Positions 1 to 64,000 of a stretch of 64,000 bases of DNA are shown in pieces. Below the pieces are notes generated by a model that saw only the letters and a list, made by a program, of their open reading frames with translations, was not told where the DNA came from and ran no database searches. Location: contig CAVXJS010000005.1 of assembly GCA_963762145.1 (NCBI GenBank), forward strand, positions 24,133 to 88,132, given 5' to 3'. This DNA is from an uncultured Candidatus Rokubacteria bacterium (GTDB taxonomy: Bacteria; Methylomirabilota; Methylomirabilia; Rokubacteriales; CSP1-6). The first letter of the stretch is position 1, and every line of letters starts with the position of its first letter. Made by a program: the position numbers and the translations under genes.

Positions 1-312
1 TCGCCCCAGGGCTTTGCCGAGACGCTGGACGCCGCGGGCATCCGGCGCGTGGCGTTCGCCGAGTTCCCCGATCATCACTGGTTCACGCCCGGCGATCTGC
101 GGGAGCTCGTCCAGGACGCGCGGGCGGCCGGGGCCGAGGGCCTGATCACGACCGAGAAGGACTGGGTGCGGCTCCGCGACCTGCCGCCGTCTCCCCTCCC
201 GCTCTGGGTGCTGCCGGTGCGGCTCGTCGCTCGAATCGGGGCCAGCGAGCACTGGTCGCGGCTGCTGGCGGGCGTCCTGTCCGCCGCGCCGCTCGGCCGT
301 CCCTGCTCATGA
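1..312 (+). CDS. lpxK: Tetraacyldisaccharide 4'-kinase, C-terminal part (5'-truncated by window)
   Basis: FPDHHWF and LITTEKDWVRL motifs typical of LpxK C-terminus; LPS cluster context. Confidence 0.85.
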   Translation, partial: SPQGFAETLDAAGIRRVAFAEFPDHHWFTPGDLRELVQDARAAGAEGLITTEKDWVRLRDLPPSPLPLWVLPVRLVARIGASEHWSRLLAGVLSAAPLGRPCS

Positions 313-1318
313 GCGCCGCCATCGTCGTCCGAACCCCGAACTGGCTGGGCGACACCGTGATGGCGCTCCCCATGCTGGCCGCGCTCCGCGCCGCCGAGCC
401 GGCCGCGCGCATCACCCTCGTCGGTCGGTGGGCCACGCTCCTGGCCGGGCAGGGGGTCGCCGACGTCGCGCTGCCGTATCCGACGCCGCTCGCGCCGCGC
501 CGCGGCTGGCGCGCGCGCTCGCGGCCGAGCGCGCCGGACGTGGCGGTGCTCCTGCCGAGCTCCATCGAGGCGGCGCTGGCGGCCTGGCGCTGGCGCGCGG
601 CGCCGCCGCGTCGGCTACGCCACCGACGGGCGCGCGGCCGCTCCTCACCGACGCGCTGCCGCTGCCCGCGCCGCGCCTGCACCAGGTGGACGAGTACGCG
701 GCGGCTCGCTCGACGCCGCTCGGCGTGCGCGGCGTCGCCGCGGCGCCCGCGTGGACCCTGCGCCGCGACGACGCGGATGGACGCGGAGGTCGCGCGGCTC
801 CTGGCCGAGGCGCGGCGTCGGGGCCGACGCGCGCCTCGGTCGGCCTCCACCTGGGCGCGGCCTTCGGGAGCTCGCAAGCTCTGGCCCGCGGAGGCCTTCG
901 GCGCGCCTCGCGAACGGCTCGCCGCGGCCGGACTCACGCCCGGTCCTGCTGGGCACCCGCGGACGACGCGGACACCGCCGCCGCGGTCGTCCTCGCCGCG
1001 CGGCGGACCGATCGCGTCCCTCGTCGGCCGCGACCGGCCCGCGCTGCTGCCGCGGCTGCTCGCGCGCCTGCGCTGCCTCGTGAGCGGGGACACCGGCGTG
1101 GCGCACCTGGCCGCCGCGGTCGGCGTGGCCACCGTGACGCTCTTCGGACCGACCGATCCGCCGGCTCACCGCCCCGCGCGGACGCGCCAGCCGGACCCTC
1201 GACCGCGGCGGCGCCGTGCGCGCCCTGCTTTCTTCCTCGCTGTCCCATCGACCATGTCTGCCTCACCCGGATCGATCCGGACGAGGTGCTGCACGAGGTC
1301 AGGCAGGCCGTGGCGTGA
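309..1318 (+). CDS. waaF: LPS heptosyltransferase II (GT9), several apparent frameshifts
   Basis: RTPNWLGDTVMALP N-terminus; GAAFGS/KLWP; SGDTGVAHLAAAVGVATVTLFGPT; CAPCFLPRCPIDHVCL C-terminus, spread over 2-3 frames. Confidence 0.8.
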
Positions 1319-2397
1319 AGACGGTGCTGCACACGGAAGCCTCGCCCGGGCTGGGCGGCCAGGAGGTGCGCACGCTCAACGAGGCCCGCTGGACGGTCGA
1401 GCGCGGCTGGCGCGTGCTGGTCGCCGGCCAGCCCGACGGGCGCCTGCTGGAGCGCGCGCGCGCCGCCGGGCTCGAGACCGCGCCGATCCGCATGGCCGGC
1501 CCGGCGGATCCGCCGCGCGCTGGTCCGCCTGGTGCGGCTGATCCGGCGCGAGCGGGTGAGCCTGGTGCACACGCACAGCTCGATCGACGCCTGGCTCGGC
1601 GGCATCGCGGCCCGGCTCTGCCGCGTGCCGGTCGTGCGCACCCGGCACGTCTCGATCGCCATCCGGCGCGGCCTGAATCCGGTCTACCGCTGGCTCGCCG
1701 ACCGCGTCATCACGAGCGGCGAGGCCATCCGGCGGCTGGTGCTGGAGGTCGGCGTGCCGCCCGAGCGGGTCATCGCGATCCCGGCCGGCGTCGAACCTCG
1801 AGTCGTTTCCGTTCGGCGTCCGCGCGCCGGAGACCGCGCCGCGAGCTCGGCCTGGGCCATCCGGTCATCGGCTCGGTCGCGATGTTCCGCGGCTCCAAGG
1901 GCCACCGCAGCTCCTGCAGGCCTTCGCGATGGTCCGCGAGAAGCGGCCCGGCGCCACGCTCCTCCTGGTCGGCGACGGGATCCGGCGCGCCTGGGTCGAG
2001 CAGCTCGCCCGCGAGGCGAAGCTCTCGGACGCGGTGGTCTTCACCGGCTTCCGCCCCGACGTGCCGGCCCTGCTCGCGACCATGGACTGCTTCGCCCAGG
2101 CCTCCACGCGCACCGAGGGCGTGCCGCAGGCGCTGCTCCAGGCCTTCGCCACCGGCGTGCCGGTCGTGGCGAGCCGGATCGGGGGCATTCCCGAGGTCGT
2201 CGCCGACGGGATGACCGGACTGCTCGTCGAGAGTGAATCGGTCGAGAGCCTCGCCGCCGCGGATCGAGCGCGTGCTGGACGATCCCGACGGGGCCGCGCA
2301 GCGGGCCCGCGCGGCCCGGGCCCTCGTGGAGGCGCGCTTCTCGCACACCCACGCGATCGACCGTTTGCTCGAGGTCTACGACGAGCTGCTCGCATGA
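1315..2397 (+). CDS. Glycosyltransferase family 4 (frameshifted)
   Basis: VLHTEASPGLGGQEVR; VHTHSSIDAW; EGVPQALLQAFATGVPVVASRIGGIPEVV across frames. Confidence 0.8.
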
Positions 2398-3528
2398 GCC
2401 CGCGCCGGCCGCTGACCGTGCTGCACCTCGTGGCCAATCGCTGGTGGACGGGCAGTGCCGAGCCCGTGATCCGCCTGCTCACCGGCCTGCGGGCCCGCGG
2501 GCACCACGTCCTGCTCGGCCTGATCGCGGGCGACCGCTTCGAGCAGAAAGCGCGCGAGGCCGGCCTCGAGCCGCTGCCCGGGCTCTCCCTCGAGGTCCGG
2601 GGCAACCCGATCCACGCGGTGGCCGACTTCCGTCGCGTACGGGCCATCGTGCGCGCCGAGGGCGTGGACGTGATCCACGTCCACCACTCCCACGACCACT
2701 GGCTGGGCTGGCTGGCGCGGGCCCGCGGCCCGGCCGCGCTGGTCCGCACCTTCCACAATGCGCGCGCGCTGCGCCTGGACCGGCCGTCCATCGCGCTCTA
2801 CCGTCGCACCGATGCACTGATCACGGTCAGCCGCGAGATCGAGGAGCGCGCCCGGGGCGCCGGCATTCCCGCCCACCGCCTGGCGCGCGTGGACGGAGTG
2901 GTGGACCTCGGCCGCTTCGAGACCGGCGACGGCGGTGCCGCGATCCGCAAGGAGTTCGACCTGGGCGACGCGCCGGTGCTGGGCTGCGTGGCCCGGCTCG
3001 CGCCGACACGCGGCCACGACCTGCTGATCCGCGGATTCCGCGCTGCTGCTCGCGGAGCACCCGGGCGCCCGGCTCCTCCTGGTCGGCAAGGGCGAGGCCC
3101 GCGCGCAGCTCGAGGCCCTCGTGGGCGAGCTCGGCCTCACTCGCGAGGTGCTCTTCACCGGCTATCGCGACGTGGATCTGCCCGGCGTGCTGCAGGCGCT
3201 CGACGGCTTCGCGCTGATGGGCGCGGGCTCCGACGAGTCCTGCCGCGCCGCCCTGGAGGCCATGGCGGCCGGGCGGCCGGTGGTCGGCCGCCGGGTGGGC
3301 GCGCTGCCCGAGACGGTGGTTCACGGCGTGACGGGGCTGCTGGTGGACGACGACCGGCCCGAGTCCGTCGCCTCGGCCCTGCGCGCCCTGATCGCGGAGC
3401 CGGAGCGGGCGGTGGCGATGGGCCAGGCGGGGCGGGAGCGGGCGCGGACGCTCTACGGCTCCGACGCGCATGCCGCACGCGTGGAGGCGGTGTACGAGGA
3501 CGCGCTTCGGTTGCGGAACACGCGATGA
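2394..3528 (+). CDS. Glycosyltransferase family 4 (one frameshift near 3040)
   Basis: LHLVANRWWTGSAEP N-terminus; DESCRAALEAMAAGRPVV C-terminal GT-B motif. Confidence 0.8.
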
Positions 3529-3564
3529 CGGTTGTCCGCCATTCGATGACGGTTGTCCGCCATT
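3523..3564. repeat. 21-bp tandem duplication CGATGACGGTTGTCCGCCATT x2
   Basis: Two exact adjacent copies; second overlaps the left end of the palindromic element. Confidence 0.9.
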
Positions 3565-3607
3565 GGGGGAGTGCGGGGGCCATTTCTGGGCCCCCGCATT
3601 TGATAGA
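3551..3607 (+). repeat. REP-like palindromic element, copy 1
   Basis: GGTTGTCCGC...GGGGGAGTGCGGGGGCCATTTCTGGGCCCCCGCATT; near-identical to 12061-12115 and reverse complement of 26081-26136. Confidence 0.85.
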
Positions 3608-3625
3608 GCCTGAAGAAGTAAGCGA

Positions 3626-4789
3626 GTGCTCACGAGGCAACCGGCCGTGACCATTCGACATATCGTGTCGTGTCGGGGGTGGTCCTCGGACGCGTACTGG
3701 GCGGCGCGGGCGGTGGTGGAGCTCGATCGCGCGGGCCACGACGTGACGCTCGTCTGCAAGAAGAGCAGCGAGGTCCGCGTCGTCCGCCGGGCGAAGGAAG
3801 CGGGCATCGAGCGGCTCGAGACGCTCCACCTCTCGGGCGGCGTCTCGCCGATCACGGACGCGAGCGACGTCCGCCAGCTCGTCGCGTGGCTGCCGGAGAC
3901 GCTGGTGTTCCACGTCCATCGAGGCAAGGAGCACTGGCTGGCCGCGCTCGCCAACCGCTTCTCGAACCCGCGCCGGGCCATCGTGCGCACGCGGCACATC
4001 GTCCAGCCCATCCGCCCCCACGCGCTGAACCGCTGGCTCTACGGCTCGGCGACCGATCTCACCGTCACCGTCACCGAGGCGATCCGCCGCCAGATCATCG
4101 CGAGCGGGCTGGCCCCGGAGGACCGCGTGGTGACCGTGCCGGGCGGGGTCGACGCCGATCTCTATCGCCCGGACGTGGCACCGCCGCACCGCCTCGACGC
4201 GCGCGGGCTGCTGAAGGTACCGCCGGACGTGCCGCTCATCGGCCTGGTCGGCGGCTTCCGGGTCATGAAGGGGCACGAGATCGTCGTGGCGGCCGCGGCC
4301 CGGCTCGCCGCCACCGGGCTGCCGTTCCACCTGGTCTTCGTCGGGCAGGGGCCGTTCACCGAGCGCGTCCGCGGGCTCATCCAGGCCGCGGGCCTCGCGG
4401 ACCGCGTCTCCCTCGTCGGCTTCGTGGACGAGCTCCCCGCGGTCATGGCGGCGCTCGACGTCGCGCTCTACGCGGCGCTCGAGTCCGACGGCATGTCGCG
4501 CGTGCTCTGGGAATACCTGGCCGCCGCGGTCCCCGTGGTGGCGACCCGCGTCGGCGTGGTGCCCGAGGTGCTGGAAGACGACGCCACCGCGCTGCTCGTG
4601 CCCGCCGGAGAATCCGTTCCCCTCGCGGCGGCCATCGAGCGCCTGCTGCGCGACGCGGCGCTCCGCCGCCGCCTGGGCGCCGCGGGCGCCGACCTGGTCC
4701 GCGAACGCTACTCGGGCGCCCGGCTCGCCGAGCGTCTCGGCGCCCTCTACCTCTCGCTCGCGGCGGATTCGGCGCGGCCGGCCCGGTGA
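3626..4789 (+). CDS. Glycosyltransferase family 4
   Basis: Intact ORF; VRTRHIV; DGMSRVLWEYLAAAVPVVATRVG GT-B motif. Confidence 0.85.
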   Translation: MLTRQPAVTIRHIVSCRGWSSDAYWAARAVVELDRAGHDVTLVCKKSSEVRVVRRAKEAGIERLETLHLSGGVSPITDASDVRQLVAWLPETLVFHVHRGKEHWLAALANRFSNPRRAIVRTRHIVQPIRPHALNRWLYGSATDLTVTVTEAIRRQIIASGLAPEDRVVTVPGGVDADLYRPDVAPPHRLDARGLLKVPPDVPLIGLVGGFRVMKGHEIVVAAAARLAATGLPFHLVFVGQGPFTERVRGLIQAAGLADRVSLVGFVDELPAVMAALDVALYAALESDGMSRVLWEYLAAAVPVVATRVGVVPEVLEDDATALLVPAGESVPLAAAIERLLRDAALRRRLGAAGADLVRERYSGARLAERLGALYLSLAADSARPAR

Positions 4790-5919
4790 AGGTCTCGATT
4801 CTCTGCTTCGACGTCTCGGATAACGCGATGGGGCGCGCGTGGCTGCTCGCCCGCCTCCTGGAGCCGGTCGGCACCGTGGAGATCGTCGGGCCCCGCTTCG
4901 GCACGACCGTCTGGGATCCCGTGGCGGACGAGCCCGTACCGGTCCGGTCGGTCCCTGGGCGGCGCCTTCCCGCCTTCGCGGGGCGGCTGCCGGCCCTGGC
5001 CCGGATGGCCGACGGCGATCTGATCTACGCGTCCAAGCCCCGGCTGACGAGCGCCGGGGTCGGGTATCTGGCGCGCCTCGGGCGCCGCCGGCCGCTGCTG
5101 CTCGACATCGACGATTGGGAGGTCGGATTCTTCCTTCGCGGGGGCGTGTGGGGGACCATCGGGCGCGCGTTGAATCTCTCAAATCCAAGAGGGCTTGCGT
5201 GGACCTGGCTGATGGAGCGCCTCAGGGGGATGGCCGACGGCGTCACGGTCGCCTCGCGCTTCCTCGAGCAGCGCTTCGGAGGCGTCCTGATCCCGCACGT
5301 CCGGGACACCGACCGCTGGGCGCCGGGCCGCGCCGACCCCGCCGCCGCGCGCGAGCGGCTCGGCGTGGACAAGCAGCGCGTCGTCATGTTCCTCGGCACA
5401 CCCCGCGGCTACAAGGGGGTGGAGGATCTGGCGGACGCCGTGGAGCGGCTGGGGCGCCCCGACGTCGTCCTGGCCCTCGTCGGCACGGAGCCCGCCTCGG
5501 CGACCGGCCAGGCCCTGGGCTCCCGGCATCCGGGAATCCGTCTCGTCGGGCGGATTCCCATCGCCCAGGTCCCGGACTTCCTCTCCGCGGCCGACCTGGT
5601 CGTCGTTCCGCAGCGCGAGAGCAGCGACACGCGCGGCCAGGTGCCGGCGAAGCTCTTCGACGCCATGGCCCTGGCCCGGCCGATCGTCTCCACGCGGGTG
5701 TCCATGATTCCGGAGATCCTCGAGGGGTGCGGGGTGCTGGTCCCGCCGGGCGACGTGACCGCACTCGCGGCGGCCATCGGGCGCCTGCTCGCCCGGCCCG
5801 ACGAGGCGCGCGCGCTCGGGGAAGCGGCCCGGCGCCGGGCGGTGGACCGCTACAGCTTCGAGGCCGCCCGGCGTGCGCTCTTTCCCCTGGTCGAGCGCGT
5901 GCGCGCGGGAGGCCGTTGA
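4786..5919 (+). CDS. Glycosyltransferase family 4
   Basis: GTG start overlapping previous stop; PAKLFDAMALARPIVST motif. Confidence 0.85.
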   Translation: MKVSILCFDVSDNAMGRAWLLARLLEPVGTVEIVGPRFGTTVWDPVADEPVPVRSVPGRRLPAFAGRLPALARMADGDLIYASKPRLTSAGVGYLARLGRRRPLLLDIDDWEVGFFLRGGVWGTIGRALNLSNPRGLAWTWLMERLRGMADGVTVASRFLEQRFGGVLIPHVRDTDRWAPGRADPAAARERLGVDKQRVVMFLGTPRGYKGVEDLADAVERLGRPDVVLALVGTEPASATGQALGSRHPGIRLVGRIPIAQVPDFLSAADLVVVPQRESSDTRGQVPAKLFDAMALARPIVSTRVSMIPEILEGCGVLVPPGDVTALAAAIGRLLARPDEARALGEAARRRAVDRYSFEAARRALFPLVERVRAGGR

Positions 5920-7021
5920 ATGCGCGTGGGCCTCATCTGCCGGCCGTTCTCCTTCCACGGCGGCGTCGAGACCGCGACCGCGGGCCTGCTTGCCGCCCTC
6001 CGTCACGCCGGCCACGACGTCGAGCTGATCAGCACGCGACGGCAGGCGTCGGTGGCGGGCCTCGTGGTGCACCGCGTGCCGACGCTGCGCCATCCCTCCG
6101 TGCTCCGTCTGATCTCGTTCGCGGTCGCGGCGCGCGCCGCCGCGGCGCGCCACGGATACGACCTCGTGCAGAGCCACGAGCGCGCGCTCGCCCAGGATGT
6201 CTACCGCGCGGGCGAGGGCTGCCACGCCGCCTACCTCGAGGCGATGCGACGGAAGGTCACCGGGGCCGCGCCGTACCATCGCCTGGTCCTGGCGCTGGAG
6301 CGGCGCATCTTCCAGCTCCGCACCGCGCGGCACGTGGTGGCGATCTCGCGGCAAGGGAAGGAGGAGATCGAGCGGCGGTTCGGCACGGATCCGGCGCGGG
6401 TGACCCTGATCTACAACGGGGTGGATCTCGAGCGCTTCCATCCCGACAACCGGGGCCGCCACCGCCGCGCCCACGCGACAGGCGCTCCGCATTCCCGAGG
6501 AGGCGTGGACCGTGCTCTTCGTGGGCTCGGGCTTCGAGCGCAAGGGCCTGGACTGCCTGCTCGAGGCCTTCGCGCGCGTGGCCGACACGGACAGCCGGCT
6601 GGTCGTGACCGGGAAGGGGGCCGAGGCGCCGTACCAGCGCCTCGCCGCGAGCCTCGGCATCGCCGAGCGCACGATCTGGACCGGGCCGAAGGAAGACGTG
6701 GAACGGCTCTATGCCGCCGCCGACGCGGTCGCGCTGCCCGCCCGATACGAGCCGTTCGGCAACGTGCACCTGGAAGCGCTCGCCTCCGGCGTGCCGGTGC
6801 TCAGCAGCGCGCGGGCGGGCGGCTCCGAGATCGTGCGCCGCGGGGAGAACGGCTGGGTCGCCGCCCAGGCCGCGGCCGCGCCGATCGCGGAGGGACTCGC
6901 CGCGCTCCGCGACGCGCCCGCGGGCGGCTGGGCGGCGCGCGCGCGCGCCTCCGTCGAGCGGTTCACCTACGCCGCGCAGGCGCAGGCGTTCACGACGCTC
7001 TACGCCCTCCTCCGCCGCTGA
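5920..7021 (+). CDS. LPS core glycosyltransferase, WaaG/RfaG-like GT4 (frameshift ~6480)
   Basis: QSHER..DVYRAGEGCH; LFVGSGFERKGL; YEPFGNVHLEALASG. Confidence 0.8.
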
Positions 7022-7067
7022 TCACCCGGCGCCCGCCGGGGCGCAGGCTCCAAACCCTCCATTTTCA

Positions 7068-7096
7068 TTGATCAATCGGGGCCAGGGCCTTACACT
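7068..7096 (+). promoter_or_regulatory. Putative sigma70 promoter for gmhB (near-leaderless)
   Basis: TTGATC-N17-TACACT, ATG 8 nt after the -10. Confidence 0.55.
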
Positions 7097-7104
7097 GCCA
7101 GTCA

Positions 7105-7710
7105 ATGTCGAGTCATGCTGGGCTTCTGCGGCCCGCCGTGTTCATGGACCGCGACGGCTGCCTCACGGAGGAAGTGGGCTACGTGAACCACCCGAGCCGG
7201 ATCCGCTTGCTGCCGCGCACCGCGGCGGCGGTCCGTCGGCTCAACCTGGCCGGGATCGCCGCGGTGATGGTCACGAACCAGGCGGGCGTCGCGCGCGGGT
7301 ACTTCTCCGAGGAGACGCTGCACGCGGCCAATCGGCGCATGGTGGGCGAGCTCGAGGCGGGCGGCGCGCGCCTCGACGGCCTCTACGTCTGCATGCACCA
7401 TCCACGCGAGGGCCGGCCGCCGTACCGCGCCGAGTGCGACTGCCGCAAGCCGCGCCCCGGGCTCCTCACCCGCGCGGCCGCCGAGCTCGGCCTCGACCTG
7501 CGGGCCTCGGTGATGGTGGGCGACAAGCTCTCCGACGTGGCGGCCGGGCAGTCGGCGGGCGCCGCCGGCGTGCTCGTGCTCACCGGCTACGGCCGCGGGG
7601 AGTGGGAGTACCGGCCGCCCGGCGGGGAGATCAAGCCGGACCACGTGGCCGAGGATCTGCTGGACGCGGTGGACTGGGCGCTCGCCCGCGCGGCGGACAC
7701 GGGGCGCTGA
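7105..7710 (+). CDS. gmhB: D-glycero-D-manno-heptose 1,7-bisphosphate phosphatase (HAD IIIA)
   Basis: DRDG motif, VTNQAG, CxH..CxCRKPRPG, VGDKLSD. Confidence 0.9.
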   Translation: MSSHAGLLRPAVFMDRDGCLTEEVGYVNHPSRIRLLPRTAAAVRRLNLAGIAAVMVTNQAGVARGYFSEETLHAANRRMVGELEAGGARLDGLYVCMHHPREGRPPYRAECDCRKPRPGLLTRAAAELGLDLRASVMVGDKLSDVAAGQSAGAAGVLVLTGYGRGEWEYRPPGGEIKPDHVAEDLLDAVDWALARAADTGR

Positions 7711-7711
7711 C

Positions 7712-8729
7712 ATGTTCCCGGTGCAGCGGCTCAAGGATGCGGTCGCGCGCTTCGCGGGCCGGCGCATCGCGGTGGTCGGCGATCTCATCGCCGACGAGTA
7801 TCTCTACGGCAAGCCCGCGCGCATCTCTCGCGAGGCGCCGGTCCTGATCCTGCGCTTCACCGACCGCGAGGTGCGGCTCGGCGGCGCGGCCAACGCGGCC
7901 CACAACGTGCACGCTCTCGGCGCCACCGTCCTGCCGGTGGGCCTGCTCGGTCAAGACGGCGCGGGGGCCGAGGTCCACACGCTCTTCCACCAGGCGGGGA
8001 TGAGCACGGACGGCATCTCGCGCGAGCCGGCGACGGCCCACTCCGGTGAAGACCCGCATCATGGCGGGCGGCTACCAATCCACCCGGCAGCAGGTCGTCC
8101 GCCTGGACCGCGAGCCGGACGGCGCCATCAGCGGTCCCGCGGAGGCGCGCCTGATCGAGCGGCTCCAGGCGGTCGGCGCGGCCGCCGACGCCTTCCTCGT
8201 CTCGGACTACGGCTACGGCACGGTGACCGCGCGTGTCTACGAGACGGTGCTCGAGCTCGCCCGCGCGCGGCAGGTACCGGTGACGGTGGACAGCCGGTAC
8301 GAGCTGCCCCGCTTCAAGGGCGCCACCGCGGCCACTCCGAACGAGCCGGAGGTGGAAGAGCTCACCGGCCAGGAGCTCGGCGACGAGCCGGCCATCGAGA
8401 AGGCGGGACGCGCGGTGCTCGAACGCCTCGACGCGCGCCTGCTCCTGGTCACCCGGGGCAGCCGGGGCATGGCCCTCTTCGAGCGCGAAGGACCGGTGAC
8501 GTTCATGCCGATCCACGGCACCGACGAGATCGCGGACGTCACCGGCGCGGGCGACACGGTGATCAGCACGTTCACGGTCGGCCTCGCCGCCCGCGCCACC
8601 GCCGGCGAGGCCGCGTGGCTCGCCAACGTGGCGGGCGGCGTCGTGGTCATGAAGCGCGGGACCGCGACCGTGACGGTGGCCGAGCTGCTGGCCGCGCTGG
8701 CGAGCGATGGCGGCCGTCCTCAGCGTTGA
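7712..8729 (+). CDS. Heptose-7-phosphate kinase (RfaE domain I / HldA), frameshift ~8035
   Basis: [39 protein letters not shown] (PfkB family). Confidence 0.85.
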
Positions 8730-9193
8730 GGAGGCCGGCCGCCTCGCGTCCGGCTGGCGCGCGGCGGGCAAGCGGCTGGTGCTCGCCAACGGCTGCTTCG
8801 ATCTCCTCCACGTCGGCCACGTCCGCTATCTCCAGGCCGCGCGCGCGCTCGGGGACGCGCTGGTGGTCGGGCTCAACTCCGACGCTTCGGTCCGACGCCT
8901 GAAGGGCCCGGGCCGTCCGGTGATGCCCGCCGCGGAGCGCGCGGAGCTGATCGCGGCGGTGAGCGGGGTGGACGCGGTGGTCGTGTTCGAGGAGGACAGC
9001 GCCGACGCGCTGATCGCGCGCCTCCGCCCCGACGTGCACGCCAAGGGCACCGACTACACCGAGCAGAACGTTCCCGAGCGCGGTACGGTGGAAGCGCTGG
9101 GCGGCCCGGATCGCCATCGCGGGCGACCCGAAGACGCACTCGACGAAAGACGTGATCGCCACCATCCTGACCCGCTTCGGAACCGGCCGATGA
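8707..9193 (+). CDS. Heptose-1-phosphate adenylyltransferase (RfaE domain II / HldC), frameshift ~9105
   Basis: [33 protein letters not shown]; true C-terminus [12 protein letters not shown] in adjacent frame. Confidence 0.85.
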
Positions 9194-10233
9194 GGCCCGA
9201 ACAGCTGACGACGAGGATCGCCATCGTCAAGCTCTCCTCGCTCGGCGACGTCATCCACGCGATCCCGGTCGCGCGCGCGCTCCGTCGGGCGCGGCCGGGC
9301 GTCCACCTCGCCTGGATCGTCGAGGCGCGCGAGTACGCCCTCCTGAAGGACCACCCGGATCTCGACACGGTGGTGCCGGTGGACACCCGGCGCTGGCGGC
9401 GGCTCATCCGGCGCCCCTCGGGCGTGCGCGAGGTGGTCGGCAAGATCGGGCGCCTGCGGGGCCGCATTCGCGGGGCGCACTTCGACGTCGCCCTGGATCT
9501 GCAGGGCCTCATCAAGAGCGGGCTGCTCACCGCCTACACCGGCGCGCCGCTCCGCATCGGCTTCACCGCGGACCACTGCCGCGAGGGGCTGAACTGTCTG
9601 TTCACCAACCGGCGCGTGCGCCCGCCCGCCGAGGCAGTGCACGTGGTGGACCAGTACCTGGCCCTCCTCGGGCCGCTCGGCATCCCGCCGGGGCCGGTCG
9701 AGTTCCACGTGCCGATCCCCGCGCGCGCCACGCTCGGCATGGACAATTTCCTCGGCGAGCAGGGCGTGAAGAGCCGCGACCTGCTGGTGGCCGTGAATCC
9801 CGGCGCGGGGCGCGCCAACAAGCAATGGCCGGTCGCGCACTTCCGGCGCCTCGTGGACCGCCTCGCCAGCGAGCCCAACGTGAGGGTCCTCCTCCTGTGG
9901 GGTCCGGACGAGGTCCACATGGCGCGCGAGATCCGCGACGGGTCGAGCGCGCGCGCGATCCTCGCGCCGCCCACCGACCTGCACGAGCTCGCGGCCCTGC
10001 TGCGCCGCGCCTCGCTCATGGTGGCCAACGACACCGGGCCGCTGCACCTGGCCGCCGCGCTCGGCACGCCGAGTCTCGGTCTCTTCGGGCCGACGCGCGC
10101 GGCGCGCAACGGCCCCTACGGCCCCCAGTGCCGCGGGCTCCAGAGCCCCGACGGCACGATGGCGGGTTTGACCCCGGAGGTGGCGCTGGAGGCGGCCCTC
10201 GCCATGCTCGCGCTGCGGGAGGCCGCGCCGTGA
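9190..10233 (+). CDS. waaC: LPS heptosyltransferase I (GT9)
   Basis: [37 protein letters not shown]. Confidence 0.85.
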
Positions 10234-11006
10234 GCCGCCTCTCGGTGACGATCATCGCGTGGAACGAGGAGGAGCGCCTGCGCGCCTGTCTCGAGAGCGT
10301 GGCCTGGGCCGACGAGATCGTGGTGGTGGACGCGGAGTCGGCCGACAAGACCGTGCAGATCGCGCACGAGTTCACCGACAAGGTCTCGGTGCGGCCGTGG
10401 CCCGGCTTCGCGGCCCAGAAGAACTTCGCCATCGACCAGGCGACCGGCGACTGGATCCTCTCCCTCGACGCCGACGAGCGGGTGACCCCCGAGCTGCGCG
10501 ACCGCGTCCGCGCGATCCTCAAGGACGAGGGCGCGGCGAACGGCTACTCGATCCCGCGACGGAACATCTTCTGGGGGGCGTGGGTGCGCCACGGCGGCCT
10601 CTATCCGGACTACCAGCTCCGGCTCTTCCGGCGGAGCGCCGGGCGCTTCGTGGAGAACGCGGTCCACGAGTCGGTCACCGTGTCGGGGCGGGTGGAGACG
10701 CTGTCCGAGCCGATGCTGCACCACTCCTACCGCGATCTGGAGGACTTCGTCCGTCGCTCCAATCGCTATTCGACCCTGTCCGCGCAGGACTGGATCCGCC
10801 GGGGCCGCCGGGGCGGGCTCGTGGGGCTGGTGACTCGGCCCCTCGGCCGCTTCTTTTCCATGTACATTGTTCACCGAGGCTTCCTGGACGGCTGGCGGGG
10901 CTTCGTGCTCGCCGTTCTCTACGCCGAGTACGTCTTCCTGCGCATGGCCAAGGTGTGGGAGACCCGGCGGGGCCGGAAGCCCGGAGAGGGTGACGAGACG
11001 TCATGA
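10230..11006 (+). CDS. Glycosyltransferase family 2 (WaaE/KdtX-like)
   Basis: [26 protein letters not shown] motifs. Confidence 0.85.
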
Positions 11007-11995
11007 CCGGATCGCGGGAACGTGTGCTGTCGGGGATGCGGCCGACCGGCCAGCTCCACCTCGGCAACTACCTCGGAGCGCTCGAGAACTGGGTCAAGCT
11101 CCAGGACGGCTACGAGTGCTTCTATTTCGTGGCGAACTGGCACGTGCTCACGACCAATCCGGGCGGGATCGGCGAGGTACCCCGGGACACGATCGAGATG
11201 GGCGCGGACTGGCTCGGGGCCGGCCTCGATCCCGAGCGGTCGACGCTGTTCATCCAGTCGCTGGTGCCGGAGCACGCCGAGCTGCACCTGCTCTTCTCCA
11301 TGGCCACGCCGGTGGCCTGGCTCGAGCGGGTCCCCACCTACAAGGAGATGGTGGAGCAGCTCGGCATCGAGTCGCCCTCCTACGGCCTGCTCGGCTACCC
11401 GCTGCTCCAGTCGGCGGACATCCTGATGTACAAGGCCCAGTGGGTCCCGGTGGGCGCCGACCAGGTGCCGCACATCGAGCTGACCCGCGAGGTGGCGCGG
11501 CGATTCAACCACACGTGGAAGGCCGTCTTTCCGGAGCCGCAGGCCAAGCTGACCGAGATCCCCAAGGTGCCGGGGACGGACGGGCGGAAGATGTCGAAGT
11601 CCTACGGCAACGCGATCTATCTGTCCGACACCACCGAGGAGATCACGGCCAAGATCAAGCCGATGGTCACGGATCCCGCGCGCAAGCGCCGCACCGACCC
11701 CGGCAACCCGGACATCTGCCCGGTCTTCGACCTGCACCGGATCTTCACCCCCGCCGCGGAGCGCGAGGCCTGCGCGACGGGCTGCCGCACCGCCGCCATC
11801 GGCTGCCTCGACTGCAAGGGCGTGCTGCTCCGGCACATGCTGCCGCCGCTGGCCGCGATCCGGGAGCGCCGCCAGCGTTTCGTCGAGAAGCCGCAGGCGA
11901 TCGTCGAGATCCTGCACGAAGGCTCCAAGCGCGCCCGCCGCGTCGCCCAGCAGACCATGGCCGAAGTCCACGACGCGGTGAAACTCGAGCCATGA
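11003..11995 (+). CDS. trpS: Tryptophan--tRNA ligase
   Basis: SGMRPTGQLHLGNY, YPLLQSADI, VPVGADQ, KMSKS. Confidence 0.97.
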   Translation: MTGSRERVLSGMRPTGQLHLGNYLGALENWVKLQDGYECFYFVANWHVLTTNPGGIGEVPRDTIEMGADWLGAGLDPERSTLFIQSLVPEHAELHLLFSMATPVAWLERVPTYKEMVEQLGIESPSYGLLGYPLLQSADILMYKAQWVPVGADQVPHIELTREVARRFNHTWKAVFPEPQAKLTEIPKVPGTDGRKMSKSYGNAIYLSDTTEEITAKIKPMVTDPARKRRTDPGNPDICPVFDLHRIFTPAAEREACATGCRTAAIGCLDCKGVLLRHMLPPLAAIRERRQRFVEKPQAIVEILHEGSKRARRVAQQTMAEVHDAVKLEP

Positions 11996-12060
11996 CCGAT
12001 GACCGAGCCCAGCGCCGGAACGAGTGTCCGCGAACCAACGAAATGCCCGGCTATTTCTTC

Positions 12061-12115
12061 GGTTGTCCGCGGATGGGGGAGTGCGGGGGCCATTTCGGGG
12101 CCCCCGCATTAGATA
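12061..12115 (+). repeat. REP-like palindromic element, copy 2
   Basis: GGTTGTCCGCGGATGGGGGAGTGCGGGGGCCATTTCGGGGCCCCCGCATTAGATA in trpS-scpA gap. Confidence 0.85.
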
Positions 12116-12116
12116 A

Positions 12117-12983
12117 ATGAGCGCGCCCGACACGACCACCCAAGGAGCCGTCCAGGACTCCGGGATCACCGTCCGCGTCGAGTCCTTCGTGGGCCCGCTG
12201 GACCTGCTGCTCCATCTCTGCCGCACCAACGAGATGGACCTCTCCCGGCTCTCCCTCCGCACGATCACCGACCAGTACCTGTCGCACCTCGAGTCGGTAC
12301 GCTTCCAGGACCTGGAGACCGCGGGCTCCTTCATGGTCATGGCCGCAACCCTCATCTACCTCAAGTCCAAGCTCCTGTTGCCCGCCAACCCGGACGACCC
12401 GGAGGAGGCGCTGGACGACGAAGGGGAGATGCTCAAGCGCGAGCTGGAAGAGCGGCTGCGCGAGTACGCCCGCGTCAAGGCGCTCGGCACCTGGCTCGCC
12501 GAGCGCGAGGCGGAGCAGACCCTGATCTACGGCCGCACCACCGCCGAGCTGCCGCCGCCCGAGGACGTCCCGCTCGAAGACCTCTCGGTGCACCTCCTCC
12601 AGCGCGCGCTCCAGCGACTCATCGAGGACCAGAAGCGCCGCGTACCCCGGCAGGTGGAGCCGAACCCGCTCTCGGTGCTCGAGCGCATGAGCGAGATGGT
12701 GGAGCTGCTGCGCAGCACCTGGTCGCTCCTGTTCTCCTCGGTCGCGGGTCCCGAGCGCATCCGGGCCGAGTGGGTGGTGACGCTCCTCGCGCTGCTGGAG
12801 CTGGTCCGGCTGGGCGAGGCGCGGGCGCGGCAGGCCGAGCTCTTCGGCGAGATCGTGATCGAGCGCAACGCGGTCAGTGTGCGGGAGCCCGCGCGCGCGA
12901 TCGAGGAAGCATCCGGAGAACCGACCCCCGACCCTGACCCTCTCCCCGAAGGGCAGAGGGATTCCGAGGACTCGCATGCCTGA
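12117..12983 (+). CDS. scpA: Segregation and condensation protein A
   Basis: FVGPLDLLLHL, FMVMAATLIYLKSKLLLP, LALLEL..Q.ELFGEI. Confidence 0.93.
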   Translation: MSAPDTTTQGAVQDSGITVRVESFVGPLDLLLHLCRTNEMDLSRLSLRTITDQYLSHLESVRFQDLETAGSFMVMAATLIYLKSKLLLPANPDDPEEALDDEGEMLKRELEERLREYARVKALGTWLAEREAEQTLIYGRTTAELPPPEDVPLEDLSVHLLQRALQRLIEDQKRRVPRQVEPNPLSVLERMSEMVELLRSTWSLLFSSVAGPERIRAEWVVTLLALLELVRLGEARARQAELFGEIVIERNAVSVREPARAIEEASGEPTPDPDPLPEGQRDSEDSHA

Positions 12984-13623
12984 GATCATCGACGTCGTCG
13001 AAGCGCTGCTCTTCGCCTCGGACACTCCGGTGGAGGCCTCCCGCCTCCAGGAGGTGCTCGACCTCGAGTCGCCCACGGTGGCGCGCGAGCTCGTGGAGAG
13101 CCTGCGCGCCCGGCTGGACACGGAAGGGCGCGCCCTGCAGGTGATGGAGGTGGGCGGCGGCTTCCGTCTCGTGACGCGCCCCGAGATCGCCCCGTGGCTC
13201 GTGAAGCTGGCGCGCAGCCGCACCCGCTCGCGGCTCTCCCGCCCGTCACTCGAGACGCTCGCCATCATCGGCTACCGCCAGCCGGTCTCGCGACCGGAGG
13301 TGGACGCGATTCGCGGCGTCAACTCGGACGCGGTGCTGGAGAACCTGCTCGAGCGGCGCATGATCCGGATCGCGGGCCGCAAGGAGTCGCCGGGCCGCCC
13401 GTTCCTCTACGAGACCACGCGGGAGTTCCTGGTCGCCTTCGGGCTCCGCGATCTCAACGACCTGCCGAAGGTGGAAGGCGAGCTGATCGTGCCCGAGCTC
13501 GCGGAGGCCGCGGCCGCGCAGCTCACCGAGCCCGGGCCCGAGCACGAGGAGACCGCCGCTGCCGCCGATCCGGCTGAGCAAGATCCTGGCTCAGGCGGGG
13601 ATCGCGTCCCGGCGAGCAGCTGA
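12976..13623 (+). CDS. scpB: Segregation and condensation protein B
   Basis: VEALLFAS, LETLAIIGYRQPVSR.E.DAIRGV, GRPFLYETT..FL..FGL. Confidence 0.95.
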   Translation: MPEIIDVVEALLFASDTPVEASRLQEVLDLESPTVARELVESLRARLDTEGRALQVMEVGGGFRLVTRPEIAPWLVKLARSRTRSRLSRPSLETLAIIGYRQPVSRPEVDAIRGVNSDAVLENLLERRMIRIAGRKESPGRPFLYETTREFLVAFGLRDLNDLPKVEGELIVPELAEAAAAQLTEPGPEHEETAAAADPAEQDPGSGGDRVPASS

Positions 13624-14284
13624 AGGGCTGCTCGCGGAAGGACGCGTCACCGTCAACGGCCGTGTCCGGCTCGAGCCGGGCGCCCAGGCGGACCCCGAGC
13701 AGGATCGCATCACGCTCGACGGCCGGCCGCTTCCCGGGCGCGCGCCGCTCCAGTATCTGCTCCTGAACAAGCTGCGCGGCTACGTGACCACTCGCAATGA
13801 CCCGGCCGGCCGACCGGTGGTGCTCGATCTGCTCCCGCCCGCCGCGCGCACCGTGTATCCGGTGGGGCGCCTCGACATCGACGCGGAGGGCCTGCTGCTG
13901 CTCACGAACGACGGCGAGCTCGCCAACCGGCTGCTCCACCCGCGCTACGAGATCCCGCGCGTGTACGAAGTGGAGGTGCGCGGCCGCGTGGACGAGGCGG
14001 ATCTGCCGCGCTGGCGTGTCGGCGCGATCCTGCCCGACGGCCCCGCGGTGCCCAAGCGCGTCACCCGTCTCTCCGGCGGACCGCGGAGCACCCGGCTCCG
14101 CGTGACGTTCGCGGAAGGGCGTTACCGAGAGGTGAAGCGCTACTGCACCGCGCTGGGCCATCCCGTCGAGCGGCTCCAGCGCGTGCAGTTCGGCCCGCTC
14201 CGCCTGGGCGACCTGGCCCCGGGCGCGCACCGCGCGCTGACGCCGGCCGAGATGAGGGCCCTTGACAACTTGCGTGGGGGGTAG
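13559..14284 (+). CDS. rluB: rRNA pseudouridine synthase (RluB/RsuA family) with S4 domain
   Basis: IRLSKILAQAGIASRRAAE S4 domain in frame upstream of listed ORF; YPVGRLD catalytic motif; scpAB synteny; start inferred at CTG. Confidence 0.85.
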   Translation: MPPIRLSKILAQAGIASRRAAEGLLAEGRVTVNGRVRLEPGAQADPEQDRITLDGRPLPGRAPLQYLLLNKLRGYVTTRNDPAGRPVVLDLLPPAARTVYPVGRLDIDAEGLLLLTNDGELANRLLHPRYEIPRVYEVEVRGRVDEADLPRWRVGAILPDGPAVPKRVTRLSGGPRSTRLRVTFAEGRYREVKRYCTALGHPVERLQRVQFGPLRLGDLAPGAHRALTPAEMRALDNLRGG

Positions 14285-14298
14285 GGTTCCGCTATAGT
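14270..14298 (+). promoter_or_regulatory. Putative sigma70 promoter for pheA operon
   Basis: TTGCGT-N17-TATAGT. Confidence 0.5.
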
Positions 14299-14337
14299 GC
14301 CTGGGGTTACGCGACCGACGTGCTTCAGGAGCCCCCG

Positions 14338-15399
14338 ATGAACCTGGACGATTGGCGATCCAGGATCAATAACCTCGACGAAGAGATCCTCAAACTCCTC
14401 AACCAGCGCGGTACCGCCGCCCTCCGGATCGGCGAGCTCAAGAGGCAGCAGGGTCTTCCGTACTACATTCCCGAGCGCGAAGCCCAGGTTCTCGATCGTC
14501 TCGTCGGATTGACCGGAGGTCCGCTCGCGGGCGACGCGATTCGCGCCATCTGGCGGGAGATCCTCTCCGCCTCGCTCGCCCTCGAGCACCCGCTCCCGGT
14601 CGCGTACCTCGGCCCCCCGGGCACCTTCACGCACCAGGCCGCGGTCCGCCGGTTCGGCTCGTCCGCGCAGCTCCTGGCCGTGCGCACGATCGCGGAGATC
14701 TTCGACGAGGTGGAGCGGGGCCGCGCCGAGTTCGGCGTGGTCCCGGTGGAGAACTCGACCGACGGCGCGGTCAACGTGACGCTCGACAGGCTCCTCGACT
14801 CGGACGTGACGATCACCGGCGAGATGACGCTCGACATCTCGCAGCACCTCATCACGCGGGCCGGCGAGCTCGGCGAGGTGAAGCTGGTGTGCTCGCATCC
14901 GCAGGGGCTCGCCCAGTGCCGCGGCTGGCTCGCGGCCCACCTGCCGGAGGCGGTGACCGAGGAGACCCCGTCCACCGCGGCGGCGGTGGAGCGGGCGCGC
15001 GACGACGCCACGGTGGCCGCCATCGCCTCCGACATCGCGGCGCAGGTGCACGGGGTGCCGATCCTCCGCCGGCGCATCGAGGACAACCCGGCGAACTCCA
15101 CCCGCTTCCTGGTGATCGGGCGACAGCCGGTCGGACCCACCGGGCGGGACAAGACGTCCATCCTCTTCTCGATGAAGAACGAGCCGGGCGTGCTCTACAG
15201 CATCCTCAAGCCGTTCGCGGCCCACCGGCTCAACCTGACCAAGATCGAATCGCGACCCACGAAACGCCGCCCCTGGGAGTACGTCAACTTCGTCGACTTC
15301 GAGGGGCATAGCGAGACCGAAAACGTCCGGAACGTGCTGGCCGAGGTCCGGGAGCGCTGCCAGTTCCTGAAGATCCTCGGCTCGTACCCGGCCGCGTAA
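14338..15399 (+). CDS. pheA: Chorismate mutase/prephenate dehydratase
   Basis: AroQ N-terminus; AYLGPPGTF, VPVENST, SHPQGLAQC, NSTRF, NLTKIESRP. Confidence 0.95.
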   Translation: MNLDDWRSRINNLDEEILKLLNQRGTAALRIGELKRQQGLPYYIPEREAQVLDRLVGLTGGPLAGDAIRAIWREILSASLALEHPLPVAYLGPPGTFTHQAAVRRFGSSAQLLAVRTIAEIFDEVERGRAEFGVVPVENSTDGAVNVTLDRLLDSDVTITGEMTLDISQHLITRAGELGEVKLVCSHPQGLAQCRGWLAAHLPEAVTEETPSTAAAVERARDDATVAAIASDIAAQVHGVPILRRRIEDNPANSTRFLVIGRQPVGPTGRDKTSILFSMKNEPGVLYSILKPFAAHRLNLTKIESRPTKRRPWEYVNFVDFEGHSETENVRNVLAEVRERCQFLKILGSYPAA

Positions 15400-15411
15400 G
15401 GAGCATCCGCA

Positions 15412-16527
15412 ATGAGTGCGTCCTGGGAATCACTCGCCAACGAACACATCCTGGGCATCGCGCCCTACGAGCCCGGCAAGCCGATCGAGGAGCTCGAGCG
15501 CGAGCTCGGCATCAGCGACGTCATCAAGCTCGCCTCCAACGAGAATCCGCTGGCTCCCTCGGACCGCGTGATGAAGGCGATGCAGACCGCGCTCACCCAC
15601 ATCAACCGCTATCCGGACGGCAGCGGCTACTACCTGCGCCAGGCCATCGCGCGGCGCCACGGGCTCACCTCCGATCACGTCATCCTCGGCAACGGCTCCA
15701 ACGACATGATCGAGCTGATGGTGCGCGCGTTCCTGCGCCCGGGCGAGGAGGCGGTGATCCCGCATCCCTCCTTCGTGGTCTACCCGATGATCGTGCAGGC
15801 GGTGGGTGGGATCCGGGTGGTGGTGACGCTCAAGGACCAGCGCCTGGACCTGGAGGCGATGGCCCGCGCGATCACCCCGATGACCAAGATGGTGTTCATC
15901 GCGAACCCGAACAACCCGACCGCCACCATCGTGACCGCCGACGAGGTCGAGCACTTCATGGCGCGGGTGCCCGACAAGGTCATCGTCGTCTTCGACGAGG
16001 CCTACGTCGAGTTCGCCCAGGGGCCCGACTTCCCCGACTCGCTCGCCTACCTCAAGCAGGGCCGGAAGGTCGCCTCGCTGCGCACCTTCTCCAAGGCCGC
16101 GAGCCTGGCCGGCCTGCGGGTGGGCTACGGGGTGGCCGATCCCGACTGCATCTCGCTGCTCAACCGCATCCGCCAGCCCTTCAACGTGAACTCGGTGGCC
16201 CAGGCCGCCGCGCTCGCGGCGCTGGAGGACGACTCCCACGTGGTGGAGTGCCTGCGGATGATCGAGGCGGGGCGCGCCTTCCTCTCCGACGAGTTCACCG
16301 CGCTGAAGCTGAAGTTCGCGCCCTCGCGCGCCAACTTCATCCTGGTGGACGTGGGTCGCAGCGCCAGCGAGGTCTTCCACTGGCTGCTCAAGGAAGGCGT
16401 GATCGTACGGCCGATGACGAGCTTCGGGATGGAGAGTGCGCTGCGCGTCACCATCGGCACGCCCGAGGAGAACCGGCGGTTCGTGAAGGCGCTCAAGAAG
16501 GTCCTCGCGGGGGCCAAGAGCGCGTGA
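15412..16527 (+). CDS. hisC: Histidinol-phosphate aminotransferase
   Basis: KLASNENP, NPNNPT, DEAY, RTFSKAASLAGLRVGY. Confidence 0.95.
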   Translation: MSASWESLANEHILGIAPYEPGKPIEELERELGISDVIKLASNENPLAPSDRVMKAMQTALTHINRYPDGSGYYLRQAIARRHGLTSDHVILGNGSNDMIELMVRAFLRPGEEAVIPHPSFVVYPMIVQAVGGIRVVVTLKDQRLDLEAMARAITPMTKMVFIANPNNPTATIVTADEVEHFMARVPDKVIVVFDEAYVEFAQGPDFPDSLAYLKQGRKVASLRTFSKAASLAGLRVGYGVADPDCISLLNRIRQPFNVNSVAQAAALAALEDDSHVVECLRMIEAGRAFLSDEFTALKLKFAPSRANFILVDVGRSASEVFHWLLKEGVIVRPMTSFGMESALRVTIGTPEENRRFVKALKKVLAGAKSA

Positions 16528-17375
16528 TCCGACGCCTCAGTCTGGTCGGTCTCGGGCTGCTGGGCGGATCAGTCGCAAAGGCCGCCCGCGCCCAGAAGCT
16601 GGCCGACGAGATCGTGGCGGTCGGCCGGGACCGGGCCCGCCTCGAGCCCGCGCTCCAGGAAGGCATGGTGGATCGCATCAGCACCAGCCTCGAGGACGGA
16701 GTGGCGGGCGCCGACTTCTGTCTGCTCGCCACCCCGGTGGCCACCCTCACCGCGCTGCTGCCCGCGGTCTGGGAGGCGCTGCCCGCGGAGGCGACGCTCA
16801 CCGACGTCGGCAGCACCAAGGCGGGCATCGTGGACGCGGCGGAGGCCCTCGCGCGCGCGGGCCGGCCGCTCGCCTTCGTGGGCAGCCACCCGATGGCGGG
16901 CTCCGAGCAGAGCGGCTACCGCGTCTCGCGGCCCGATCTGTTCCAGGGCGCGACGGTGATCCTCACCCCCACCGAGCGCACCGACTCGCACGCGGTCAAG
17001 CGGGTGGGGGCCTTCTGGGAAGCGCTCGGGGCGCGCCTGGTGACGCTCGATCCGGTGACCCACGATCGCGCGACCGCCGCGGTCAGCCACCTGCCGCACC
17101 TGGTGGCGGACGCCCTGGTGGACGCGGTGGTGCGCATGGACCCGCGCTTCTTCGAGATCGCGGGACGCGGGTTCAAGGACACCACCCGCATCGCGGCCTC
17201 CGATCCGCAGATGTGGCGCGAGATCTTCCAGGAGAACCGCCAGGGCCTGACCGAGGCGCTCGGCGCCTTCCGGGTCGCGCTCGACGCCCTCGAGCGCCTG
17301 ATCGACGCCGGCGACGCGGCCGCCATCGAAGCCGCGCTGGATCGTATCCGCCGGGTGCGGGAGACCGTAGTGTGA
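16524..17375 (+). CDS. tyrA: Prephenate/arogenate dehydrogenase
   Basis: GLGLLGGS, TDVGSTK, SHPMAGSE, SHLPH, GFKDTTRIA. Confidence 0.93.
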   Translation: MIRRLSLVGLGLLGGSVAKAARAQKLADEIVAVGRDRARLEPALQEGMVDRISTSLEDGVAGADFCLLATPVATLTALLPAVWEALPAEATLTDVGSTKAGIVDAAEALARAGRPLAFVGSHPMAGSEQSGYRVSRPDLFQGATVILTPTERTDSHAVKRVGAFWEALGARLVTLDPVTHDRATAAVSHLPHLVADALVDAVVRMDPRFFEIAGRGFKDTTRIAASDPQMWREIFQENRQGLTEALGAFRVALDALERLIDAGDAAAIEAALDRIRRVRETVV

Positions 17376-17414
17376 GGTGCAGCCGAAGGCGAGCCGAACG
17401 GATACAAAAGAGCC

Positions 17415-17503
17415 GTAAAGGCTTCAGTAGTAAAGGCTTCAGTAGTAAAGGCTTCAGCTCAGTAAAGGCTAGAAGGCTTCAGTAGTAAAGGCTTCAGCAG
17501 TAG
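17415..17503. repeat. Imperfect 15-bp tandem repeat (GTAAAGGCTTCAGTA)n, ~5-6 units
   Basis: Directly visible AT-richer array between tyrA and cmk. Confidence 0.9.
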
Positions 17504-17521
17504 ACCTCTGAAGGTGACTCC

Positions 17522-18205
17522 GTGAAAGCCGGGCAGCGCGACATCGTGATCACCATCGACGGGCCGGCGGGCGCGGGCAAGTCCACGGTGGCCGCGGAGC
17601 TGGCCCGCCGGCTGGGCTTCACCCTGGTCGACACCGGCGCGCTCTACCGCGGGCTCGCGTGGGCGGTGCAGGAGGCGGGAGTCGCCGCCGAGGAGGGCCC
17701 CGCGCTGGCCGCGGTGCTGGACCGGACGAGCGTGCGGCTCGACGGCGCGCGCGTTCTCGTCAACGGTCGAGACGTCAGCGCGGAGATCCGCACCCCCGCG
17801 ATGAGCCGGCTCACGTCGCGGTTGACGACGCTGGGGGTGGTGAGAGATAAGATGACGCCCACCCAGCGGAGCATGGCCGCGGCGGGCGGCGCCGTGCTCG
17901 AGGGGCGCGACACCGGCAGCGTGGTGTGGCCGGAGGCCGAGGTGAAGGTCTATCTCGACGCGGATCTCGATACGCGGGCCCGCCGCCGCCGGGACGACCT
18001 CGTGGCGCGGGGCCTGGGCGGCGATCTGGAGACGGTGCGGGAGGACATCGCGCGGCGCGATCGCCAGGACATGGAGCGCGCGCTGGCCCCGCTGGTGAAG
18101 CCGGAGGGCGCGGTCGTGGTGGATACCACCGGCCACGGCATCACGGAGGTCGTGGACTCATTGTTGCGGGTGATCGAACAGGCGAGATGCTGTACGCGAT
18201 CCTGA
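17522..18205 (+). CDS. cmk: Cytidylate kinase
   Basis: IDGPAGAGKST, DTGALYR, EGRDTGSVVWP, RD..D..R..APL. Confidence 0.95.
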   Translation: MKAGQRDIVITIDGPAGAGKSTVAAELARRLGFTLVDTGALYRGLAWAVQEAGVAAEEGPALAAVLDRTSVRLDGARVLVNGRDVSAEIRTPAMSRLTSRLTTLGVVRDKMTPTQRSMAAAGGAVLEGRDTGSVVWPEAEVKVYLDADLDTRARRRRDDLVARGLGGDLETVREDIARRDRQDMERALAPLVKPEGAVVVDTTGHGITEVVDSLLRVIEQARCCTRS

Positions 18206-18870
18206 AGCCGATCGCGGTGGTGCTGATGCGCCTGCTGTTCCGGCTGGAGGCGGTGGGCCGGGAGCTCGTGCCCGCCACCGGCCCGGTGCTCATCGTGTCC
18301 AATCACGTCAGCGTGCTCGACCCGCCGCTGGTGGGCGGCTCGGTGCCGCGGCCGGTCTACTTCATGGCCAAGGAGGAGCTGTTCCGCATCCCGCTCTTCG
18401 GGCGGCTGATCCGGTCGCTCAACGCGCGGCCGGTGCGGCGGGACGGCTCGGACATGCGGGCGCTGAAGGGCTCGCTGGCCCTGCTCCAGGAGGGCCGCGC
18501 GATCCTCGTGTTTCCCGAGGGTACGCGCGGCGTGGAGGACGAGCCGGTGCGCGCGGGGAGGCCCGGGGTCGGGATGCTCGCGGTGCTGAGCGGCGCGCCG
18601 GTGGTCCCGGTGTACGTGTCCGGTAGCGGCGCGGCGCTGCCGCGGGGACGGGCGCTGCCCCGACCGGGCAAGGTGCGGGTGACCTTCGGGCCCCCGCTGA
18701 GCTTCAAGCGGGAGGGCAAGAGAGCGGGTGACGAGGGACGTAAGGAGGCGTATCGTGAAGCGGCCCAGGAGATGATGCGCGCCATCGGGCAGCTCCGGGA
18801 GCAGCAGAGAGCGGTCCTGAAGCACGGCTGGGATGCCGACCGCGGCACGATTGCGCGGCCGACAATATAG
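18187..18870 (+). CDS. plsC: 1-acyl-sn-glycerol-3-phosphate acyltransferase
   Basis: NHVSVLD, FMAKEEL, FPEGTR. Confidence 0.9.
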   Translation: MLYAILKPIAVVLMRLLFRLEAVGRELVPATGPVLIVSNHVSVLDPPLVGGSVPRPVYFMAKEELFRIPLFGRLIRSLNARPVRRDGSDMRALKGSLALLQEGRAILVFPEGTRGVEDEPVRAGRPGVGMLAVLSGAPVVPVYVSGSGAALPRGRALPRPGKVRVTFGPPLSFKREGKRAGDEGRKEAYREAAQEMMRAIGQLREQQRAVLKHGWDADRGTIARPTI

Positions 18871-18894
18871 ATGGATCCAAGGAGAGGTGGAGTC

Positions 18895-20613
18895 ATGGAC
18901 AACGACAACAAGAAGTCGAAGGCCGCCCTCGTGGGCGTAGCGAAGGAGGTGGGAGATGCCTCCGAGGAGAGCATGGAGTACTGGTTCAACCGCGGCGTCA
19001 GTGACGTCGAGGAAGGCGAGGTAGTTCGCGGTCGCGTGGTCGAGGTGCGCGACAGCGAGGTCCTCGTCGACATCGGCTACAAGAGCGAGGGCACGATCGC
19101 CATCGAGGAGTTCCGGCACGCCGGCGTGCTGCCCAAGGTCGGCGAGGAGATCGAGGTCTACCTCGAGTCCAAGGAGGACAACGAAGGGCTGATCGTCCTC
19201 TCCAAGGACAAGGCGGACAAGATCAAGGTCTGGGACCAGATCTCGAAGGCCCACGACAGCGGCATCCCGGTGGAAGGCCGGGTCGCCGAGGTGGTCAAGG
19301 GCGGCCTCGCGGTCGACGTCGGAGTGCGCGCGTTCCTGCCCGGCTCCCAGGTGGACCTGCGGCCGGTCAAGAACCTGGGCGCGATGGTCGGTCAGACGAT
19401 CCGGGCCAAGGTCATCAAGCTCAACCGCCGGCGCGGCAACGTGGTCCTCTCGCGCCGGGCGATGCTCGAGGAAGAGCGCGAGGAGAAGAAGAAGCACACG
19501 CTCTCCGTGCTCTCCGAGGGCATGGTGCTGACCGGCACCGTGAAGAACCTCACCGACTACGGCGCCTTCATCGACCTGGGGGGCATCGACGGGCTCCTGC
19601 ACGTCACCGACATGTCGTGGGGCCGGGTGGGGCATCCCTCCGAGATCTTCCAGATCGGCGACCAGGTCGAGGTGGTGGTGCTGCACTTCGACCGCGAGAC
19701 CGGCCGGGTCTCGCTGGGCTACAAGCAGAAGTCGTCCGACCCGTGGGCCAACGTGGACGACCGGTATCCGGTCGGCGGCAAGGTCAACGGGCGCATCGTG
19801 AGCCTGACCAACTACGGCGCCTTCGTGGAGCTGGAGCCGGGCGTCGAGGGGCTCGTGCACGTCTCGGAGATGTCGTGGACCCGACGGGTGCGGCACCCCT
19901 CGAAGCTGGTCAACGTGGGGGATACCGTCGAGGTGATGGTGCTCGAGGTCAACAAGGCCACCAAGCGCATCTCGCTCGGCATGAAGCAGGTGGAGACGGA
20001 CCCCTGGGCCACCATCACCGAGCGCTACCAGCCCGGGATGCGGGTGCAGGGCAAGGTGCGCAACCTCACCGACTTCGGCGCCTTCGTGGAGCTGGAGCCC
20101 GGAGTGGACGGCCTCCTGCACATCTCGGACATGTCCTGGACCCGCAACATCGGGCACCCGTCCGAGCTGCTCAAGAAGGGCCAGCCCGTCGACACCCAGA
20201 TCCTCAACGTGGATCGGGAGAACAAGCGCATCTCGCTCGGCCTCAAGCAGATCCAGCCTGATCCGTGGGACAGCGTGGCCTCGCGGTACCCGATGGGCTC
20301 GCGGGTGACGGGCAAGGTCGTGCGCCTCACCGACTTCGGCGCCTTCGTGGAGCTGGAGCCCGGGGTCGACGGTCTGCTGCACATCTCGCAGATGTCGAGC
20401 CGTCCCATCGCCACCCCCGCCGACATCCTCAACGTGGGTGACGAGCTGACTCTCATGGTGATCCGGGTGGACCCGAACGAGCGGCGGATCGGCCTCTCCC
20501 TGAAGGAGCTGGCCGCGGTCATCGAGGAGCCGGCGCAGACCGACGCCGGGCGTGGCCGGGGTCACAAGGGGCGCAAGCGCCGCGGCGGCGACGACTACGA
20601 CGACGAGGAGTAA
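18895..20613 (+). CDS. rpsA: 30S ribosomal protein S1
   Basis: Six S1 repeats (GAFVELEPGVDGLLH); cmk-rpsA synteny. Confidence 0.97.
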   Translation: MDNDNKKSKAALVGVAKEVGDASEESMEYWFNRGVSDVEEGEVVRGRVVEVRDSEVLVDIGYKSEGTIAIEEFRHAGVLPKVGEEIEVYLESKEDNEGLIVLSKDKADKIKVWDQISKAHDSGIPVEGRVAEVVKGGLAVDVGVRAFLPGSQVDLRPVKNLGAMVGQTIRAKVIKLNRRRGNVVLSRRAMLEEEREEKKKHTLSVLSEGMVLTGTVKNLTDYGAFIDLGGIDGLLHVTDMSWGRVGHPSEIFQIGDQVEVVVLHFDRETGRVSLGYKQKSSDPWANVDDRYPVGGKVNGRIVSLTNYGAFVELEPGVEGLVHVSEMSWTRRVRHPSKLVNVGDTVEVMVLEVNKATKRISLGMKQVETDPWATITERYQPGMRVQGKVRNLTDFGAFVELEPGVDGLLHISDMSWTRNIGHPSELLKKGQPVDTQILNVDRENKRISLGLKQIQPDPWDSVASRYPMGSRVTGKVVRLTDFGAFVELEPGVDGLLHISQMSSRPIATPADILNVGDELTLMVIRVDPNERRIGLSLKELAAVIEEPAQTDAGRGRGHKGRKRRGGDDYDDEE

Positions 20614-20619
20614 GCCCGG

Positions 20620-21528
20620 GTGGCCTCACGCGGCCGGGTCGCTCTCATCGCGCTGGGGGCGGGAGTTGGAGTCCTGGTGTTGTTCGTCGTCACGGTCTGG
20701 CTGATCCTGGCCGTGAGTGACGACGGCCTGCCCGGCGGCGCCAAGGTGGCCGTCGTGGAGGTCCAGGGCGTCATCGGGGTCGGCGCGGACCGGGGGCTCG
20801 ATACCGAGGCCATCATCCGCACGCTCGGGGAGTACCGTGACGACCCCGCGGTGCGCGCGGTGGTGCTGCGCATCGACAGCCCGGGCGGCGTGGTCGCGCC
20901 GACCCAGGAGATCTTCACCGCGGTGCGCCGGCTCCGGGAGGCCAAGAAGCCGGTGGTCGCCTCGCTGGGCTCGGTGGCCGCCTCCGGCGGCTACTACGTG
21001 GCGGTCTCCGCCGATCGCATCTTCGCGAGCCCCGGCACGCTCACCGGCTCGATCGGCGTCGTGATGCAGCTCGCCAACGTGGAGGGCCTGCTCAAGAAGG
21101 TCGGCGTGGAGTACGTGGTGGTCAAGGCGGGCGCCTACAAGGATGCGGGCAACTTCGCGCGCGCGATGACTCCGGAGGAGCGGCGGATCCTCCAGTCCCT
21201 CCTCGACGACGTCTACGACCAGTTCATCACCGCGGTCGCGGAAGGCCGCGGCCTCGAGGTCCGCACGGTGCGCGGGTTCGCGGAGGGACGGATCTACTCG
21301 GGTCGCCAGGCGCACGGGCTCAAGATGGTGGACGATCTGGGCGGGCTCGAGGACGCCATCGAGGCCGCCGCGAAGATGGCGGGCCTGCCGCCGAAGCCCA
21401 AGGTGCTCTACCCGCGGCGCCGCTTCTCGTTCCGCGAGCTGCTGCGCAATGAGTGGGGGCTGGGCCCGGTCTCGAGCATGCTGCCGGCGATGCAGACCCT
21501 CCGCACGCCGCTCTACCTGATGCCCTGA
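20620..21528 (+). CDS. sppA: Signal peptide peptidase SppA (S49, 36K type)
   Basis: RIDSPGG, AASGGYY, TGSIGV, GAYKD. Confidence 0.92.
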   Translation: MASRGRVALIALGAGVGVLVLFVVTVWLILAVSDDGLPGGAKVAVVEVQGVIGVGADRGLDTEAIIRTLGEYRDDPAVRAVVLRIDSPGGVVAPTQEIFTAVRRLREAKKPVVASLGSVAASGGYYVAVSADRIFASPGTLTGSIGVVMQLANVEGLLKKVGVEYVVVKAGAYKDAGNFARAMTPEERRILQSLLDDVYDQFITAVAEGRGLEVRTVRGFAEGRIYSGRQAHGLKMVDDLGGLEDAIEAAAKMAGLPPKPKVLYPRRRFSFRELLRNEWGLGPVSSMLPAMQTLRTPLYLMP

Positions 21529-21571
21529 TCCGCCACCTCCAGGCCGGATGCCCGCTAACTACCCAGGTTGC

Positions 21572-21601
21572 TTGACAAACTTTCGCCTGCCGTGATACGG
21601 T
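21572..21601 (+). promoter_or_regulatory. Putative sigma70 promoter for ihfB
   Basis: TTGACA, then extended -10 TGaTACGGT (18-bp spacer). Confidence 0.5.
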
Positions 21602-21648
21602 CTCGTCGTCGTTAAGCCTGTCCGCCGGCCCTCTAAAGGGAGTCGCCC

Positions 21649-21924
21649 ATGACGAAAGCGGAACTGATCGAGGAAGTGGCAAAGGTGGCGAGCTTGACCA
21701 AGAAGGAAACCGAGCTCATCGTCAACACTGTCTTCGACAACATCACGGACGCACTGGGCAAGGGAGACAAGGTCGAGCTGCGCGGCTTCGGCAGCTTCCG
21801 CATTCGTCACCGGAACTCCCGCAAGGGACGCAATCCGAAAACCGGTGACAGCGTCAGCGTGCCCGAGAAGCGGGTGCCTTTCTTCAAGGTCGGCAAGCGC
21901 CTCCGCGAGCTCGTCAACACGTAG
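21649..21924 (+). CDS. ihfB: Integration host factor beta / HU-family protein
   Basis: MTKAELI, ELRGFGSF, GRNPKTG, PFFKVGKRLRELVN; rpsA-sppA-ihfB synteny. Confidence 0.85.
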   Translation: MTKAELIEEVAKVASLTKKETELIVNTVFDNITDALGKGDKVELRGFGSFRIRHRNSRKGRNPKTGDSVSVPEKRVPFFKVGKRLRELVNT

Positions 21925-21929
21925 ACCGC

Positions 21930-22419
21930 GTGGAGCGGCTCTGGGCGCCCTGGCGGATGTCCTATGTGTCGACCGCCGGGGCCCCGGAGGCCGCGTGCGT
22001 CTTCTGCTCACTCCTGGCCGCCGGTGACGACCGCCGGTCCCTGATCCTCCGGCGCGGCCGGCTTGCCTTCCTGGTCCTGAATGCCTTCCCCTATGCGTCC
22101 GGTCACCTGATGGCCGTCGTCACCCGCCACGTCGGGCACGATCGAGACCGCCACCGCGGACGAGCTCGCCGAGGCCATGGCCCTCATCCAGACGGGCACG
22201 CGCGCCCTCGACGCCGCGTACCATCCCGACGGCTTCAACGTCGGCCTCAACCAGGGGCGCGTGGCGGGCGCGGGGGTGCTCGGGCACCTGCACGTTCATC
22301 TCGTGCCGCGCTGGAACGGCGACACCAACTTCATGCCGATCATCGGCGAGACGAAGGTGCTGCCCGAGTCCCTCGAGACCACGTACGATCGGCTGGCCGC
22401 CGCGCTCGCCTCCACGTGA
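21930..22419 (+). CDS. HIT-family hydrolase (frameshift ~22135)
   Basis: [47 protein letters not shown]. Confidence 0.85.
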
Positions 22420-25019
22420 GGGAAAGCCCCGCCGAGCTGACCCCGATGATGCGGCAGTACGGGGAGCTGAAGCGCCGCTTCCCGGACTACCTGCTGCTGT
22501 TCCGCCTGGGCGACTTCTACGAGCTCTTCTTCCAGGACGCCCAGACCGCCTCGCGCCTGCTCCAGCTCACGCTGACGTCCAGACAGAAGGGCGAGGGCGC
22601 GATCCCGATGGCGGGCATCCCCCATCACGCCGCCGACGGCTACATCGCGCGCCTCATCCGCGCGGGCCAGAAAGTGGCGGTGTGCGAGCAGCTCGAGGAG
22701 CCCGCCAAGGGCCGCAAGATCGTCCGCCGTGACGTCGTGCGCGTCATCACCCCGGGCACGATCACCGACACCCAGTTCCTGGACGGCGCGCGCAACAACT
22801 TTCTCCTCGCCGTGCACGCGACCGCGTCCGCGGTCGGGGTCGCGCTCGTGGATGTGTCCACCGGCGACTTCTGGGTGGGCGAGGAGCCGGGCGCGGGGGA
22901 GGGGCTCCTCGAGGCGGCGCTCCTGCGCCGCCCCGCCGAGCTGCTGCTCGCGCAGAGCTCCGACGCCGCGTGGGTCGCGCGGTGGGTGCCGGCCGGCGTT
23001 CCCGTCACGCGCGTGGACGGCGGGGCCTTCGGGGCCCGCGCGGCGCGCGAGATGCTCGAGTCGCACTTCCGGGGCGCCAGCCTCGACGCCCTCGGCGTGG
23101 GGTCGCTCACCGCCGGGCTGCAAGCCGCCGGCGCCGCCCTCGCGTACCTGCGCGAGACCCAGGGCGAGTCGCTGGCGCATCTCACGCGAATCCAGCGCCT
23201 GGTCACCGGCGAGGCGATGCTGCTCGACCCGACCGCGGTGGCCACCCTCGAGCTCTTCGAGACGGCTCAGGAGCGCACGACCCGGGGGTCGCTGTTTGCC
23301 ACGCTCGACGCCACCACCACCCCCATGGGCGCCCGCCTGCTCCGCCAGTGGATGCTTCGCCCGCTGCTCGACCGCGAGGCCATCTTCCGCCGCCAGGAGG
23401 CCGTCGCCGCCCTGGTGGACGCCCCGGCCCCCCGGGACGGGCTCCGGAGGCGCCTGGAGGGCGTGGGGGACCTGGAGCGCCTCACCAGCCGCGCCGCCCT
23501 CGGCGTCGCCCACGCCCGGGACCTCATCGCCCTGCGGGGCTTTCTGGGCCGCCTGCCGGGGCTCGCGGAGGCGCTCGGAGGCCTCGGCGGCGCCCTGCTG
23601 GGCACCCTCGCCGAGGAGATCACGCCGCTCCCCGACCTTCAGAAACTCCTTGAAGAGGCCCTCGAGGACGAGCCCCCGCTCGTCCTCAGGGAAGGCGGGC
23701 TGATCCGGGAGGGCTGGAACGCGGATCTGCGGGAGCTCAAGCAGGCGGCGCGAGAGGGCAAGGAGTGGATCGCCTCGCTCGAGCAGCGGGAGCGCGCGAG
23801 AACCGGCATCGCCTCCTTGAAGGTCCGGTTCAATCGCGTCTTCGGCTACGCGATCGAGGTGAGCAATGTCCACGGCGCCAAGGTCCCGGCCGACTACCTG
23901 CGCCGGCAGACCCTGGTCGGGGCCGAGCGCTACGTCACGGCCGAGCTGAAGGAGTACGAGAGCCGGGTCCTCGGCGCCGAGGAGCGCATCGGGCGGCTCG
24001 AGTTCGAGCTCTTCGGCCAGGTGCGCGCCGAGGTCGCGGCGGCGGCCGCGCCCCTGCTGCGCACGGCCCGCGCGGTCGGCGGTCTCGATGCGCTCGCGGC
24101 GCTGGCGGAGGTCGCGCACCAGCGCGGGTACGTGCGGCCCCAGGTGGACGACGGCTTCGCGCTCGCGATCGTCGACGGCCGCCATCCGGTGCTGGAGGCG
24201 GGCGGGACCCCGTTCACCCCGAACGACGTGACGCTCGATCCGGCGGGCGGCCAGATCATGATCCTCACCGGCCCGAACATGAGCGGCAAGAGCGTCTTCA
24301 TGCGGCAGGTCGCCCTGCTCGCCCTCATGGCCCAGATGGGCAGCTTCGTGCCGGCGCGGGAAGCCCGCGTCGGGCTGGTGGATCGCATCCTCACCCGGGT
24401 GGGCGCGCAGGACAACATGGCGCGGGGACAGAGCACGTTCCTGGTGGAGATGGTGGAGACGGCCAGCATCCTGCACCACGCCACCGAGCGAAGCCTCATC
24501 CTGCTGGATGAAGTCGGACGCGGCACCTCCACCTTCGACGGTCTCGCGATCGCGTGGGCGGTGACCGAGGAGCTGCACGAGCGCGGGCGGGGGGCGAAGG
24601 TGCTCTTCGCGACCCACTACCACGAGCTGACCGCGCTGGCCGAGCGGCTGCCGCGGGTGCACAATTTCCACGTGGCGGTCCGCGAGTGGAACGACGAGAT
24701 CATCTTCCTGCACAAGGTGCGGCCCGGGGGCACCGATCGCTCCTACGGCATCCAGGTGGCGCGGCTGGCCGGGTTGCCCCCCGTGGTGATCGCGCGGGCC
24801 AAGGCCATCCTGGGCGAGCTCGAGCGCGAGCGCGGCGGGCTGCAGGCCGCGGTGACGCCCGAGCCGCCCGCGACCGGCCCGGCGCAGCTCGGCCTCTTTC
24901 CGCCCGCCCACGATCCGCTCCTGCGGGAGCTGGCCGCGCTGGACCTGGGCGCGATGACCCCGCTCCAGGCCCTGAACCTCATCGCGGACTGGCAGCAGCG
25001 GCTGCGGGCGCGCCCGTGA
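22416..25019 (+). CDS. mutS: DNA mismatch repair protein MutS
   Basis: [50 protein letters not shown]. Confidence 0.97.
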
Positions 25020-26773
25020 GCGGCTCGCGGATCCGCCGGCTGCCCGATCACCTCGTCAACAAGATCGCGGCGGGCGAGGTGGTGGAGCGCCCCGCCTCGG
25101 TGGTGAAGGAGCTGGTCGAGAACGCGCTCGACGCGCTCTGCACCCAGGTGACGGTGGACCTGCGCGACGCCGGCCGCGCCCTGATCCGCGTGACCGACGA
25201 CGGCGTCGGCATGTCGAGCGACGAGGTGGACCTGGCCCTGCTGCGGCACGCGACGTCGAAGCTCGCAACCGACGCCGATCTCGACGCGATCACCACCCTG
25301 GGCTTCCGGGGCGAGGCGCTGCCCGCCATCTGCGCGGTCACCCGCTTCTCGGTGCTCTCGTGCCCGCGCGGCGCGGACATCGGCACCCTGGTGCGCGGGG
25401 AAGGCGGCACCGTCAACGAGAAGCTGCTCGTGCCCGCGCCCGCGGGCACCACGGTGGAGGCGCAGGATCTCTTCTTCAACACGCCCGCCCGGCTCAAGTT
25501 CATGAAGAGCGCGCCGAGCGAGGTGGCGGCGGCGCTGCGGCTGCTCGAGGCCATCGCGCTGGCGCACCAGGACGTCCACTTCCGCGTCTCGCACAACGGG
25601 CGGCCCGCCCTCGGCGCGCCGCGCGCGCGGAGCCTGCGCGATCGCGTCGGCGCCCTGTGGGGCTTCGAGCGCGCGGGCAAGCTGCTGGAGGTGGAGCGCA
25701 AGGACGGGCCCCTCGCGGTCTCGGGTCTGGTGGCGCCGCCCCAGCTCTCCCGCGGCAACCGCGACGAGATCGTGCTCATCGTCAACGGCCGCCCCGTGCG
25801 CGACACCCAGCTCGCCCAGACCCTCATCGAGGCCTATCGCCCGCTCCTGGCCCGGGACCAGTTCCCGGTTGCGGTGCTCCACCTCGAGCTGCCCCCGCAG
25901 GAAGTGGACGTCAACGTCCACCCGACCAAGGCCTGGGTCCGCTTCCGCTCTCCCCGCCAGGTCCAGGAGATCCTCTACCGCGCGGTGAAGGACGCGCTCC
26001 ATCAGAGCCAGGTCGTGCAGCCGCAACGCGGCCTCGCCTTGGCTGATGATCGCGCGTCAGGCGATACCACCGGAAGCTTCTCTATTGAAAGCGGGGGCCC
26101 AGAAATGGCCCCCGCACTCCCCCAGTCCGCGGACATTCCGTTGCCGGATGCTCAGACCCGACTCTTCCACGAGCCCCCGGCTCAGTTCACAACCGCCAAC
26201 TTCGGGAACGTCATCGGCCAGCTCCAGGACACGTTCATCGTGGCCGCAACCGACGACGAGATCTTCTTCCTGGACCAGCACGTGGCCCACGAGCGCGTGC
26301 TGTTCGAGCGGCTGCTGGCCGATCTGGACGCGGGGCCGCTGGCGTCCCAGGAGCTGCTCTTCCCGCAGCCGGTGGAGCTGGGCGCGGGGCAGGCGGCCCT
26401 GGTCCAGGAGTGGGCCGAGACGCTCGAGGGTCTGGGCTTCCGCCTCGAGGGCTGGAGCGGCGCGACCGTCGTGCTGCGCGCGGTGCCCGCACTGCTCCGG
26501 GGGCAGGAGCCGCGCCGGCTCATCGAAGCGCTCGTGGAGGACGTGGATCGCCCGCGCAAGGGCGAGCCCCAGCCGCTGCTGCACCGCGCGCTGTCCTTCG
26601 TGGCCTGCCACGCGGCCATCAAGGCCCACGCCCCGCTGCAGCGCGAGGAGATGGCGCGCCTCATCGCGGATCTGGCCGTCACGAAGACGCCGTACTTCTG
26701 CCCGCACGGCCGGCCCATCGTCAGCCGCCTGTCTTTGCGCGACATAAAACGGGAGCTGGGGCGCACGTGGTAG
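25016..26773 (+). CDS. mutL: DNA mismatch repair endonuclease MutL
   Basis: IAAGEVVERP, GFRGEAL, DVNVHPTK, DQHVAHER, ACH, CPHGRP. Confidence 0.97.
   Translation: MSGSRIRRLPDHLVNKIAAGEVVERPASVVKELVENALDALCTQVTVDLRDAGRALIRVTDDGVGMSSDEVDLALLRHATSKLATDADLDAITTLGFRGEALPAICAVTRFSVLSCPRGADIGTLVRGEGGTVNEKLLVPAPAGTTVEAQDLFFNTPARLKFMKSAPSEVAAALRLLEAIALAHQDVHFRVSHNGRPALGAPRARSLRDRVGALWGFERAGKLLEVERKDGPLAVSGLVAPPQLSRGNRDEIVLIVNGRPVRDTQLAQTLIEAYRPLLARDQFPVAVLHLELPPQEVDVNVHPTKAWVRFRSPRQVQEILYRAVKDALHQSQVVQPQRGLALADDRASGDTTGSFSIESGGPEMAPALPQSADIPLPDAQTRLFHEPPAQFTTANFGNVIGQLQDTFIVAATDDEIFFLDQHVAHERVLFERLLADLDAGPLASQELLFPQPVELGAGQAALVQEWAETLEGLGFRLEGWSGATVVLRAVPALLRGQEPRRLIEALVEDVDRPRKGEPQPLLHRALSFVACHAAIKAHAPLQREEMARLIADLAVTKTPYFCPHGRPIVSRLSLRDIKRELGRTW
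26081..26136 (-). repeat. REP-like palindromic element, copy 3, inside mutL coding sequence
   Basis: Reverse complement TGTCCGCGGACTGGGGGAGTGCGGGGGCCATTTCTGGGCCCCCGC..ATAGA matches copies 1 and 2. Confidence 0.85.
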
Positions 26774-26895
26774 GGCGGGGCCTGGTGTGAGTGCGGTTAC
26801 GCGACATAAAACGGGAGCTGGGGCGCACGTGGTAGGGCGGGGCCTGGTGCGACTGCGGTTACGCGACATAAAACGGGAGCTGGGGCGCACGTGGT
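26738..26895. repeat. 62-bp tandem repeat (2.5 copies) containing the mutL 3' end
   Basis: CGCGACATAAAACGGGAGCTGGGGCGCACGTGGT starts at 26738, 26800 and 26862. Confidence 0.92.
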
Positions 26896-27841
26896 GAGCC
26901 GGTCTCCGCTGCTGGTCCTGGTGGGCCCGACCGGGGTCGGCAAGACCGCGGTCGCGGTGCGCCTCGCGCGGCAGGTGGCCCTGGAGGTCATCGGCGCGGA
27001 CTCGCGCCAGGTCTACCGCGGCATGGACATCGGCACCGGCAAGCCCACCGCGGCGGAGCGCGCGGCGGCGCCGCATCATCTGGTCGACGTGGTGGATCCC
27101 TCCGAGCGCTACCACGCCGCCCGCTTCCGCGCCGACGCGCTCGCCGCCATCGCGGCGGTGCAGGGACGCGGGCACCTGGCGGTCGTGGTCGGCGGCACCG
27201 GCCTCTACGTGCGCGCGCTGCTCCGCGGCCTGACGGCCGCGCCGCCCGCCGATCCCGCCCTGCGGGCCACGCTCGAGTCCTTCGCGGTCGAGCAGGGAGC
27301 GCCCGCGCTCCACGCGCGGCTCGCCGCGGTGGCACCCGATGCCGCGCGCCGCCTGCATCCCAACGATCGGGTGCGCGTGATCCGCGCGCTCGAGGTCCAC
27401 GCGGGAGCCGGCGCGGGGGCGCGAGATACCGGAGACGGGGACTGGGCGGGGACCGATGGCGCCTGGCGCCTGGTCATGATCGGCCTCGGCCGCGCGCGCC
27501 CGGCGCTCGGGCAGGCCCTGGCCGAGCGCGCGCGGGACATGCTGGCCCGTGGCATGATGGACGAGGTCAGGCGTCTGCTCGAAGCCGGTCACGATCCCGC
27601 GCGGCCGCCGATGGACGGCATCGGCTACCGGCAGCTCGCGCAGGCGCTGCGGGGGCGGATGACCGTCGAGGAGGCGCTGCGGCTCATGATTCGCGATACC
27701 ACCCGCTACGCGAAGCGGCAGATGACGTGGTTCCAGCGCGAGCCGGAGATCCGCTGGCTGGACGTCGACGAGGCGGGCGGGGTGGAGGGCGCAGCCGAGG
27801 CAGTGCACAAGCACATCACCCGGGAGGGGCTGATCGAGTGA
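26894..27841 (+). CDS. miaA: tRNA dimethylallyltransferase
   Basis: GPTGVGKT, ADSRQVYRGMDIGTGKP, GGTGLY, YAKRQMTWF. Confidence 0.96.
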   Translation: MSRSPLLVLVGPTGVGKTAVAVRLARQVALEVIGADSRQVYRGMDIGTGKPTAAERAAAPHHLVDVVDPSERYHAARFRADALAAIAAVQGRGHLAVVVGGTGLYVRALLRGLTAAPPADPALRATLESFAVEQGAPALHARLAAVAPDAARRLHPNDRVRVIRALEVHAGAGAGARDTGDGDWAGTDGAWRLVMIGLGRARPALGQALAERARDMLARGMMDEVRRLLEAGHDPARPPMDGIGYRQLAQALRGRMTVEEALRLMIRDTTRYAKRQMTWFQREPEIRWLDVDEAGGVEGAAEAVHKHITREGLIE

Positions 27842-29088
27842 GGTCACGCGAGAAGGCGGTGCTGGCCGCCCTGCGGCTGCCGAGCCAGCCGCGGGTGATG
27901 GTGGAGGAGAGCCTCGACGAGCTCGGCCGCCTGGCGGAGTCGGCGGGCGCCCGCGTGGTGGGCCGGGCAACGCAGGACCGGCGCGCGCCGACCCCCGGCC
28001 TCTACTTCGGCAAGGGCAAGGTGGAGGAGATCAAGACGCTCTCCAAGCGCGAGGGCGCCGACCTGATGATCTCCGACGACTCGCTCTCGCCCATCCAGGA
28101 GCGCAACCTCGGCGGCTCGCTCGGCGTGCGGGTGATCGACCGCACCGCGCTCATCCTCGACATCTTCGCCCAGCGCGCCCGCACCATGGAGGGCAAGCTC
28201 CAGGTCGAGCTGGCCCAGCTCTCCTACCTGCTGCCGCGGCTGGTGGGGCAGTGGAAGCACCTGGAGCGGACCGGCGGCGGCATCGGCACCCGGGGGCCGG
28301 GCGAGACCCAGATCGAGTCCGACCGGCGCATGATCCGCCACCGCATCCAGAAGATCCGCGTCGAGCTGCAGCGCGTGCGCACGCATCGGCGCCTCCTCCG
28401 CGACCGGCGCAAGGCGGCGGACGTGCCGGTGGTGGCCCTCGTCGGCTACACCAACGCGGGCAAGACCACCCTGCTCAATCATCTGACCGGCGCCGACCGC
28501 CTCGCGGCCGACCAGCTCTTCGTCACCCTGGACCCGACCGCCCGGCTGGTGTCGAGCCCGACGCACGCCTCGTTCATCCTGACCGACACGGTCGGCTTCA
28601 TCCGCAAGCTGCCCACCCAGCTCGTGGCCGCGTTCAAGGCCACCCTCGAGGAGCTGACCGAGGCCGACGTGCTGGTGCACGTGGTGGACGCGAGCCATCC
28701 CGGCCTCGACGACCAGGTGCAGGCGGTCGAGGCGCTGCTCGGCGAGCTCGAGCTGATGGGGCGCCCCATGATCGTGGCCCTGAACAAGATGGACCGCCTC
28801 GAGCCGAGCGCAGCCCGGGCGCTGCTTGCCCGTTTCGACGGCGTCGCGCTCTCGGCCCGCACCGGCGAGGGCGTGGACGCCCTGCTCACGCGTCTCGACG
28901 AGGCCCTCCGACCCCGGGTGGCGCGGCTCACCCTCCGCATCCCGTACGCGGAGGGGCCCGCCCTGGCCGCGTGCTACGAGCGCGGACGCGTGCTCTCGCG
29001 CCGGGACGAGCCGGAAGGCATTCGGCTGGAGGTCGAGCTGCCCCGGCGGGTGCTGCCCTCGCTGGAGGGGTACCGGATCACCGGCTGA
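27838..29088 (+). CDS. hflX: GTPase HflX
   Basis: LILDIFAQRA, GIGTRGPGE, VGYTNAGKT, TDTVGFI, NKMD. Confidence 0.96.
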   Translation: MRSREKAVLAALRLPSQPRVMVEESLDELGRLAESAGARVVGRATQDRRAPTPGLYFGKGKVEEIKTLSKREGADLMISDDSLSPIQERNLGGSLGVRVIDRTALILDIFAQRARTMEGKLQVELAQLSYLLPRLVGQWKHLERTGGGIGTRGPGETQIESDRRMIRHRIQKIRVELQRVRTHRRLLRDRRKAADVPVVALVGYTNAGKTTLLNHLTGADRLAADQLFVTLDPTARLVSSPTHASFILTDTVGFIRKLPTQLVAAFKATLEELTEADVLVHVVDASHPGLDDQVQAVEALLGELELMGRPMIVALNKMDRLEPSAARALLARFDGVALSARTGEGVDALLTRLDEALRPRVARLTLRIPYAEGPALAACYERGRVLSRRDEPEGIRLEVELPRRVLPSLEGYRITG

Positions 29089-29094
29089 AAGCGG

Positions 29095-29103
29095 TGCTAC
29101 AAT
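29095..29103 (+). promoter_or_regulatory. Extended -10 promoter upstream of pgsA
   Basis: TGcTACAAT. Confidence 0.45.
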
Positions 29104-29131
29104 CGGGCTTCGGTCCTCGCGGACCGCTCCC

Positions 29132-29686
<555 letters not shown>

Positions 29687-29688
29687 CC

Positions 29689-31041
29689 ATGGCGCGGCGG
29701 CCGGACCTGATCGCGCAAAGGGGGACGGAGGGCGTGGTGGTGGCCGCGGTGACGCCGCGCACGCCCGCGGCCCGGGCCGGCCTGCGCCCCGGCGACCGCA
29801 TCCTCGCCATCAACGGCGCCGCCCTGCGCGACGTGATCGACTTCCATTTCCACGCGGGCGAGGAGCACCTGCGCCTCTCGCTCGAGCGGGAGGGCCAGGC
29901 GCGCACCGCGCGGCTTCGGCGCGACGCCGCCGGGCTCGGGCTTCAGCTCGAGGCCCCGCGTCCGGCCGAGATCGCCACCTGCGCGAACAAGTGCGTGTTC
30001 TGCTTCATCCACCAGCTTCCGAAGGGGATGCGCAAGAGCCTGTACGTGAAGGACGACGACTTCCGGCTGTCGTTCCTGCACGGCAACTACATCACGCTGA
30101 CGGATCTGGACGAGGCCGAGCTCGCGCGCATCGAGGCGCAGCGCCTCTCGCCGCTCTACGTCTCGGTGCACGCCACCGACCCCGATCTGCGTCACGCCCT
30201 CCTGGGCCGGCCGCGCGTGCGCCGGGAGCTGCTGCCGGTGATGGAGCGGCTCGCCAAGGCGGGCATCGCCATGCACGCCCAGATCGTCCTGTGCCCGGGG
30301 TGGAACGACGGCCCGCACCTCGACCGCACCGTGCACGAGCTGGCCCGGCTCCATCCCGCGGTGCCGACCACCGCGGTGGTGCCGGTCGGCCTCACCCGCC
30401 ACCGCGAGCGGCTCCCCGACCTGCGCACCGTGACGGTGGAGGAGGCGGGCGCGCTCGTGCGCGCGATCGAGGGCTGGCAGCGCGAGTTCCGCGACACGCT
30501 CGGCACCCGCTTCGTGTGGGCCGCCGACGAGCTCTACCTGCAGGCGGGGCTGCCGCTGCCTGCCGCGCGCGAGTACGAGGGGTTCGCGGTCGCCGAGGAC
30601 GGCATCGGCCTCGTCCGCCGCTTCGAGGATGCCTTCGCCCGCGCGGTGAGCCGCCGGCCCGCGCGGCTGGCGCGCCCCCGCCACGTGACGGTGGTCACCG
30701 GCGAGATGTTCGCGCCGCGGATGCGCGCGCTGCTCGATCGCGTCGTGGTGGACGGCCTCCACGTGGACCTCGTCCCGGTCGCCAACGAGTTCTTCGGGCG
30801 CGGCATCGGCGTGGCCGGGCTGCTCACCGGGCGCGACATCCAGATCCAGCTCGAGCAGGCGCGGGCGGCGGGCCGGGAGCTGGGCGATGCAGTGCTGGTC
30901 CCCGCGGTCGCGATCCGCGACGGGGCCGGTGTCTTCCTCGACGATCTGACGCCGGCCGACCTGGCCGCCGCGCTCGGCACGTCCGTCGTCACCGTCGAGC
31001 CGGACGCCCCGGCCCTCCTGGCCGCTCTCCTGGGCCGGTAG
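29689..31041 (+). CDS. PDZ + DUF512 putative Fe-S (radical-SAM-like) protein
   Basis: N-terminal PDZ (GLRPGDRI), CANKCVFCF, KDDDFRLSFLHGNYITLT, VAGLLTGRD; adjacent to der as usual. Confidence 0.85.
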   Translation: MARRPDLIAQRGTEGVVVAAVTPRTPAARAGLRPGDRILAINGAALRDVIDFHFHAGEEHLRLSLEREGQARTARLRRDAAGLGLQLEAPRPAEIATCANKCVFCFIHQLPKGMRKSLYVKDDDFRLSFLHGNYITLTDLDEAELARIEAQRLSPLYVSVHATDPDLRHALLGRPRVRRELLPVMERLAKAGIAMHAQIVLCPGWNDGPHLDRTVHELARLHPAVPTTAVVPVGLTRHRERLPDLRTVTVEEAGALVRAIEGWQREFRDTLGTRFVWAADELYLQAGLPLPAAREYEGFAVAEDGIGLVRRFEDAFARAVSRRPARLARPRHVTVVTGEMFAPRMRALLDRVVVDGLHVDLVPVANEFFGRGIGVAGLLTGRDIQIQLEQARAAGRELGDAVLVPAVAIRDGAGVFLDDLTPADLAAALGTSVVTVEPDAPALLAALLGR

Positions 31042-31064
31042 GGGCGGGCCCGCCGCCGCCGCAC

Positions 31065-32414
31065 ATGCTGCGCCCCATCATCGCCATCGTGGGCCGCCCG
31101 AACGTGGGCAAGTCCACGCTCTTCAACCGGCTCATCGGCCGCCGGCGCTCGCTCGTCCGTGACGTGCCCGGCGTCACCCGCGACCGTCTCTACGGCACCG
31201 CGGTGTTCGAGCGCTGGCAGGCCACCGTCGTGGACACCGGGGGCTTCGATCCCAGCAGCGAGTCCGACCTGGTCCAGGGCGTCCGGCGGCAGGTGCTCCA
31301 GGCGGTGGACGACGCGGACCTGCTGGTGTTCGTGGTCGACGGCCGCGCCGGCATCACCGGCCTCGACGAGGAGATCGCGGGGATCCTGCGCAAGTCCGGT
31401 CGGCCGACACTGCTCGCGGTCAACAAGGTGGACAGCGCGGGCCAGGATACCCCGGTGGGCGACGCCTACCGGCTGGGCTTCGCGCCGGTGCTCACCGTCT
31501 CCGCCGAGCACGGGCGCGGCGTGGCCGAGCTGCTGGAGGCCTGCCGGGACCGCGCGCCCGCCGTCGAGCCCGAAGCCGCGCACGAAGGCACGCGCGTGGC
31601 GATCATCGGGCGCCCGAATGTCGGCAAGTCGTCCCTGGTGAACGCGGTGCTCGGCCACGAGCGCGTGCTGGTGCACGATCTGCCCGGCACCACGCGCGAC
31701 GCGGTGGACAGCCCGGTGACCTTCCGGGACCGGGACTACCTGCTCATCGACACCGCGGGCATCCGTCGCAAGGGGAAGGTGACCGAGGCCCTCGAGAAGC
31801 TCGCGGTGGTGATGGCGCTCAAGAGCCTCGAGCGGTGCCAGGTGGCGGTGATCGTGATGGACGCCTCCGAGGGAGTGACCGCGCAGGACGCGCACATCGC
31901 GGGCTACGCCAACGACGCGGGGCGCGCGGTGGTGGTGGCGGTGAACAAGTGGGACCTGGTGCCGCCCGGCATGGTGCAGCGGGCCGACGTGACCGGGCAG
32001 GTCCACGAGCGGCTGCCCTTCCTCGAGCACGCGCCCATCTGCTTCACCTCCGCGGTGACGCGGCTCGGGCTCCGCGATCTCTTCGACCAGGTGGACGTGG
32101 TGGCCGCGGAAGCGCACAAGCGCGTGCAGCCGGGCGACCTGCTGGCCACCCTGCGCACCGCGGTCGAGCGGCGGCCGATGTCGTCTCGCGGGATTCCCCT
32201 GCGCGTGCAGTCGGCGCAGCAGGTCGCGGTGTCGCCGCCCACGTTCGCGATCCGCGTGAACCTGCCGGACAGCATCCACTTCTCCTACGAGCGCTACATC
32301 GTCAACTCGCTGCGACACGCCTACGGCTTCTCGGGCTCGCCGCTGCGCCTGCTCTTCCGCAAGGCGGTGGGGCGTGGCATGGGCCGGTCCCGGGGGGCGC
32401 GCCGACGCGCCTGA
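31065..32414 (+). CDS. der: Ribosome biogenesis GTPase Der
   Basis: Two GRPNVGKS G-domains, PGVTRD/PGTTRD, KH-like C-terminus. Confidence 0.96.
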   Translation: MLRPIIAIVGRPNVGKSTLFNRLIGRRRSLVRDVPGVTRDRLYGTAVFERWQATVVDTGGFDPSSESDLVQGVRRQVLQAVDDADLLVFVVDGRAGITGLDEEIAGILRKSGRPTLLAVNKVDSAGQDTPVGDAYRLGFAPVLTVSAEHGRGVAELLEACRDRAPAVEPEAAHEGTRVAIIGRPNVGKSSLVNAVLGHERVLVHDLPGTTRDAVDSPVTFRDRDYLLIDTAGIRRKGKVTEALEKLAVVMALKSLERCQVAVIVMDASEGVTAQDAHIAGYANDAGRAVVVAVNKWDLVPPGMVQRADVTGQVHERLPFLEHAPICFTSAVTRLGLRDLFDQVDVVAAEAHKRVQPGDLLATLRTAVERRPMSSRGIPLRVQSAQQVAVSPPTFAIRVNLPDSIHFSYERYIVNSLRHAYGFSGSPLRLLFRKAVGRGMGRSRGARRRA

Positions 32415-32455
32415 GCCGGCGGCGTCTAACTAGGCAGAACCCCTAGTGATTTCGG

Positions 32456-32484
32456 TTGAGCCCCCCTGGCACTGGTGCTATAAC
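32456..32484 (+). promoter_or_regulatory. Putative sigma70 promoter
   Basis: TTGAGC-N17-TATAAC with TG extension. Confidence 0.5.
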
Positions 32485-32529
32485 ATCCCGTAGCCGTTCA
32501 CCACCGAGCAGTCAGCGAGGACTTAGCGT

Positions 32530-33282
32530 GTGAGCCCAGAGCGCCCCGACCAGGACGATTTCCTCGAGGACGAAGAGCAGGAGGAATACGGCCAGCGCAG
32601 CATCTTCGCGACCGGCTGGTTCCGCGCCGTGCTCGTTCTTCTCGTCCTTGCCGTGGTTGCGGTCATCGCGGTGCCGCTGATCGGCGGCTGGTTCGAGCCG
32701 ACGCCGCCCCCGAAGGTCACCACGAGACCGAGCGAGCCGTCCACCCCGCCCGTGACGCCGAGCCCGCCGCCGGCGGCGACGGCGCCATCGCCGCCGCCCG
32801 TGAGCCAGATGCCCAGCCAGGCGGCTCCCCCCGTCGCGGCGCCCCCCGCGGCGACGCCGACCCCGGCGCCGCCCGTGCCGCCGCCATCGATGCCGCCGCC
32901 GCCTGCCAGTAGCCCGGCGCCCGCGCGCCCGGAGATGCCGTCCTCGAGCGCATCCAAGGCGGCCAAGGCCCCGGAGAAGGCCAAGGCGCCCGAACGCACC
33001 GCCGCGGTGCCGCCGAGCAAGAGCACGGCGAAGCCGGCGGCCTCGAACGGTGCCTACTGGGTCCAGGTGGGCGCGTTCAAGGACAGTGGCAATGCCGAAG
33101 GCCTGGCCCGCAAGCTCCGCTCCGAGGGTTACTCGGTCCAGGTGACGCAGGTGACACGCAACGAGCCGCTGCACGTCGTGCGGGTGGGCGGCTATCCGGA
33201 TCGCTCGCGGGCCAGCGCGGCCCGCGAAGAGCTGCAGGGCAAGGGACAGACGGGCTTCGTGACCTCGGGCCCGCCCAAGTAA
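32530..33282 (+). CDS. SPOR-domain membrane protein with Pro-rich linker
   Basis: TM helix, PPA-rich linker, YWVQVGAF..A..L...VRVG SPOR motif. Confidence 0.85.
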   Translation: MSPERPDQDDFLEDEEQEEYGQRSIFATGWFRAVLVLLVLAVVAVIAVPLIGGWFEPTPPPKVTTRPSEPSTPPVTPSPPPAATAPSPPPVSQMPSQAAPPVAAPPAATPTPAPPVPPPSMPPPPASSPAPARPEMPSSSASKAAKAPEKAKAPERTAAVPPSKSTAKPAASNGAYWVQVGAFKDSGNAEGLARKLRSEGYSVQVTQVTRNEPLHVVRVGGYPDRSRASAAREELQGKGQTGFVTSGPPK

Positions 33283-33296
33283 ACCGACGAGGGGAG

Positions 33297-33578
33297 GTGA
33301 CGGCGCTGACCAAGAACGATCTGATCAATGCGGTGGCGGCCCACGGGCTGTCGAAGCGGCAGTCCGCTGCCGTGGTCGAATCGCTGTTCGACATCATCTT
33401 CCGCTGCTTCGAAAAGGGAGAGGACGTGAAGATCGTCGGCTTCGGGCATTTCCGGATCCGGCAGAAAGCGTCGCGCCGCGGCCGCAATCCCCAGACGGGC
33501 GACAGCATCGAGATCACCGCGCGCAAGGTGCTGACGTTCAAGCCGAGCAAGGGCCTGAAGCTCCGGATCAACGTCTAG
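33297..33578 (+). CDS. ihfA: Integration host factor alpha
   Basis: LTKNDL, VKIVGFGHF, GRNPQTG, TFKPS; ihfA-MerR-tRNA-Pro synteny. Confidence 0.85.
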   Translation: MTALTKNDLINAVAAHGLSKRQSAAVVESLFDIIFRCFEKGEDVKIVGFGHFRIRQKASRRGRNPQTGDSIEITARKVLTFKPSKGLKLRINV

Positions 33579-33595
33579 CCGGAGGCCCGCGGGGT

Positions 33596-33967
33596 ATGAG
33601 CACGGTTCCTGACAAGCTCTACTACCGGATCGGAGAAGTCGAGACGATCACGGAGATCCCCGCATACGTGCTCCGCTACTGGGAGTCCGAGTTCAAGCTG
33701 CTCCGGCCGAAGAAGAACCCGGCCGGCCAGCGTCTCTACCGTAAGGCCGACCTCGAGCTCGTCCTCCGCATCAAGTCGCTGCTCTACGAGGAGCGCCTCA
33801 CTCTCGAAGGCGCCAAGAAGCGGCTCCGCGGCGAAGCCCGCGGCCTCGATCAGATGGACCTCGGCCTGCGCGGCGCCACCCTCGAAGAGGTGATCCGCCG
33901 CACCCGGACGCGCCTGCAGGCCATCCGGCAGCGCCTCGCCGCCTCCCGACCCGGCCGCTCGTCTTGA
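33596..33967 (+). CDS. MerR-family transcriptional regulator
   Basis: [38 protein letters not shown]. Confidence 0.88.
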
Positions 33968-33992
33968 GTTTGCCCCATCCAGCCCGTACAAT
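33964..33992 (+). promoter_or_regulatory. sigma70 promoter for tRNA-Pro/surE
   Basis: TTGAGT-N17-TACAAT. Confidence 0.6.
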
Positions 33993-34003
33993 GCCCGTTG
34001 GGT

Positions 34004-34080
<77 letters not shown>

Positions 34081-34092
34081 ATTTCAATCGAC

Positions 34093-34866
34093 ATGGCGCC
34101 CGTGATTCTTGTCACCAACGATGACGGGATTCACGCGCGCGGGCTCCAGGTTCTCGCAGAGGCGCTGGCCGCGCTCGGCGAGGTGTACGTCGTCGCGCCG
34201 GATCGCGAGCAGAGCGCGGTGGGTCACGCCCTCACGCTGCACCGGCCGCTCCGGGTAGACCGGGTCGCGGAGCGGAAGTACGCGGTGAATGGCACGCCGT
34301 CGGACTGCGTGAACCTGGCCGTCCTCGGGCTCTTGCCGGAGCCGCCGGTGCTGGTGGTGTCCGGCGTGAATCACGGGACGAACCTGGGCGACGACGTGAC
34401 GTACTCGGGGACGGTGTCGGCCGCGATGGAGGGCACGCTGCTGGGGGTGCCGTCCGTGGCGGTCTCGCAGGCGGAGCCAGACGCGGAGGGCTTCGACGGG
34501 GCGGGGCCGGTGGCCCTCGCGGTGGCCACGCGCCTCCTGGTCGAGGGGCTGCCCGCGAAGACGCTGCTGAACGTGAACGTACCGCGAGGCGCGGTGAAGG
34601 GGATCCGGCTCACGCGGCTCGGCCATCGGGTCTACCGCGAGAAGGTGGTCCAGGAGATGGATCCGCGCGGGCGCCCGTACTACTGGATCGGGGCGGGCCC
34701 GCCGGAGTGGGCGGAGGATGCGGCCTCGGACATCGCGGCGGTGCACGCGGGGTTCGCGTCGGTGACGCCGCTGCATCTGGACCTGACGCACCACGGCGCG
34801 CTCGGCCGCATGAGCGAGTGGGAAGGCGCCTTGAACGCCGTGCTGAAGAAGAAGCGCAAGCGGTGA
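34093..34866 (+). CDS. surE: 5'/3'-nucleotidase SurE
   Basis: ILVTNDDG, GTPSDCV, SGVNHGTNLG..V.YSGTVSAA.EG. Confidence 0.96.
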   Translation: MAPVILVTNDDGIHARGLQVLAEALAALGEVYVVAPDREQSAVGHALTLHRPLRVDRVAERKYAVNGTPSDCVNLAVLGLLPEPPVLVVSGVNHGTNLGDDVTYSGTVSAAMEGTLLGVPSVAVSQAEPDAEGFDGAGPVALAVATRLLVEGLPAKTLLNVNVPRGAVKGIRLTRLGHRVYREKVVQEMDPRGRPYYWIGAGPPEWAEDAASDIAAVHAGFASVTPLHLDLTHHGALGRMSEWEGALNAVLKKKRKR

Positions 34867-35513
34867 GCACGCAGCGCTTCGCGCGCGAGCGCGAGCGCAT
34901 GGTGGACGAGCAGGTGGCCGGGCGCGGGGTCGCCGACGCGCGGGTGCTCGAGGCGATGCGGCGGGTGCCGCGGCATCTGTTCGTGGACGAGGCGCTGCGC
35001 GATCGAGCCTACGGGGATCACCCGCTGCCGATCGGGGAAGGGCAGACGATCTCACAGCCCTTCATCGTGGGCCGCATGACCGAGCTGCTGCGGCTGGGTG
35101 GGCGGGAGAAGGTGCTGGAGGTGGGAACGGGCTGCGGCTTCCAGGCCGCGGTCCTCGCGGAGCTGGCGGCGCGCGTGTGCACGATCGAGCGCCTGCCACG
35201 GCTGGCCGCGCGGGCGCGCGAGACGCTGGAAGGGCTCGGGTATCGCAACGTGTGGGTGCGGGCCGGCAACGGCACGCTGGGGTGGCCGGACGAGGCGCCG
35301 TTCGATCGGATCCTCGTCGCGGCGGGCGGGCCGTCGGTGCCGCCGCCCCTGTTCGAGCAGCTGGCGGAGGGCGGGCGGATGGTGATGCCGGTCGGCGACG
35401 CCGCCAACCAGACGCTCGAGGTGATCGACAAGGTGCAGGGGGTGATGAAGGTCACCCGGGACTCCGGGTGCGTGTTCGTGAAGCTCGTGGGCAAATATGC
35501 CTGGGAGTCGTGA
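34863..35513 (+). CDS. pcm: Protein-L-isoaspartate O-methyltransferase
   Basis: VPRHLFV, GQTISQP, VLEVGTGCG, APFDRI. Confidence 0.95.
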   Translation: MSTQRFARERERMVDEQVAGRGVADARVLEAMRRVPRHLFVDEALRDRAYGDHPLPIGEGQTISQPFIVGRMTELLRLGGREKVLEVGTGCGFQAAVLAELAARVCTIERLPRLAARARETLEGLGYRNVWVRAGNGTLGWPDEAPFDRILVAAGGPSVPPPLFEQLAEGGRMVMPVGDAANQTLEVIDKVQGVMKVTRDSGCVFVKLVGKYAWES

Positions 35514-35535
35514 GACTCTGGGATGAGGATTCGGA

Positions 35536-35612
35536 CGGGGCGTAGCGCAGCTTGGTAGCGCGCCTGCTTCGGGAGCAGGAGGTCGCTGGTTCAAATCCAG
35601 TCGCCCCGACCA
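35536..35612 (+). tRNA. tRNA-Pro(CGG)
   Basis: 77-nt cloverleaf, anticodon arm CCTGC-TTCGGGA-GCAGG, CCA end. Confidence 0.95.
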
Positions 35613-35642
35613 TTTTTTTCTCGAGACGTTGGCGGAGCCGGG

Positions 35643-35948
35643 ATGGGTGTCACGGGACTGCGCAGCGCCGCCGAGATCGTGGTGGAAGGCCGGGTGCAAG
35701 GCGTCGGCTACCGCGATTTCGTCCAGCGCAAGGCCGCGTCGCTGGGCCTCGCCGGGTACGTGATGAATCTGAAGGATGGGAAAGTGCGCGTGCGCGTGGA
35801 AGGCGGGCGCGACCTCATCGAGGAGCTCATGCACGACCTGGGCAAGGGTCCACCGCTGGCGCGTGTGGACCACCTGGCCGTCACCTGGCGGCCCCTGACG
35901 GGCCGCTACGTGGGCTTCGCCATCCGCTACGCGGAGTTCGACCCGTGA
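35643..35948 (+). CDS. acyP: Acylphosphatase
   Basis: GRVQGVGYR, GYVMNLKDGKV, GPPLARV. Confidence 0.9.
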   Translation: MGVTGLRSAAEIVVEGRVQGVGYRDFVQRKAASLGLAGYVMNLKDGKVRVRVEGGRDLIEELMHDLGKGPPLARVDHLAVTWRPLTGRYVGFAIRYAEFDP

Positions 35949-36883
35949 CGGCGCACCCCGGCGTGCCCATCCTCCTCGTCCTCATCTTGCTCGTCTCCAT
36001 CACCGCATCCCACGCCCAGCCCAAGCCCTCGAAGCCGCGGGCCGCCCCCTCGCAGCAGCAGACCATCCCGGCTCCCCACTGGGGCTCCGCGAAGACCCCG
36101 AGCGCGCCGACCGTTAGTCCGAAGGCCGCCGCCGGTCCCAGGACCGCGCCCAGGCCCCCGGTGTGCACGCACACCGTGCGGAGCGGCGAGTCGATCAGCC
36201 GCATCGCGACCCGGTACCGCGTGACCCGCGCGGCCCTGATCCAGGCCAACCAGCTCGTGAAGCCGGAAGCCCTCCGGGCCGGCCAGCGGCTGACAGTGCC
36301 GGGGTGCGACCGCCCCGTCCCCCAGACCACCGCGGGGGAAACGCCCGGGACCGAGCCGGATGCCGAAGGTATCCTGATCAAGCGCGTCGGGCCACGGCGC
36401 ATCTTGACGTCCCTGGTCCTCGGCACCCCCGACTTCCGTGACGAGGGCATCACCCTGGTCTGGCCCGTGGAGGGCCCCGTGATCTCCACCTTTGGCCAGC
36501 GCTCCCGCGGGTGGCACGCCGGCATCGACGTCACGGCGGAGATGGGCTCGCAGGTCTACGCCGCGGCGGCCGGGACCGTCGTCTACAGCGGCTGGATCCG
36601 GGCGTATGGGCAGGTCGTCAAGATCCAGCACAGCAACGGATTCATCACCCTTTACGCCCACAACCAGAAGAATCTGGTCGAGGTCGGGGAGGATGTGGAG
36701 GCGGGCCAGCTCATCGCCACGGTCGGGCGTAGCGGCCACGCCACCGGGCCCCACGTGCACTTCGAGGTGCGCCGCGACGGCAAGGCCTACAATCCGCTCC
36801 ACCTGCTCGAGCCGTCCGACAAGAGCCCGGTCTTCGATGACGACATCGCATCGTCCAGCTCGGAGCACGACCCTCACGAGTGA
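35945..36883 (+). CDS. LysM + M23 peptidase (NlpD-like)
   Basis: Signal peptide, LysM (HTVRSGESISRIA), HAGID, YAHN, TGPHVHFE. Confidence 0.9.
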   Translation: MTAHPGVPILLVLILLVSITASHAQPKPSKPRAAPSQQQTIPAPHWGSAKTPSAPTVSPKAAAGPRTAPRPPVCTHTVRSGESISRIATRYRVTRAALIQANQLVKPEALRAGQRLTVPGCDRPVPQTTAGETPGTEPDAEGILIKRVGPRRILTSLVLGTPDFRDEGITLVWPVEGPVISTFGQRSRGWHAGIDVTAEMGSQVYAAAAGTVVYSGWIRAYGQVVKIQHSNGFITLYAHNQKNLVEVGEDVEAGQLIATVGRSGHATGPHVHFEVRRDGKAYNPLHLLEPSDKSPVFDDDIASSSSEHDPHE

Positions 36884-36892
36884 GGGCTTCGC

Positions 36893-37834
36893 ATGGCTGA
36901 GATGGCGGATGAGCTGGAGGACGGCGACGAGCCCCTCGAGGCCCTGCTCGACAAGGACCCGGCCGAGCTCGGCGAGAAGCCCGATGCGCCCGAGGCCGGC
37001 AACCGCAGCCGCGAGCTGATCGCGCTCTACCTGCAGGAGATCGCCCGGGTCAAGCTGCTGACCCCGGAGGAGGAGCAGGACCTGGCCCGTCGCGTCCAGG
37101 CGGGCGACGCCGAGGCCGAGAAGCGGCTCGTCGAGGCCAACCTGCGCCTCGTGGTCCGGATCGCCCGGCGCTATCTCCACCGCGGGCTCTCTCTCCTCGA
37201 CCTGATCGAGGAGGGCAATGTCGGGCTGCTCCACGCCGCGCGCAAGTTCCAGCCGAATCGCGGCACGCGCTTCTCGACCTACGCCACGTGGTGGATCCGC
37301 CAGGCGGTGGTGCGGGCCCTCGCCAACCAGGCCCGGACCATCCGCCTGCCGGTCCACGTCGAGCTGCTCCTGTCGCAGTACATGAAGCAGCGGAACCTGC
37401 TCACCCAGAGGCTCGGCCGGGCGCCCACGCTCGAGGAAGTCGCGGCGGTCATGAACCGGCCGGCGGGCGAGCTCGAGCAGCTCGAGAGCCTCCGCCAGCA
37501 TCCCGTCTCGCTCGACAAGCCCACCGGCGAGGACGGGAAGGGCAGTCTCGGCGATACGGTCGAGGATCCGAACGCGGCGGCGGGCAGCGGGCTCGCGGCC
37601 ATGCTGCGCGCCCGGGCCGACCTGGCCGGCGTGCTCCAGGATCTGCCCGACCGCGAGCGCACCGTGGTGACCCTGCGCTTCGGCCTGGCCGGCGAGGAGC
37701 CGATGACGCTCGAGCGCATCGGCCAGCGCCTCGGGCTCACCCGCGAGCGGGTGCGCCAGATCGAGGGCGCCGCGCTCCGGCAGCTACGGCGCCTGCTCGC
37801 CGCGCGCGACGTCGAGGCGTCGGATCTGCAGTGA
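36893..37834 (+). CDS. Group 1/2 sigma70 factor lacking region 1.1 (RpoS-like by position)
   Basis: [41 protein letters not shown]; follows surE-pcm-nlpD. Confidence 0.88.
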
Positions 37835-38052
37835 GCCCCGGCGAGAAGACCCTGGGCGAGCTGGTGCGCGAGCTGCGCGAGCGTCAAGGCCTCACCCAGG
37901 CGCAGCTGGCCGAGCGGGCCCAGCTCGCGCTCAGCTACATCACCCTGGCCGAGTCGGGCCAGCGGGTGAATCTGTCGCCGTCGGCGATCGGCCGGCTCGC
38001 GCGCGCGCTCGGCGTGCCGAGCCGGGTGCTGGCCGAGCCGGAGCAGAAGTAG
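37831..38052 (+). CDS. XRE-family HTH protein
   Basis: [18 protein letters not shown]...ESG..LARALGV. Confidence 0.85.
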
Positions 38053-38060
38053 CCGCCGCG

Positions 38061-38438
38061 GTGGACGCGCTCGGGAAGGCTCAGACGGAAGGGCGCCGCC
38101 TGCAGGGCGCCATCGACGTCGAGTACCACGGAGCGCGGCGCGACAACACGTGGGGCCGCACCCAGCCCCATGTCGTCGAGCGGTGGCGCCTCGCATTGCG
38201 GGCCTGGCTCACCGCCACCGAGGCCGCGCTCGCCGCGAATCCGGCCGCGCTGAGCCGCTTCCGTGCGGCGCCCGCGGCCGCGAGTCCCGCGCCCGGCGAG
38301 AGCGCCGACTGGGTCGAGATTCGCAATGCCCTCGCGGGCAAGCTGACGGTCCTGGCCGCGCTGACCGACGAAGCCCGACGCGCCGGGGGAGGCGCCACGC
38401 CGACTCCGCCGCCCCGCAGCGTGTGGCGCAAGCCCTGA
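38061..38438 (+). CDS. Hypothetical protein
   Basis: ORF filling gap, host-like codon usage. Confidence 0.5.
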   Translation: MDALGKAQTEGRRLQGAIDVEYHGARRDNTWGRTQPHVVERWRLALRAWLTATEAALAANPAALSRFRAAPAAASPAPGESADWVEIRNALAGKLTVLAALTDEARRAGGGATPTPPPRSVWRKP

Positions 38439-38442
38439 GACG

Positions 38443-39271
38443 TCAGGCGGGCCGGCGGGCCGAGAACACCGTGATCGGGTAGAGGCAGTAGTAGTCCGGG
38501 GCGCGCAGCACGTTGGCGGACGAGCCCTCGTCGCAGAGCCGGGTGCGCTCCCGCCAGTCCTCCGGGGCCAGCAGCTCCCGCAGCCGATCTCCCCAGTTGC
38601 GCGAGAAGACGGTGTGCTGGATGTAGTCGTGATCGGTCGGAGCCAGCGGCGCGTGGCGCTCCAGCGTGTAGGTGCGCATCGCGACGCTCGCGAGTCCGGC
38701 CGCGCGGAGGGAGGCGGGCGTGGTCTGGCGCCGCTCCTGGAACGAATGCCCCGCGCCCTCGTCGAGCGTGCGGCGAATCTCGGCGAGCTGGATGCGCCGC
38801 TCGAGCTCCGGGTGCCCCGGCAGGAACATCGCCGAGAAGACCTGAGACTCCTTGACGATGACGCGCCCGCCCGGCCGGACCACGCGGGCGAACTCGCGCA
38901 AGGCCTTCTCGGTGTCCACGATGTGGTGCAGCACGTCTCCGCACCACACCCAGTCCAGGCTCCCATCCGGCATCGGAATGGCGGTGCCGTCCCCACGCCG
39001 GAACTCGAGCCGGTCCCCGGCGGTCTCTCCGCCCACGAGGCGCGCGCGCCGCGTCCACCTTGTCCGCCTCGGGCTCGATGGCCACGACCCGGCCGCCCTG
39101 ACCCACCGCCTCGGCGAGCCAGAGCGCGTAGAGGCCGACGCCGCAGCCCACGTCGAGCCCGCGCGAGCCGGCGGGCAACCCCAGCTCGCCGATGATCCGC
39201 CGCGCTTCGGGCTCCTGGAAGCGGTTCATGCGCTCGAGCGAGACGTGGGGGCCGGACTCGGCGGGGCTCAT
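38443..39271 (-). CDS. Class I SAM-dependent methyltransferase (frameshift ~39040)
   Basis: LDVGCGVG motif I; GD...IPMPDGSLDWV, LREFARVVRPGG in second frame. Confidence 0.8.
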
Positions 39272-39367
39272 CGCGGGCCATGCTACCAGAGGGCTGCTCC
39301 GGCCGGGGTGCTAGAATCGGGACGCTGGCGGCCGACACCTCGAGGCGGCGGCAAGGGACGGGCGGTC

Positions 39368-40168
39368 GTGAACATCGCGCCACGCGCAGGGTGCACCGGA
39401 CTCATCCTCCTCGGTCTGCTCAGCGGTTGCTCGAGCACCCCGCCCCCCGCGCCCGCTCCGACGTCAGACCAGGACCCGCGCCGGCTGGCGCTCTGGGCGG
39501 CGGCGACGGAGTGCGCGGAGGGGAAGCAGGCGTCGCTGCGGGTCGACCGCGTCGACGACAGCGGCCAGGTCCAGGTCACGATCCTTCCGGGCGGGCAGCC
39601 CGCGGTGCCCGCGTTCACCGCGTGCTTCAAGCAGACGGCTCCCGCCAAGCTGGCCGCGGCCGGGCGGGCGACCAGCCCGGCCCAGATTCTCGAGCCCCGG
39701 GTGGCTCCCGAGCCGACCGGCGGCCGACCGGCCCCGCGAGCCACCTCGGTCGCGATCCAGACGATACAGAACCGGTTCCTGGTGCCGGTCATGCTCAACG
39801 GAACCCACGCGGCCACGCTTCTGCTCGACACGGGCGCCAACATCACCGTGCTCACCCCGCAGGTCGCGCGGCGCGTGGGAATCGACCTGCCGACCGGACC
39901 CGGCGCTTCGAAGGCGAAGGCCAGGATGGCGAGCGGACAGGAGGTCGACGTGTCGCTGGTCCGCGTGAGGTCGATGACGGTCGGCGCGGCCCGGATCGAC
40001 AACCTCCAGGTCGCGGTGTACGAGATCGGCGTGCTGGACACCAGCGAGACGGGGCCTCTGACCGTGGACGGATTCCTGGGCGCCGATTTCCTCAGCCGAT
40101 TCACCATGACCATCGATCCGCGGGCCGGGAAGCTGACCCTGCAGCTCGCGGATGGGCCGGTGAAGTAA
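39368..40168 (+). CDS. Lipoprotein with retropepsin-like aspartic protease domain
   Basis: LSGC lipobox; LLDTGA; DGFLGADFL. Confidence 0.85.
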   Translation: MNIAPRAGCTGLILLGLLSGCSSTPPPAPAPTSDQDPRRLALWAAATECAEGKQASLRVDRVDDSGQVQVTILPGGQPAVPAFTACFKQTAPAKLAAAGRATSPAQILEPRVAPEPTGGRPAPRATSVAIQTIQNRFLVPVMLNGTHAATLLLDTGANITVLTPQVARRVGIDLPTGPGASKAKARMASGQEVDVSLVRVRSMTVGAARIDNLQVAVYEIGVLDTSETGPLTVDGFLGADFLSRFTMTIDPRAGKLTLQLADGPVK

Positions 40169-40181
40169 CGCGACAGCTCAG

Positions 40182-41042
40182 TCAGAGGCGGGCCGTATGG
40201 CGGCGACGCCTCCGCGCGAGGTAGCCGAGCCCAGCTGCACTCGTGCCCCAGAGCAATAGGGTGGCGGGTTCCGGCGTGTGCAGCCCCGCGGCGCCCCCAA
40301 CCCAGAACTCGAGCTCGTTGCCGACGAAGGGATTATTCGGGTTGGCGATCTGTCCTCCCACGAGGCCGAGGACGACATCCTCATGCGGCCCGAGATCATG
40401 AACTGCGCCGCGGGCGTCGAATCCGAAACGGCCGCCGGCAGGGAGATTGGCATCCCGAATTGCTTTCCGGAGCGCCTCGGCGGGCACCCCGAAGTCGGCA
40501 GGCAACGTGATGACGCTCCCCGCATTGAGCACGACGTTGAACGGAACGGCGGGCCCCGGCGCGACCTCCCCCGAATGGGGAGCAATGCGGTGCACGGCAC
40601 TTCCCGTCAGGGTGACCACGTCACTCGGGGAGAAGATGGACGTTGCGGGCTGGTAGGTGACCTGGGTCTGAACCGACCAGAAGTCGCCGATGACGAAGAA
40701 TTGAAAGGTCTGCGCCACAACGAGAGGGTCGACCCGCCCGTCGCGTCCGAATCCGGCCAGGAAAACCAGATTGAAGTGCAGGGGGTTCTCGGCAAAGAGC
40801 ACAGCCGGCAGCGGATTCGGTGTGGCCGGCAACGGAGGAATGAACTGACTGAGCATGAAGGGATACAGATTGAAGCCCGGGAGATTCGGGTCAGGCGGCC
40901 CTTGCGGAACGCCGAATGTCGGTGGTACCGGAGCGGTCCCCGGGAAGCCAATGGTCATCGCCGATGCCGGAGCGGCAGCCCCCGATAACAGCACGAGGCC
41001 CACCAGGATGGTCGACGCCAACAGATTGGGGATGCGCTTCAT
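40182..41042 (-). CDS. PEP-CTERM surface protein, paralog 1
   Basis: Signal peptide; TPEPATLLLWGTSAAGLGYLARRRRR C-terminus. Confidence 0.88.
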   Translation of the reverse strand: MKRIPNLLASTILVGLVLLSGAAAPASAMTIGFPGTAPVPPTFGVPQGPPDPNLPGFNLYPFMLSQFIPPLPATPNPLPAVLFAENPLHFNLVFLAGFGRDGRVDPLVVAQTFQFFVIGDFWSVQTQVTYQPATSIFSPSDVVTLTGSAVHRIAPHSGEVAPGPAVPFNVVLNAGSVITLPADFGVPAEALRKAIRDANLPAGGRFGFDARGAVHDLGPHEDVVLGLVGGQIANPNNPFVGNELEFWVGGAAGLHTPEPATLLLWGTSAAGLGYLARRRRRHTARL

Positions 41043-41098
41043 ACCCTGCTCCTCTTGGATCGTTGGATCAGGCCAGGGAGCGACGAACAGGTGGCGCG

Positions 41099-41128
41099 AT
41101 GCTAGGGCGGGCAGCGCACGCTTGTCAA
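41099..41128 (-). promoter_or_regulatory. sigma70 promoter of PEP-CTERM gene 1
   Basis: TTGACA-N18-TAGCAT on minus strand; same boxes upstream of paralog 2. Confidence 0.6.
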
Positions 41129-41247
41129 CGCGTGGCCAGCCGGGTTCGGGAGTGCGGCTGAATGGTCGTCCCCGGCGGAGTGTTTGAAGTGGTCCATCAG
41201 GCAGTGCCGTGGTAGGGTGGCTGCCCCCATAGACGAAGGAGGACCCT

Positions 41248-41499
41248 ATGACTCAGTCGGGCGTGTCAGTATCCGAACCGAGCATCGTGGGCGTCACCGC
41301 CGTCACGGTGATCGAAACCGCCTCCAGAGACCTCGAGGACCTTGAGGAGATCATGACGGTAGGACACTCGCCTTCGTGGAGCCTCCCAGCGCTCCCGGAC
41401 GGCCTGGCTCTCTGCGTCAGCTGCTGGCGGCTGATCACGGCGCCACAGCTTGGCGTGGATCGATGCCTAGCCGCCAGGCAATGGGCAGTCTTCCGATGA
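41248..41499 (+). CDS. Small hypothetical protein (cassette-like)
   Basis: AAGGAGG SD; stop coincides with junction motif ATGATCGCC. Confidence 0.5.
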   Translation: MTQSGVSVSEPSIVGVTAVTVIETASRDLEDLEEIMTVGHSPSWSLPALPDGLALCVSCWRLITAPQLGVDRCLAARQWAVFR

Positions 41500-41792
41500 T
41501 CGCCTCGATCTATGCTCGCGTCGTTGTCGTCCTCGTCTGCCTCCTTGCCCCCGCCACATCGGCCTGGGCGGAATGCGCCTGGGTCTTGTGGCTCGGAACA
41601 GGCAGCGGCTATGCAGCCTTTGGAGCCTACGGGGGGAACACGGGGGAGAAGGATTGCAAGGAGGCGGCCACCCAGTTGATGACCAACATGGGCAAGGATG
41701 CCAAGCAGCTATCGGACTTTCTCAAATCGAGCAGTCGGTATCTGTGTCTCCCGGACACCGTGGATCCGCGCGGGCCGAAGGGGACGAAATGA
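41496..41792 (+). CDS. Small secreted protein, AECAWVLW...CLPDTVDPRGPK type
   Basis: Signal peptide, conserved-looking Cys pattern; starts at one junction motif and ends at the next. Confidence 0.7.
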   Translation: MIASIYARVVVVLVCLLAPATSAWAECAWVLWLGTGSGYAAFGAYGGNTGEKDCKEAATQLMTNMGKDAKQLSDFLKSSSRYLCLPDTVDPRGPKGTK

Positions 41793-41878
41793 TCACGCTC
41801 AAGGCGGTGCAGGAGATCCTCGGACACCGGAAGTCCACGATGACCCTCCGGTATGCCCGCCTCAGCACAAGGTGCTAA
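41789..41878 (+). pseudogene. Tyrosine integrase C-terminal remnant
   Basis: LKAVQEILGHRKSTMTLRYARLS (LGH...Y catalytic box). Confidence 0.75.
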
Positions 41879-41909
41879 AATCGAGCTCGCACGTCGCGTA
41901 AACCCTGAT

Positions 41910-41949
41910 GCCCCCGTAGCTCAGGGGAATAGAGCAGCAGTTTCCTAAA
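41910..41949 (+). pseudogene. tRNA-Arg(CCT) 5' half (att-like duplicate)
   Basis: GCCCCCGTAGCTCAGGGGAATAGAGCAGCAGTTTCCTAAA nearly identical to 48591-48630, ends at anticodon loop. Confidence 0.85.
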
Positions 41950-42531
41950 TCCAGACCGTCCTCATGGCCGAGCAGCCCACGCGCCAGGACGGCCTCCTCA
42001 CATACGCGCGCCGGATCGTCAAGGATCTCGAGCTCGCGGTCGCCGCCAAGGCCACGTGAGGATGCCGTGGCGCAGCTCGCGCCGGCAGACCAACTTTCGC
42101 CCGCCCTCAGGCGCCGCTGGACGCCCACCGAGGCGGAGCGCGGGTTGCTGGCGCGGTGACAGCAGCGCCTCGGCGAGGCGGCCGCGACCATGCTCCGATC
42201 GCCCCGCCCGCGCCACGCCGCGAGATCACGGGCGCCCGGCTGGAGGAGGCGAGTACGGTAGGCGCCACCAGGCCGTCCCGCCCACTGATCGAAAACTTGG
42301 AGGACCTCTAATGCAACCCGATCTGTACCTGTCTGCCGACGAGTTCCATCGCCGAGTCGCAACGAGTCTGAAGGAGATGTAGAAGGTGAACCCTGGTAGC
42401 CCGAGGATGGCGGAACTGCAAGCGCAGCAAGAGACGCTCTACAAGCGGAAGTACGGCGACCGGTAGTCAGCGAGAACTAGGCTATGACCACAGCCCCCGC
42501 CGCCCACGCGCTGGTCAAGGCCCGCTGGACC

Positions 42532-43371
42532 CTAAGGGGCCGCCTTATGGTTCCGGCGTCGCCGCGCGAGATATCCGAGCCCAGCCGCGGTGCCCCAGAG
42601 GAGGAGGGTCGCGGGTTCGGGGGTATGCAGCCCAGCGACACCGCCAAGCCAGAATTCGAACTCGTTGCCGACGAAGGGATTGTTGGGGTTGGCGATCTGC
42701 CCGGCCAGGATGCCGAAGACGACATCTTCATCCGTCCCCAGCGTATGCGTAGCTGCGCGGACATCGAATCCGAATCGGGCGCCGGCCGGAAGGTTAGCGT
42801 CGTGAACCGCCCGTCGGAGTACATCGCCGCGCACGTCGAAGTCGGGCGGAAGGGTGATGGCGCTCCCGGCATTGAGCACGACGTTGGAGGGAACAGGCGG
42901 CCCCGGCGCGAACTCGCCCGGGTGCGGGCCGATGCGGTGCACCGAATCCGCCGTCATGGTCACGATGTCGCTCGGGGCGAAGATGGACGTCGCGGGTTTG
43001 TACTCGATCTGCGCCTGCACGGACCAGAAGTCCCCGATGATGAAGAAGTTGAAACTCTGGGCGGCCACAATCGGGTCCGTCTTGCCGTTCGGCCCTCCGA
43101 GCCCTGCCTGCATGACCAGGTTGAATTGCAATGGGCTCTCGGCAAACATCCCGCTCGGCAACGGATTCGGGGAGGGCGGCAGGAAACCATTCAGCATGAA
43201 GGGGTAGAGGTTGTAGCCAGGGAGATTGGGATTGGGAGGCCCAGCCGGGAGATTGGTCGGTGGGTTGCCTGGGATACCAATGACGGTGGCCGATGCCGGG
43301 CTGCCGGGACCAGCGAGCAATGCGAGCCCAAGGAGGAAAACCCACGCGGTGAGTCGTGTGGCCCGGGTCAT
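42532..43371 (-). CDS. PEP-CTERM surface protein, paralog 2
   Basis: Homologous along its length to 40182-41042; TPEPATLLLWG..AGLGYLARRRR. Confidence 0.88.
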   Translation of the reverse strand: MTRATRLTAWVFLLGLALLAGPGSPASATVIGIPGNPPTNLPAGPPNPNLPGYNLYPFMLNGFLPPSPNPLPSGMFAESPLQFNLVMQAGLGGPNGKTDPIVAAQSFNFFIIGDFWSVQAQIEYKPATSIFAPSDIVTMTADSVHRIGPHPGEFAPGPPVPSNVVLNAGSAITLPPDFDVRGDVLRRAVHDANLPAGARFGFDVRAATHTLGTDEDVVFGILAGQIANPNNPFVGNEFEFWLGGVAGLHTPEPATLLLWGTAAGLGYLARRRRNHKAAP

Positions 43372-43431
43372 CGCCTGTTCCTCCTCGTTCGTAGGATCAG
43401 GTCAGCAGGCGGTCGGATTGAAGTGGGCGCC

Positions 43432-43460
43432 ATGCTAGGTGAGCCCCACAGCCTTGTCAA
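43432..43460 (-). promoter_or_regulatory. sigma70 promoter of PEP-CTERM gene 2
   Basis: TTGACA-N17-TAGCAT on minus strand. Confidence 0.62.
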
Positions 43461-43732
43461 TGTCAGGTTGCCCCGTGAGTGATCGGCCTGCCGGCCTCGC
43501 CCGCCCCACGGACTTGTCGCCTCGCGTGAGCCCGGAGGATCTCCAGGACGCAGCATTGGTATTCGCTCGGGCCCTGCTCGAGCATCTGGCTGATGGCCTT
43601 GCTACCGGCCAGCTCGAGACGGTGCTCTCCGGCGCGCGGTGCCTGGAGCACCTCGCCAGGCTGGCCGGCCCGGCCGTCGCCGCGCAGGCCTTCGCCGCGG
43701 CCTGTCGAGCCCAATAAGGACCAATCTAGCCC

Positions 43733-43977
43733 GTGCCCACCCCCTCTTCGCGCCCAGACGCCCCTGGCCCCGAACGTTCGGCTCCTGTACGCTCCCCGCA
43801 GCCGATCTGCGTGGTCTGTGGAGGGCCGAGGGACTACCGGAAGCGGGAAGCCTGCTCCGATCGGTGCCCGGCGGCTCAAAGTAGACGGCGACGGCAGGAT
43901 GCCCAATTGACCCGAGATAGGAGATTCGGGCCCTTTTGGAAACGGCGCTGAAGAAACTGGAGGGCGAACGCCTATGA
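43733..43977 (+). CDS. Small CxxC...CxxxC zinc-binding protein (frameshift ~43920)
   Basis: CVVCGG..KREACSDRC; corrected C-terminus EIRALLETALKKLEGERL overlaps next ATG. Confidence 0.5.
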
Positions 43978-44960
43978 ATCGTCGAGCGTTCCTGAGCGCC
44001 CTGAGCGGCAGCCTCCTCGCCGCGCCGCTCGCCGCCGAGGCGCAGCCGACACCGAAGCCCGCGCGGGTCGCGCTTCTGTGCGGGGTGCGCTGCGAAGGCG
44101 GAGGCTACGATGCGTTTCGCCACGGGCTGCGCGACCTGGGGTGGGTCGAGGGCCGCAACCTCGTTGTCGACGTCCGAGGTGCCGAGGGGCAACCTGATCG
44201 CCTGCCTGCCCTCGTGGCCGAACTGGTCGCCGGCAGGCCCGACATCATCGTCGCCGTCGCGCCGCAGCCGGCTCGCGCCGCCAAGGACGCGGCGGGGGCT
44301 ATTCCCCTCGTATTCGTGGCAGTGGCCGATCCGATCGCAGCTGGGATCGTCCCGAGCCTCGCCCGGCCCGGCGGGAATGTGACGGGCCTGAGCACGTTAG
44401 TGCCGGGCGGTTTCATGGGCAAGATTCTCCAGTTCCTCAAAGAAGCGGTGCCGACGGCCTCCCGGGTCGCGGTTCTCTGGAGCTCGAAGAACCCTCTACA
44501 TGTCACCTTGATCCCGAAGGAGCTGACACCGTCTGCTCCACCACTCGGCGTCGAGCTTCAGATGCTGGATGTCACTGACCCCGCGGCCATCGCGCCCGCA
44601 GTCGAGGCAGCCGTTCACGGCCGCGCGCAAGCGCTCCTCGTCGTGGGCGATCCCATGTTCCACCGGCCCTTCGCACGGGTGCCCGACCTGGCTTTGCGCG
44701 CACGGCTGCCCTCGATGTATCTCGACCGCGACGTGGTGACGGTCGGAGGCGGGCTGCTGTCTTATGGCCCCGACTGGGGTGCGATGTTCCGTCGGGCCGC
44801 TGCCTATGTGGACAAGATCCTAAAGGGCACCAAACCCGGCGACATGCCCGTCGAGCAGCCGTCGAAGTTTGAGCTGGTCATCAACCTCAAGACCGCGAAG
44901 GCCCTCGGCCTGACGATCCCGCCGTCGCTCCTGCAGCGGGCGGATCAGGTGATCGAGTAG
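43974..44960 (+). CDS. ABC transporter substrate-binding protein (ABC_sub_bind type), orphan
   Basis: RR-type leader NRRAFL, SLARPGGNVTG, PVEQP.KFELVINLKTAKALGLTIP. Confidence 0.92.
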   Translation: MNRRAFLSALSGSLLAAPLAAEAQPTPKPARVALLCGVRCEGGGYDAFRHGLRDLGWVEGRNLVVDVRGAEGQPDRLPALVAELVAGRPDIIVAVAPQPARAAKDAAGAIPLVFVAVADPIAAGIVPSLARPGGNVTGLSTLVPGGFMGKILQFLKEAVPTASRVAVLWSSKNPLHVTLIPKELTPSAPPLGVELQMLDVTDPAAIAPAVEAAVHGRAQALLVVGDPMFHRPFARVPDLALRARLPSMYLDRDVVTVGGGLLSYGPDWGAMFRRAAAYVDKILKGTKPGDMPVEQPSKFELVINLKTAKALGLTIPPSLLQRADQVIE

Positions 44961-45934
44961 TGGACCGGCGCAGCTTCCTTAGCACCTTGACTGGTGGCCT
45001 CCTCGCCGCGCCGCTCGCCGCCGAGGCGCAACCGGCTGGGAAGGTGTGGCAGATCGGATATCTCCACTTGTTTCCCAGACCTTCGCCGTTCTTCCAAATG
45101 CTCGGCCAGGGGTTGCGTGATCTCGGATACGTCGAGGATCAGAACGTCGCCTTCGCGTACCGGAGCGCCGAGGGCAAGGCCGAGCGGCTTCCGACCCTCG
45201 CGGCTGATCTGGTCCACCTCAACGTCGACCTCATCGTTACCTCCACCGCTCCGGCGGCCCGTGCCGCGAAGGAAGCGACCACCACGATCCCCATCGTCAT
45301 GGTGGGCGTCAACTACGACCCGCTGGCGCTCGGCTACGTCGCCAGCCTCGCTCGGCCGGGGGGCAACGTCACGGGGCTATTCTTCCTTCACCTCGACTTG
45401 CTGGCCAAACGGCTCGGGGTCTTCAAGGACATGTTGCCTAGCGTCGGTCGCGTCGCTGTCCTTTCCGATCCCCTCTCGGTCGATCAACTCAAACAGGTGG
45501 AAGTGGTCAATCGCTCGCTGGGTTTCAAGCTCCACCCGCTGGAACTTCGAGAACCGCAGCTCGATGTGGAGAGCGCGTTTCGCGCCGCAGTGCGGTCTCG
45601 GGCCGAAGGGCTCTTCGTGTTGGAGACTGTGAACATCTTTCAAAAGCGATCACAGATCGCCCAGCTCGCCCTGAAGCACCGGCTCCCGACGAGCTTTGCG
45701 TTCCGAGAATACGTCGACGCTGGGGGCCTCGCCTCCTACGGTGTGAACTTCCCGGACATGGGCAGGCGCGCGGCCATCTACGTGGACAGGATCCTCAAGG
45801 GCGCCAAACCCGCAGACCTGCCGGTTGAGCAGGCGACCACGTTCGAGCTGGTTGTCAACCTCAAGACCGCCAAGGCTCTCGGGCTGACGATCCCGCCGTC
45901 ACTCTTGCAGCGGGCAGATCAGGTGATCGAGTGA
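44960..45934 (+). CDS. ABC transporter substrate-binding protein (ABC_sub_bind type), orphan
   Basis: Same family motifs as upstream paralog. Confidence 0.92.
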   Translation: MDRRSFLSTLTGGLLAAPLAAEAQPAGKVWQIGYLHLFPRPSPFFQMLGQGLRDLGYVEDQNVAFAYRSAEGKAERLPTLAADLVHLNVDLIVTSTAPAARAAKEATTTIPIVMVGVNYDPLALGYVASLARPGGNVTGLFFLHLDLLAKRLGVFKDMLPSVGRVAVLSDPLSVDQLKQVEVVNRSLGFKLHPLELREPQLDVESAFRAAVRSRAEGLFVLETVNIFQKRSQIAQLALKHRLPTSFAFREYVDAGGLASYGVNFPDMGRRAAIYVDRILKGAKPADLPVEQATTFELVVNLKTAKALGLTIPPSLLQRADQVIE

Positions 45935-45947
45935 GCCGTCCGCCACG

Positions 45948-46187
45948 ATGAGTACGCCTGTCGATCGCGAGCAGCTGCGGCGCGACTGCTCCGACGCCCT
46001 CGAGGCACTGATCCAAGCTCAACGATTGGACGGGATCACCCGGCTGGCCGACTCACTCCGAGCCCTCGGGCCGCCCTATCGCTTCCACGGGGAGCAGATC
46101 GATGCCGCGGCGTGGGCTCGCGAAGACAATACGGTCACCTGGCATCTGATCCACGCGCTCGAGAACCTCGAGCGCGGCGTGCAGTAG
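45948..46187 (+). CDS. Small hypothetical protein
   Basis: Co-oriented ORF with plausible composition. Confidence 0.5.
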   Translation: MSTPVDREQLRRDCSDALEALIQAQRLDGITRLADSLRALGPPYRFHGEQIDAAAWAREDNTVTWHLIHALENLERGVQ

Positions 46188-46208
46188 ATCGGACAAGCGG
46201 AGGCCACG

Positions 46209-46631
46209 ATGGCCCGGAAGCGAGCATCACGGCGGCCAGGGAAGAAGACCACGAAGCCCAGTGGCCAGCGGAAGACCGTGGCCAAGAGGAGGCCAGCCAA
46301 GAGGAACCCAGCCAAGAGGAGGCCAGCCAGGAAGAAGCCTGCCAATAGGAGAAAACTCGCCCAAAGGGAGCCCGGGTTAACAAGAGCGCCCGGAGGTGAG
46401 CCGGCGATGCCTCGTAAGCTCGCGGACACAGACCAGCAGATCGAGACGTTCCGGCATCATGTGTCTGAGGAGTGTGTCTCGATCGCGTCCAGCATCGACA
46501 CCATCCCGCCCGGCACGATCCCGGCCGAGATGCGCGATCGGTGGCTTCGGGGATTGCGCCATGCCGCAGTCGCCTTGGTCCCAGTGATTGAGCGGCTCGC
46601 CGGTGGGCCGACGACCAAGGCCGAGCCATGA
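46209..46631 (+). CDS. Hypothetical protein with K/R-rich pentapeptide-repeat N-terminus
   Basis: GGAGG SD; AKRRP/AKRNP/ARKKP repeats; stop on junction motif. Confidence 0.6.
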   Translation: MARKRASRRPGKKTTKPSGQRKTVAKRRPAKRNPAKRRPARKKPANRRKLAQREPGLTRAPGGEPAMPRKLADTDQQIETFRHHVSEECVSIASSIDTIPPGTIPAEMRDRWLRGLRHAAVALVPVIERLAGGPTTKAEP

Positions 46632-46731
46632 TCGCCGCCGGTTGCGGTCGAATCGTAGGTACCGCCGACCGTGAGCACTCTCGCTTCGCTCGCGCCGCCG
46701 GCGGGAGAAGCTGGCGGAGTACCTGAAGTGA
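46628..46731 (+). repeat. Cassette junction element 1 (ATGATCGCCGCC...GGGAGAAGCTGGCGGAGTACCTGAAGTGA)
   Basis: 46690-46729 matches 47355-47394 at 39/40. Confidence 0.8.
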
Positions 46732-46988
46732 GCCGCTACGCTCGTGAACGAGGCAGCTGGCGGAGCCGCGCCACCCGCCGACGGAGCCGCCGCGCCGCTA
46801 GCTTCGCCACCGCCCGCCGGGTCGCCCAGATCATTCGATCAATCATGGCCGGGCGTACCGCACACACCGTGCCAGCGACTCATTCCGTGCTTTTTCTGGA
46901 ACTTGGCGGTCCGCACCATCTTCGCGCAGAGCACGGACTTTCCCATCATGGGCTGCGCGATGACATTTCTCGACAGGGGGACCCATGA
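46728..46988 (+). CDS. Possible hypothetical cassette ORF (frame uncertain)
   Basis: GTG overlaps junction stop; TGA lies in next junction motif ATGATCACCGCCATCTACG. Confidence 0.3.
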   Translation: MSRYARERGSWRSRATRRRSRRAASFATARRVAQIIRSIMAGRTAHTVPATHSVLFLELGGPHHLRAEHGLSHHGLRDDISRQGDP

Positions 46989-47067
46989 TCACCGCCATCT
47001 ACGTCCGCACGCGCGGCCTGCGCTATCTCGACCCGGACGGCTGATGCTGCCGCGAGTACGAGAGCCG

Positions 47068-47331
47068 ATGGCCGCCACGCAGCCTGCGACGCAAAGCACT
47101 AGGGCGCCCGTTGTGATCGCGACGCTCGTGCTGGCCGGATGTGCCATCGCCCAGAACACGCCCGCGCAGGAGCGGACATGGCAGGCCATCGCGAAGTGTA
47201 GGGAACTCCAACCGAGCGGGTATCAAGTGACCCACGTAGAGCCTGATGGTCGGTACTTCTACAGGTCTGGTGACTTCGCCGGTGGTGTCCGCCCATGGCA
47301 AGACTGTATCCGCGCCGGCGGCCCCCGATGA
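47068..47331 (+). CDS. Small lipoprotein
   Basis: LAGC lipobox, two further Cys; stop on junction motif. Confidence 0.65.
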   Translation: MAATQPATQSTRAPVVIATLVLAGCAIAQNTPAQERTWQAIAKCRELQPSGYQVTHVEPDGRYFYRSGDFAGGVRPWQDCIRAGGPR

Positions 47332-47396
47332 TCGCCGCCTATCCCCCAATATCTTCGCGCCGCCAGCGGGAGAAGCTGGCGGAGTACCTGAAGTAG
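47328..47396 (+). repeat. Cassette junction element 2 / 22-aa mini-ORF MIAAYPPISSRRQREKLAEYLK
   Basis: 69 bp in frame; hairpin CCGCCAGC-N7-GCTGGCGG. Confidence 0.8.
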
Positions 47397-47403
47397 AGGG
47401 CAG

Positions 47404-47787
47404 ATGGACGGCGCCGGAGTGGTGGTGGTTCTGGGCGTCTTTATCCTCATCATCGTGGCGGTCATTGCCTACCGAGTGGGATACCTGCGGGCACAGGACG
47501 TGAGCCACAGGCTAGAAGCCGAGTGGCGCAGGCTGCCCATGGAGGCCCCCTTGCCGCGTTGGCGCCGCGCGGCGGGTTGGGCGGCCTATGTGTCCTCCGC
47601 GCTCTCGCTCTGTCTGTTCCTGGTCGTCGCGTATGTGTACGCATACCGCTGGGGGTGGACCTATCTGACGGCCGCATGGATTCTGTGGTTCGGCATCTTC
47701 CTGGGAGTGCTCTGGCTCGCCGAGTGGTGTTGGAAGCCCAGCCGAGAGGCCCAGGGCGGTGCGAGTGACGAGAAGGATCCGGAATGA
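47404..47787 (+). CDS. Small membrane protein (3 predicted TM segments)
   Basis: Hydrophobic stretches; begins 7 nt after junction 2, stop on next junction motif. Confidence 0.65.
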   Translation: MDGAGVVVVLGVFILIIVAVIAYRVGYLRAQDVSHRLEAEWRRLPMEAPLPRWRRAAGWAAYVSSALSLCLFLVVAYVYAYRWGWTYLTAAWILWFGIFLGVLWLAEWCWKPSREAQGGASDEKDPE

Positions 47788-47853
47788 TCGCCGCCATCCA
47801 CCCACGTCAGGCCGCCGGAAGAACGGGAGCGGCTGGAGGAAGACCTGAAGTGA
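47784..47853 (+). repeat. Cassette junction element 3 (diverged)
   Basis: ATGATCGCCGCCATC...CGGGAGCGGCTGGAGGAAGACCTGAAGTGA; last 30 bp match copy 1 at 25/30. Confidence 0.7.
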
Positions 47854-48112
47854 TGTCATCCGCGCTGGCGCAGCTCTGGCTGTCGTGAGGGGCAGGAGGA
47901 ACCTCTAATGCTACAGCTCTTCGACCTTTCGAGACAGAACGCCGCCCTAAAGCGTGCGCTACTCCAATGCCGTGAAGACGACGAGGCCCGCCGCCGCCTG
48001 CTTGCTTCCATCTATGAGACTTGGACTGGGCGCAGCTGAATGTCTGGCGAATCATGCGGAGCCGCGGCGCGGCTCGATGCGTTGCTACATGGGGGTGGAA
48101 TAGGGAGGGAGT

Positions 48113-48376
48113 ATGGCCAAAACGCCTAGTGATCTGATTTTCGAAGCACTGTGCCTTCGATATCGTTCGACCACCAACGTCGCCTGGGTGATGACGCGGC
48201 AGGAACTGCAGGAGGCGACCGGTCTGCCAGCGGAAACCCTCGTCGATGCATTGCGCGACCTGGTTAACCCGACGAACGAGGACCTCCCGATCCGCTTCGT
48301 CAACAACGACTCCGACAAGATCACGATCGGCCCGGCATGGGCGAGTCGGTGCGAGGACATGGGGAAGCCCGCGTGA
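48113..48376 (+). CDS. Small hypothetical protein (possible winged helix)
   Basis: GGAGG SD; MTRQELQEATGLPAETLVDALRDL; stop on GTGATCGCCGCC. Confidence 0.6.
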   Translation: MAKTPSDLIFEALCLRYRSTTNVAWVMTRQELQEATGLPAETLVDALRDLVNPTNEDLPIRFVNNDSDKITIGPAWASRCEDMGKPA

Positions 48377-48384
48377 TCGCCGCC

Positions 48385-48505
48385 AGGGGCAGATCTACGA
48401 CCTCAAGGAGATCCTGGGCCACAGCGATATCAAGATGACCGCCCGCTACGCCCACCTCAGCCCGGCGCACCTGCGCGCCGGCGTGGATGCGCTCGACGGG
48501 CTCAC
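48385..48505 (+). pseudogene. Tyrosine integrase C-terminal remnant
   Basis: IYDLKEILGHSDIKMTARYAHLSPAHLR. Confidence 0.8.
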
Positions 48506-48507
48506 CG

Positions 48508-48540
48508 ATGGGCACACGAATGGGCACAAAGTGCTAGAAT
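48508..48540 (+). promoter_or_regulatory. Arm-type direct repeats (ATGGGCACA x2) plus extended -10 TGCTAGAAT upstream of tRNA-Arg
   Basis: Repeats at 48508 and 48520; similar GCACAAGGTGCTAAAAT precedes the 41910 half-tRNA. Confidence 0.5.
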
Positions 48541-48590
48541 CTGAGTCGGCGCAGGACACCGCGCCGCGTAACTCCGCGAGACAACAAGGC

Positions 48591-48667
48591 GCCCCCGTAG
48601 CTCAGGTGGATAGAGCAGCAGTTTCCTAAACTGCGTGCCGGGTGTTCGAGTCACCCCGGGGGCACCA
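48591..48667 (+). tRNA. tRNA-Arg(CCT)
   Basis: 77-nt cloverleaf: GCCCCCG/CGGGGGC acceptor, GCAGT-TTCCTAA-ACTGC, GGGTG-TTCGAGT-CACCC, CCA. Confidence 0.95.
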
Positions 48668-48673
48668 TCCACA

Positions 48674-49889
48674 TCACGCATTTAGCGCGCGATCCTCTCG
48701 TCGGCCGTTCGCCGGGGGCGGAAGCGGTTGCGCCTGGGTCGCGGCGGGACGCGTGTCCGCCGCCTCGATGGCCGCGGCGAGCCCTTCCGCGTGATGCCGG
48801 TCCCCGCCCGGGACGAAGTGGCCGTAGAGGTCCACCGTGACCTGGATCGAGGAGTGGCCGAGCTGGCGGGACTACGTAGGCGATTGGTACGCCCCGCCGG
48901 AGCATCAGGCTCGCGTAGGTGTGCCGAGCGTCATGGATGCGGATGTGCGCGCACCGCCGCCTTGTCGAGCAGCGGGGGCCAGACGTGGCGCCAGACCCAC
49001 GAGGCGTTGAGCGGCCGGGTAGGGTCGATGGCCGCCGGGAAGACCCACGGCGACAGCTCGTGGCCGGCGACGGCCGCCTCGGCCTGGGCGATGGAGTGGC
49101 GCTCGTGGAGCTGGGCCATCAGCGCGGCGGGGCAGTCCACGATGCGGAGCCGGCCCGACTTGGGCGTGTTCACGAGCACCCGGCCGCCGCGCACCGCCAC
49201 GGTCCGCTGCAGGTCGATCAGGTTGCGGCGCCGGGTCGAGGTCCGCCCACTGCAGCCCGAGCGCCTCGCCCTCTCGCATGCCGGTGAGAAACAGCACCGC
49301 ACGAGCAGGGCGTGGTCGGGATACCACTTTTGGGCGGCGGCTAGCACCTGCGCCACCTGCTCGGGCTCGAGCACCATGACGTGCGCGCGAGGATCGTGGC
49401 GCAGGCCGAAGAGCCGCCCCACGCGCGCGGCCGGATTGGACGGGATGATTTCGTCGCCCACGGCCGCGTAGAGGATGCTGCGCAGGGTGGCGGCCATGTT
49501 CTTCACCGTGTTGCGGGCGGCGCCGCTCTGGAGCTTCTTGGCGACAAAGGCCCGCACGTGCGCCGGACGGATCTCGCCGAGGGTCATGGCCCCGAACGTC
49601 GGCTCCAGGTGGGCCGTGATGATCTGCTCGAGTACTGGGCGGTCCGGGCCTTGCGGTGCGGCACGATGGTCTCGGTACGCCACTGCACTGCGTACGCTTT
49701 GAACGTCGGCACGGGCGCACTTTCGATAAAGGCCGGCCCGCCCTCGTGCAGCCGGCGCTCGCTGCCCGCCGCGACATACGTCGCCGCCTTTTCCGACCCG
49801 ATGCGCCGGCTGCGCCGCTGCTTGCCGTGGCGGATGAACACCCAGTAGACGCCGCTCCCGGGAACCTTCTCGCGAACCGTGACACCCAT
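48674..49889 (-). CDS. Tyrosine integrase (multiple frameshifts)
   Basis: TGMREGEALGLQW, TPKSG, IHDARHTYAS, QLGHSSIQVTVDLYGH over several frames. Confidence 0.85.
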
Positions 49890-49893
49890 GGCC

Positions 49894-50126
49894 TTACCTC
49901 CGTCGTCGGGCCCGCGGGGGCGGGCGAATGTCGAGGACAACAGACGCGCCCAGCGCTCGAGCGATGCGGGTCAAGGTGGGGACGGTCGGGACCCGCTCGC
50001 CGAGCTCGACTTTCTGGACATACACGGTCGAGAGCAGGCACCGGTCGGCCAGGTCGGCTTGCGTCCAACCCCGCGCTTCTCGGAGCGCCTTGATCCGGGG
50101 TCCGAGCGGCTTCGCGGGGTACGCAT
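49894..50126 (-). CDS. XRE-family repressor
   Basis: IKALREARGWTQADLADRC..S..Y..KVELGER.P; ATG 50126 needs a 1-nt correction in a C run. Confidence 0.8.
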
Positions 50127-50140
50127 ACTCACAGTATGCG
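50122..50140. promoter_or_regulatory. Palindromic operator CGCATACT-CAC-AGTATGCG over XRE start/-10
   Basis: Perfect 8-bp inverted repeat; TTGACT-N18-TACTGT on minus strand. Confidence 0.65.
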
Positions 50141-50156
50141 CATGGTCCCCGCGCAG

Positions 50157-50465
50157 TCAAGCCTCTTCGCGCCCAGGCCGACCCTGGTCAAGCCCGCGCG
50201 TCATCTCCGTCACGATCCGGTCGAGGTCGGGGCCGGTGACCCGATGGCGGGTGATCCATGCATCCAGTTCGCTGCGGCGTAGCAGGTACTGGCCGGCGAC
50301 CAAGTAGGCCGGGAGGCGGCAGGCCGGGTCACAGTCGGTGATGGCCCGACGCAGCGTGGAGACGCGAAGACCCGAGTGATCGGCCGCCGCTCTCAAGGGC
50401 ATGAAGGGGTCGCCGGGGAGGGAGACGATCACCCGCTCCGCCAGCACGCCACGCACCTGGCCCAC
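50157..50465 (-). CDS. Excisionase-like HTH protein
   Basis: FMPLRAAADHSGLRVSTLRRAI..LPAYLVAG.YLLRRSELDAWI. Confidence 0.7.
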   Translation of the reverse strand: MGQVRGVLAERVIVSLPGDPFMPLRAAADHSGLRVSTLRRAITDCDPACRLPAYLVAGQYLLRRSELDAWITRHRVTGPDLDRIVTEMTRGLDQGRPGREEA

Positions 50466-50468
50466 GCC

Positions 50469-50747
50469 TCATGCCTTGGGGGGTGGCTGGGTGGCGAGCG
50501 CCATCCGCCGTCTCCGCCGTTGCTGCTCGATGGTGAGCAACCAGTCGTCAATGAGAGTGGGCGAGCTGACGACGTGGCGGCCCCACCGAATCACGGGGAA
50601 GGCCATCGTGAGCCGGTAGCCCTGCAGGGTGTTCGGACGTTTGCGCGCGTAACGGGCGATCTCGGCCCACCCGAGCAGCAGCCGCGGGGCGCGCCCGGTA
50701 TGCGCCTCCTCCGGGCCATCGGTAAGAACCCGGCGGGGGCGGTTCAT
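50469..50747 (-). CDS. Small DNA-binding (HTH-like) protein
   Basis: LLGWAEIARYARKRPNTL..Y....FP..IDDW pattern. Confidence 0.55.
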   Translation of the reverse strand: MNRPRRVLTDGPEEAHTGRAPRLLLGWAEIARYARKRPNTLQGYRLTMAFPVIRWGRHVVSSPTLIDDWLLTIEQQRRRRRMALATQPPPKA

Positions 50748-51182
50748 GGTGCGGGCCGTTCAGTGGCCGGTGGCAGGCGGCGTTGTGGACCGGGGAGGGC
50801 GGCGAGTTTGGCGTCGAGCGCGGCGAGCTCGGCTTCCAGTTCCATGTCCGAGAGGCGGTGCAGGTGGTGGACGTCGACGCTGCCCTCGATCTCGAGCTTC
50901 TCGGTGTATCCGGCGAGGCGGCCGGCGATGGCCAGGCCCTGCGCCCAGCGGTCCGGGATACATTCGGCCTGGGCGGCCAGGGCCTCCGGGCCCGGGGCCG
51001 CGTCGAACGTAGCGCTGCAGGATGCGGCGGAAGGGGCGCGGCTGAGCGCCGCGATCTCCGCAGGGTGTCCGCGGCCGGGCCTCCGTGGCGGGGTCCGGGC
51101 CGCCCCCGGTGGACTTGTCCGGTGTGGCCATCCCGCGACGGGGAGGCCGGGGAGGAGACTCCTGGCGCTTCTTCTTGGCCAT
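50744..51182 (-). CDS. Terminase small subunit-like protein (frameshifted)
   Basis: Reassembled C-terminus AGRLAGYTEKLEIEGSVDVHHLHRLSDMELEAELAAL resembles TerS tails. Confidence 0.4.
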
Positions 51183-51664
51183 CAGGCGTCTCCTGTCGTC
51201 TCCACCATCTGGTGCAGCTGGGCCTCTTGCGGGCTTTCCTGCGGGAATTGGATGCTGGAGCCGCCGGTCATCGTGGGCCGCCGATCTGTCCATGCCGTCT
51301 CCGCGGGGTCTTCGACGAATTCGAGGTCGCTCGGCGGGACCGCTTCCAGGGCGATGTACACCGCGACGAGACACGCGCGCAGCGCCAGCTGCGGCCAACC
51401 TGTGCCCCACACGAGAGGCAGAACCCAGCGCGCGGCGCGGGGGCAGTGGGCAGGGCGAGGCAGGGAAGGGCAGCCTGGTGCCGGGTGGCCTCGATCTGAC
51501 GGCGGAAGCACACGGCGCGTTCGAGCACCCCCACACGTCGCCGCCTCGTCACGGAGCCGGGCCGCCCAGGCCGGCGCGACCCGGAGGCGCGGGCGCTCGG
51601 GTGGATCCCAGACCACGGAGCCGCCGTCAGCCAGGGCCCGCGTAAGCATCATGGGGCTGGCCAT
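51182..51664 (-). CDS. Hypothetical protein downstream of primase (frameshifted, CxxC motifs)
   Basis: GGAGG SD; CLSCG..RWRC-like segment in alternate frame. Confidence 0.4.
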   Translation of the reverse strand: MASPMMLTRALADGGSVVWDPPERPRLRVAPAWAARLRDEAATCGGARTRRVLPPSDRGHPAPGCPSLPRPAHCPRAARWVLPLVWGTGWPQLALRACLVAVYIALEAVPPSDLEFVEDPAETAWTDRRPTMTGGSSIQFPQESPQEAQLHQMVETTGDA

Positions 51665-53660
51665 GGATTACCTCCTCGATCTCCGTCCCAAGGCTGCCAT
51701 TGCCCCGAAGGTTGCCACCGAAGGCTGCCATACCCTGAGACGTGGCAGCCTCGGGGAAGACTGTCGCCATTTCGTCTTTTTCGTCGCTCGGTTGCTGAAG
51801 GCTGCCACGTCTGTGTATATGGCAGCCTTCGGTGCGGGTGGCAGCCTTCGGCGGTTCCCATTCCACGTCTGGCAGGACCCAGCACCACGCGCCTTTCTTC
51901 CCGGGTTGGCCGACGTGGCGCGCTTTGATCCCGAGCCGACGCTTCGCCCGGTACAGAGTCCGCTCCGACACCCCGTTGGCCCTCGCGGCCTTGAACAGTT
52001 CGGTCGAGAGCTGCTGGCCTCCTCCCGCCAGCAGTTCCTGAAGGAGATCAGCGTCGCGGCGCTCCTCCCGGTCTTCCGCGGCGGCGACGCCCAGCAGCGT
52101 GTCAGCCTCAATGCCGGCGACCGGATCCGGCTCCCACTCCACCCGCGCGGCGCCCGGCGTCGATTCCACCAGCCGGTAGGCGAGCGTGGCGGGTGGGCTG
52201 CTCACGTTGGTCTTCACGGGCACCAGCAGCCGGCGGGCGTCGTCGTCCGGGTCCTTGCCGACCGCCAGCACGACGCGCGCGGCTCCGACAAACCCGACGG
52301 ACCCCCCGGCGCGGTGTATGGCCCGACGTTGGCTGTCCTTGGTCAAATGCATCACCGCGAGCACCGACACGGCATGCCGCTCAGCCATGGCGGCCAGGGG
52401 CGCCAAGAGGGCGCGCACTTCGGCGTCCTTGTAGCTATCGGTCCCCCCGAGGTACGCCGAGAGCGGGTCGATGACGACGAGGACAGCCTCCGTGGCCGTG
52501 ATGGCCATCTCGAGGAGGGCGGGTAGGTCCGCGGCGAGTGAGAAGGCGTGTTCCCCGTCTTGCGTCCGGACGGCGCGGAGTATGTGGAATCGCGATGCGT
52601 CGCCTTGGAGGGCGTCCACCCGGGGTCGGATCGTATCGGCGATCCCGTCCTCCGCGCTGAGCAGGATGGCGTCCCCGAGCAGCGCACGCCCGGCGTCCGG
52701 CCACGCCTGGCCGGTGGAGATCCTCGAGGCGGCGTCGAGCGTCAAAAAACTCTTCCCGAGGCCGGGATCGCCCGCGAGGATCGTGACCTTCCCTCGGGCC
52801 AGGCGCCCGGGCCAGAGCCACGCGACGGGCTCTGGAGCGACGTCGGCAAGCCGGACGAGGACGGGCCCTGACGCCGGGGCTGCGGTGGTGGCTTCTTGAC
52901 CGGTAACCGCGGCCTCAGCTAGCGCCTCGAGCTCCGCCGCGTCGTGCCCTCCGTGGAGCCAGTCCGACACATCCTCCCCGTGCTTGTCCCGGACCGGTGG
53001 CAGCCCGGGCAGGGTGATGGTGAACGCGGCGAGCCCCGCGTCCCGGCAGGAGTGCTCGATGTCCGTGGCATGCGCGACGCCGGTACGATCGTTGTCAGGA
53101 ATGATGATCACGATTCCGACGCCCGCCGCCTGGAGCTGGCTGGCGTAGTCCGCCCGCCAGGAGCCAGCACCGCCGGGATTCGTAGTCGCCGGGAGCCCCT
53201 GCACCCAGAGCGTGTCGACGTCTTTCTCGCCTTCTACGACGTACACGCCGTCCTGCCCGTTGAGGTCGGGCAGGCGATAGAGCACCCGGCGTACGCCAGT
53301 GAGATTGGGGATCCAGCCTCCATGCCCGTCGGGCCGGCGCTGCGTGAATCCTTTCGGTTCGAAGCGAACGACCTCGAAGAGGAGCTCGCCGGACTCGTCT
53401 CGATAGGGATAGGTCGTGGCGATGATACGAGTCGGAGTTGTGCTGGCCGGAACGTGAAAGAGGTCGGCATACCGAAGCCCGAGGGGTTTCAGGATGGCGC
53501 CCGTCTCACACCCCGCGTGGCACTTCAGCACTAGGCCCTGGTCGCCATCGCGGAAGCTGAGCGAGGGGTTCGTGTCGTCGTGCGCCGGGCAGCGGCTCAC
53601 GAAGGCGGCGCCGCGACGGCGCGGGCCTTCTACGCGGCTAGCGAACTCAACGGCGGTCAT
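51627..53660 (-). CDS. Primase-helicase: Zn finger + TOPRIM + AAA_25/RepA helicase
   Basis: CPAHDD.NPSLS..CHAGC; VEGEKD, IPDND; GDPGLGKS Walker A; VVIDP Walker B. Confidence 0.88.
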   Translation of the reverse strand: MTAVEFASRVEGPRRRGAAFVSRCPAHDDTNPSLSFRDGDQGLVLKCHAGCETGAILKPLGLRYADLFHVPASTTPTRIIATTYPYRDESGELLFEVVRFEPKGFTQRRPDGHGGWIPNLTGVRRVLYRLPDLNGQDGVYVVEGEKDVDTLWVQGLPATTNPGGAGSWRADYASQLQAAGVGIVIIIPDNDRTGVAHATDIEHSCRDAGLAAFTITLPGLPPVRDKHGEDVSDWLHGGHDAAELEALAEAAVTGQEATTAAPASGPVLVRLADVAPEPVAWLWPGRLARGKVTILAGDPGLGKSFLTLDAASRISTGQAWPDAGRALLGDAILLSAEDGIADTIRPRVDALQGDASRFHILRAVRTQDGEHAFSLAADLPALLEMAITATEAVLVVIDPLSAYLGGTDSYKDAEVRALLAPLAAMAERHAVSVLAVMHLTKDSQRRAIHRAGGSVGFVGAARVVLAVGKDPDDDARRLLVPVKTNVSSPPATLAYRLVESTPGAARVEWEPDPVAGIEADTLLGVAAAEDREERRDADLLQELLAGGGQQLSTELFKAARANGVSERTLYRAKRRLGIKARHVGQPGKKGAWCWVLPDVEWEPPKAATRTEGCHIHRRGSLQQPSDEKDEMATVFPEAATSQGMAAFGGNLRGNGSLGTEIEEVIHGQPHDAYAGPG
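51690..51849. repeat. Iteron-like GAAGGCTGCCA repeats (7 copies, direct and inverted)
   Basis: Copies at 51690, 51707, 51720, 51797 (+) and 51743, 51820, 51839 (inverted). Confidence 0.75.
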
Positions 53661-53895
53661 CTCGCTCCCTCCGCCACATCTCGTCAAACTTCCGTAGCTC
53701 GTGGAGATCGCGTCCGAACGCGAGATGAAAGATCAGCGCGCACTCGGGATGATAGAAGCGATGACCAGTGGCTTGAGCCCACCCGATCGCCGGGTCGGCT
53801 TCGATCCGAGCGTCGCAATGCTCGCACTGGCGGCCGATCGCAGAGGTGAAGTCGCCAGCCGTGCCGAGGTGGAAGCCGAATCCTGTTACGGCCAT
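53647..53895 (-). CDS. Small Zn-binding hypothetical protein
   Basis: CEHC...HPEC; start coupled to upstream HTH stop. Confidence 0.5.
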   Translation of the reverse strand: MAVTGFGFHLGTAGDFTSAIGRQCEHCDARIEADPAIGWAQATGHRFYHPECALIFHLAFGRDLHELRKFDEMWRRERDDRR

Positions 53896-54110
53896 CAGCG
53901 ACCGTTCATTCCGGCGGCCCCGGCGAGGCCGTCCTGTAGGCGCCGAATGTCCAACACTGAGAACATCCACCGATTGCCGATCCGGCGAGGGGTGAGCCCG
54001 AGGCGTCGCCAGGCTCTCCTGTCTTTCAGGGTGGAGGGGCTGCGTCCAAGCGCGCGGGCCGCCTCCCGAGCCGGGATGTACTGCTCCAAAGTCTCGCAAC
54101 TCTGATGCAC
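53895..54110 (-). CDS. AlpA/Xis-like HTH protein
   Basis: YIPAREAARALGRSPSTLK...RRIGNRWMF. Confidence 0.7.
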   Translation of the reverse strand: MHQSCETLEQYIPAREAARALGRSPSTLKDRRAWRRLGLTPRRIGNRWMFSVLDIRRLQDGLAGAAGMNGR

Positions 54111-54220
54111 GCCACCATAAGACGAGCGTTCGTAGGCGAATGCGAGCGAATCTGTGTCGCTGAACTCCGCAATTTAATCAGCGCCACGGCGAGGCGCGAA
54201 GCGGGCGAAGGGCGGCCAGG

Positions 54221-55083
54221 CTAGCGGCGCACGCGTACTGACGACTGGAGGACCAGTGCGCCTTGAAGTCCGCTCACACTGGCCGTGGCGCTGATTCGGT
54301 CTGGATCGCGAAGGCATGTCCCGCACAAGTGCCAGCTGGTGTCACGCCCGCTCATCCTTCTCAATCGAATGATGCCAGACGCGTGGCCACTGTGGGGCCG
54401 GCTACACGCATTGCAGAAGTAGCGCAGCCAGGGTGCGTACTTCTCACGTTGTGTCTTGTTGGCTACCTTGAACGCGGGCCGCCGCGTTTGGCGAACATGC
54501 AATCGGCGCCGGGCCGGTGGCGCGTGTAGCGTCTCTCTGGCCCCCGGCTCTGGGACGGACAGCCCCATCTCGTACGCCAACTCCCTTGGTGTCTTGCCCT
54601 CGTGCGGAATGGGTAGGCGACCAAGTAACTTGAAGAACCCACTCCAACTGTTCGGGATTGACGCCTTATGCTTGATATCGTGATGCAAGCTTTCCCATTT
54701 CGGATGGTGCGGAAGCGCCGCCACGATCAGGCCCCTCGCTTCGTGATCGCGTTGGAGCTGGAGAGCAGTGGGCGGCGTTCCTGGCGGCCAAAACTTCGCG
54801 AGGGCCTTCACGCGTTCACGCGCCCACGCGATGGGCGTAGGTCCCCATACCCAAGGGAGTCCAGCACTCCCTCGCGGGCGGCCAGGAGAGCGAGTTTCAG
54901 AAATTTGACGGATTCGGCATCCTGGGTGGGACACCCTTCACGGGCCGACAACAACGGCAGGCTGTTCGCTCTGGCCTTGAGCTTCCAGTATGCATCCACC
55001 AGCTGTCGTCGGCGGGACTCGTGGGTAATGGGCTGGCGGCCGCGCCGGCGGGTCGGCGTGCCCTTCTTGTCTTGGTGCCGCAT
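54221..55083 (-). CDS. Hypothetical protein (two ORFs joined by frameshift ~54840)
   Basis: SLGYG/PTPIAWARERV join at a G run; C-terminal CxxC..CxxC. Confidence 0.4.
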
Positions 55084-55363
55084 CGTAACCGTCCCCGTAA
55101 CGGACCCGGAAGGAATCATCGGGCCAAGCCGCCGGGAGCAGACCCTAGGCCCGTGAGGCGCTCACATTGTAAGCCGATCGACCAGCCACCGGAGTACTGC
55201 CATCCTGATCGTCAACGACACGGGAGCGCCACGAGGTGGCGATCACGTCACCGCGGGTCTGGCCCCTGATGTTCGCTTGCCTCTGCTAACCGACGCTGCT
55301 CCTCAGCCTTAAGCTCGGTGAGGCGCGCCTCAAGGTTCCTCAATGTCGCCATTGTGTCGATAT

Positions 55364-56538
55364 TTACCGGGACGTATGGATCGGTCCTGCCCAGAAGAGC
55401 CCCTTCTCCGCGTCCCAGATCTCTAGCTGACCGTTCAGAATCAATGCCCGCTGGAGGGAAATCGCGTCAATTTCGTATCGTACGGCCTGCGGAGACGTAT
55501 CGTCCCGGACCGCGAGGTACCCGAACGGGTCGAACAGCAGTCGTTCGTGAGCGAAGTCCAGTTGCAGCAGGGCCAACGACAGCCCATCCGCAGACTCACA
55601 CTTCAGGACGACACGGCCATCGGCAACCTCGGTCGGCTCGGCGCCTAGGCCCTCGAGTCCGGCCATCGACTTCTGGTCGCGGACTCGCAAACTGAGGCGC
55701 GGCATCGGCGGGAACTCTCCGGGCGGGACGCTCTCGCCACGCCTGATGCGCTCGACGATCGTCTGGCCTACGAGCTCATGGAAGCCCCTAAGCTCGTAGA
55801 GGTGCTCTCGCCAGATCGTCGCGTGTGACTTCACGCCCATTTCGTGTTCGATCACACGCTCAGCGAGGGCCTGAATAACGGGCAGGTCGGCCATGAGCCG
55901 TCGCGTGTCCTCGGGATCGTCAGGATCAGCGATCGGCTCGGCCCGGCGTGGGCAACAGCACATCGACCTGACGTGTAGAGGTAGTCGCCCACGTCCTTTC
56001 CGCCCGTCCGCAGTTCTGCCACCCGCTTTTTGGCCGCCGCTTCGGATAGCTGATCCACGACGTGGTTGATCCAGGCTATCTGCGGGGAGCCGTTGGGAAA
56101 GCGAACGTTCAGTATCTTGAAGAAGCTGAGAAACCTGTAAGCGATGCTGTTCGCGGAATGCGCTTCGCGGTACAGCCCCAGCGTCAGTCTGGCCTTCGCG
56201 TCTGGGGGATCTGGAAGGTAGTCAGCCCGAAAACTCGGGCTTACCACGTGGCCACCACCCTTGCCTATCCAGATAGGATGACTACCCCCGACCGATTCAA
56301 GGTCCTGAATCGGCCTTCCTTCGGCCCAGGAGAGAGAGCTCAAGAAGTGGCGTACGAGTCGCAGCGCCTCGTCGTCGGTCAGCTGCCCCCTCTTGTAGGT
56401 GAGGAGGACAGTGGGCGCCAGCTGCGCGGTTTCCGGGCAGAGCGTGAACTCGTGGTCTCGGAACTTGACGACCGTCTCCACGGTGGGCCACGGTACGCCA
56501 CTTTCTACCCGCACCCGCAAGTGCCATTTCAATAGCAT
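55364..56538 (-). CDS. MauJ-like / HEPN-motif protein (frameshift ~55945)
   Basis: LGLYREA..NS..YRFLSFFKIL, YLYTSGRCAVAHA (RxxxxH), DPDDPED.RRL. Confidence 0.65.
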
Positions 56539-56664
56539 CGGCTTGTCACACTAGCCCTTCTACCTCTTGCCGCCGACCACCCAGGGGCGGCCTCTGCCCG
56601 TTCAGCACATGAGTCGTTCCGCTCCCCAAGAACAGCCGGGACCGAAGAAGTCAATGGCGCTTGC

Positions 56665-56865
56665 TCAGTTGGGACCCGTTCATAGCCCTGCCGCTGATAG
56701 TCGGCCACGCAGCCGCGGTCCTGTTCGCCCGCGGTGAAGGCGCGCACGCCGTAGGCCCATGTATCGCCGCAGGTCGCCCGGCGCCCATCAGGGTGCTGCA
56801 TGTGGATCACCGAACGTGCAGCCGGTCAATAGGGCAGCGCCCAGGGCGAGAGCCAGTCATCGCAT
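56665..56865 (-). pseudogene. Small lipoprotein, disrupted
   Basis: LTGC lipobox after an early in-frame stop; CVADYQRQGYERVP in second frame. Confidence 0.35.
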
Positions 56866-57030
56866 GTTGTCCTCCCCGTCAAGGCGTGATTGGGGGCGGA
56901 GGCAGGATAGGCGGACGAGGGCCACGACTGCAAGTCAGGGTGAAGCAGCGCGGACGTAGATGGCGGCATTCATCGGCGGCTCTCCTTGCCAGCTCATAGC
57001 GTTCAGCGCGTCGTCACCGCGGTCCGAAAC

Positions 57031-57235
57031 TCAGGGCTTGTCACGTTCGCGTTCCCGGTACTTCGGCACCTTGACCTTGAGTCACGAGAGCCTTCGCCCC
57101 TCTCGCTACGAGGAAGCTTCGTCCTTGCCGACCAGCTCCTCGTATCCCCGCTCGACCACCTGGGCCCAGGCGTCGAGGCCATCAGCCGCCAAGCGCCGGG
57201 CCGGGAGTTCCGAAGCGGCAAGCAGACGGTCGCGG
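57031..57235 (-). pseudogene. ATP-dependent DNA ligase fragment
   Basis: RRLAADGLDAWAQVVERGYEELVGKDEASS*..GR.LS*LKVK with internal stops; resembles ligase motifs IV-V. Confidence 0.55.
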
Positions 57236-57297
57236 GGATAAGGGGGCGTGACCGCCAGTGACCGGCGTAGGGCGGCGGTGGAGAAACGAGTTCCTGG

Positions 57298-58953
57298 TTA
57301 TCTGCTTAGTTCCTCAGGGAGCTTTGTGTTCCGTAGCGTCTTAGCTCCCCGAATCTGTGTCTGCGTAAGACCTTTAGCACCGCTCAGGTCCACGTCGGTA
57401 AGGTCGGAGCCCATAAGAGTCGCGCCAGACAGATCCGCCCCGCTAAGGTTGGCACCAGCAAGAACGGCATGCCTGAGATCGGCACCCGTCAGGTCAGCGC
57501 GCGAGAGGTCTGCCTCGATCAACACCGCCTCGGTGAGGACTGCCCTGACGAGGCTGGCCTGAGTAAGGTTTGCCTGGATGAGCGTGGCGCCATGCAGTTT
57601 GCCGTTGGTGATGTTTGCATTGAAGAGAATGGCTCTTATGAGAATAGCGTCCCTCAGATTCGCGCCGGTTAGATTGACACGGCGACCTTCGAGCAAGAAC
57701 GGGTATGGCCACCCTTCAAGGTGTTTTGGTCCGGCTACCGAAGGAGAGAGAATTGCTCCGGCCAAATTAGCGCCCACCAGGATTGCGTTCCGCAAAGATG
57801 CTCCAGTGAGGTCGGCCTCAACGAGGATCGCGCCGGTAAGATCGGCGCCATCTAGCCACGCCTCGACGGCAACTACTCGAGTGAGGTTTGCCTCGGCAAG
57901 GTTTGCGACGCGATCAGCCACAAGCGGAGCATAACGCCAAGTCGGAAACGACCACCAGCTATGAGGCGCTTCTGTCAGTGAGGGGTTCAGCTTTGCGCCG
58001 GAAAGGTTGGCTCGGTCGAGCCGCGATGCGTGTAGATTTGCGCCCTTAAGATCCGCGTTAACGAGGACCGCACGGGATAATGTCGCACGTGTGAAATTCG
58101 CGCGACTCAGTCTCGCTTCAGCGAGCATTGCAGAAGTCAGTTCCGCCTCCTCAAGGTTGCCGAAACGAATGTCTGCGCCTCGTAGATATGTCCCCGGTAG
58201 CCAGGCTCCCTTGAAATCGTCGCGGAAGAGATTTAGAGGCCGACGCCAGGACTGGCCTTGCAGGGTTAGACGCTGAAAGCTCGCCGGGTCAAGGTAGGCT
58301 CTCGCGATCACGTTGATCCATATCCATAGAGCGAGTGGAAGAACTAGCACGGAGAGTGCGACCAGCGCGAGTGTCACAATACGCAGTGTATTCTTGAGAC
58401 CTCGTCCGGAGGCTCGGGAACGCGAGATGAGGCAAAGGAGTAAGCGGAAGGTGACGACACCGGTAATGAGACTCAAGTCGATCCAAGCGAGACTTCCCCC
58501 TGCTTTCCACGCGAAGGTTGCCAAAACGAAAGGCACTAACCAGTAGAACAGCAGCGTAGTTAGCAGGCGTGCCCAACGCCGGTCCAGACTGAATAGTGTG
58601 ACCGCAGTCGCGGGAAGACTCAGGCGCCGTCGGGCAGCATCGAGTTCCAACCAATGACCGAAGAGAACATGCACGTGGATCAGGAGGACGATTAGCAGCA
58701 GAGGAGCGATGATGAGAAATGCTGCAAAGGACATAGAGACGTTTAACAAGGGCACCGCAATCGATGGTTCAGGAGCGATCAGCGAGCGGTCGGCCGCACC
58801 AAGGATCGTGAACAAGCAGAAGATGGCAACCGCGAGTAAGGACAGGGCCGCGCGATTGGCTGCGTCGGAACTCCGCTCGTAGAGAACAGAGATGGCTGCG
58901 CGATCTTCGTCGTGCGGCGTCGACGAGTCCACGGAAACCGAGTCGTTCGCCAT
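57298..58953 (-). CDS. Membrane-anchored pentapeptide-repeat protein
   Basis: Several N-terminal TM helices then long A(D/N)L(S/T)G repeats; lower GC than core. Confidence 0.88.
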   Translation of the reverse strand: MANDSVSVDSSTPHDEDRAAISVLYERSSDAANRAALSLLAVAIFCLFTILGAADRSLIAPEPSIAVPLLNVSMSFAAFLIIAPLLLIVLLIHVHVLFGHWLELDAARRRLSLPATAVTLFSLDRRWARLLTTLLFYWLVPFVLATFAWKAGGSLAWIDLSLITGVVTFRLLLCLISRSRASGRGLKNTLRIVTLALVALSVLVLPLALWIWINVIARAYLDPASFQRLTLQGQSWRRPLNLFRDDFKGAWLPGTYLRGADIRFGNLEEAELTSAMLAEARLSRANFTRATLSRAVLVNADLKGANLHASRLDRANLSGAKLNPSLTEAPHSWWSFPTWRYAPLVADRVANLAEANLTRVVAVEAWLDGADLTGAILVEADLTGASLRNAILVGANLAGAILSPSVAGPKHLEGWPYPFLLEGRRVNLTGANLRDAILIRAILFNANITNGKLHGATLIQANLTQASLVRAVLTEAVLIEADLSRADLTGADLRHAVLAGANLSGADLSGATLMGSDLTDVDLSGAKGLTQTQIRGAKTLRNTKLPEELSR

Positions 58954-59209
58954 GTTCCCCCGCGGTCGTCCTGTGGGCTGGGTGTTACGCCCGAGCGTAG
59001 CGAACACGAATGCAGACCAGCGGAAGGTATTTTACGCCGTAGTGGCAGTGGAACGCGAACGCGATGTTCAGGCCGCGATTTGCGGAGGGTCGGAGGGCGG
59101 AAGGACCTTCTTGGCCTGCCTTGACATCGGCCGGGCGATGGCCCATACCTTCTCGCAGGCGATCCCGCCGATGGCCGCGCCCGGCGAAGTGGGACGGGAG
59201 ACCTGCGCG

Positions 59210-61607
59210 ATGATCGAGAGCAACCGTGACGACAACGTCTTCCGCTACGCGCACCTGCGTCCAGCTAAGGGGAGGCCTGGCGAGCCGTCCCCGGCATCGC
59301 GGCTACGGCCCCGGACGGGCCCGGGCCGCGCCGCCGGCACGCCGGCGGTCGCGAGCCCGAGCCCCGGGCCGCTCACGCCCGCCGCGCTGCTCGCCGCCAA
59401 GCGCGAGGTCGAGCGGCTCGATCCGTACCTGAACCTCCACCTGCCGGGCCGTCAGCCGGATGGCAACCGTGACCGCGCGATCACCCTGAACGAACGGGGA
59501 GTGTCGCGCTTGTCCGTCCACACCCGGGCCGTGCTGGACGGGCTCGGCGCGCCGGCCGGGTCCACGCCCTTCGAGCAGTTGCTGGAGGCCCTCGACACGG
59601 CGCTGCTCTCGCCCGGCCGCCGGCCCCGCGGCCGGCCGGCGCCGGGGCCGGCCGTCGGCCCGGTGGAGCCGGCGCACCTGCGGGCGGTGGGCATCGCCGA
59701 CCTTCTTGTGGTCAAGCAGCAGATCAAGCGCTACGAGGCGGGCGAGATCGCGCATGTCGAGAACGTGGTGGCCGGGGAGTCGAAGGTTCGGACGCACCGC
59801 CAGCTCGACCGGGTCGAGGAGGTCTTAGCTACGATTGACGAGCGGGAGCGCGAGAAGGAGACCGAATCGCAGACCACGGAGCGGTTCGAGCTCAACCGTG
59901 AGACGACCCGCACCCAAGAGGTCGATCAGAAGACCGGCTCCGGCCTGTCGCTTTCCGGCAAGTACGGCCCCGGTCGAGTTCACGAGCAACCTCGAGCTCG
60001 GCCTAGAGACCTCGGGACGCCACCACCCAGCGCAATACAATCGAGTACGCCAAGGACGTGGTCGAGCGCTCGAAGGAGCGCATCGTCGAGAAGGTCCGGC
60101 GGCGAACGGCGGGCGCACCGTCCTGCGCGAGGTCGAGGAGACGAACGAGCACACCCTGACCAACGGGGCCTCCGCCGAGCACCGGTCGGCCCTCTACCAG
60201 TTCGTCGACGAGATCTACAGTCGCAGGTGTTTAACTCCGGGGCTCCGGCAGATGTTCGACTTCATGGTGCCCGAGCCCGCCTCCTATCTGTGGCATCTCG
60301 AGCGGCTCCCCAAGCCCGACATTGACCTGCCGGTCACCGCCCATCCGCCTGGAGGTCGAGGCCCCCGACGCCTCCGCGATCGACGAGGGGGAACTACCGC
60401 AGGAGCTGGCCGCACGCTACGGCGCCCGGGGTGTGAAGGCTCCGCCGCCCGGCCGTAGGCTCCAAGCACACGCAGCTCACGCAGGGCATGGGCAAGGGAG
60501 TCGAGGGCCGGCCCGCAGCCGGCAACGAGGTCGAGAGATCGCGATCCCGGACGGGTACCTCCGCTCTGGGCGATTCGTCACGATTATGGGGATGTCGGAC
60601 GATGATCCGACCGTCGCCCTGAGCCTTGGGCCACGTCAACGACGTGTGGGGTGCCGACCGGCAGCGAGAAAATCGACCTCCAGCAGGGCAGCCTGTTACC
60701 TCTTCCAGACCAATGTGCCGCGCTTCGTGCTGGTTCCCCTCCGACGCAGGCACCCACGTCAAGGACGAGAAGGTCTGCTGCCACGTCTTCGCCAACGAGA
60801 CCGCTGGCTGCGCGCGTGGCACGTCAAGGCGCTCTTCCTCCGCAGGTCTGAGGCGTTGCTCGGCTGGCAGGCCGCGACCTATGACGCCATCGCGGAGGGC
60901 GTACGCCAACGTGCTCCTGCAGTACCAGCAGGGACGTCGAGGCCCACAAGCAGCGGCAGGCGGCCCAGGGGGTGAATACCACTGGAGCTCGGCGACCCCG
61001 CCCTCGACGGAATCAGAAGACGATCCGGACCGAGCTGAAGAAGCACTGCCTGGCCATCGTTCGCGACGGAGCACCTCGGGCAGCTGAACACGGTCCATAC
61101 CGCCGGCGACGAGGAGCCCGCCACAGTTCGACCTGGCGGATGTCCCGCGAGCAGGGCCCAACATCCGCTTCCTCGAGCACGCCTTCGAGTGGGACCAGAT
61201 GCAGTACGTCTTCTATCCGTACTTCTGGGCGCGACCGGGCGGATGGGCGACCGCTTCCATGCCCTGGAACATGGACCCGCTCTCGAGGACTTCCTCAAGG
61301 CCGGGTACGCGCGGGTGGTGGTGCCGGTCCGGCCCGGGTTCGACGCCGCGGTCGCCTACTACATGCTGACCCGCGTGGCCTGGCAGGAGGCCGGCGAGCC
61401 GACGATCGGCGATCCACTCTACAAGCCGATCGTTGACGAGATCAAGGAGCGCACAGGGGCCGACCAGGGCGAGATCCCGGTCGGCGAGCCCTGGGAGACG
61501 CGGCTGCCGACTGCGGCGGTGGTGGGCTCGCTAGCGGGGAGACCCTGCCACGCTGGGTCCGCGGAACCCCGCCCGGCGCCTGGAACTGGGAGCCGGCGGA
61601 CGCCTGA
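59210..61607 (+). CDS. Large conserved hypothetical protein, possible toxin (many frameshifts)
   Basis: Coherent segments GIADLLVVKQQIKRYEAGEIAHVENV, MFDFMVPEPA, FLEHAFEWDQMQYVFYPYFW, FLKAGYARVVVPVRPGF, WETRLPT. Confidence 0.6.
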
Positions 61608-61619
61608 TCGCGCGCGACG

Positions 61620-64000
61620 GCGAGCTTCGGCGACCGTTGGAATCCGTCGGCAACCCGGACGAGCGCGCCGGCGTCGCTCGCCGAAGGTCGGCTTCCTGGA
61701 GCTCGCGGCTGCTGAGGTCCCGGGGGACCGCGTCGCGCTTGACCTCGTCGATGTGCTGGAGGAGCTCCCCGCCCGGCCCGATGTTGTACAGCGCTTCTTC
61801 AAGGCGCTTCGCGAACACCGCGCGCACCCCGCGACCCGATCTCGCCGTCCTTCCGTAGCTCCGCGCTCAGCTCGAAGTTCTTCGGCCGAACGTCGTCGAC
61901 GTAGCGCTTCGCAGCCGCCTGTACGCCGGGCTCGATGTCGGCGAGATAGGCCCGCGAGCCTTCTTGAAGTCGGTGTTCAGCGCCTTCTCGTGCCGTTCCC
62001 AGGCCTTCCGGCAGGTTTTGTTCCAGAGCCCGACCACGTGCTCGTTCCGCCACCGGTTCTCGAGCCCGAGGACTTCGAGATAGCGCAGATCGAACTGGTC
62101 TGATGCGCTGCCCGGACCTCGACGCCGCGGCCGAAGAGCTTCCGGTAGTCCTTGACCACGCCCGCCTGGTAGGCGGTCCAGAGCCCCTTCGCGGTGGGCG
62201 GCGTGCCCGGCTTCAGAACCGGGCGGCGCAGGATCGGCATGTCGACGTCCCGGATGAAAAGCGCCGCCGTCACGTCCTCCAGGAACTACGTTTTCCAGCG
62301 CGGCGGTCTCGGACGGGTCGGGATCATCGGGCAAGGCCGCGGCCGTCCAGGCGGTCCGGAAAACAGGCAGCGCGTCGACCAGGCCGTAGATCGTCTCGTT
62401 GTGGGCCACGACCGGGCCGACATCGGCGCTCTCGACGAGGAGCCCGACGTGCAGCGGAGGTGCCGTGAAGCTCGGCCGCACGTCAAGGGTGATGTTGCTG
62501 AGCCGGCGGAGTCGCTCGACCACCGAGAGCAGCACGAAGGCGATCCGGACCGCGTACACGCCGCAGTCGTGCAGCTCGCCGCCGTTCAGGGCCCGGGGAT
62601 AGACGCGTGAGACATAGTCGACATTCTGCCGTGGGTCGTCGGTGAGGTCGAAGCCGGAAGGGGTGGTCAGGGCCCCCAGCTCGGTGCGCAGCAGCGCCAG
62701 CAACTCGTTCCAGGCGACCCGGCGGGCTTCCGTGACGGTCTGCTTGTCTCGCAGCTTGGCCCGGAATGTGTCCTCGAAGAGGGCAGCCAGGAACTCCGCC
62801 AGATCCTCGCTGCTTCGGAGTCTGAGCGCATTGCCGAACCGTCCCTGGATCAGCCGCTGGCGCTGCTGGAGCGCGCCGGTGACGGGACCCGGCTTCTGCG
62901 GCTCGCCGTAGAGGTCCAGATAGAACCTAATCTGCTTCTCCCGGATGCGGATCGAGTCTTCCAGCCAGCCCTTCTTGTCCGCCGGCTCGGCCTCCGCGTC
63001 CCGGTCGTAGGCGTCGAAGACCATGGTCCGGGCCTTGTCCGGCGGCGGAAACGCGTCCACGTAGCGATGCACCCGACCGTCAGACGATCCGGGGTGGACT
63101 TCCGCCACGCCGGAGCGCAACCAGTGCCGAGCGGGCGTGCGACTCGAAGAGGCCGAAGCGGGTTCGTAGCAATCCGTCGAGCTTGCGCAGGCGCGTGCTG
63201 GTGCGGCGGGCCTCCAGTTCGAGGACGGCCGGTTCGAGCATCTGCTGGAAGAGGATCTGCAGGGCGCCGACCAACTGCTCGACCCGGGTCTCCAGTATCT
63301 CGATCATCGTCGGAGCGATCCCGCCCACTGTGCCGAAGCCGCGCTGGGGCTCCTCGAGGCCGCTGTAGGTCCGCCGTACTGGCTTCGGGCGCTTGACATC
63401 GCTGAGCGTCCGCAGGACGCCCTCCAGCCCGCGCACGAAGGCCGCCCAGGCGGCCTTCACCTCTTCGGAGGAGAGTGCGGGGCGGGGGGCCGGAATCCGG
63501 TCGAGCAGGTTCTCCCAGCTCTCGACCACGAGGCCTTCCGTCGTGCTCCGGAGGCTAACATGCACCCGGTACCAGGCGATCACGAGCTGGAATTCCTCGA
63601 ACCAGCCCAGCATCAGCAAGCGCGCCATCAGCTCGTAAAAGAACGCCAGCGAGACGTCGCGGACTGGGCGCTCTCGCAGTGCGACCTCCGCGACGAGGCG
63701 GCGCACGAGAGGGGTGGCGGTCTTCCGCTGCTCGGCCCCGACCGCCTGGCTCAGGTCCAGGACCAGGGCGAGCTCGGGCGTCGGCTGAGCCGCGAGCGCG
63801 TCCAGGATCTCCTGGAAGAACGGCTTGGTGGGCGCAGTCGCTTCGCGAGCCCGTACGCTATCAGGTGGGCCCGGGGTTCGGCGCAACGCCGCGAAGAGCG
63901 CCGCGGCTGGCCAGCATCCCGCCCCGCGCGCCTCAGCAAACCTAGGTCACGCGCCGGAAAACTATTCCCGCCGGAACCAGTAAGCACACCCCACGCTCCC
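61620..64000 (-). CDS. Large hypothetical protein, helical with HDCGVY motif (frameshifted; ends uncertain, may extend past window)
   Basis: Consecutive minus-strand ORFs 63080-63886, 61867-63120, 61977-62273, 61531-61827 with protein-like content. Confidence 0.45.

What the first reader, a model, noticed from the sequence alone, without database searches (positions are those of the whole stretch)
41496..48390. Candidate new gene-cassette array: seven unrelated genes stop on a shared RTGATC(GCCGCCATCTAC) motif
Seen: the TGA stops of ORFs ending at 41499, 41792, 46631, 46988, 47331, 47787 and 48376 all fall in the same motif. The copies read ATGATCGCCTCGATCTATGCTCGC, ATGATCAC, ATGATCGCCGCC, ATGATCACCGCCATCTACGTCCGC, ATGATCGCCGCC, ATGATCGCCGCCATCCAC and GTGATCGCCGCC. 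All genes are short, co-oriented and unrelated (secreted protein, lipoprotein, membrane, basic, wHTH-like). Read from its own ATG, the motif gives MIA(A/S)IYARV / MITAIYVR. Known: (A)xYxRxS is the catalytic N-terminal motif of serine recombinases. Inference: these are repeated recombination junctions overlapping the 5' end of a serine-recombinase gene. That would make an integron-like gene-capture array using a serine recombinase acting in trans, rather than IntI/attC. No intact recombinase is in the window.
Basis: partly seen in the sequence, partly recalled or inferred. Interest (0 to 1): 0.9.

Follow-up and report, generated by a model that had tools for sequence, protein, structure and literature searches.

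The report
Recombinase-gene ghosts in a tRNA island
The repeated motif is the leftover first few codons of a serine-recombinase gene, kept between small genes in a decayed pile of mobile elements next to a tRNA-Arg gene; it is a variant of a known kind of genomic island, not a shown new gene-capture system.

Summary
All seven TGA stops lie in RTGATC, and four copies read ATGATCGCCGCC within 1.2 kb.

In related genomes this DNA begins full-length large serine recombinase (LSR) genes, MIAAIYARKST....

The integron-like reading is not supported.
- These LSRs sit at tRNA 3' ends and use a site at their own 3' end.
- Only 2 of 80 LSR loci have extra start copies upstream.
- The retained start varies from 8 to 39 nt.
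- The junctions do not fold like attC.

The window is a tRNA-Arg(CCT) hotspot. A 6.64-kb island lies between a displaced 40-nt tRNA half and the restored tRNA. Each of these is preceded by an LSR start fused to a tyrosine-integrase C-terminal fragment.

Inside the island, four ~70-nt units join the LSR start to a conserved tail..REKLAEYLK*. I read them as ghosts of deleted recombinase genes. Each forms a 22-23-codon mini-ORF between small cargo genes. The tail occurs seven times in this genome and is rare elsewhere. Whether the units still act as recombination sites is open.

The parts
41248..41499 (+). 83-aa ORF of no known family; its stop overlaps motif copy 1
   Evidence: no Pfam match. 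A weak tail-like stretch lies upstream at 41174-41192 (family D9). A related strain in run X9 has a better preserved tail there (table 5c, my reading).
41496..41792 (+). Secreted 98-aa protein. Its first 8 codons (MIASIYAR) are the LSR start (motif copy 1, 41496-41519), fused to a signal peptide.
   Evidence: Homologues in L076 and L069 have their own different starts, and L032 also has the LSR-type start. In L076 and L032 this gene ends in ATGA on an LSR start.
41789..41878 (+). Motif copy 2 (ATGATCAC) joined to a tyrosine-integrase C-terminal fragment (..LKAVQEILGHRKSTMTLRYARLS..)
   Evidence: Pfam Phage_integrase profile positions 145-169 of 172, E 0.0071, below the cut-off. Direct repeat D8 with 48406-48461.
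41910..41949 (+). Displaced 5' half of tRNA-Arg(CCT), with the conserved upstream flank at 41862-41909
   Evidence: 38 of 40 nt identical to 48591-48630. The flank plus half-tRNA match the tRNA-Arg loci of relatives L036, L078, L069 and L031.
41950..48590 (+). 6.64-kb island inserted in the anticodon-loop region of tRNA-Arg
   Evidence: Bounded by the 40-nt direct repeat. The congener L036 has 4.2 kb between tRNA-Pro(cgg) and tRNA-Arg; the window has 13 kb.
45948..46187 (+). 79-aa gene, the conserved left-hand gene of the element family
   Evidence: 63% identical homologue upstream of the LSR in L036, and beside a tyrosine integrase in contig C14.
46209..46631 (+). 140-aa basic protein with 15-nt tandem repeats; its stop lies in unit U1
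   Evidence: (D3). Small basic proteins sit in the same position in L036, C15 and C19.
46628..46731 (+). Unit U1: LSR start (12 nt), then about 50 nt, then the tail RRRREKLAEYLK*. Out of frame.
   Evidence: (D5).
46985..47067 (+). Unit U2: LSR start (24 nt, MITAIYVR) plus a decayed tail
   Evidence: The decayed tail (..GCGAGTAC..) is my reading by eye, not scored.
47068..47331 (+). 87-aa lipoprotein; its stop lies in unit U3
   Evidence: Weak PepSY_2 match, E 0.0045, below the cut-off.
47328..47396 (+). Unit U3: an in-frame 22-codon mini-ORF, MIAAYPPISSRRQREKLAEYLK*
   Evidence: Its tail is 39 of 40 nt identical to that of U1 (D5).
47404..47787 (+). 127-aa membrane protein; its stop lies in unit U4
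   Evidence: A 77%-identical copy with the tail on its left lies at C15:230779-231203 in another context.
47784..47852 (+). Unit U4: LSR start (about 18 nt) plus the tail ..ERERLEEDLK*
   Evidence: All four public runs lack one base at 47815, which by my reading puts the unit in frame as a 22-codon ORF (table 4).
47908..48039 (+). 43-aa ORF that follows the tail
   Evidence: A similar ORF follows a tail copy in congener G154 (by eye).
48113..48376 (+).
   Evidence: Homologues upstream of the LSR in L036 and in contig C11.
48373..48629 (+). LSR start (GTGATCGCCGCC) joined to a tyrosine-integrase C-terminal fragment (..GQIYDLKEILGHSDIKMTARYAHLSP..). Its frame runs into the tRNA and stops in the anticodon loop.
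   Evidence: Pfam Phage_integrase positions 144-171 of 172, E 0.0013. The same layout with a full 382-aa integrase is in L031.
48591..48667 (+). tRNA-Arg(CCT), restored
48674..48943 (-). Frameshifted tyrosine-recombinase remnant, convergent on the tRNA 3' end
   Evidence: Read by eye (..RIHDARHTYASL.. and ..VDLYGHFVP..). Not reported by the PF00589 scan at E 0.01.
56945..56973 (-). Another LSR-start remnant (MNAAIYVRAASP*)

Best explanation
The region is a tRNA-Arg(CCT) integration hotspot. It holds the decayed, rearranged remains of small integrative elements of one family.

In that family the last cargo gene is translationally coupled to the integrase gene by an ATGA overlap. The integrase is a large serine recombinase beginning MIAAIYARKST. 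In some lineages a tyrosine integrase has replaced it, placed behind the retained first 11-13 LSR codons.

In this genome every recombinase body has been lost. What remains at each former recombinase position is its start, 8-24 nt long. It is joined to one of three things:
(a) a tyrosine-integrase C-terminal fragment next to a tRNA half (two copies);
(b) the signal peptide of the next gene (one copy);
(c) a conserved ~45-nt tail reading ..R(K/Q)ERE(K/R)LAEYLK*, which resembles the end of a tyrosine recombinase (four copies).

Type (c) gives ~70-nt ghost units that are, or nearly are, 22-23-codon mini-ORFs. Each overlaps the stop of the gene before it and ends 5-12 nt before the start of the next gene in most copies.

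Shown: the origin of the motif, the tRNA-island anatomy, the unit structure and the unit's distribution.

Inferred:
- the units arose by deletion between the LSR-type leader and the catalytic-tyrosine region of a downstream integrase, which share ATCTACGC;
- they persist because they keep neighbouring genes translationally coupled;
- as near-identical repeats they promote reshuffling of the small genes.
For: Motif is an LSR start:
- Found in 36 of 101 family genomes, with 0 for the backwards control.
- Of the 31 places read, 17 are LSR-type. Five of these continue into an LSR body and 12 stop being LSR-like within 6-13 codons (my classification).
- Domains confirmed. The LSR family is in 59 of 159 family genomes and in none of this genome's contigs.

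LSR att site at its 3' end:
- The last codons ..VPPG* are the complement of the tRNA-Arg 3' end.
- 40 of 67 loci have a convergent tRNA.

ATGA coupling is a family trait: the frame ending in ATGA is open for at least 60 codons in 29 of 67 loci, against 13 and 3 in the other two frames.

LSR start used as leader of tyrosine integrases: L011, L031 (upstream of tRNA-Arg, 382 aa, Phage_integrase E 2.5e-33) and L018.

Island anatomy.

Same element family: orf79, basic gene, wHTH, lipoprotein and LSR lie in order in congener L036. Decayed copies are in C11, C15 and C19.

Tail:
- 7 copies in this genome, 1 each in two congeners, none in the other 156 genomes at 3 mismatches or fewer. Looser matches occur in three more congeners.
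- Every copy ends in a stop (TGA, TAG or TAA) and carries CTG/TTG and GAG/GAA synonymous changes.

Tail resembles a tyrosine-recombinase end: IYAHVTPTKQRE against IYTHVSPERQRE of this genome's XerC/D-like protein, 8 of 12 identical, E 2e-4 for that one comparison.

Frame kept: U3 is in frame. U4 is in frame in 4 of 4 runs. In X9 a 3-nt insertion occurs in U3, and there is an intact in-frame variant of the unit (my reading).
Against: - No intact gene ending in ..EYLK* was found in this genome or in the 159 family genomes at the stringency used. The source of the tail is therefore unproven.
- Pfam sees nothing in the units.
- Random decay does not explain why 12 of 17 LSR-type starts break within the first 6-13 codons.
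- It also does not explain why U1 and U3 tails are 39 of 40 nt identical between unrelated genes.
- The membrane-protein gene with its tail, and with GATCGCC at its end, recurs in another context on C15.
- These three points fit a site-directed or repeat-directed process better than plain decay.
- U1 is out of frame, and U4 is out of frame in the window as assembled.
- The translational-coupling role is untested.
Confidence: 0.6

Rival explanations
1. The ~70-nt units (LSR start plus tail) are working recombination sites. Modules of the form tail, gene, start are inserted, excised or swapped at them, either by a site-specific recombinase supplied in trans (serine or tyrosine) or by homologous exchange between units. 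That would make a cassette-like variable region.
For: - Gene content between the conserved left genes and the recombinase end differs among copies in the genus, with units at the joints.
- The membrane-protein module recurs on C15 with homology starting at the tail and ending at GATCGCC.
- U1 and U3 tails are 39 of 40 nt identical.
- The tail is amplified in this genome only.
- Many different genes abut the LSR start.
Against: - No recombinase of the LSR family is in the genome.
- The length of retained start varies (8, 12, 12, 12, about 18, 19, 24, 24 nt in this genome), which does not fit one crossover point.
- No contig in four runs joins across a single module. The one joint inside the array (46813 to 47367, one contig, 40 nt on the shorter side) is weak.
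- Only 2 of 80 LSR loci elsewhere show tandem starts.
Confidence: 0.2
2. One reading: an integron analogue in which a large serine recombinase acts at a site overlapping its own start codon and captures cassettes there.
For: - L032 shows gene, start-fused gene, 25-codon remnant, gene, then full LSR, all joined by ATGA. That is an array ending in an LSR.
- Upstream neighbours of LSR starts are very diverse: 27 clusters among 29.
Against: - The LSRs' own attachment site is at the 3' end of the gene, in tRNAs.
- 78 of 80 loci have a single start.
- Breakpoints scatter over 8-39 nt, whereas serine recombinases cut at one central dinucleotide (established knowledge, recalled).
- The units have no dyad or attC-like fold: z-scores -1.28 to 0.37.
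Confidence: 0.07
3. Coincidence of ordinary ATGA start/stop overlaps in a GC-rich genome, or a misassembly of repeats.
For: - ATGA overlaps are common.
- ATG ATC necessarily contains TGA.
- MAG assemblies can collapse or chimerise repeats.
Against: - Enrichment over shuffles, and clustering on one strand.
- Identity of 12-24 nt to LSR starts of relatives.
- Contigs from runs of two studies bridge the junctions.
Confidence: 0.03

Closest known systems
tRNA/tmRNA-targeting genomic islands with tandem accretion and decayed remnants (Dehalococcoides ssrA islands with a CcrB-like serine recombinase; tycheposons; ICESt1-type accretion)
   Same: - Repeated integration at one RNA gene pushes older elements inward.
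- Displaced partial tRNA copies mark the ends.
- Fragmented integrases and cargo-only remnants stay behind.
- Both serine and tyrosine integrases occur in one element family.

   Basis: passages read in PMC3146451 and in bioRxiv 10.1101/2020.12.28.424599. For PMC4383910 (Islander) I saw only the search listing and abstract.
   Different: - Only one displaced tRNA half is present here. The internal joints carry no tRNA repeat; instead they carry a ~70-nt chimera of a recombinase start and a recombinase-like tail.
- Modules are single small genes of 130-420 nt, far smaller than islands.
- The recombinase start is reused as a leader for another integrase class and as the N-terminus of secreted proteins.
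Integron cassette arrays (IntI, attI, attC)
   Same: Co-oriented small, unrelated, mostly promoterless-looking genes are separated by a short repeated element of about 60-100 nt. The array lies next to where a recombinase gene would start.
   Different: - No IntI.
- The repeat has no attC-type imperfect palindrome or fold and no GTTRRRY core (read).
- The repeat overlaps the stop of the gene before it and reads as a mini-ORF.
- The array sits in a tRNA island.

Integron features are recalled, not taken from a call.
SCCmec-type composite islands and Tn4451/TnpX-type elements (large serine recombinase elements)
   Same: LSR-borne small elements stack at one site. The recombinase gene lies at the very end of the element, so its expression signals lie at a joint. 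(Recalled. The CcrB comparison is also made in PMC3146451.)
   Different: Those elements keep their recombinases and defined end repeats. Here the LSR's 3' end, not its 5' end, lies at the attachment site, and only the 5' stumps survive.

Membership tests
Large serine recombinase gene (source of the motif) | Resolvase catalytic domain, Recombinase domain and zinc ribbon in one protein of about 500-600 aa | tested here: not met
   Met in relatives: L031 protein, E 2.3e-23, 2e-21 and 2.4e-08. In the window and the whole genome there is no Resolvase match and no match to the LSR alignment. Only 8-24 nt of the start remain.
Large serine recombinase gene (source of the motif) | N-terminal catalytic motif Y-x-R-x-S with the serine | tested here: not met
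   The window copies read MIASIYARV, MITAIYVRT and MIAAIHPRQ. The serine codon is absent in all of them.
Integron | IntI-type tyrosine recombinase next to the array | tested here: not met
   The PF00589 scan of the genome finds only a 28-residue fragment in this contig. No IntI-specific model was run.
Integron | attC sites: imperfect inverted repeats that fold as single strands, with a GTTRRRY core | tested here: not met
   Units folded as DNA on both strands give z-scores of -1.28, 0.33, 0.08, 0.23 and 0.37. No GTTRRRY occurs in U1-U4 (read).
tRNA-integrating island (tyrosine-integrase type) | A displaced tRNA fragment as a direct repeat of part of an intact tRNA gene | tested here: met
   41910-41949 against 48591-48630: 40 nt, 95% identical. 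tRNA-Arg is intact.
tRNA-integrating island (tyrosine-integrase type) | Integrase gene adjacent to the attachment site | tested here: inconclusive
   Only C-terminal fragments remain (E 0.0013 and 0.0071, both below the Pfam cut-off). Full-length counterparts in the same position exist in L031 and L033.
Tandem accretion of elements | Two or more element ends of the same kind in series at one site | tested here: met
   Two modules of the form LSR start, integrase C-fragment, tRNA 5' half, about 75% identical over 56 nt (D8 and D11).

The most novel reading that the evidence does not exclude
The ~70-nt chimeric unit (serine-recombinase start plus tyrosine-recombinase-like tail) is a live recombination site. 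It lets single small genes be captured, duplicated and reshuffled immediately upstream of the element's integrase. Each insertion would regenerate the integrase's start codon and keep all genes translationally coupled. That would be a cassette system built on a recombinase gene's own ends and unrelated to IntI/attC.
Probability: 0.12. Interest if true: 0.8.

Novelty: new variant of a known kind. Interest (0 to 1): 0.38.

Why it matters
If the main reading is right, the region is an ordinary though unusually tidy graveyard of integrative elements. Its value is descriptive, in three ways.
- It shows that the first codons of a recombinase gene can outlive the gene.
- It shows that they can be reused: as a leader for a different integrase class, as the N-terminus of secreted proteins, and as a coupling mini-ORF.
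- It warns that 'shared stop motifs' in GC-rich genomes can be such stumps.

If the units do recombine, this would be a second, independent way of building gene-cassette arrays in soil bacteria. It would be testable with the full-length recombinases found in relatives.

Tried and rejected
1. attC-like or RNA structure. Rfam at E <= 1 over 40500-49500 found only the tRNA. DNA folds of the units were no better than shuffles.

2. The tail as the end of an LSR. Nineteen full LSR C-termini were read and none ends in ..EYLK.

3. The tail as the other arm of the LSR attP. No LSR 3' end is followed by a tail in the loci held. This idea is unsupported.

4. The 63-aa frame upstream of one tail copy as a real protein. 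Matches at E <= 0.01 came from 8 of 159 genomes, counting this one. The congener matches cover residues 2-53, so the tail itself is essentially not matched. The frame is probably non-coding DNA beside a PilZ gene.

5. Direct repeats of the tRNA 3' end to delimit the LSR elements. None was found, as expected for serine recombinases.

6. Pfam on the units found nothing at E <= 10.

7. Strain variation from public runs. All four runs laid are short contigs, not reads. No contig cleanly skips one module. Parts without cover prove nothing.

8. I first read two X9 joints (47396 to 41202, and 47798 to 47356) as a different cassette order. I then judged them to be paralogous or orthologous units placed on the best-matching copy.

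10. The search for related loci failed once because the machine was busy. The retry worked.

11. Supplementary files of papers were not asked for. None bears on a claim here.

12. Structure prediction, complex prediction, the protein-database searches and the atlas were not used. The open question is about DNA joints, not folds.

Full report
**What is there.** RTGATC begins at 41496, 41789, 46628, 46985, 47328, 47784 and 48373, and its TGA ends a + strand ORF each time. RTGATCRCC occurs 11 times in the window against 3.21 expected, and 0 of 100 shuffles reached 11. Six of the 11 lie in these 7 kb, all on the + strand. The 41789 copy is short (ATGATCAC). The ORF ending at 46988 is doubtful as a gene. 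Because Met-Ile written ATG ATC contains TGA, any gene running into such a start in that frame must stop there. That accounts for part of the 'shared stop'.

**Origin of the motif.**
- ATGATCGCCGCCATCTAC with at most one mismatch is present in 36 of 101 genomes of the same family. The pattern read backwards is present in none (one of the 36 is the unpublished G009).
- I read 31 places in 30 loci (my classification). Seventeen are recombinase-type starts (MIAAIY...). Five of those run on into a recombinase body (L010, L024 second copy, and the frameshifted L016, L019 and L026). Twelve cease to be recombinase-like after 6-13 codons. The other 14 are unrelated genes that happen to hold MIAAI.
- The full proteins are 555 and 565 aa, with Resolvase, Recombinase and Zn_ribbon_recom domains.
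- The family is found in 59 of 159 family genomes (one of them the unpublished G087), but not in this genome, which is 88% complete.
- Named records with the same start are MAGs labelled Rokubacteria, Nitrospira, Acidobacteriota/Vicinamibacterales and Gemmatimonadales.

**How these recombinases sit in genomes.**
- They lie convergent on tRNA genes (Arg-CCT, Glu, Ala, Ser). At tRNA-Arg their last codons ..VPPG* are the complement of the tRNA 3' end.
- In the wider set, 40 of 67 loci with enough sequence have a convergent tRNA at the 3' end of the gene. The attachment site is therefore at the gene's 3' end, not its start.
- Only 2 of 80 loci (L172, L173) have further start copies upstream.
- An upstream frame ending in the ATGA is open for at least 60 codons in 29 of 67 loci, against 13 and 3 in the other two frames. 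Those 29 frames fall into 27 unrelated clusters. Coupling of a variable last cargo gene to the recombinase start is a family habit.

**The window's anatomy.**
- tRNA-Arg(CCT) is at 48591-48667. Its first 40 nt recur at 41910-41949 with 95% identity.
- The 48 nt before that copy match the tRNA-Arg upstream flank of four relatives. Hence 41950-48590 is a 6.64-kb insertion that brought a new 5' half for the tRNA.
- Each tRNA half is preceded by a tyrosine-integrase C-terminal fragment..EILGH..MT.RYA.LS (weak Pfam matches; repeat D8). Each fragment begins right after an LSR start of 8 or 12 nt.
- The intact form of this layout exists in relatives. In L031 the first 11 LSR codons are followed by a ribosome-binding site and, overlapping as TGATG, a 382-aa tyrosine integrase. 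That integrase's frame runs through the 5' half of tRNA-Arg and stops in the anticodon loop. L011 and L018 show the same leader before other tyrosine integrases. L033 has a frameshifted full integrase before tRNA-Arg.
- The element family thus exists with either integrase class behind the same stump.

**Same family, other copies.**
- A congener (L036) has, in order, the 79-aa gene, a small basic gene, the wHTH-like gene, a lipoprotein gene and a frameshifted LSR abutting tRNA-Arg.
- The window has homologues of the first and third genes and a basic gene in the second position, but about 1.9 kb of extra small genes between them.
- Further decayed copies lie on contigs C11, C15 and C19 of this genome and in congener G154, each with different small genes.
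- The secreted protein at 41496 has homologues that end in ATGA on an LSR start (L076, L032), or that lie just before tRNA-Arg (L069). Two of the four (the window and L032) carry the LSR start as their own first eight codons, while L076 and L069 have other starts. Other such fusions of the stump to hydrophobic N-termini are in L012/L034, L021/L035 and L172.

**The internal joints.**
- The four copies at 46628, 46985, 47328 and 47784 are each the head of a unit of roughly 70-100 nt. The second part of the unit is a conserved ~45-nt tail, ...CGGGAG(A/C)(A/G)GCTGGNGGAGTACCTGAAGTRR. It reads ..R(K/Q)ERE(K/R)LAEYLK*.
- In most copies the tail ends 5-12 nt before the next gene's start.
- At 3 mismatches or fewer, the tail occurs seven times in this genome, once in each of two congeners, and in none of the other 156 family genomes. 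Looser copies are in three more congeners.
- All nine copies end in a stop codon, and differences include synonymous CTG/TTG and GAG/GAA changes.
- In G154 a unit reads MIAAIYAHVTPTKQRE... This aligns with the catalytic-tyrosine region IYTHVSPERQRE of this genome's XerC/D-like recombinase: 8 of 12 identical, E 2e-4 for that single comparison.
- I therefore read the unit as a chimera. An LSR-type leader is joined to the last ~16 codons of a tyrosine recombinase at the ATCTACGC that both share, with the integrase body between them deleted. This is inference. No intact donor gene was found, and Pfam is silent on such short pieces.

**Are the units more than scars?** Several facts argue for some directed or selected process.
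- U3 is an in-frame 22-codon ORF.
- All four public runs lack one base at 47815, which by my reading makes U4 an in-frame 22-codon ORF too. X9 shows a 3-nt insertion in U3 and an intact in-frame variant of the unit.
- The tails of U1 and U3 are 39 of 40 nt identical between unrelated genes.
- The membrane-protein gene, with a tail on its left and GATCGCC on its right, recurs on C15 beside an RtcB-like gene (my reading of its sequence, not run against Pfam). Homology there starts at the tail.
- Most LSR-type starts in the family are very short stumps.

Against live site-specific recombination:
- The retained start varies from 8 to 39 nt.
- There is no fold or dyad.
- No LSR is in the genome.
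- No contig in four runs skips exactly one module (these are contigs only, so this is weak).

**Verdict.** The array is best explained as accreted and decayed integrative elements at a tRNA-Arg hotspot. That is a known kind of island, described for the Dehalococcoides ssrA islands and for tycheposons (passages read). This one has an unusual, genus-restricted ghost unit at the joints. I give 0.6 to that reading, 0.2 to the units being working exchange sites of some kind, and 0.07 to the strict integron-by-LSR model.

The search for prior descriptions was limited. Neither listed a paper describing cassette arrays built on serine-recombinase gene ends, but two word searches do not show that none exists.

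Noticed in passing
window 47815: All contigs of four public soil runs (X1, X2, X9, X10) lack one base here relative to the window. This is either an assembly error in the window or a strain difference. It changes the frame of unit U4.
   Followed up: partly
window 46281-46355 and 46310: The basic protein gene holds 15-nt tandem repeats (D3). Run X9 has a 30-nt insertion of two more repeats (table 4).
   Followed up: no
window 40182-41042 (-) and 42532-43371 (-): Two paralogous genes of about 280 aa for secreted Pro/Gly-rich proteins, 72-77% identical in DNA (D1, D4, D6). One lies outside and one inside the island. No Pfam match.
   Followed up: no
window 43974-45934: Two adjacent ABC_sub_bind paralogues. 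Their conserved ends draw very high summed depth from many organisms in soil runs, so depth there says nothing about this genome.
   Followed up: no
L031 10215-11362 (-) and window 48246-48629: The tyrosine integrase's reading frame runs through the 5' half of tRNA-Arg and uses TAA in the anticodon loop as its stop. The integrase 3' end and the attachment site therefore overlap.
   Followed up: partly
window 48674-48943 (-): A frameshifted tyrosine-recombinase remnant lies convergent on the tRNA 3' end. One of its frames also ends ..VPPG* through the tRNA complement, as the LSRs do.
   Followed up: no
G000 C14:23117-24084: A homologue of the 79-aa gene lies directly before a tyrosine integrase with an internal break, followed by what look by eye like tRNA genes (ARAGORN not run there). 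The 79-aa gene thus travels with both integrase classes.
   Followed up: partly
Several LSR loci (G150:C210, G055:C60, G071:C91, G085:C109, G148:C184, G114:C174, G085:C63): Contigs end 0.35-1.3 kb upstream of the LSR start in 7 of 20 regions fetched. This hints at repeats or strain variation just upstream of the recombinase that break assemblies.
   Followed up: no
window 57298-59007 (-): A 569-aa pentapeptide-repeat protein, next to another LSR-start stump at 56973 and a decayed lipoprotein gene of the ..DYQRQGYERVP family.
   Followed up: no

Follow-up and report, generated by a model that had tools for sequence, protein, structure and literature searches.

Remnants of two recombinase gene families fused between the small genes of a decayed tRNA-Arg island in Candidatus Rokubacteria

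Integrative elements of the ICESt1 type accrete in tandem and decay into cis-mobilizable elements (PMC5704250). As far as that account goes, the locus described here resembles this kind of decay in its tRNA hot spot, in the loss of recombinase genes with retention of border repeats, and in a content that varies among relatives. Unlike in those elements as characterized there, however, the repeats are the fused ends of two recombinase genes rather than copies of the end of a target gene, and the modules are single ORFs of 250–750 nt, bordered by in-frame mini-ORFs. In the ssrA islands of Dehalococcoides, which are kilobases long, the 20-bp repeats derive from the 3' end of ssrA (PMC3146451). 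These ssrA/SCC-type arrays, within what that work details, share with the present locus a tandem arrangement, a large serine recombinase (LSR, CcrB-like in their case), an adjoining small-RNA gene and short direct repeats, and some of those islands also lack integration genes. Here, however, the repeat combines the start of an LSR gene with the end of a tyrosine recombinase gene, and the module includes a further, Xer-like recombinase, which sets it apart from the islands in that description.

Integrons offer a further comparison. Like them, the locus presents co-oriented, mostly promoter-less single-ORF cassettes with repeats of about 70 nt between them, arrays elsewhere are headed by an Xer-related tyrosine recombinase while others are integrase-less, and the short junction ORFs may assist translation. 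Unlike in integrons, the integrase falls below the cut-off of the integron-integrase model (TIGR02249, 99–107 bits vs 265), no hairpin is conserved, the units are coding remnants, and the border on the right is in every case a serine-recombinase gene start. The pdif modules of Acinetobacter plasmids rely on 28-bp non-coding XerC/XerD sites used by the enzymes of the host. Both systems consist of discrete small gene modules, those of pdif being bounded by Xer-type recombinase sites, but the recombinase is encoded by the element in the present case and by the host in that of pdif. A limited literature search found no description of hybrid units such as those reported below.

The locus lies in a 64,000-nucleotide stretch (the window) from an uncultured Candidatus Rokubacteria bacterium, where the units are spacers between small genes in a decayed mobile-DNA island adjoining a tRNA gene. 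A preliminary description had considered them hybrid att sites, made of a recombinase N-terminus and a fixed right arm, that also relay ribosomes along the array. What is new relative to it is that the right arm itself is the C-terminus of an Xer-like tyrosine recombinase.

The array beside tRNA-Arg

The sequence ATGATCGCCGCC occurs six times in the window with at most one mismatch (1.04 occurrences expected; none of 100 shuffles reaches six), and is common to five junctions spanning 46628–48384, at 46628, 46985, 47328, 47784 and 48373. Three of these junctions also share the right arm, and the 25-mer GAGAAGCTGGCGGAGTACCTGAAGT is found exactly at 46705 and 47370, with 0 occurrences expected. 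A recount reproduced the 39/40 match between the right arms of copies 1 and 2; the likeness of copies 2 and 3 holds as well, at 24/30 instead of the 25/30 previously given. As first described, copy 2 (47328–47396) is an in-frame ORF of 22 codons, copy 3 has 70 nt, and the units end in GTGA, TAG-N7-ATG and TGATG. Copy 3 changes frame once, between MIAAIHPRQ.. and the final ..PPEERERLEEDLK before the stop. Their beginning on the preceding stop is also borne out, with an open frame ending at the TGA of (A/G)TGA in all five junctions, and this frame has the highest GC3 in four of them. The mini-ORF is interrupted by a frame break in copies 1 and 3 of the window, as it is in G009, and the stubs of the window retain 4–9 LSR codons.

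All features given here lie on the plus strand, except cassette X, which has no assigned strand. The leftmost is an older junction (41466–41792), whose stub, MIASIYAR.., is in frame with the signal peptide of a small secreted protein (..ECAWVLW..DPRGPKGTK, then a stop). This sixth stub, at 41466, had been overlooked; the same fusion is present in G066, G009 and metagenome loci, and the secreted-protein ORF keeps its native start (MAIRRSR..) in G142. Further on, a partial copy of tRNA-Arg(cct) comprising its first 40 nt (95%; 41910–41949) marks the left border of an integrase-type element ending at the full tRNA-Arg(cct) (48591–48667), an integration hot spot. Such a pair of partial and full tRNA-Arg, spaced 3.2 kb, is also found in G008.

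The array proper starts with a 140-aa cassette ORF (46209–46631), basic at its N-terminus, which stops on the TGA of junction 1 and whose tail also follows a stub in L030. Junction 1 (46628–46731) holds 12 nt of the LSR start, an insert of ~52 nt and a type-B integrase tail in frame 3, ending in ..RRRREKLAEYLK and a stop; judged by eye, the insert resembles the C11 array. Cassette X (46732–46984), a remnant without an ORF, is the most widely shared piece, with matches of 69–84% in G009, G005, G013, G014, G020 and C11, the last of which carries a longer copy with a 128-aa ORF on the minus strand. Junction 2 (46985–47067) is a decayed unit (MITAIYVRT..), LSR-like to about codon 9 and followed by a degraded tail whose likeness was also assessed by eye. 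The next cassette ORF (47068–47331, 87 aa) is lipoprotein-like, with a signal peptide and LAGC, and stops on the TGA of junction 3. This junction is the 69-nt unit of copy 2 (47328–47396), in which MIAA is followed by YPPISSRRQREKLAEYLK and a stop, that is, an LSR start and a decayed type-B integrase tail (compare the type-B end ..MYAHISTRRRREKLAEYLK before the stop).

Behind it, a membrane protein of 127 aa (47404–47787) has an 86% copy after a type-A tail (G000:C15:230762–231198) and relatives that sit behind intact integrase genes and other units. Junction 4 (47784–47853), a 70-nt unit, joins an LSR start to a type-A integrase tail and contains one frameshift. It is followed by two small ORFs (43 and 87 aa; 47908–48376), the second stopping on the GTGA of junction 5; homologues are found in the C11, G008 and G009 arrays. 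In junction 5 (48373–48629), GTGATCGCCGCC is joined to the last ~82 codons of a tRNA-Arg-linked tyrosine integrase (72% to residues 267–348 of an intact 348-aa gene in G008), and the reading frame extends into tRNA-Arg. The joining of this junction to a gutted integrase gene adjoining tRNA-Arg had likewise escaped the earlier inspection. The cassette ORFs match no Pfam family above cut-off, the unit peptides match none, and an Rfam scan of 41000–49000 returned the tRNA alone.

Features of a decayed element are present, namely a tRNA-Arg hot spot with a partial duplicate, five repeated junctions and a gutted integrase. In G094, 10.5 kb are absent between an XRE gene and tRNA-Arg. As in integrons, the cassettes are co-oriented and hold single ORFs, and their order and number differ among relatives; in at least one type of cassette, an ORF lies on the minus strand. 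Two or more junction features are found in 47 of 67 loci.

The two recombinase genes behind the units

The left arm is the 5' start of an LSR gene (MIAAIYARKST..), intact copies of which occur in related genomes, so that the recombinase N-terminus recognized earlier is one of serine type. An exact search with a 20-mer of this arm retrieved 78 loci, and a script assigned 40 of them to LSR starts, of which 14 are intact, 6 are frameshifted and 20 are stubs; allowing three mismatches matched 158 of 159 genomes, and this search was discarded as too noisy. The intact relatives hold Resolvase, Recombinase and Zn_ribbon_recom domains, beginning at residue 3. L121 (565 aa) and L117 (555 aa) match PF00239 from residue 3 (1.5e-24 and 2.3e-23), as well as PF07508 and PF13408, the domain composition of LSRs being found in these relatives and not in the window. 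A complete LSR gene with its catalytic serine (..YARKS..) is absent from the window, PF00239 has no match in the 88%-complete assembly to which it belongs, and the C11 array terminates in an internally deleted LSR remnant. A search for related loci with one LSR protein returned the locus of the query alone, and the LSR element of G073 has no tRNA direct repeat at its far end.

The right arm (..REKLAEYLK, then a stop) comprises the final 16–19 codons of Xer-like tyrosine recombinase genes that are intact on soil metagenome contigs, and it includes the codon of the catalytic tyrosine. Among 67 non-duplicate metagenome right arms (4 kb examined per locus), a script classified 18 as ends of long open frames, 16 of them with the tyrosine-recombinase motif GH..Y.H, while 24 follow a MIAA stub and 25 other 5' truncations; these proportions are biased, because the sample was chosen by the right-arm pattern. 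The full genes (364–382 aa) are XerC/D-like, with Phage_integrase matches of 1e-26 to 1e-34. L180, L199 and L212 match PF00589 (1.9e-26 to 8.5e-34) and a SAM-like N-terminal domain, and their C-termini read ..GHA.ITTTTMYAHIST.. or ..GHSSITTTAIYAHVTP.. before REKLAEYLK and the stop. They are not XerC or XerD proper, scoring 182–200 bits vs 335 and 165–188 vs 330, respectively, against the NCBIfam equivalog cut-offs.

Two types of these integrases can be distinguished, A and B, which are only 31–33% identical in protein and yet are retrieved by one 24-nt pattern; those of type B hold an insertion of ~60–70 aa that splits the XerC match. Type A has no close relatives in 159 family genomes at E <= 1e-40, the two matches found being of other subfamilies (34–38% identity). 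The window retains only the tail of a tyrosine recombinase, and its assembly holds no intact gene of either recombinase family and no close type-A or type-B integrase (best 30%).

Two other sources of the right arm were discarded. As a piece of an LSR gene, its best local alignment to 18 LSR 5' regions scores 13, which is equalled by 10–25 of 200 shuffles and is not significant. As the end of a host gene, it has only two genome hits, both at the C-terminus of a methylthioadenosine phosphorylase from an unrelated MAG, a chance match, since the orthologue in the genome of the window has a different end.

The unit consists of the first 4–7 codons of the LSR gene (ATGATCGCCGCC ATC TAC GCC) in frame with the last 16–19 codons of the integrase gene, which on its side of the join reads ..ATC/ATG TAC GCC CAC .. 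REKLAEYLK and a stop. The join falls within the codons A-I-Y-A, which have the same bases in both genes, and by eye the LSR start and the tyrosine region of the integrase have ~17 of 21 nt in common. That the unit is a hybrid has therefore been confirmed, and the junction recurs in 24 of the 67 metagenome right arms and in five of 20 genomes of the genus. The preliminary description had also envisaged that REKLAEYLK might be simply the end of a common decayed gene with no positional link to MIAAIY; the first half of this proved true, as the right arm is the C-terminus of an Xer-like gene, whereas the positional link does exist. Around the metagenome hybrids, just as in the window, an integrase tail and an LSR start enclose single small ORFs. 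Stub length varies from 4 to 35 codons, the tails are of type A, type B or ..LARLLE before the stop, many units are frame-broken or partly deleted, and in L171 the join lies outside A-I-Y-A, with 16 LSR codons followed by ~20 integrase codons.

Origin of the units

On balance, and with some reserve, we favour that the units are scars of tandemly accreted modules, each made of an integrase, one small ORF and an LSR, from which the recombinase bodies were deleted. Such modules would have accumulated in tandem within the tRNA-Arg island, and the 12–15-nt repeat would have favoured deletions reaching from an LSR start to the integrase end of the following module, which took away both recombinase bodies and left an ORF, a mini-ORF overlapping it at ATGA, and the next ORF. 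The conserved blocks may then have permitted shuffling and loss of cassettes through recombination, the array being presumably inert in this genome. The order proposed for a module is found in L152 (integrase, 86-aa ORF, LSR start), while in G146 a stub lies 1.1 kb downstream of an integrase, and in G066 two stubs and three ORFs immediately precede an intact LSR gene. Against this origin, undeleted tandems, in which a type-A or type-B integrase would follow an LSR, were not seen, the four complete type-B genes have neither stub nor LSR fragment in the 550–930 nt examined upstream, and no single contig holds a complete module. In addition, joins outside A-I-Y-A are far rarer than those within it, and hybrids of the latter kind arose with two tail types or more.

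Alternatively, the units might be working recombination sites of a cassette platform, integron-like with a co-oriented integrase, which we consider unlikely. The last codons of the integrase would then be the resident site and the 69-nt units the cassette-borne ones, and the Xer-like integrase, the LSR or both would insert, excise and reshuffle single-ORF cassettes. Such an arrangement would fit an integrase with its own tail followed by co-oriented small ORFs (250–750 nt) with units between them, as well as unit borders that coincide with the ATG and the stop of the unit. One cassette ORF recurs behind tails of types A and B and behind intact integrase genes, before differing right-hand partners; together with the retrieval of both types by one pattern, this suggests exchange at the tail, speaks against the scar origin, and a real recombination site would fit it as well. 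Terminal DNA shared by proteins as divergent as those of types A and B, the type-B insertion within the XerC match, a second copy of one cassette adjoining rtcB on C15, and differences in cassette order among the window, G009, G008 and C11 whose borders fall at units point in the same direction. On the other hand, the 21–27-nt identical blocks could yield equal shuffling via ordinary recombination, stub lengths and joins vary, many units are broken or partly deleted, the integron-integrase score is low, neither circular forms nor reciprocal products were seen, and this assembly lacks recombinases of either family.

The units also lack the conserved hairpin or dyad that attC-like sites, whose pairing is kept across cassettes, would require. 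The CCGCCAGC/GCTGGCGG stem noted earlier is present in copies 1 and 2, but it is not a conserved feature: fold z-scores are -0.83, -0.71 and +1.25, and across 54 units the 8-bp stem has 52.8% of cells paired, the same as in shuffles, 450 of 500 of which attain this value, while compensatory pairs number 0.

A third possibility is that the unit is a true attL, generated by a tyrosine-integrase element that inserts into LSR 5' ends, with an attP overlapping the integrase 3' end and A-I-Y-A as core. The ~17 of 21 nt common to both genes would suit such a core, and stubs are found elsewhere directly upstream of several unrelated recombinase genes, both tyrosine integrases (L019, L067, L074 and G073) and a second LSR type (L037, L076 and L094). 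However, the integrases behind stubs are of other subfamilies and retain their own ends, and the obligatory partner junction (integrase ..TTAIYA followed by RKST.. from the LSR) has 0 occurrences in 185,579 species genomes and in the metagenome loci examined, with a degenerate but exact-match pattern that misses diverged copies. We regard this explanation as very improbable. The hybrid part of the earlier proposal is supported, whereas its att-site part is less likely, given the variable breakpoints, the 0 reciprocal junctions and an assembly with no intact recombinase.

Translation across the junctions and meaning of the array

If the units are scars, their ATGA overlap and stop-near-start geometry would be a legacy of operon-like coupling between the ORF and the LSR gene, and this inherited geometry may help the small ORFs to remain translated. 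A ribosome relay, as previously proposed, is compatible with the geometry of the units. That the units, whatever their origin, are kept as translational couplers, with ribosomes restarting at ATGA and terminating at or next to the following start so that promoter-less small ORFs stay translated along a single transcript, seems quite doubtful. The upstream coding frame stops on the TGA of ATGA at 46 of 63 open-frame stubs, against one third expected, and at four of the five window junctions. Downstream sequence was sufficient to assess 57 units, and in 48 of them an ORF of 40 codons or more begins −4 to +44 nt from the unit stop; a Shine-Dalgarno-like motif accompanies 45 of these 48 ORFs, and LSR stub tails read a Shine-Dalgarno motif plus a start codon. 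A published parallel is found in the short ORFs of integron attI sites, which are reported to aid the translation of cassettes (PMC8876359, PMC11511950). Nevertheless, ATGA is inherent in any gene that begins with Met-Ile, the downstream ORFs possess Shine-Dalgarno motifs of their own, and 23 of the 48 starts are GTG within AAGTGA, behind which open frames may be spurious in DNA of 70% G+C. The broken mini-ORF frames of window copies 1 and 3 and of G009 also argue against coupling.

Both roles are united in the idea that the integrase–ORF–LSR modules are an undescribed gene-cassette platform of soil bacteria, with the 69-nt hybrids as recombination sites and translation couplers at once, which appears rather improbable. 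In such a platform, the end of the Xer-like integrase gene and the start of the serine-recombinase gene would bound a cargo slot, and two recombinase families would together make up a system resembling an integron. Were the units active, they would represent a second, independent route to gene-cassette arrays, and the location of intact integrase and LSR genes on metagenome contigs makes their activity directly testable.

If the units are only scars, they show how recombinase genes are lost from tRNA-linked islands in soil bacteria of the Rokubacteria type: a short run of codons that is identical in two unrelated recombinase genes would allow a single deletion to take out both, with a neat linker left behind in frame. 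Such an origin would also account for the many odd MIAAIY.. mini-ORFs of soil MAGs, which are otherwise misannotated by gene callers.

Junction repeats in the window

The junction motif ATGATCGCCGCC, allowing up to one mismatch, occurs six times in the window (G000:C5:24133-88132; G+C content of about 70%) compared with 1.04 occurrences expected, a number reached in none of 100 shuffles, and five of the six matches—46628, 46985, 47328, 47784, and 48373 (junctions 1–5)—lie within 1.8 kb, confirming the repeated junctions of the preliminary description. Positions 46705 and 47370 hold exact copies of the 25-mer GAGAAGCTGGCGGAGTACCTGAAGT. The right arms (the ..REKLAEYLK* ends of the units at junctions 1, 3, and 4, hereafter copies 1, 2, and 3) match at 39/40 between copies 1 and 2, as previously stated, and at 24/30, rather than 25/30, between copies 2 and 3. 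Copy 2 is indeed an ORF of 22 codons, copy 3 carries one frame change, and the upstream open frame terminates on (A/G)TGA at every window junction.

The hairpin formerly proposed for the unit is not sustained. Copies 1 and 2 do contain an 8-bp stem, yet fold no better than shuffled sequences (z = -0.83 and -0.71; +1.25 for copy 3). Across 54 units, 52.8% of the cells are paired, which is the shuffle level, and no compensatory change is observed in the proposed stem. This stem derives from the Arg codons of one kind of Xer-like integrase tail (type B), the other kind (type A) lacking it. A relay of ribosomes by the mini-ORFs would fit the geometry of the unit; several copies no longer have an intact mini-ORF.

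Two recombinase genes fused in frame

Searched against 185,579 species genomes without mismatches, the left-arm query ATGATCGCCGCCATCTAYGC yielded 78 loci, 40 of which were classified by script as starts of MIAAIYA(R/K)KST.. genes (14 intact, 6 frameshifted, and 20 short stubs), from MAGs labelled Rokubacteria, Nitrospira(ceae), Acidobacteriota/Vicinamibacterales, Gemmatimonadales, and others. Intact relatives hold Resolvase, Recombinase, and Zn_ribbon_recom domains, with the Resolvase match beginning at residue 3, and are large serine recombinases (LSRs). These gene starts bear out the earlier guess that the left arm is a recombinase N-terminus. The LSR family is present in 29 of 81 family genomes, being common among the relatives of the window. 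Its genes occupy the ends of elements and converge on tRNA genes, with coding frames that extend into the tRNA complement; in L117, L118, and L119 (genomes G073 and G090), intact frames pass through the opposite strand of tRNA-Arg or tRNA-Gln genes. Gene sequence thus placed suggests that the 3' end of the LSR gene and the LSR attachment site overlap. In the related genome G066, three ORFs, all terminating on ATGA, and two stubs immediately precede an intact LSR gene.

LSR stubs are also found beside other recombinase genes. In Nitrospira-type contigs (L037, L076, L094, and L198), stubs of 21–23 codons (..EKED*) lie directly 5' of a second, different type of serine recombinase (MTRVALYARYSS..), an arrangement kept in several genomes. 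Stubs of 11–14 codons in L019, L067, L074, L117 (G073), and L140 have a Shine-Dalgarno-like motif at their end and overlap or almost reach the starts of tyrosine integrase genes, which belong to several subfamilies, as if the LSR body had been exchanged for another recombinase gene more than once.

In species genomes, the right arm is limited to the genus of the window, namely its own assembly (six copies on contigs C5, C11, and C15) and 5 of 20 other genomes; the two matches outside the genus, at 3 mismatches, both lie inside unrelated sequence. When metagenome contigs were scanned with GGAGMRGCYGGSGGAGTACSTGAA, 92 stretches were obtained, from which 80 fetched loci produced 81 matches, 67 of them non-duplicate. 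Since this sample was chosen by the right-arm pattern, identity within the pattern and the following class proportions are biased: a MIAA stub precedes 24 of the 67 right arms, other integrase truncations precede 25, and 18 were placed by script at the 3' end of long open frames. Of this last group, sixteen read as tyrosine-recombinase C-termini (L168 and L209 lack the motif), ending as ..LLGHSSITTT(A/S)IY(A/T)HVTPRKERE(K/R)LAEYLK* in type A and ..IQEALGHA.ITTTTMYAH(I/L)(S/T)TRR(R/Q)REKLAEYLK* in type B. REKLAEYLK is therefore the C-terminus of a common gene, as the earlier refuting condition had it, but that condition also required that it lack a positional link to MIAAIY, and such a link recurs in many places.

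The complete integrases (364–382 aa; Phage_integrase match of 1.9e-26 to 8.5e-34) are XerC/XerD-like, yet under all equivalog cut-offs, and fail the integron-integrase model (99–107 bits vs. 265). Type A and type B proteins share only 31–33% identity; window copies 1 and 2 hold type-B tails (YPPISSRRQREKLAEYLK vs. YAHISTRRRREKLAEYLK), and copy 3 a type-A tail. In the type-B integrases L159, L180, L196, and L199, the XerC match is split by an insertion of ~60–70 aa after the K-beta-hairpin region, roughly where integron integrases carry their extra domain, to which its sequence is unrelated.

LSR genes start with the codons ATG ATC GCC GCC ATC TAC GCC CGC AAG, and the integrases end with ..ACC ACC GCC ATC TAC GCC CAC GTC... 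The hybrid changes from one to the other in frame, within the A-I-Y-A codons common to both genes, showing that the unit consists of the ends of two recombinase genes. The earlier interpretation is partly supported, in that the hybrid and its recombinase-gene left arm hold and a conserved hairpin does not. Besides those with type-A and type-B tails, hybrids exist with a third tail, ..LARLLE*, in which a related integrase of G142 natively ends.

Arrays and their island context

In metagenome loci, an integrase tail (intact gene or unit) is followed by one small ORF and, after 250–750 nt, by the next MIAA junction, with at least two junction features in 47 of the 67 loci. The junctions are LSR stubs of 12–28 codons, hybrid units, or in-frame fusions between MIAAI.AR and a small secreted protein's signal peptide—as at window position 41466—the native start of this protein being seen in G142. 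L152 exhibits the order integrase, 86-aa ORF, LSR start, and in G146 a stub lies 1.1 kb downstream of an integrase. ATGA ends the upstream coding frame at 46 of 63 stubs with an open frame (one third expected). An ORF of at least 40 codons begins -4 to +44 nt from the stop in 48 of the 57 units with enough downstream sequence; 23 of these 48 start at the GTG inside AAGTGA and may be spurious.

In the window, the array occupies part of the ~10.5 kb (38060–48590) that separate a conserved XRE-type regulator gene from tRNA-Arg(cct) (48591–48667); in G094, the two are ~160 nt apart. This interval includes two PEP-CTERM-type secreted proteins (40182–41042 and 42532–43371, minus strand), a 40-nt duplicate of the 5' half of tRNA-Arg (41910–41949), and two ABC substrate-binding protein genes (43974–45934). 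The same partial and full tRNA-Arg pair is found in G008, spaced by 3.2 kb, and junction 5 is joined to the last ~82 codons of a tRNA-linked integrase whose intact G008 orthologue has 348 aa. Upstream, the segment 34004–35612, syntenic with G094 (L122), carries the tRNA-Pro(ggg)/tRNA-Pro(cgg) pair and then pcm and the genes of an M23 peptidase and a sigma factor. On the 3' side of tRNA-Arg, a second gene for a tyrosine integrase (48931–50068, minus strand), convergent on the tRNA and with an apparent frameshift near its 5' end, is followed by small excisionase/HTH-like ORFs; together they represent a putative island of their own.

Cassettes—the small-ORF segments between junctions—are common to the arrays of the window, C11, G008, and G009, differing in order and number, with borders at units. 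The second array of the assembly (G000:C11:956600-959200; L133, L136) comprises three right arms or units, a lipoprotein ORF, a minus-strand 128-aa ORF within a long form of the ORF-less window remnant 46732–46984, and a minus-strand 86-aa ORF (MDTPVLRLMIREKLADGRLPNNHIPRMWGG..) recurrent in metagenome arrays. It terminates in an internally deleted LSR remnant, after which come 11 nt that repeat the tRNA-Arg 3' end exactly. On C15 (L013; G000:C15:230700-232000), an 86% copy of the 127-aa membrane ORF lies next to an rtcB-like gene; it is flanked by decayed units and follows a type-A tail instead of the type-B tail of the window. This copy is also preceded by a small basic protein resembling the N-terminus of window ORF 46209–46631.

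Origin of the units

We are inclined to regard the units as deletion scars of tandemly accreted modules. Modules of integrase, ORF, and LSR would accrete in tandem, and a deletion at a 12–15-nt repeat, from the LSR start of one module to the integrase end of the next, would remove both bodies. This is favoured because stub lengths vary, joins outside A-I-Y-A exist (L171; forms with 14 LSR codons plus KRRRE..), and many other 5' truncations of the integrase are found. It is also favoured because the reciprocal integrase-LSR junction is absent (0 hits in a pattern search of genome contigs and fetched loci) and because the enzymes are missing from the window's assembly, which is 88% complete and holds neither a Resolvase match nor a close type-A or type-B integrase.

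Two observations count against deletion: an undeleted tandem was not seen, and the same cassette can follow a type-A tail, a type-B tail, or an intact integrase gene. Because of both, an active cassette platform with the units as recombination sites is retained as an improbable alternative; such sharing of a cassette, with the type-A and type-B proteins only 31–33% identical, is as expected if the last ~25 nt were a true site of exchange.

No description of such hybrid units was found in the literature searched on LSR islands and integron-like cassettes. The layout is like that of integrons, whereas neither the integron-integrase model nor attC structure applies here. The nearest known kind is the tandem accretion and decay of integrative elements (PMC5704250 and PMC3146451), from which these arrays differ in that their repeats are fused recombinase-gene ends flanking single small ORFs.
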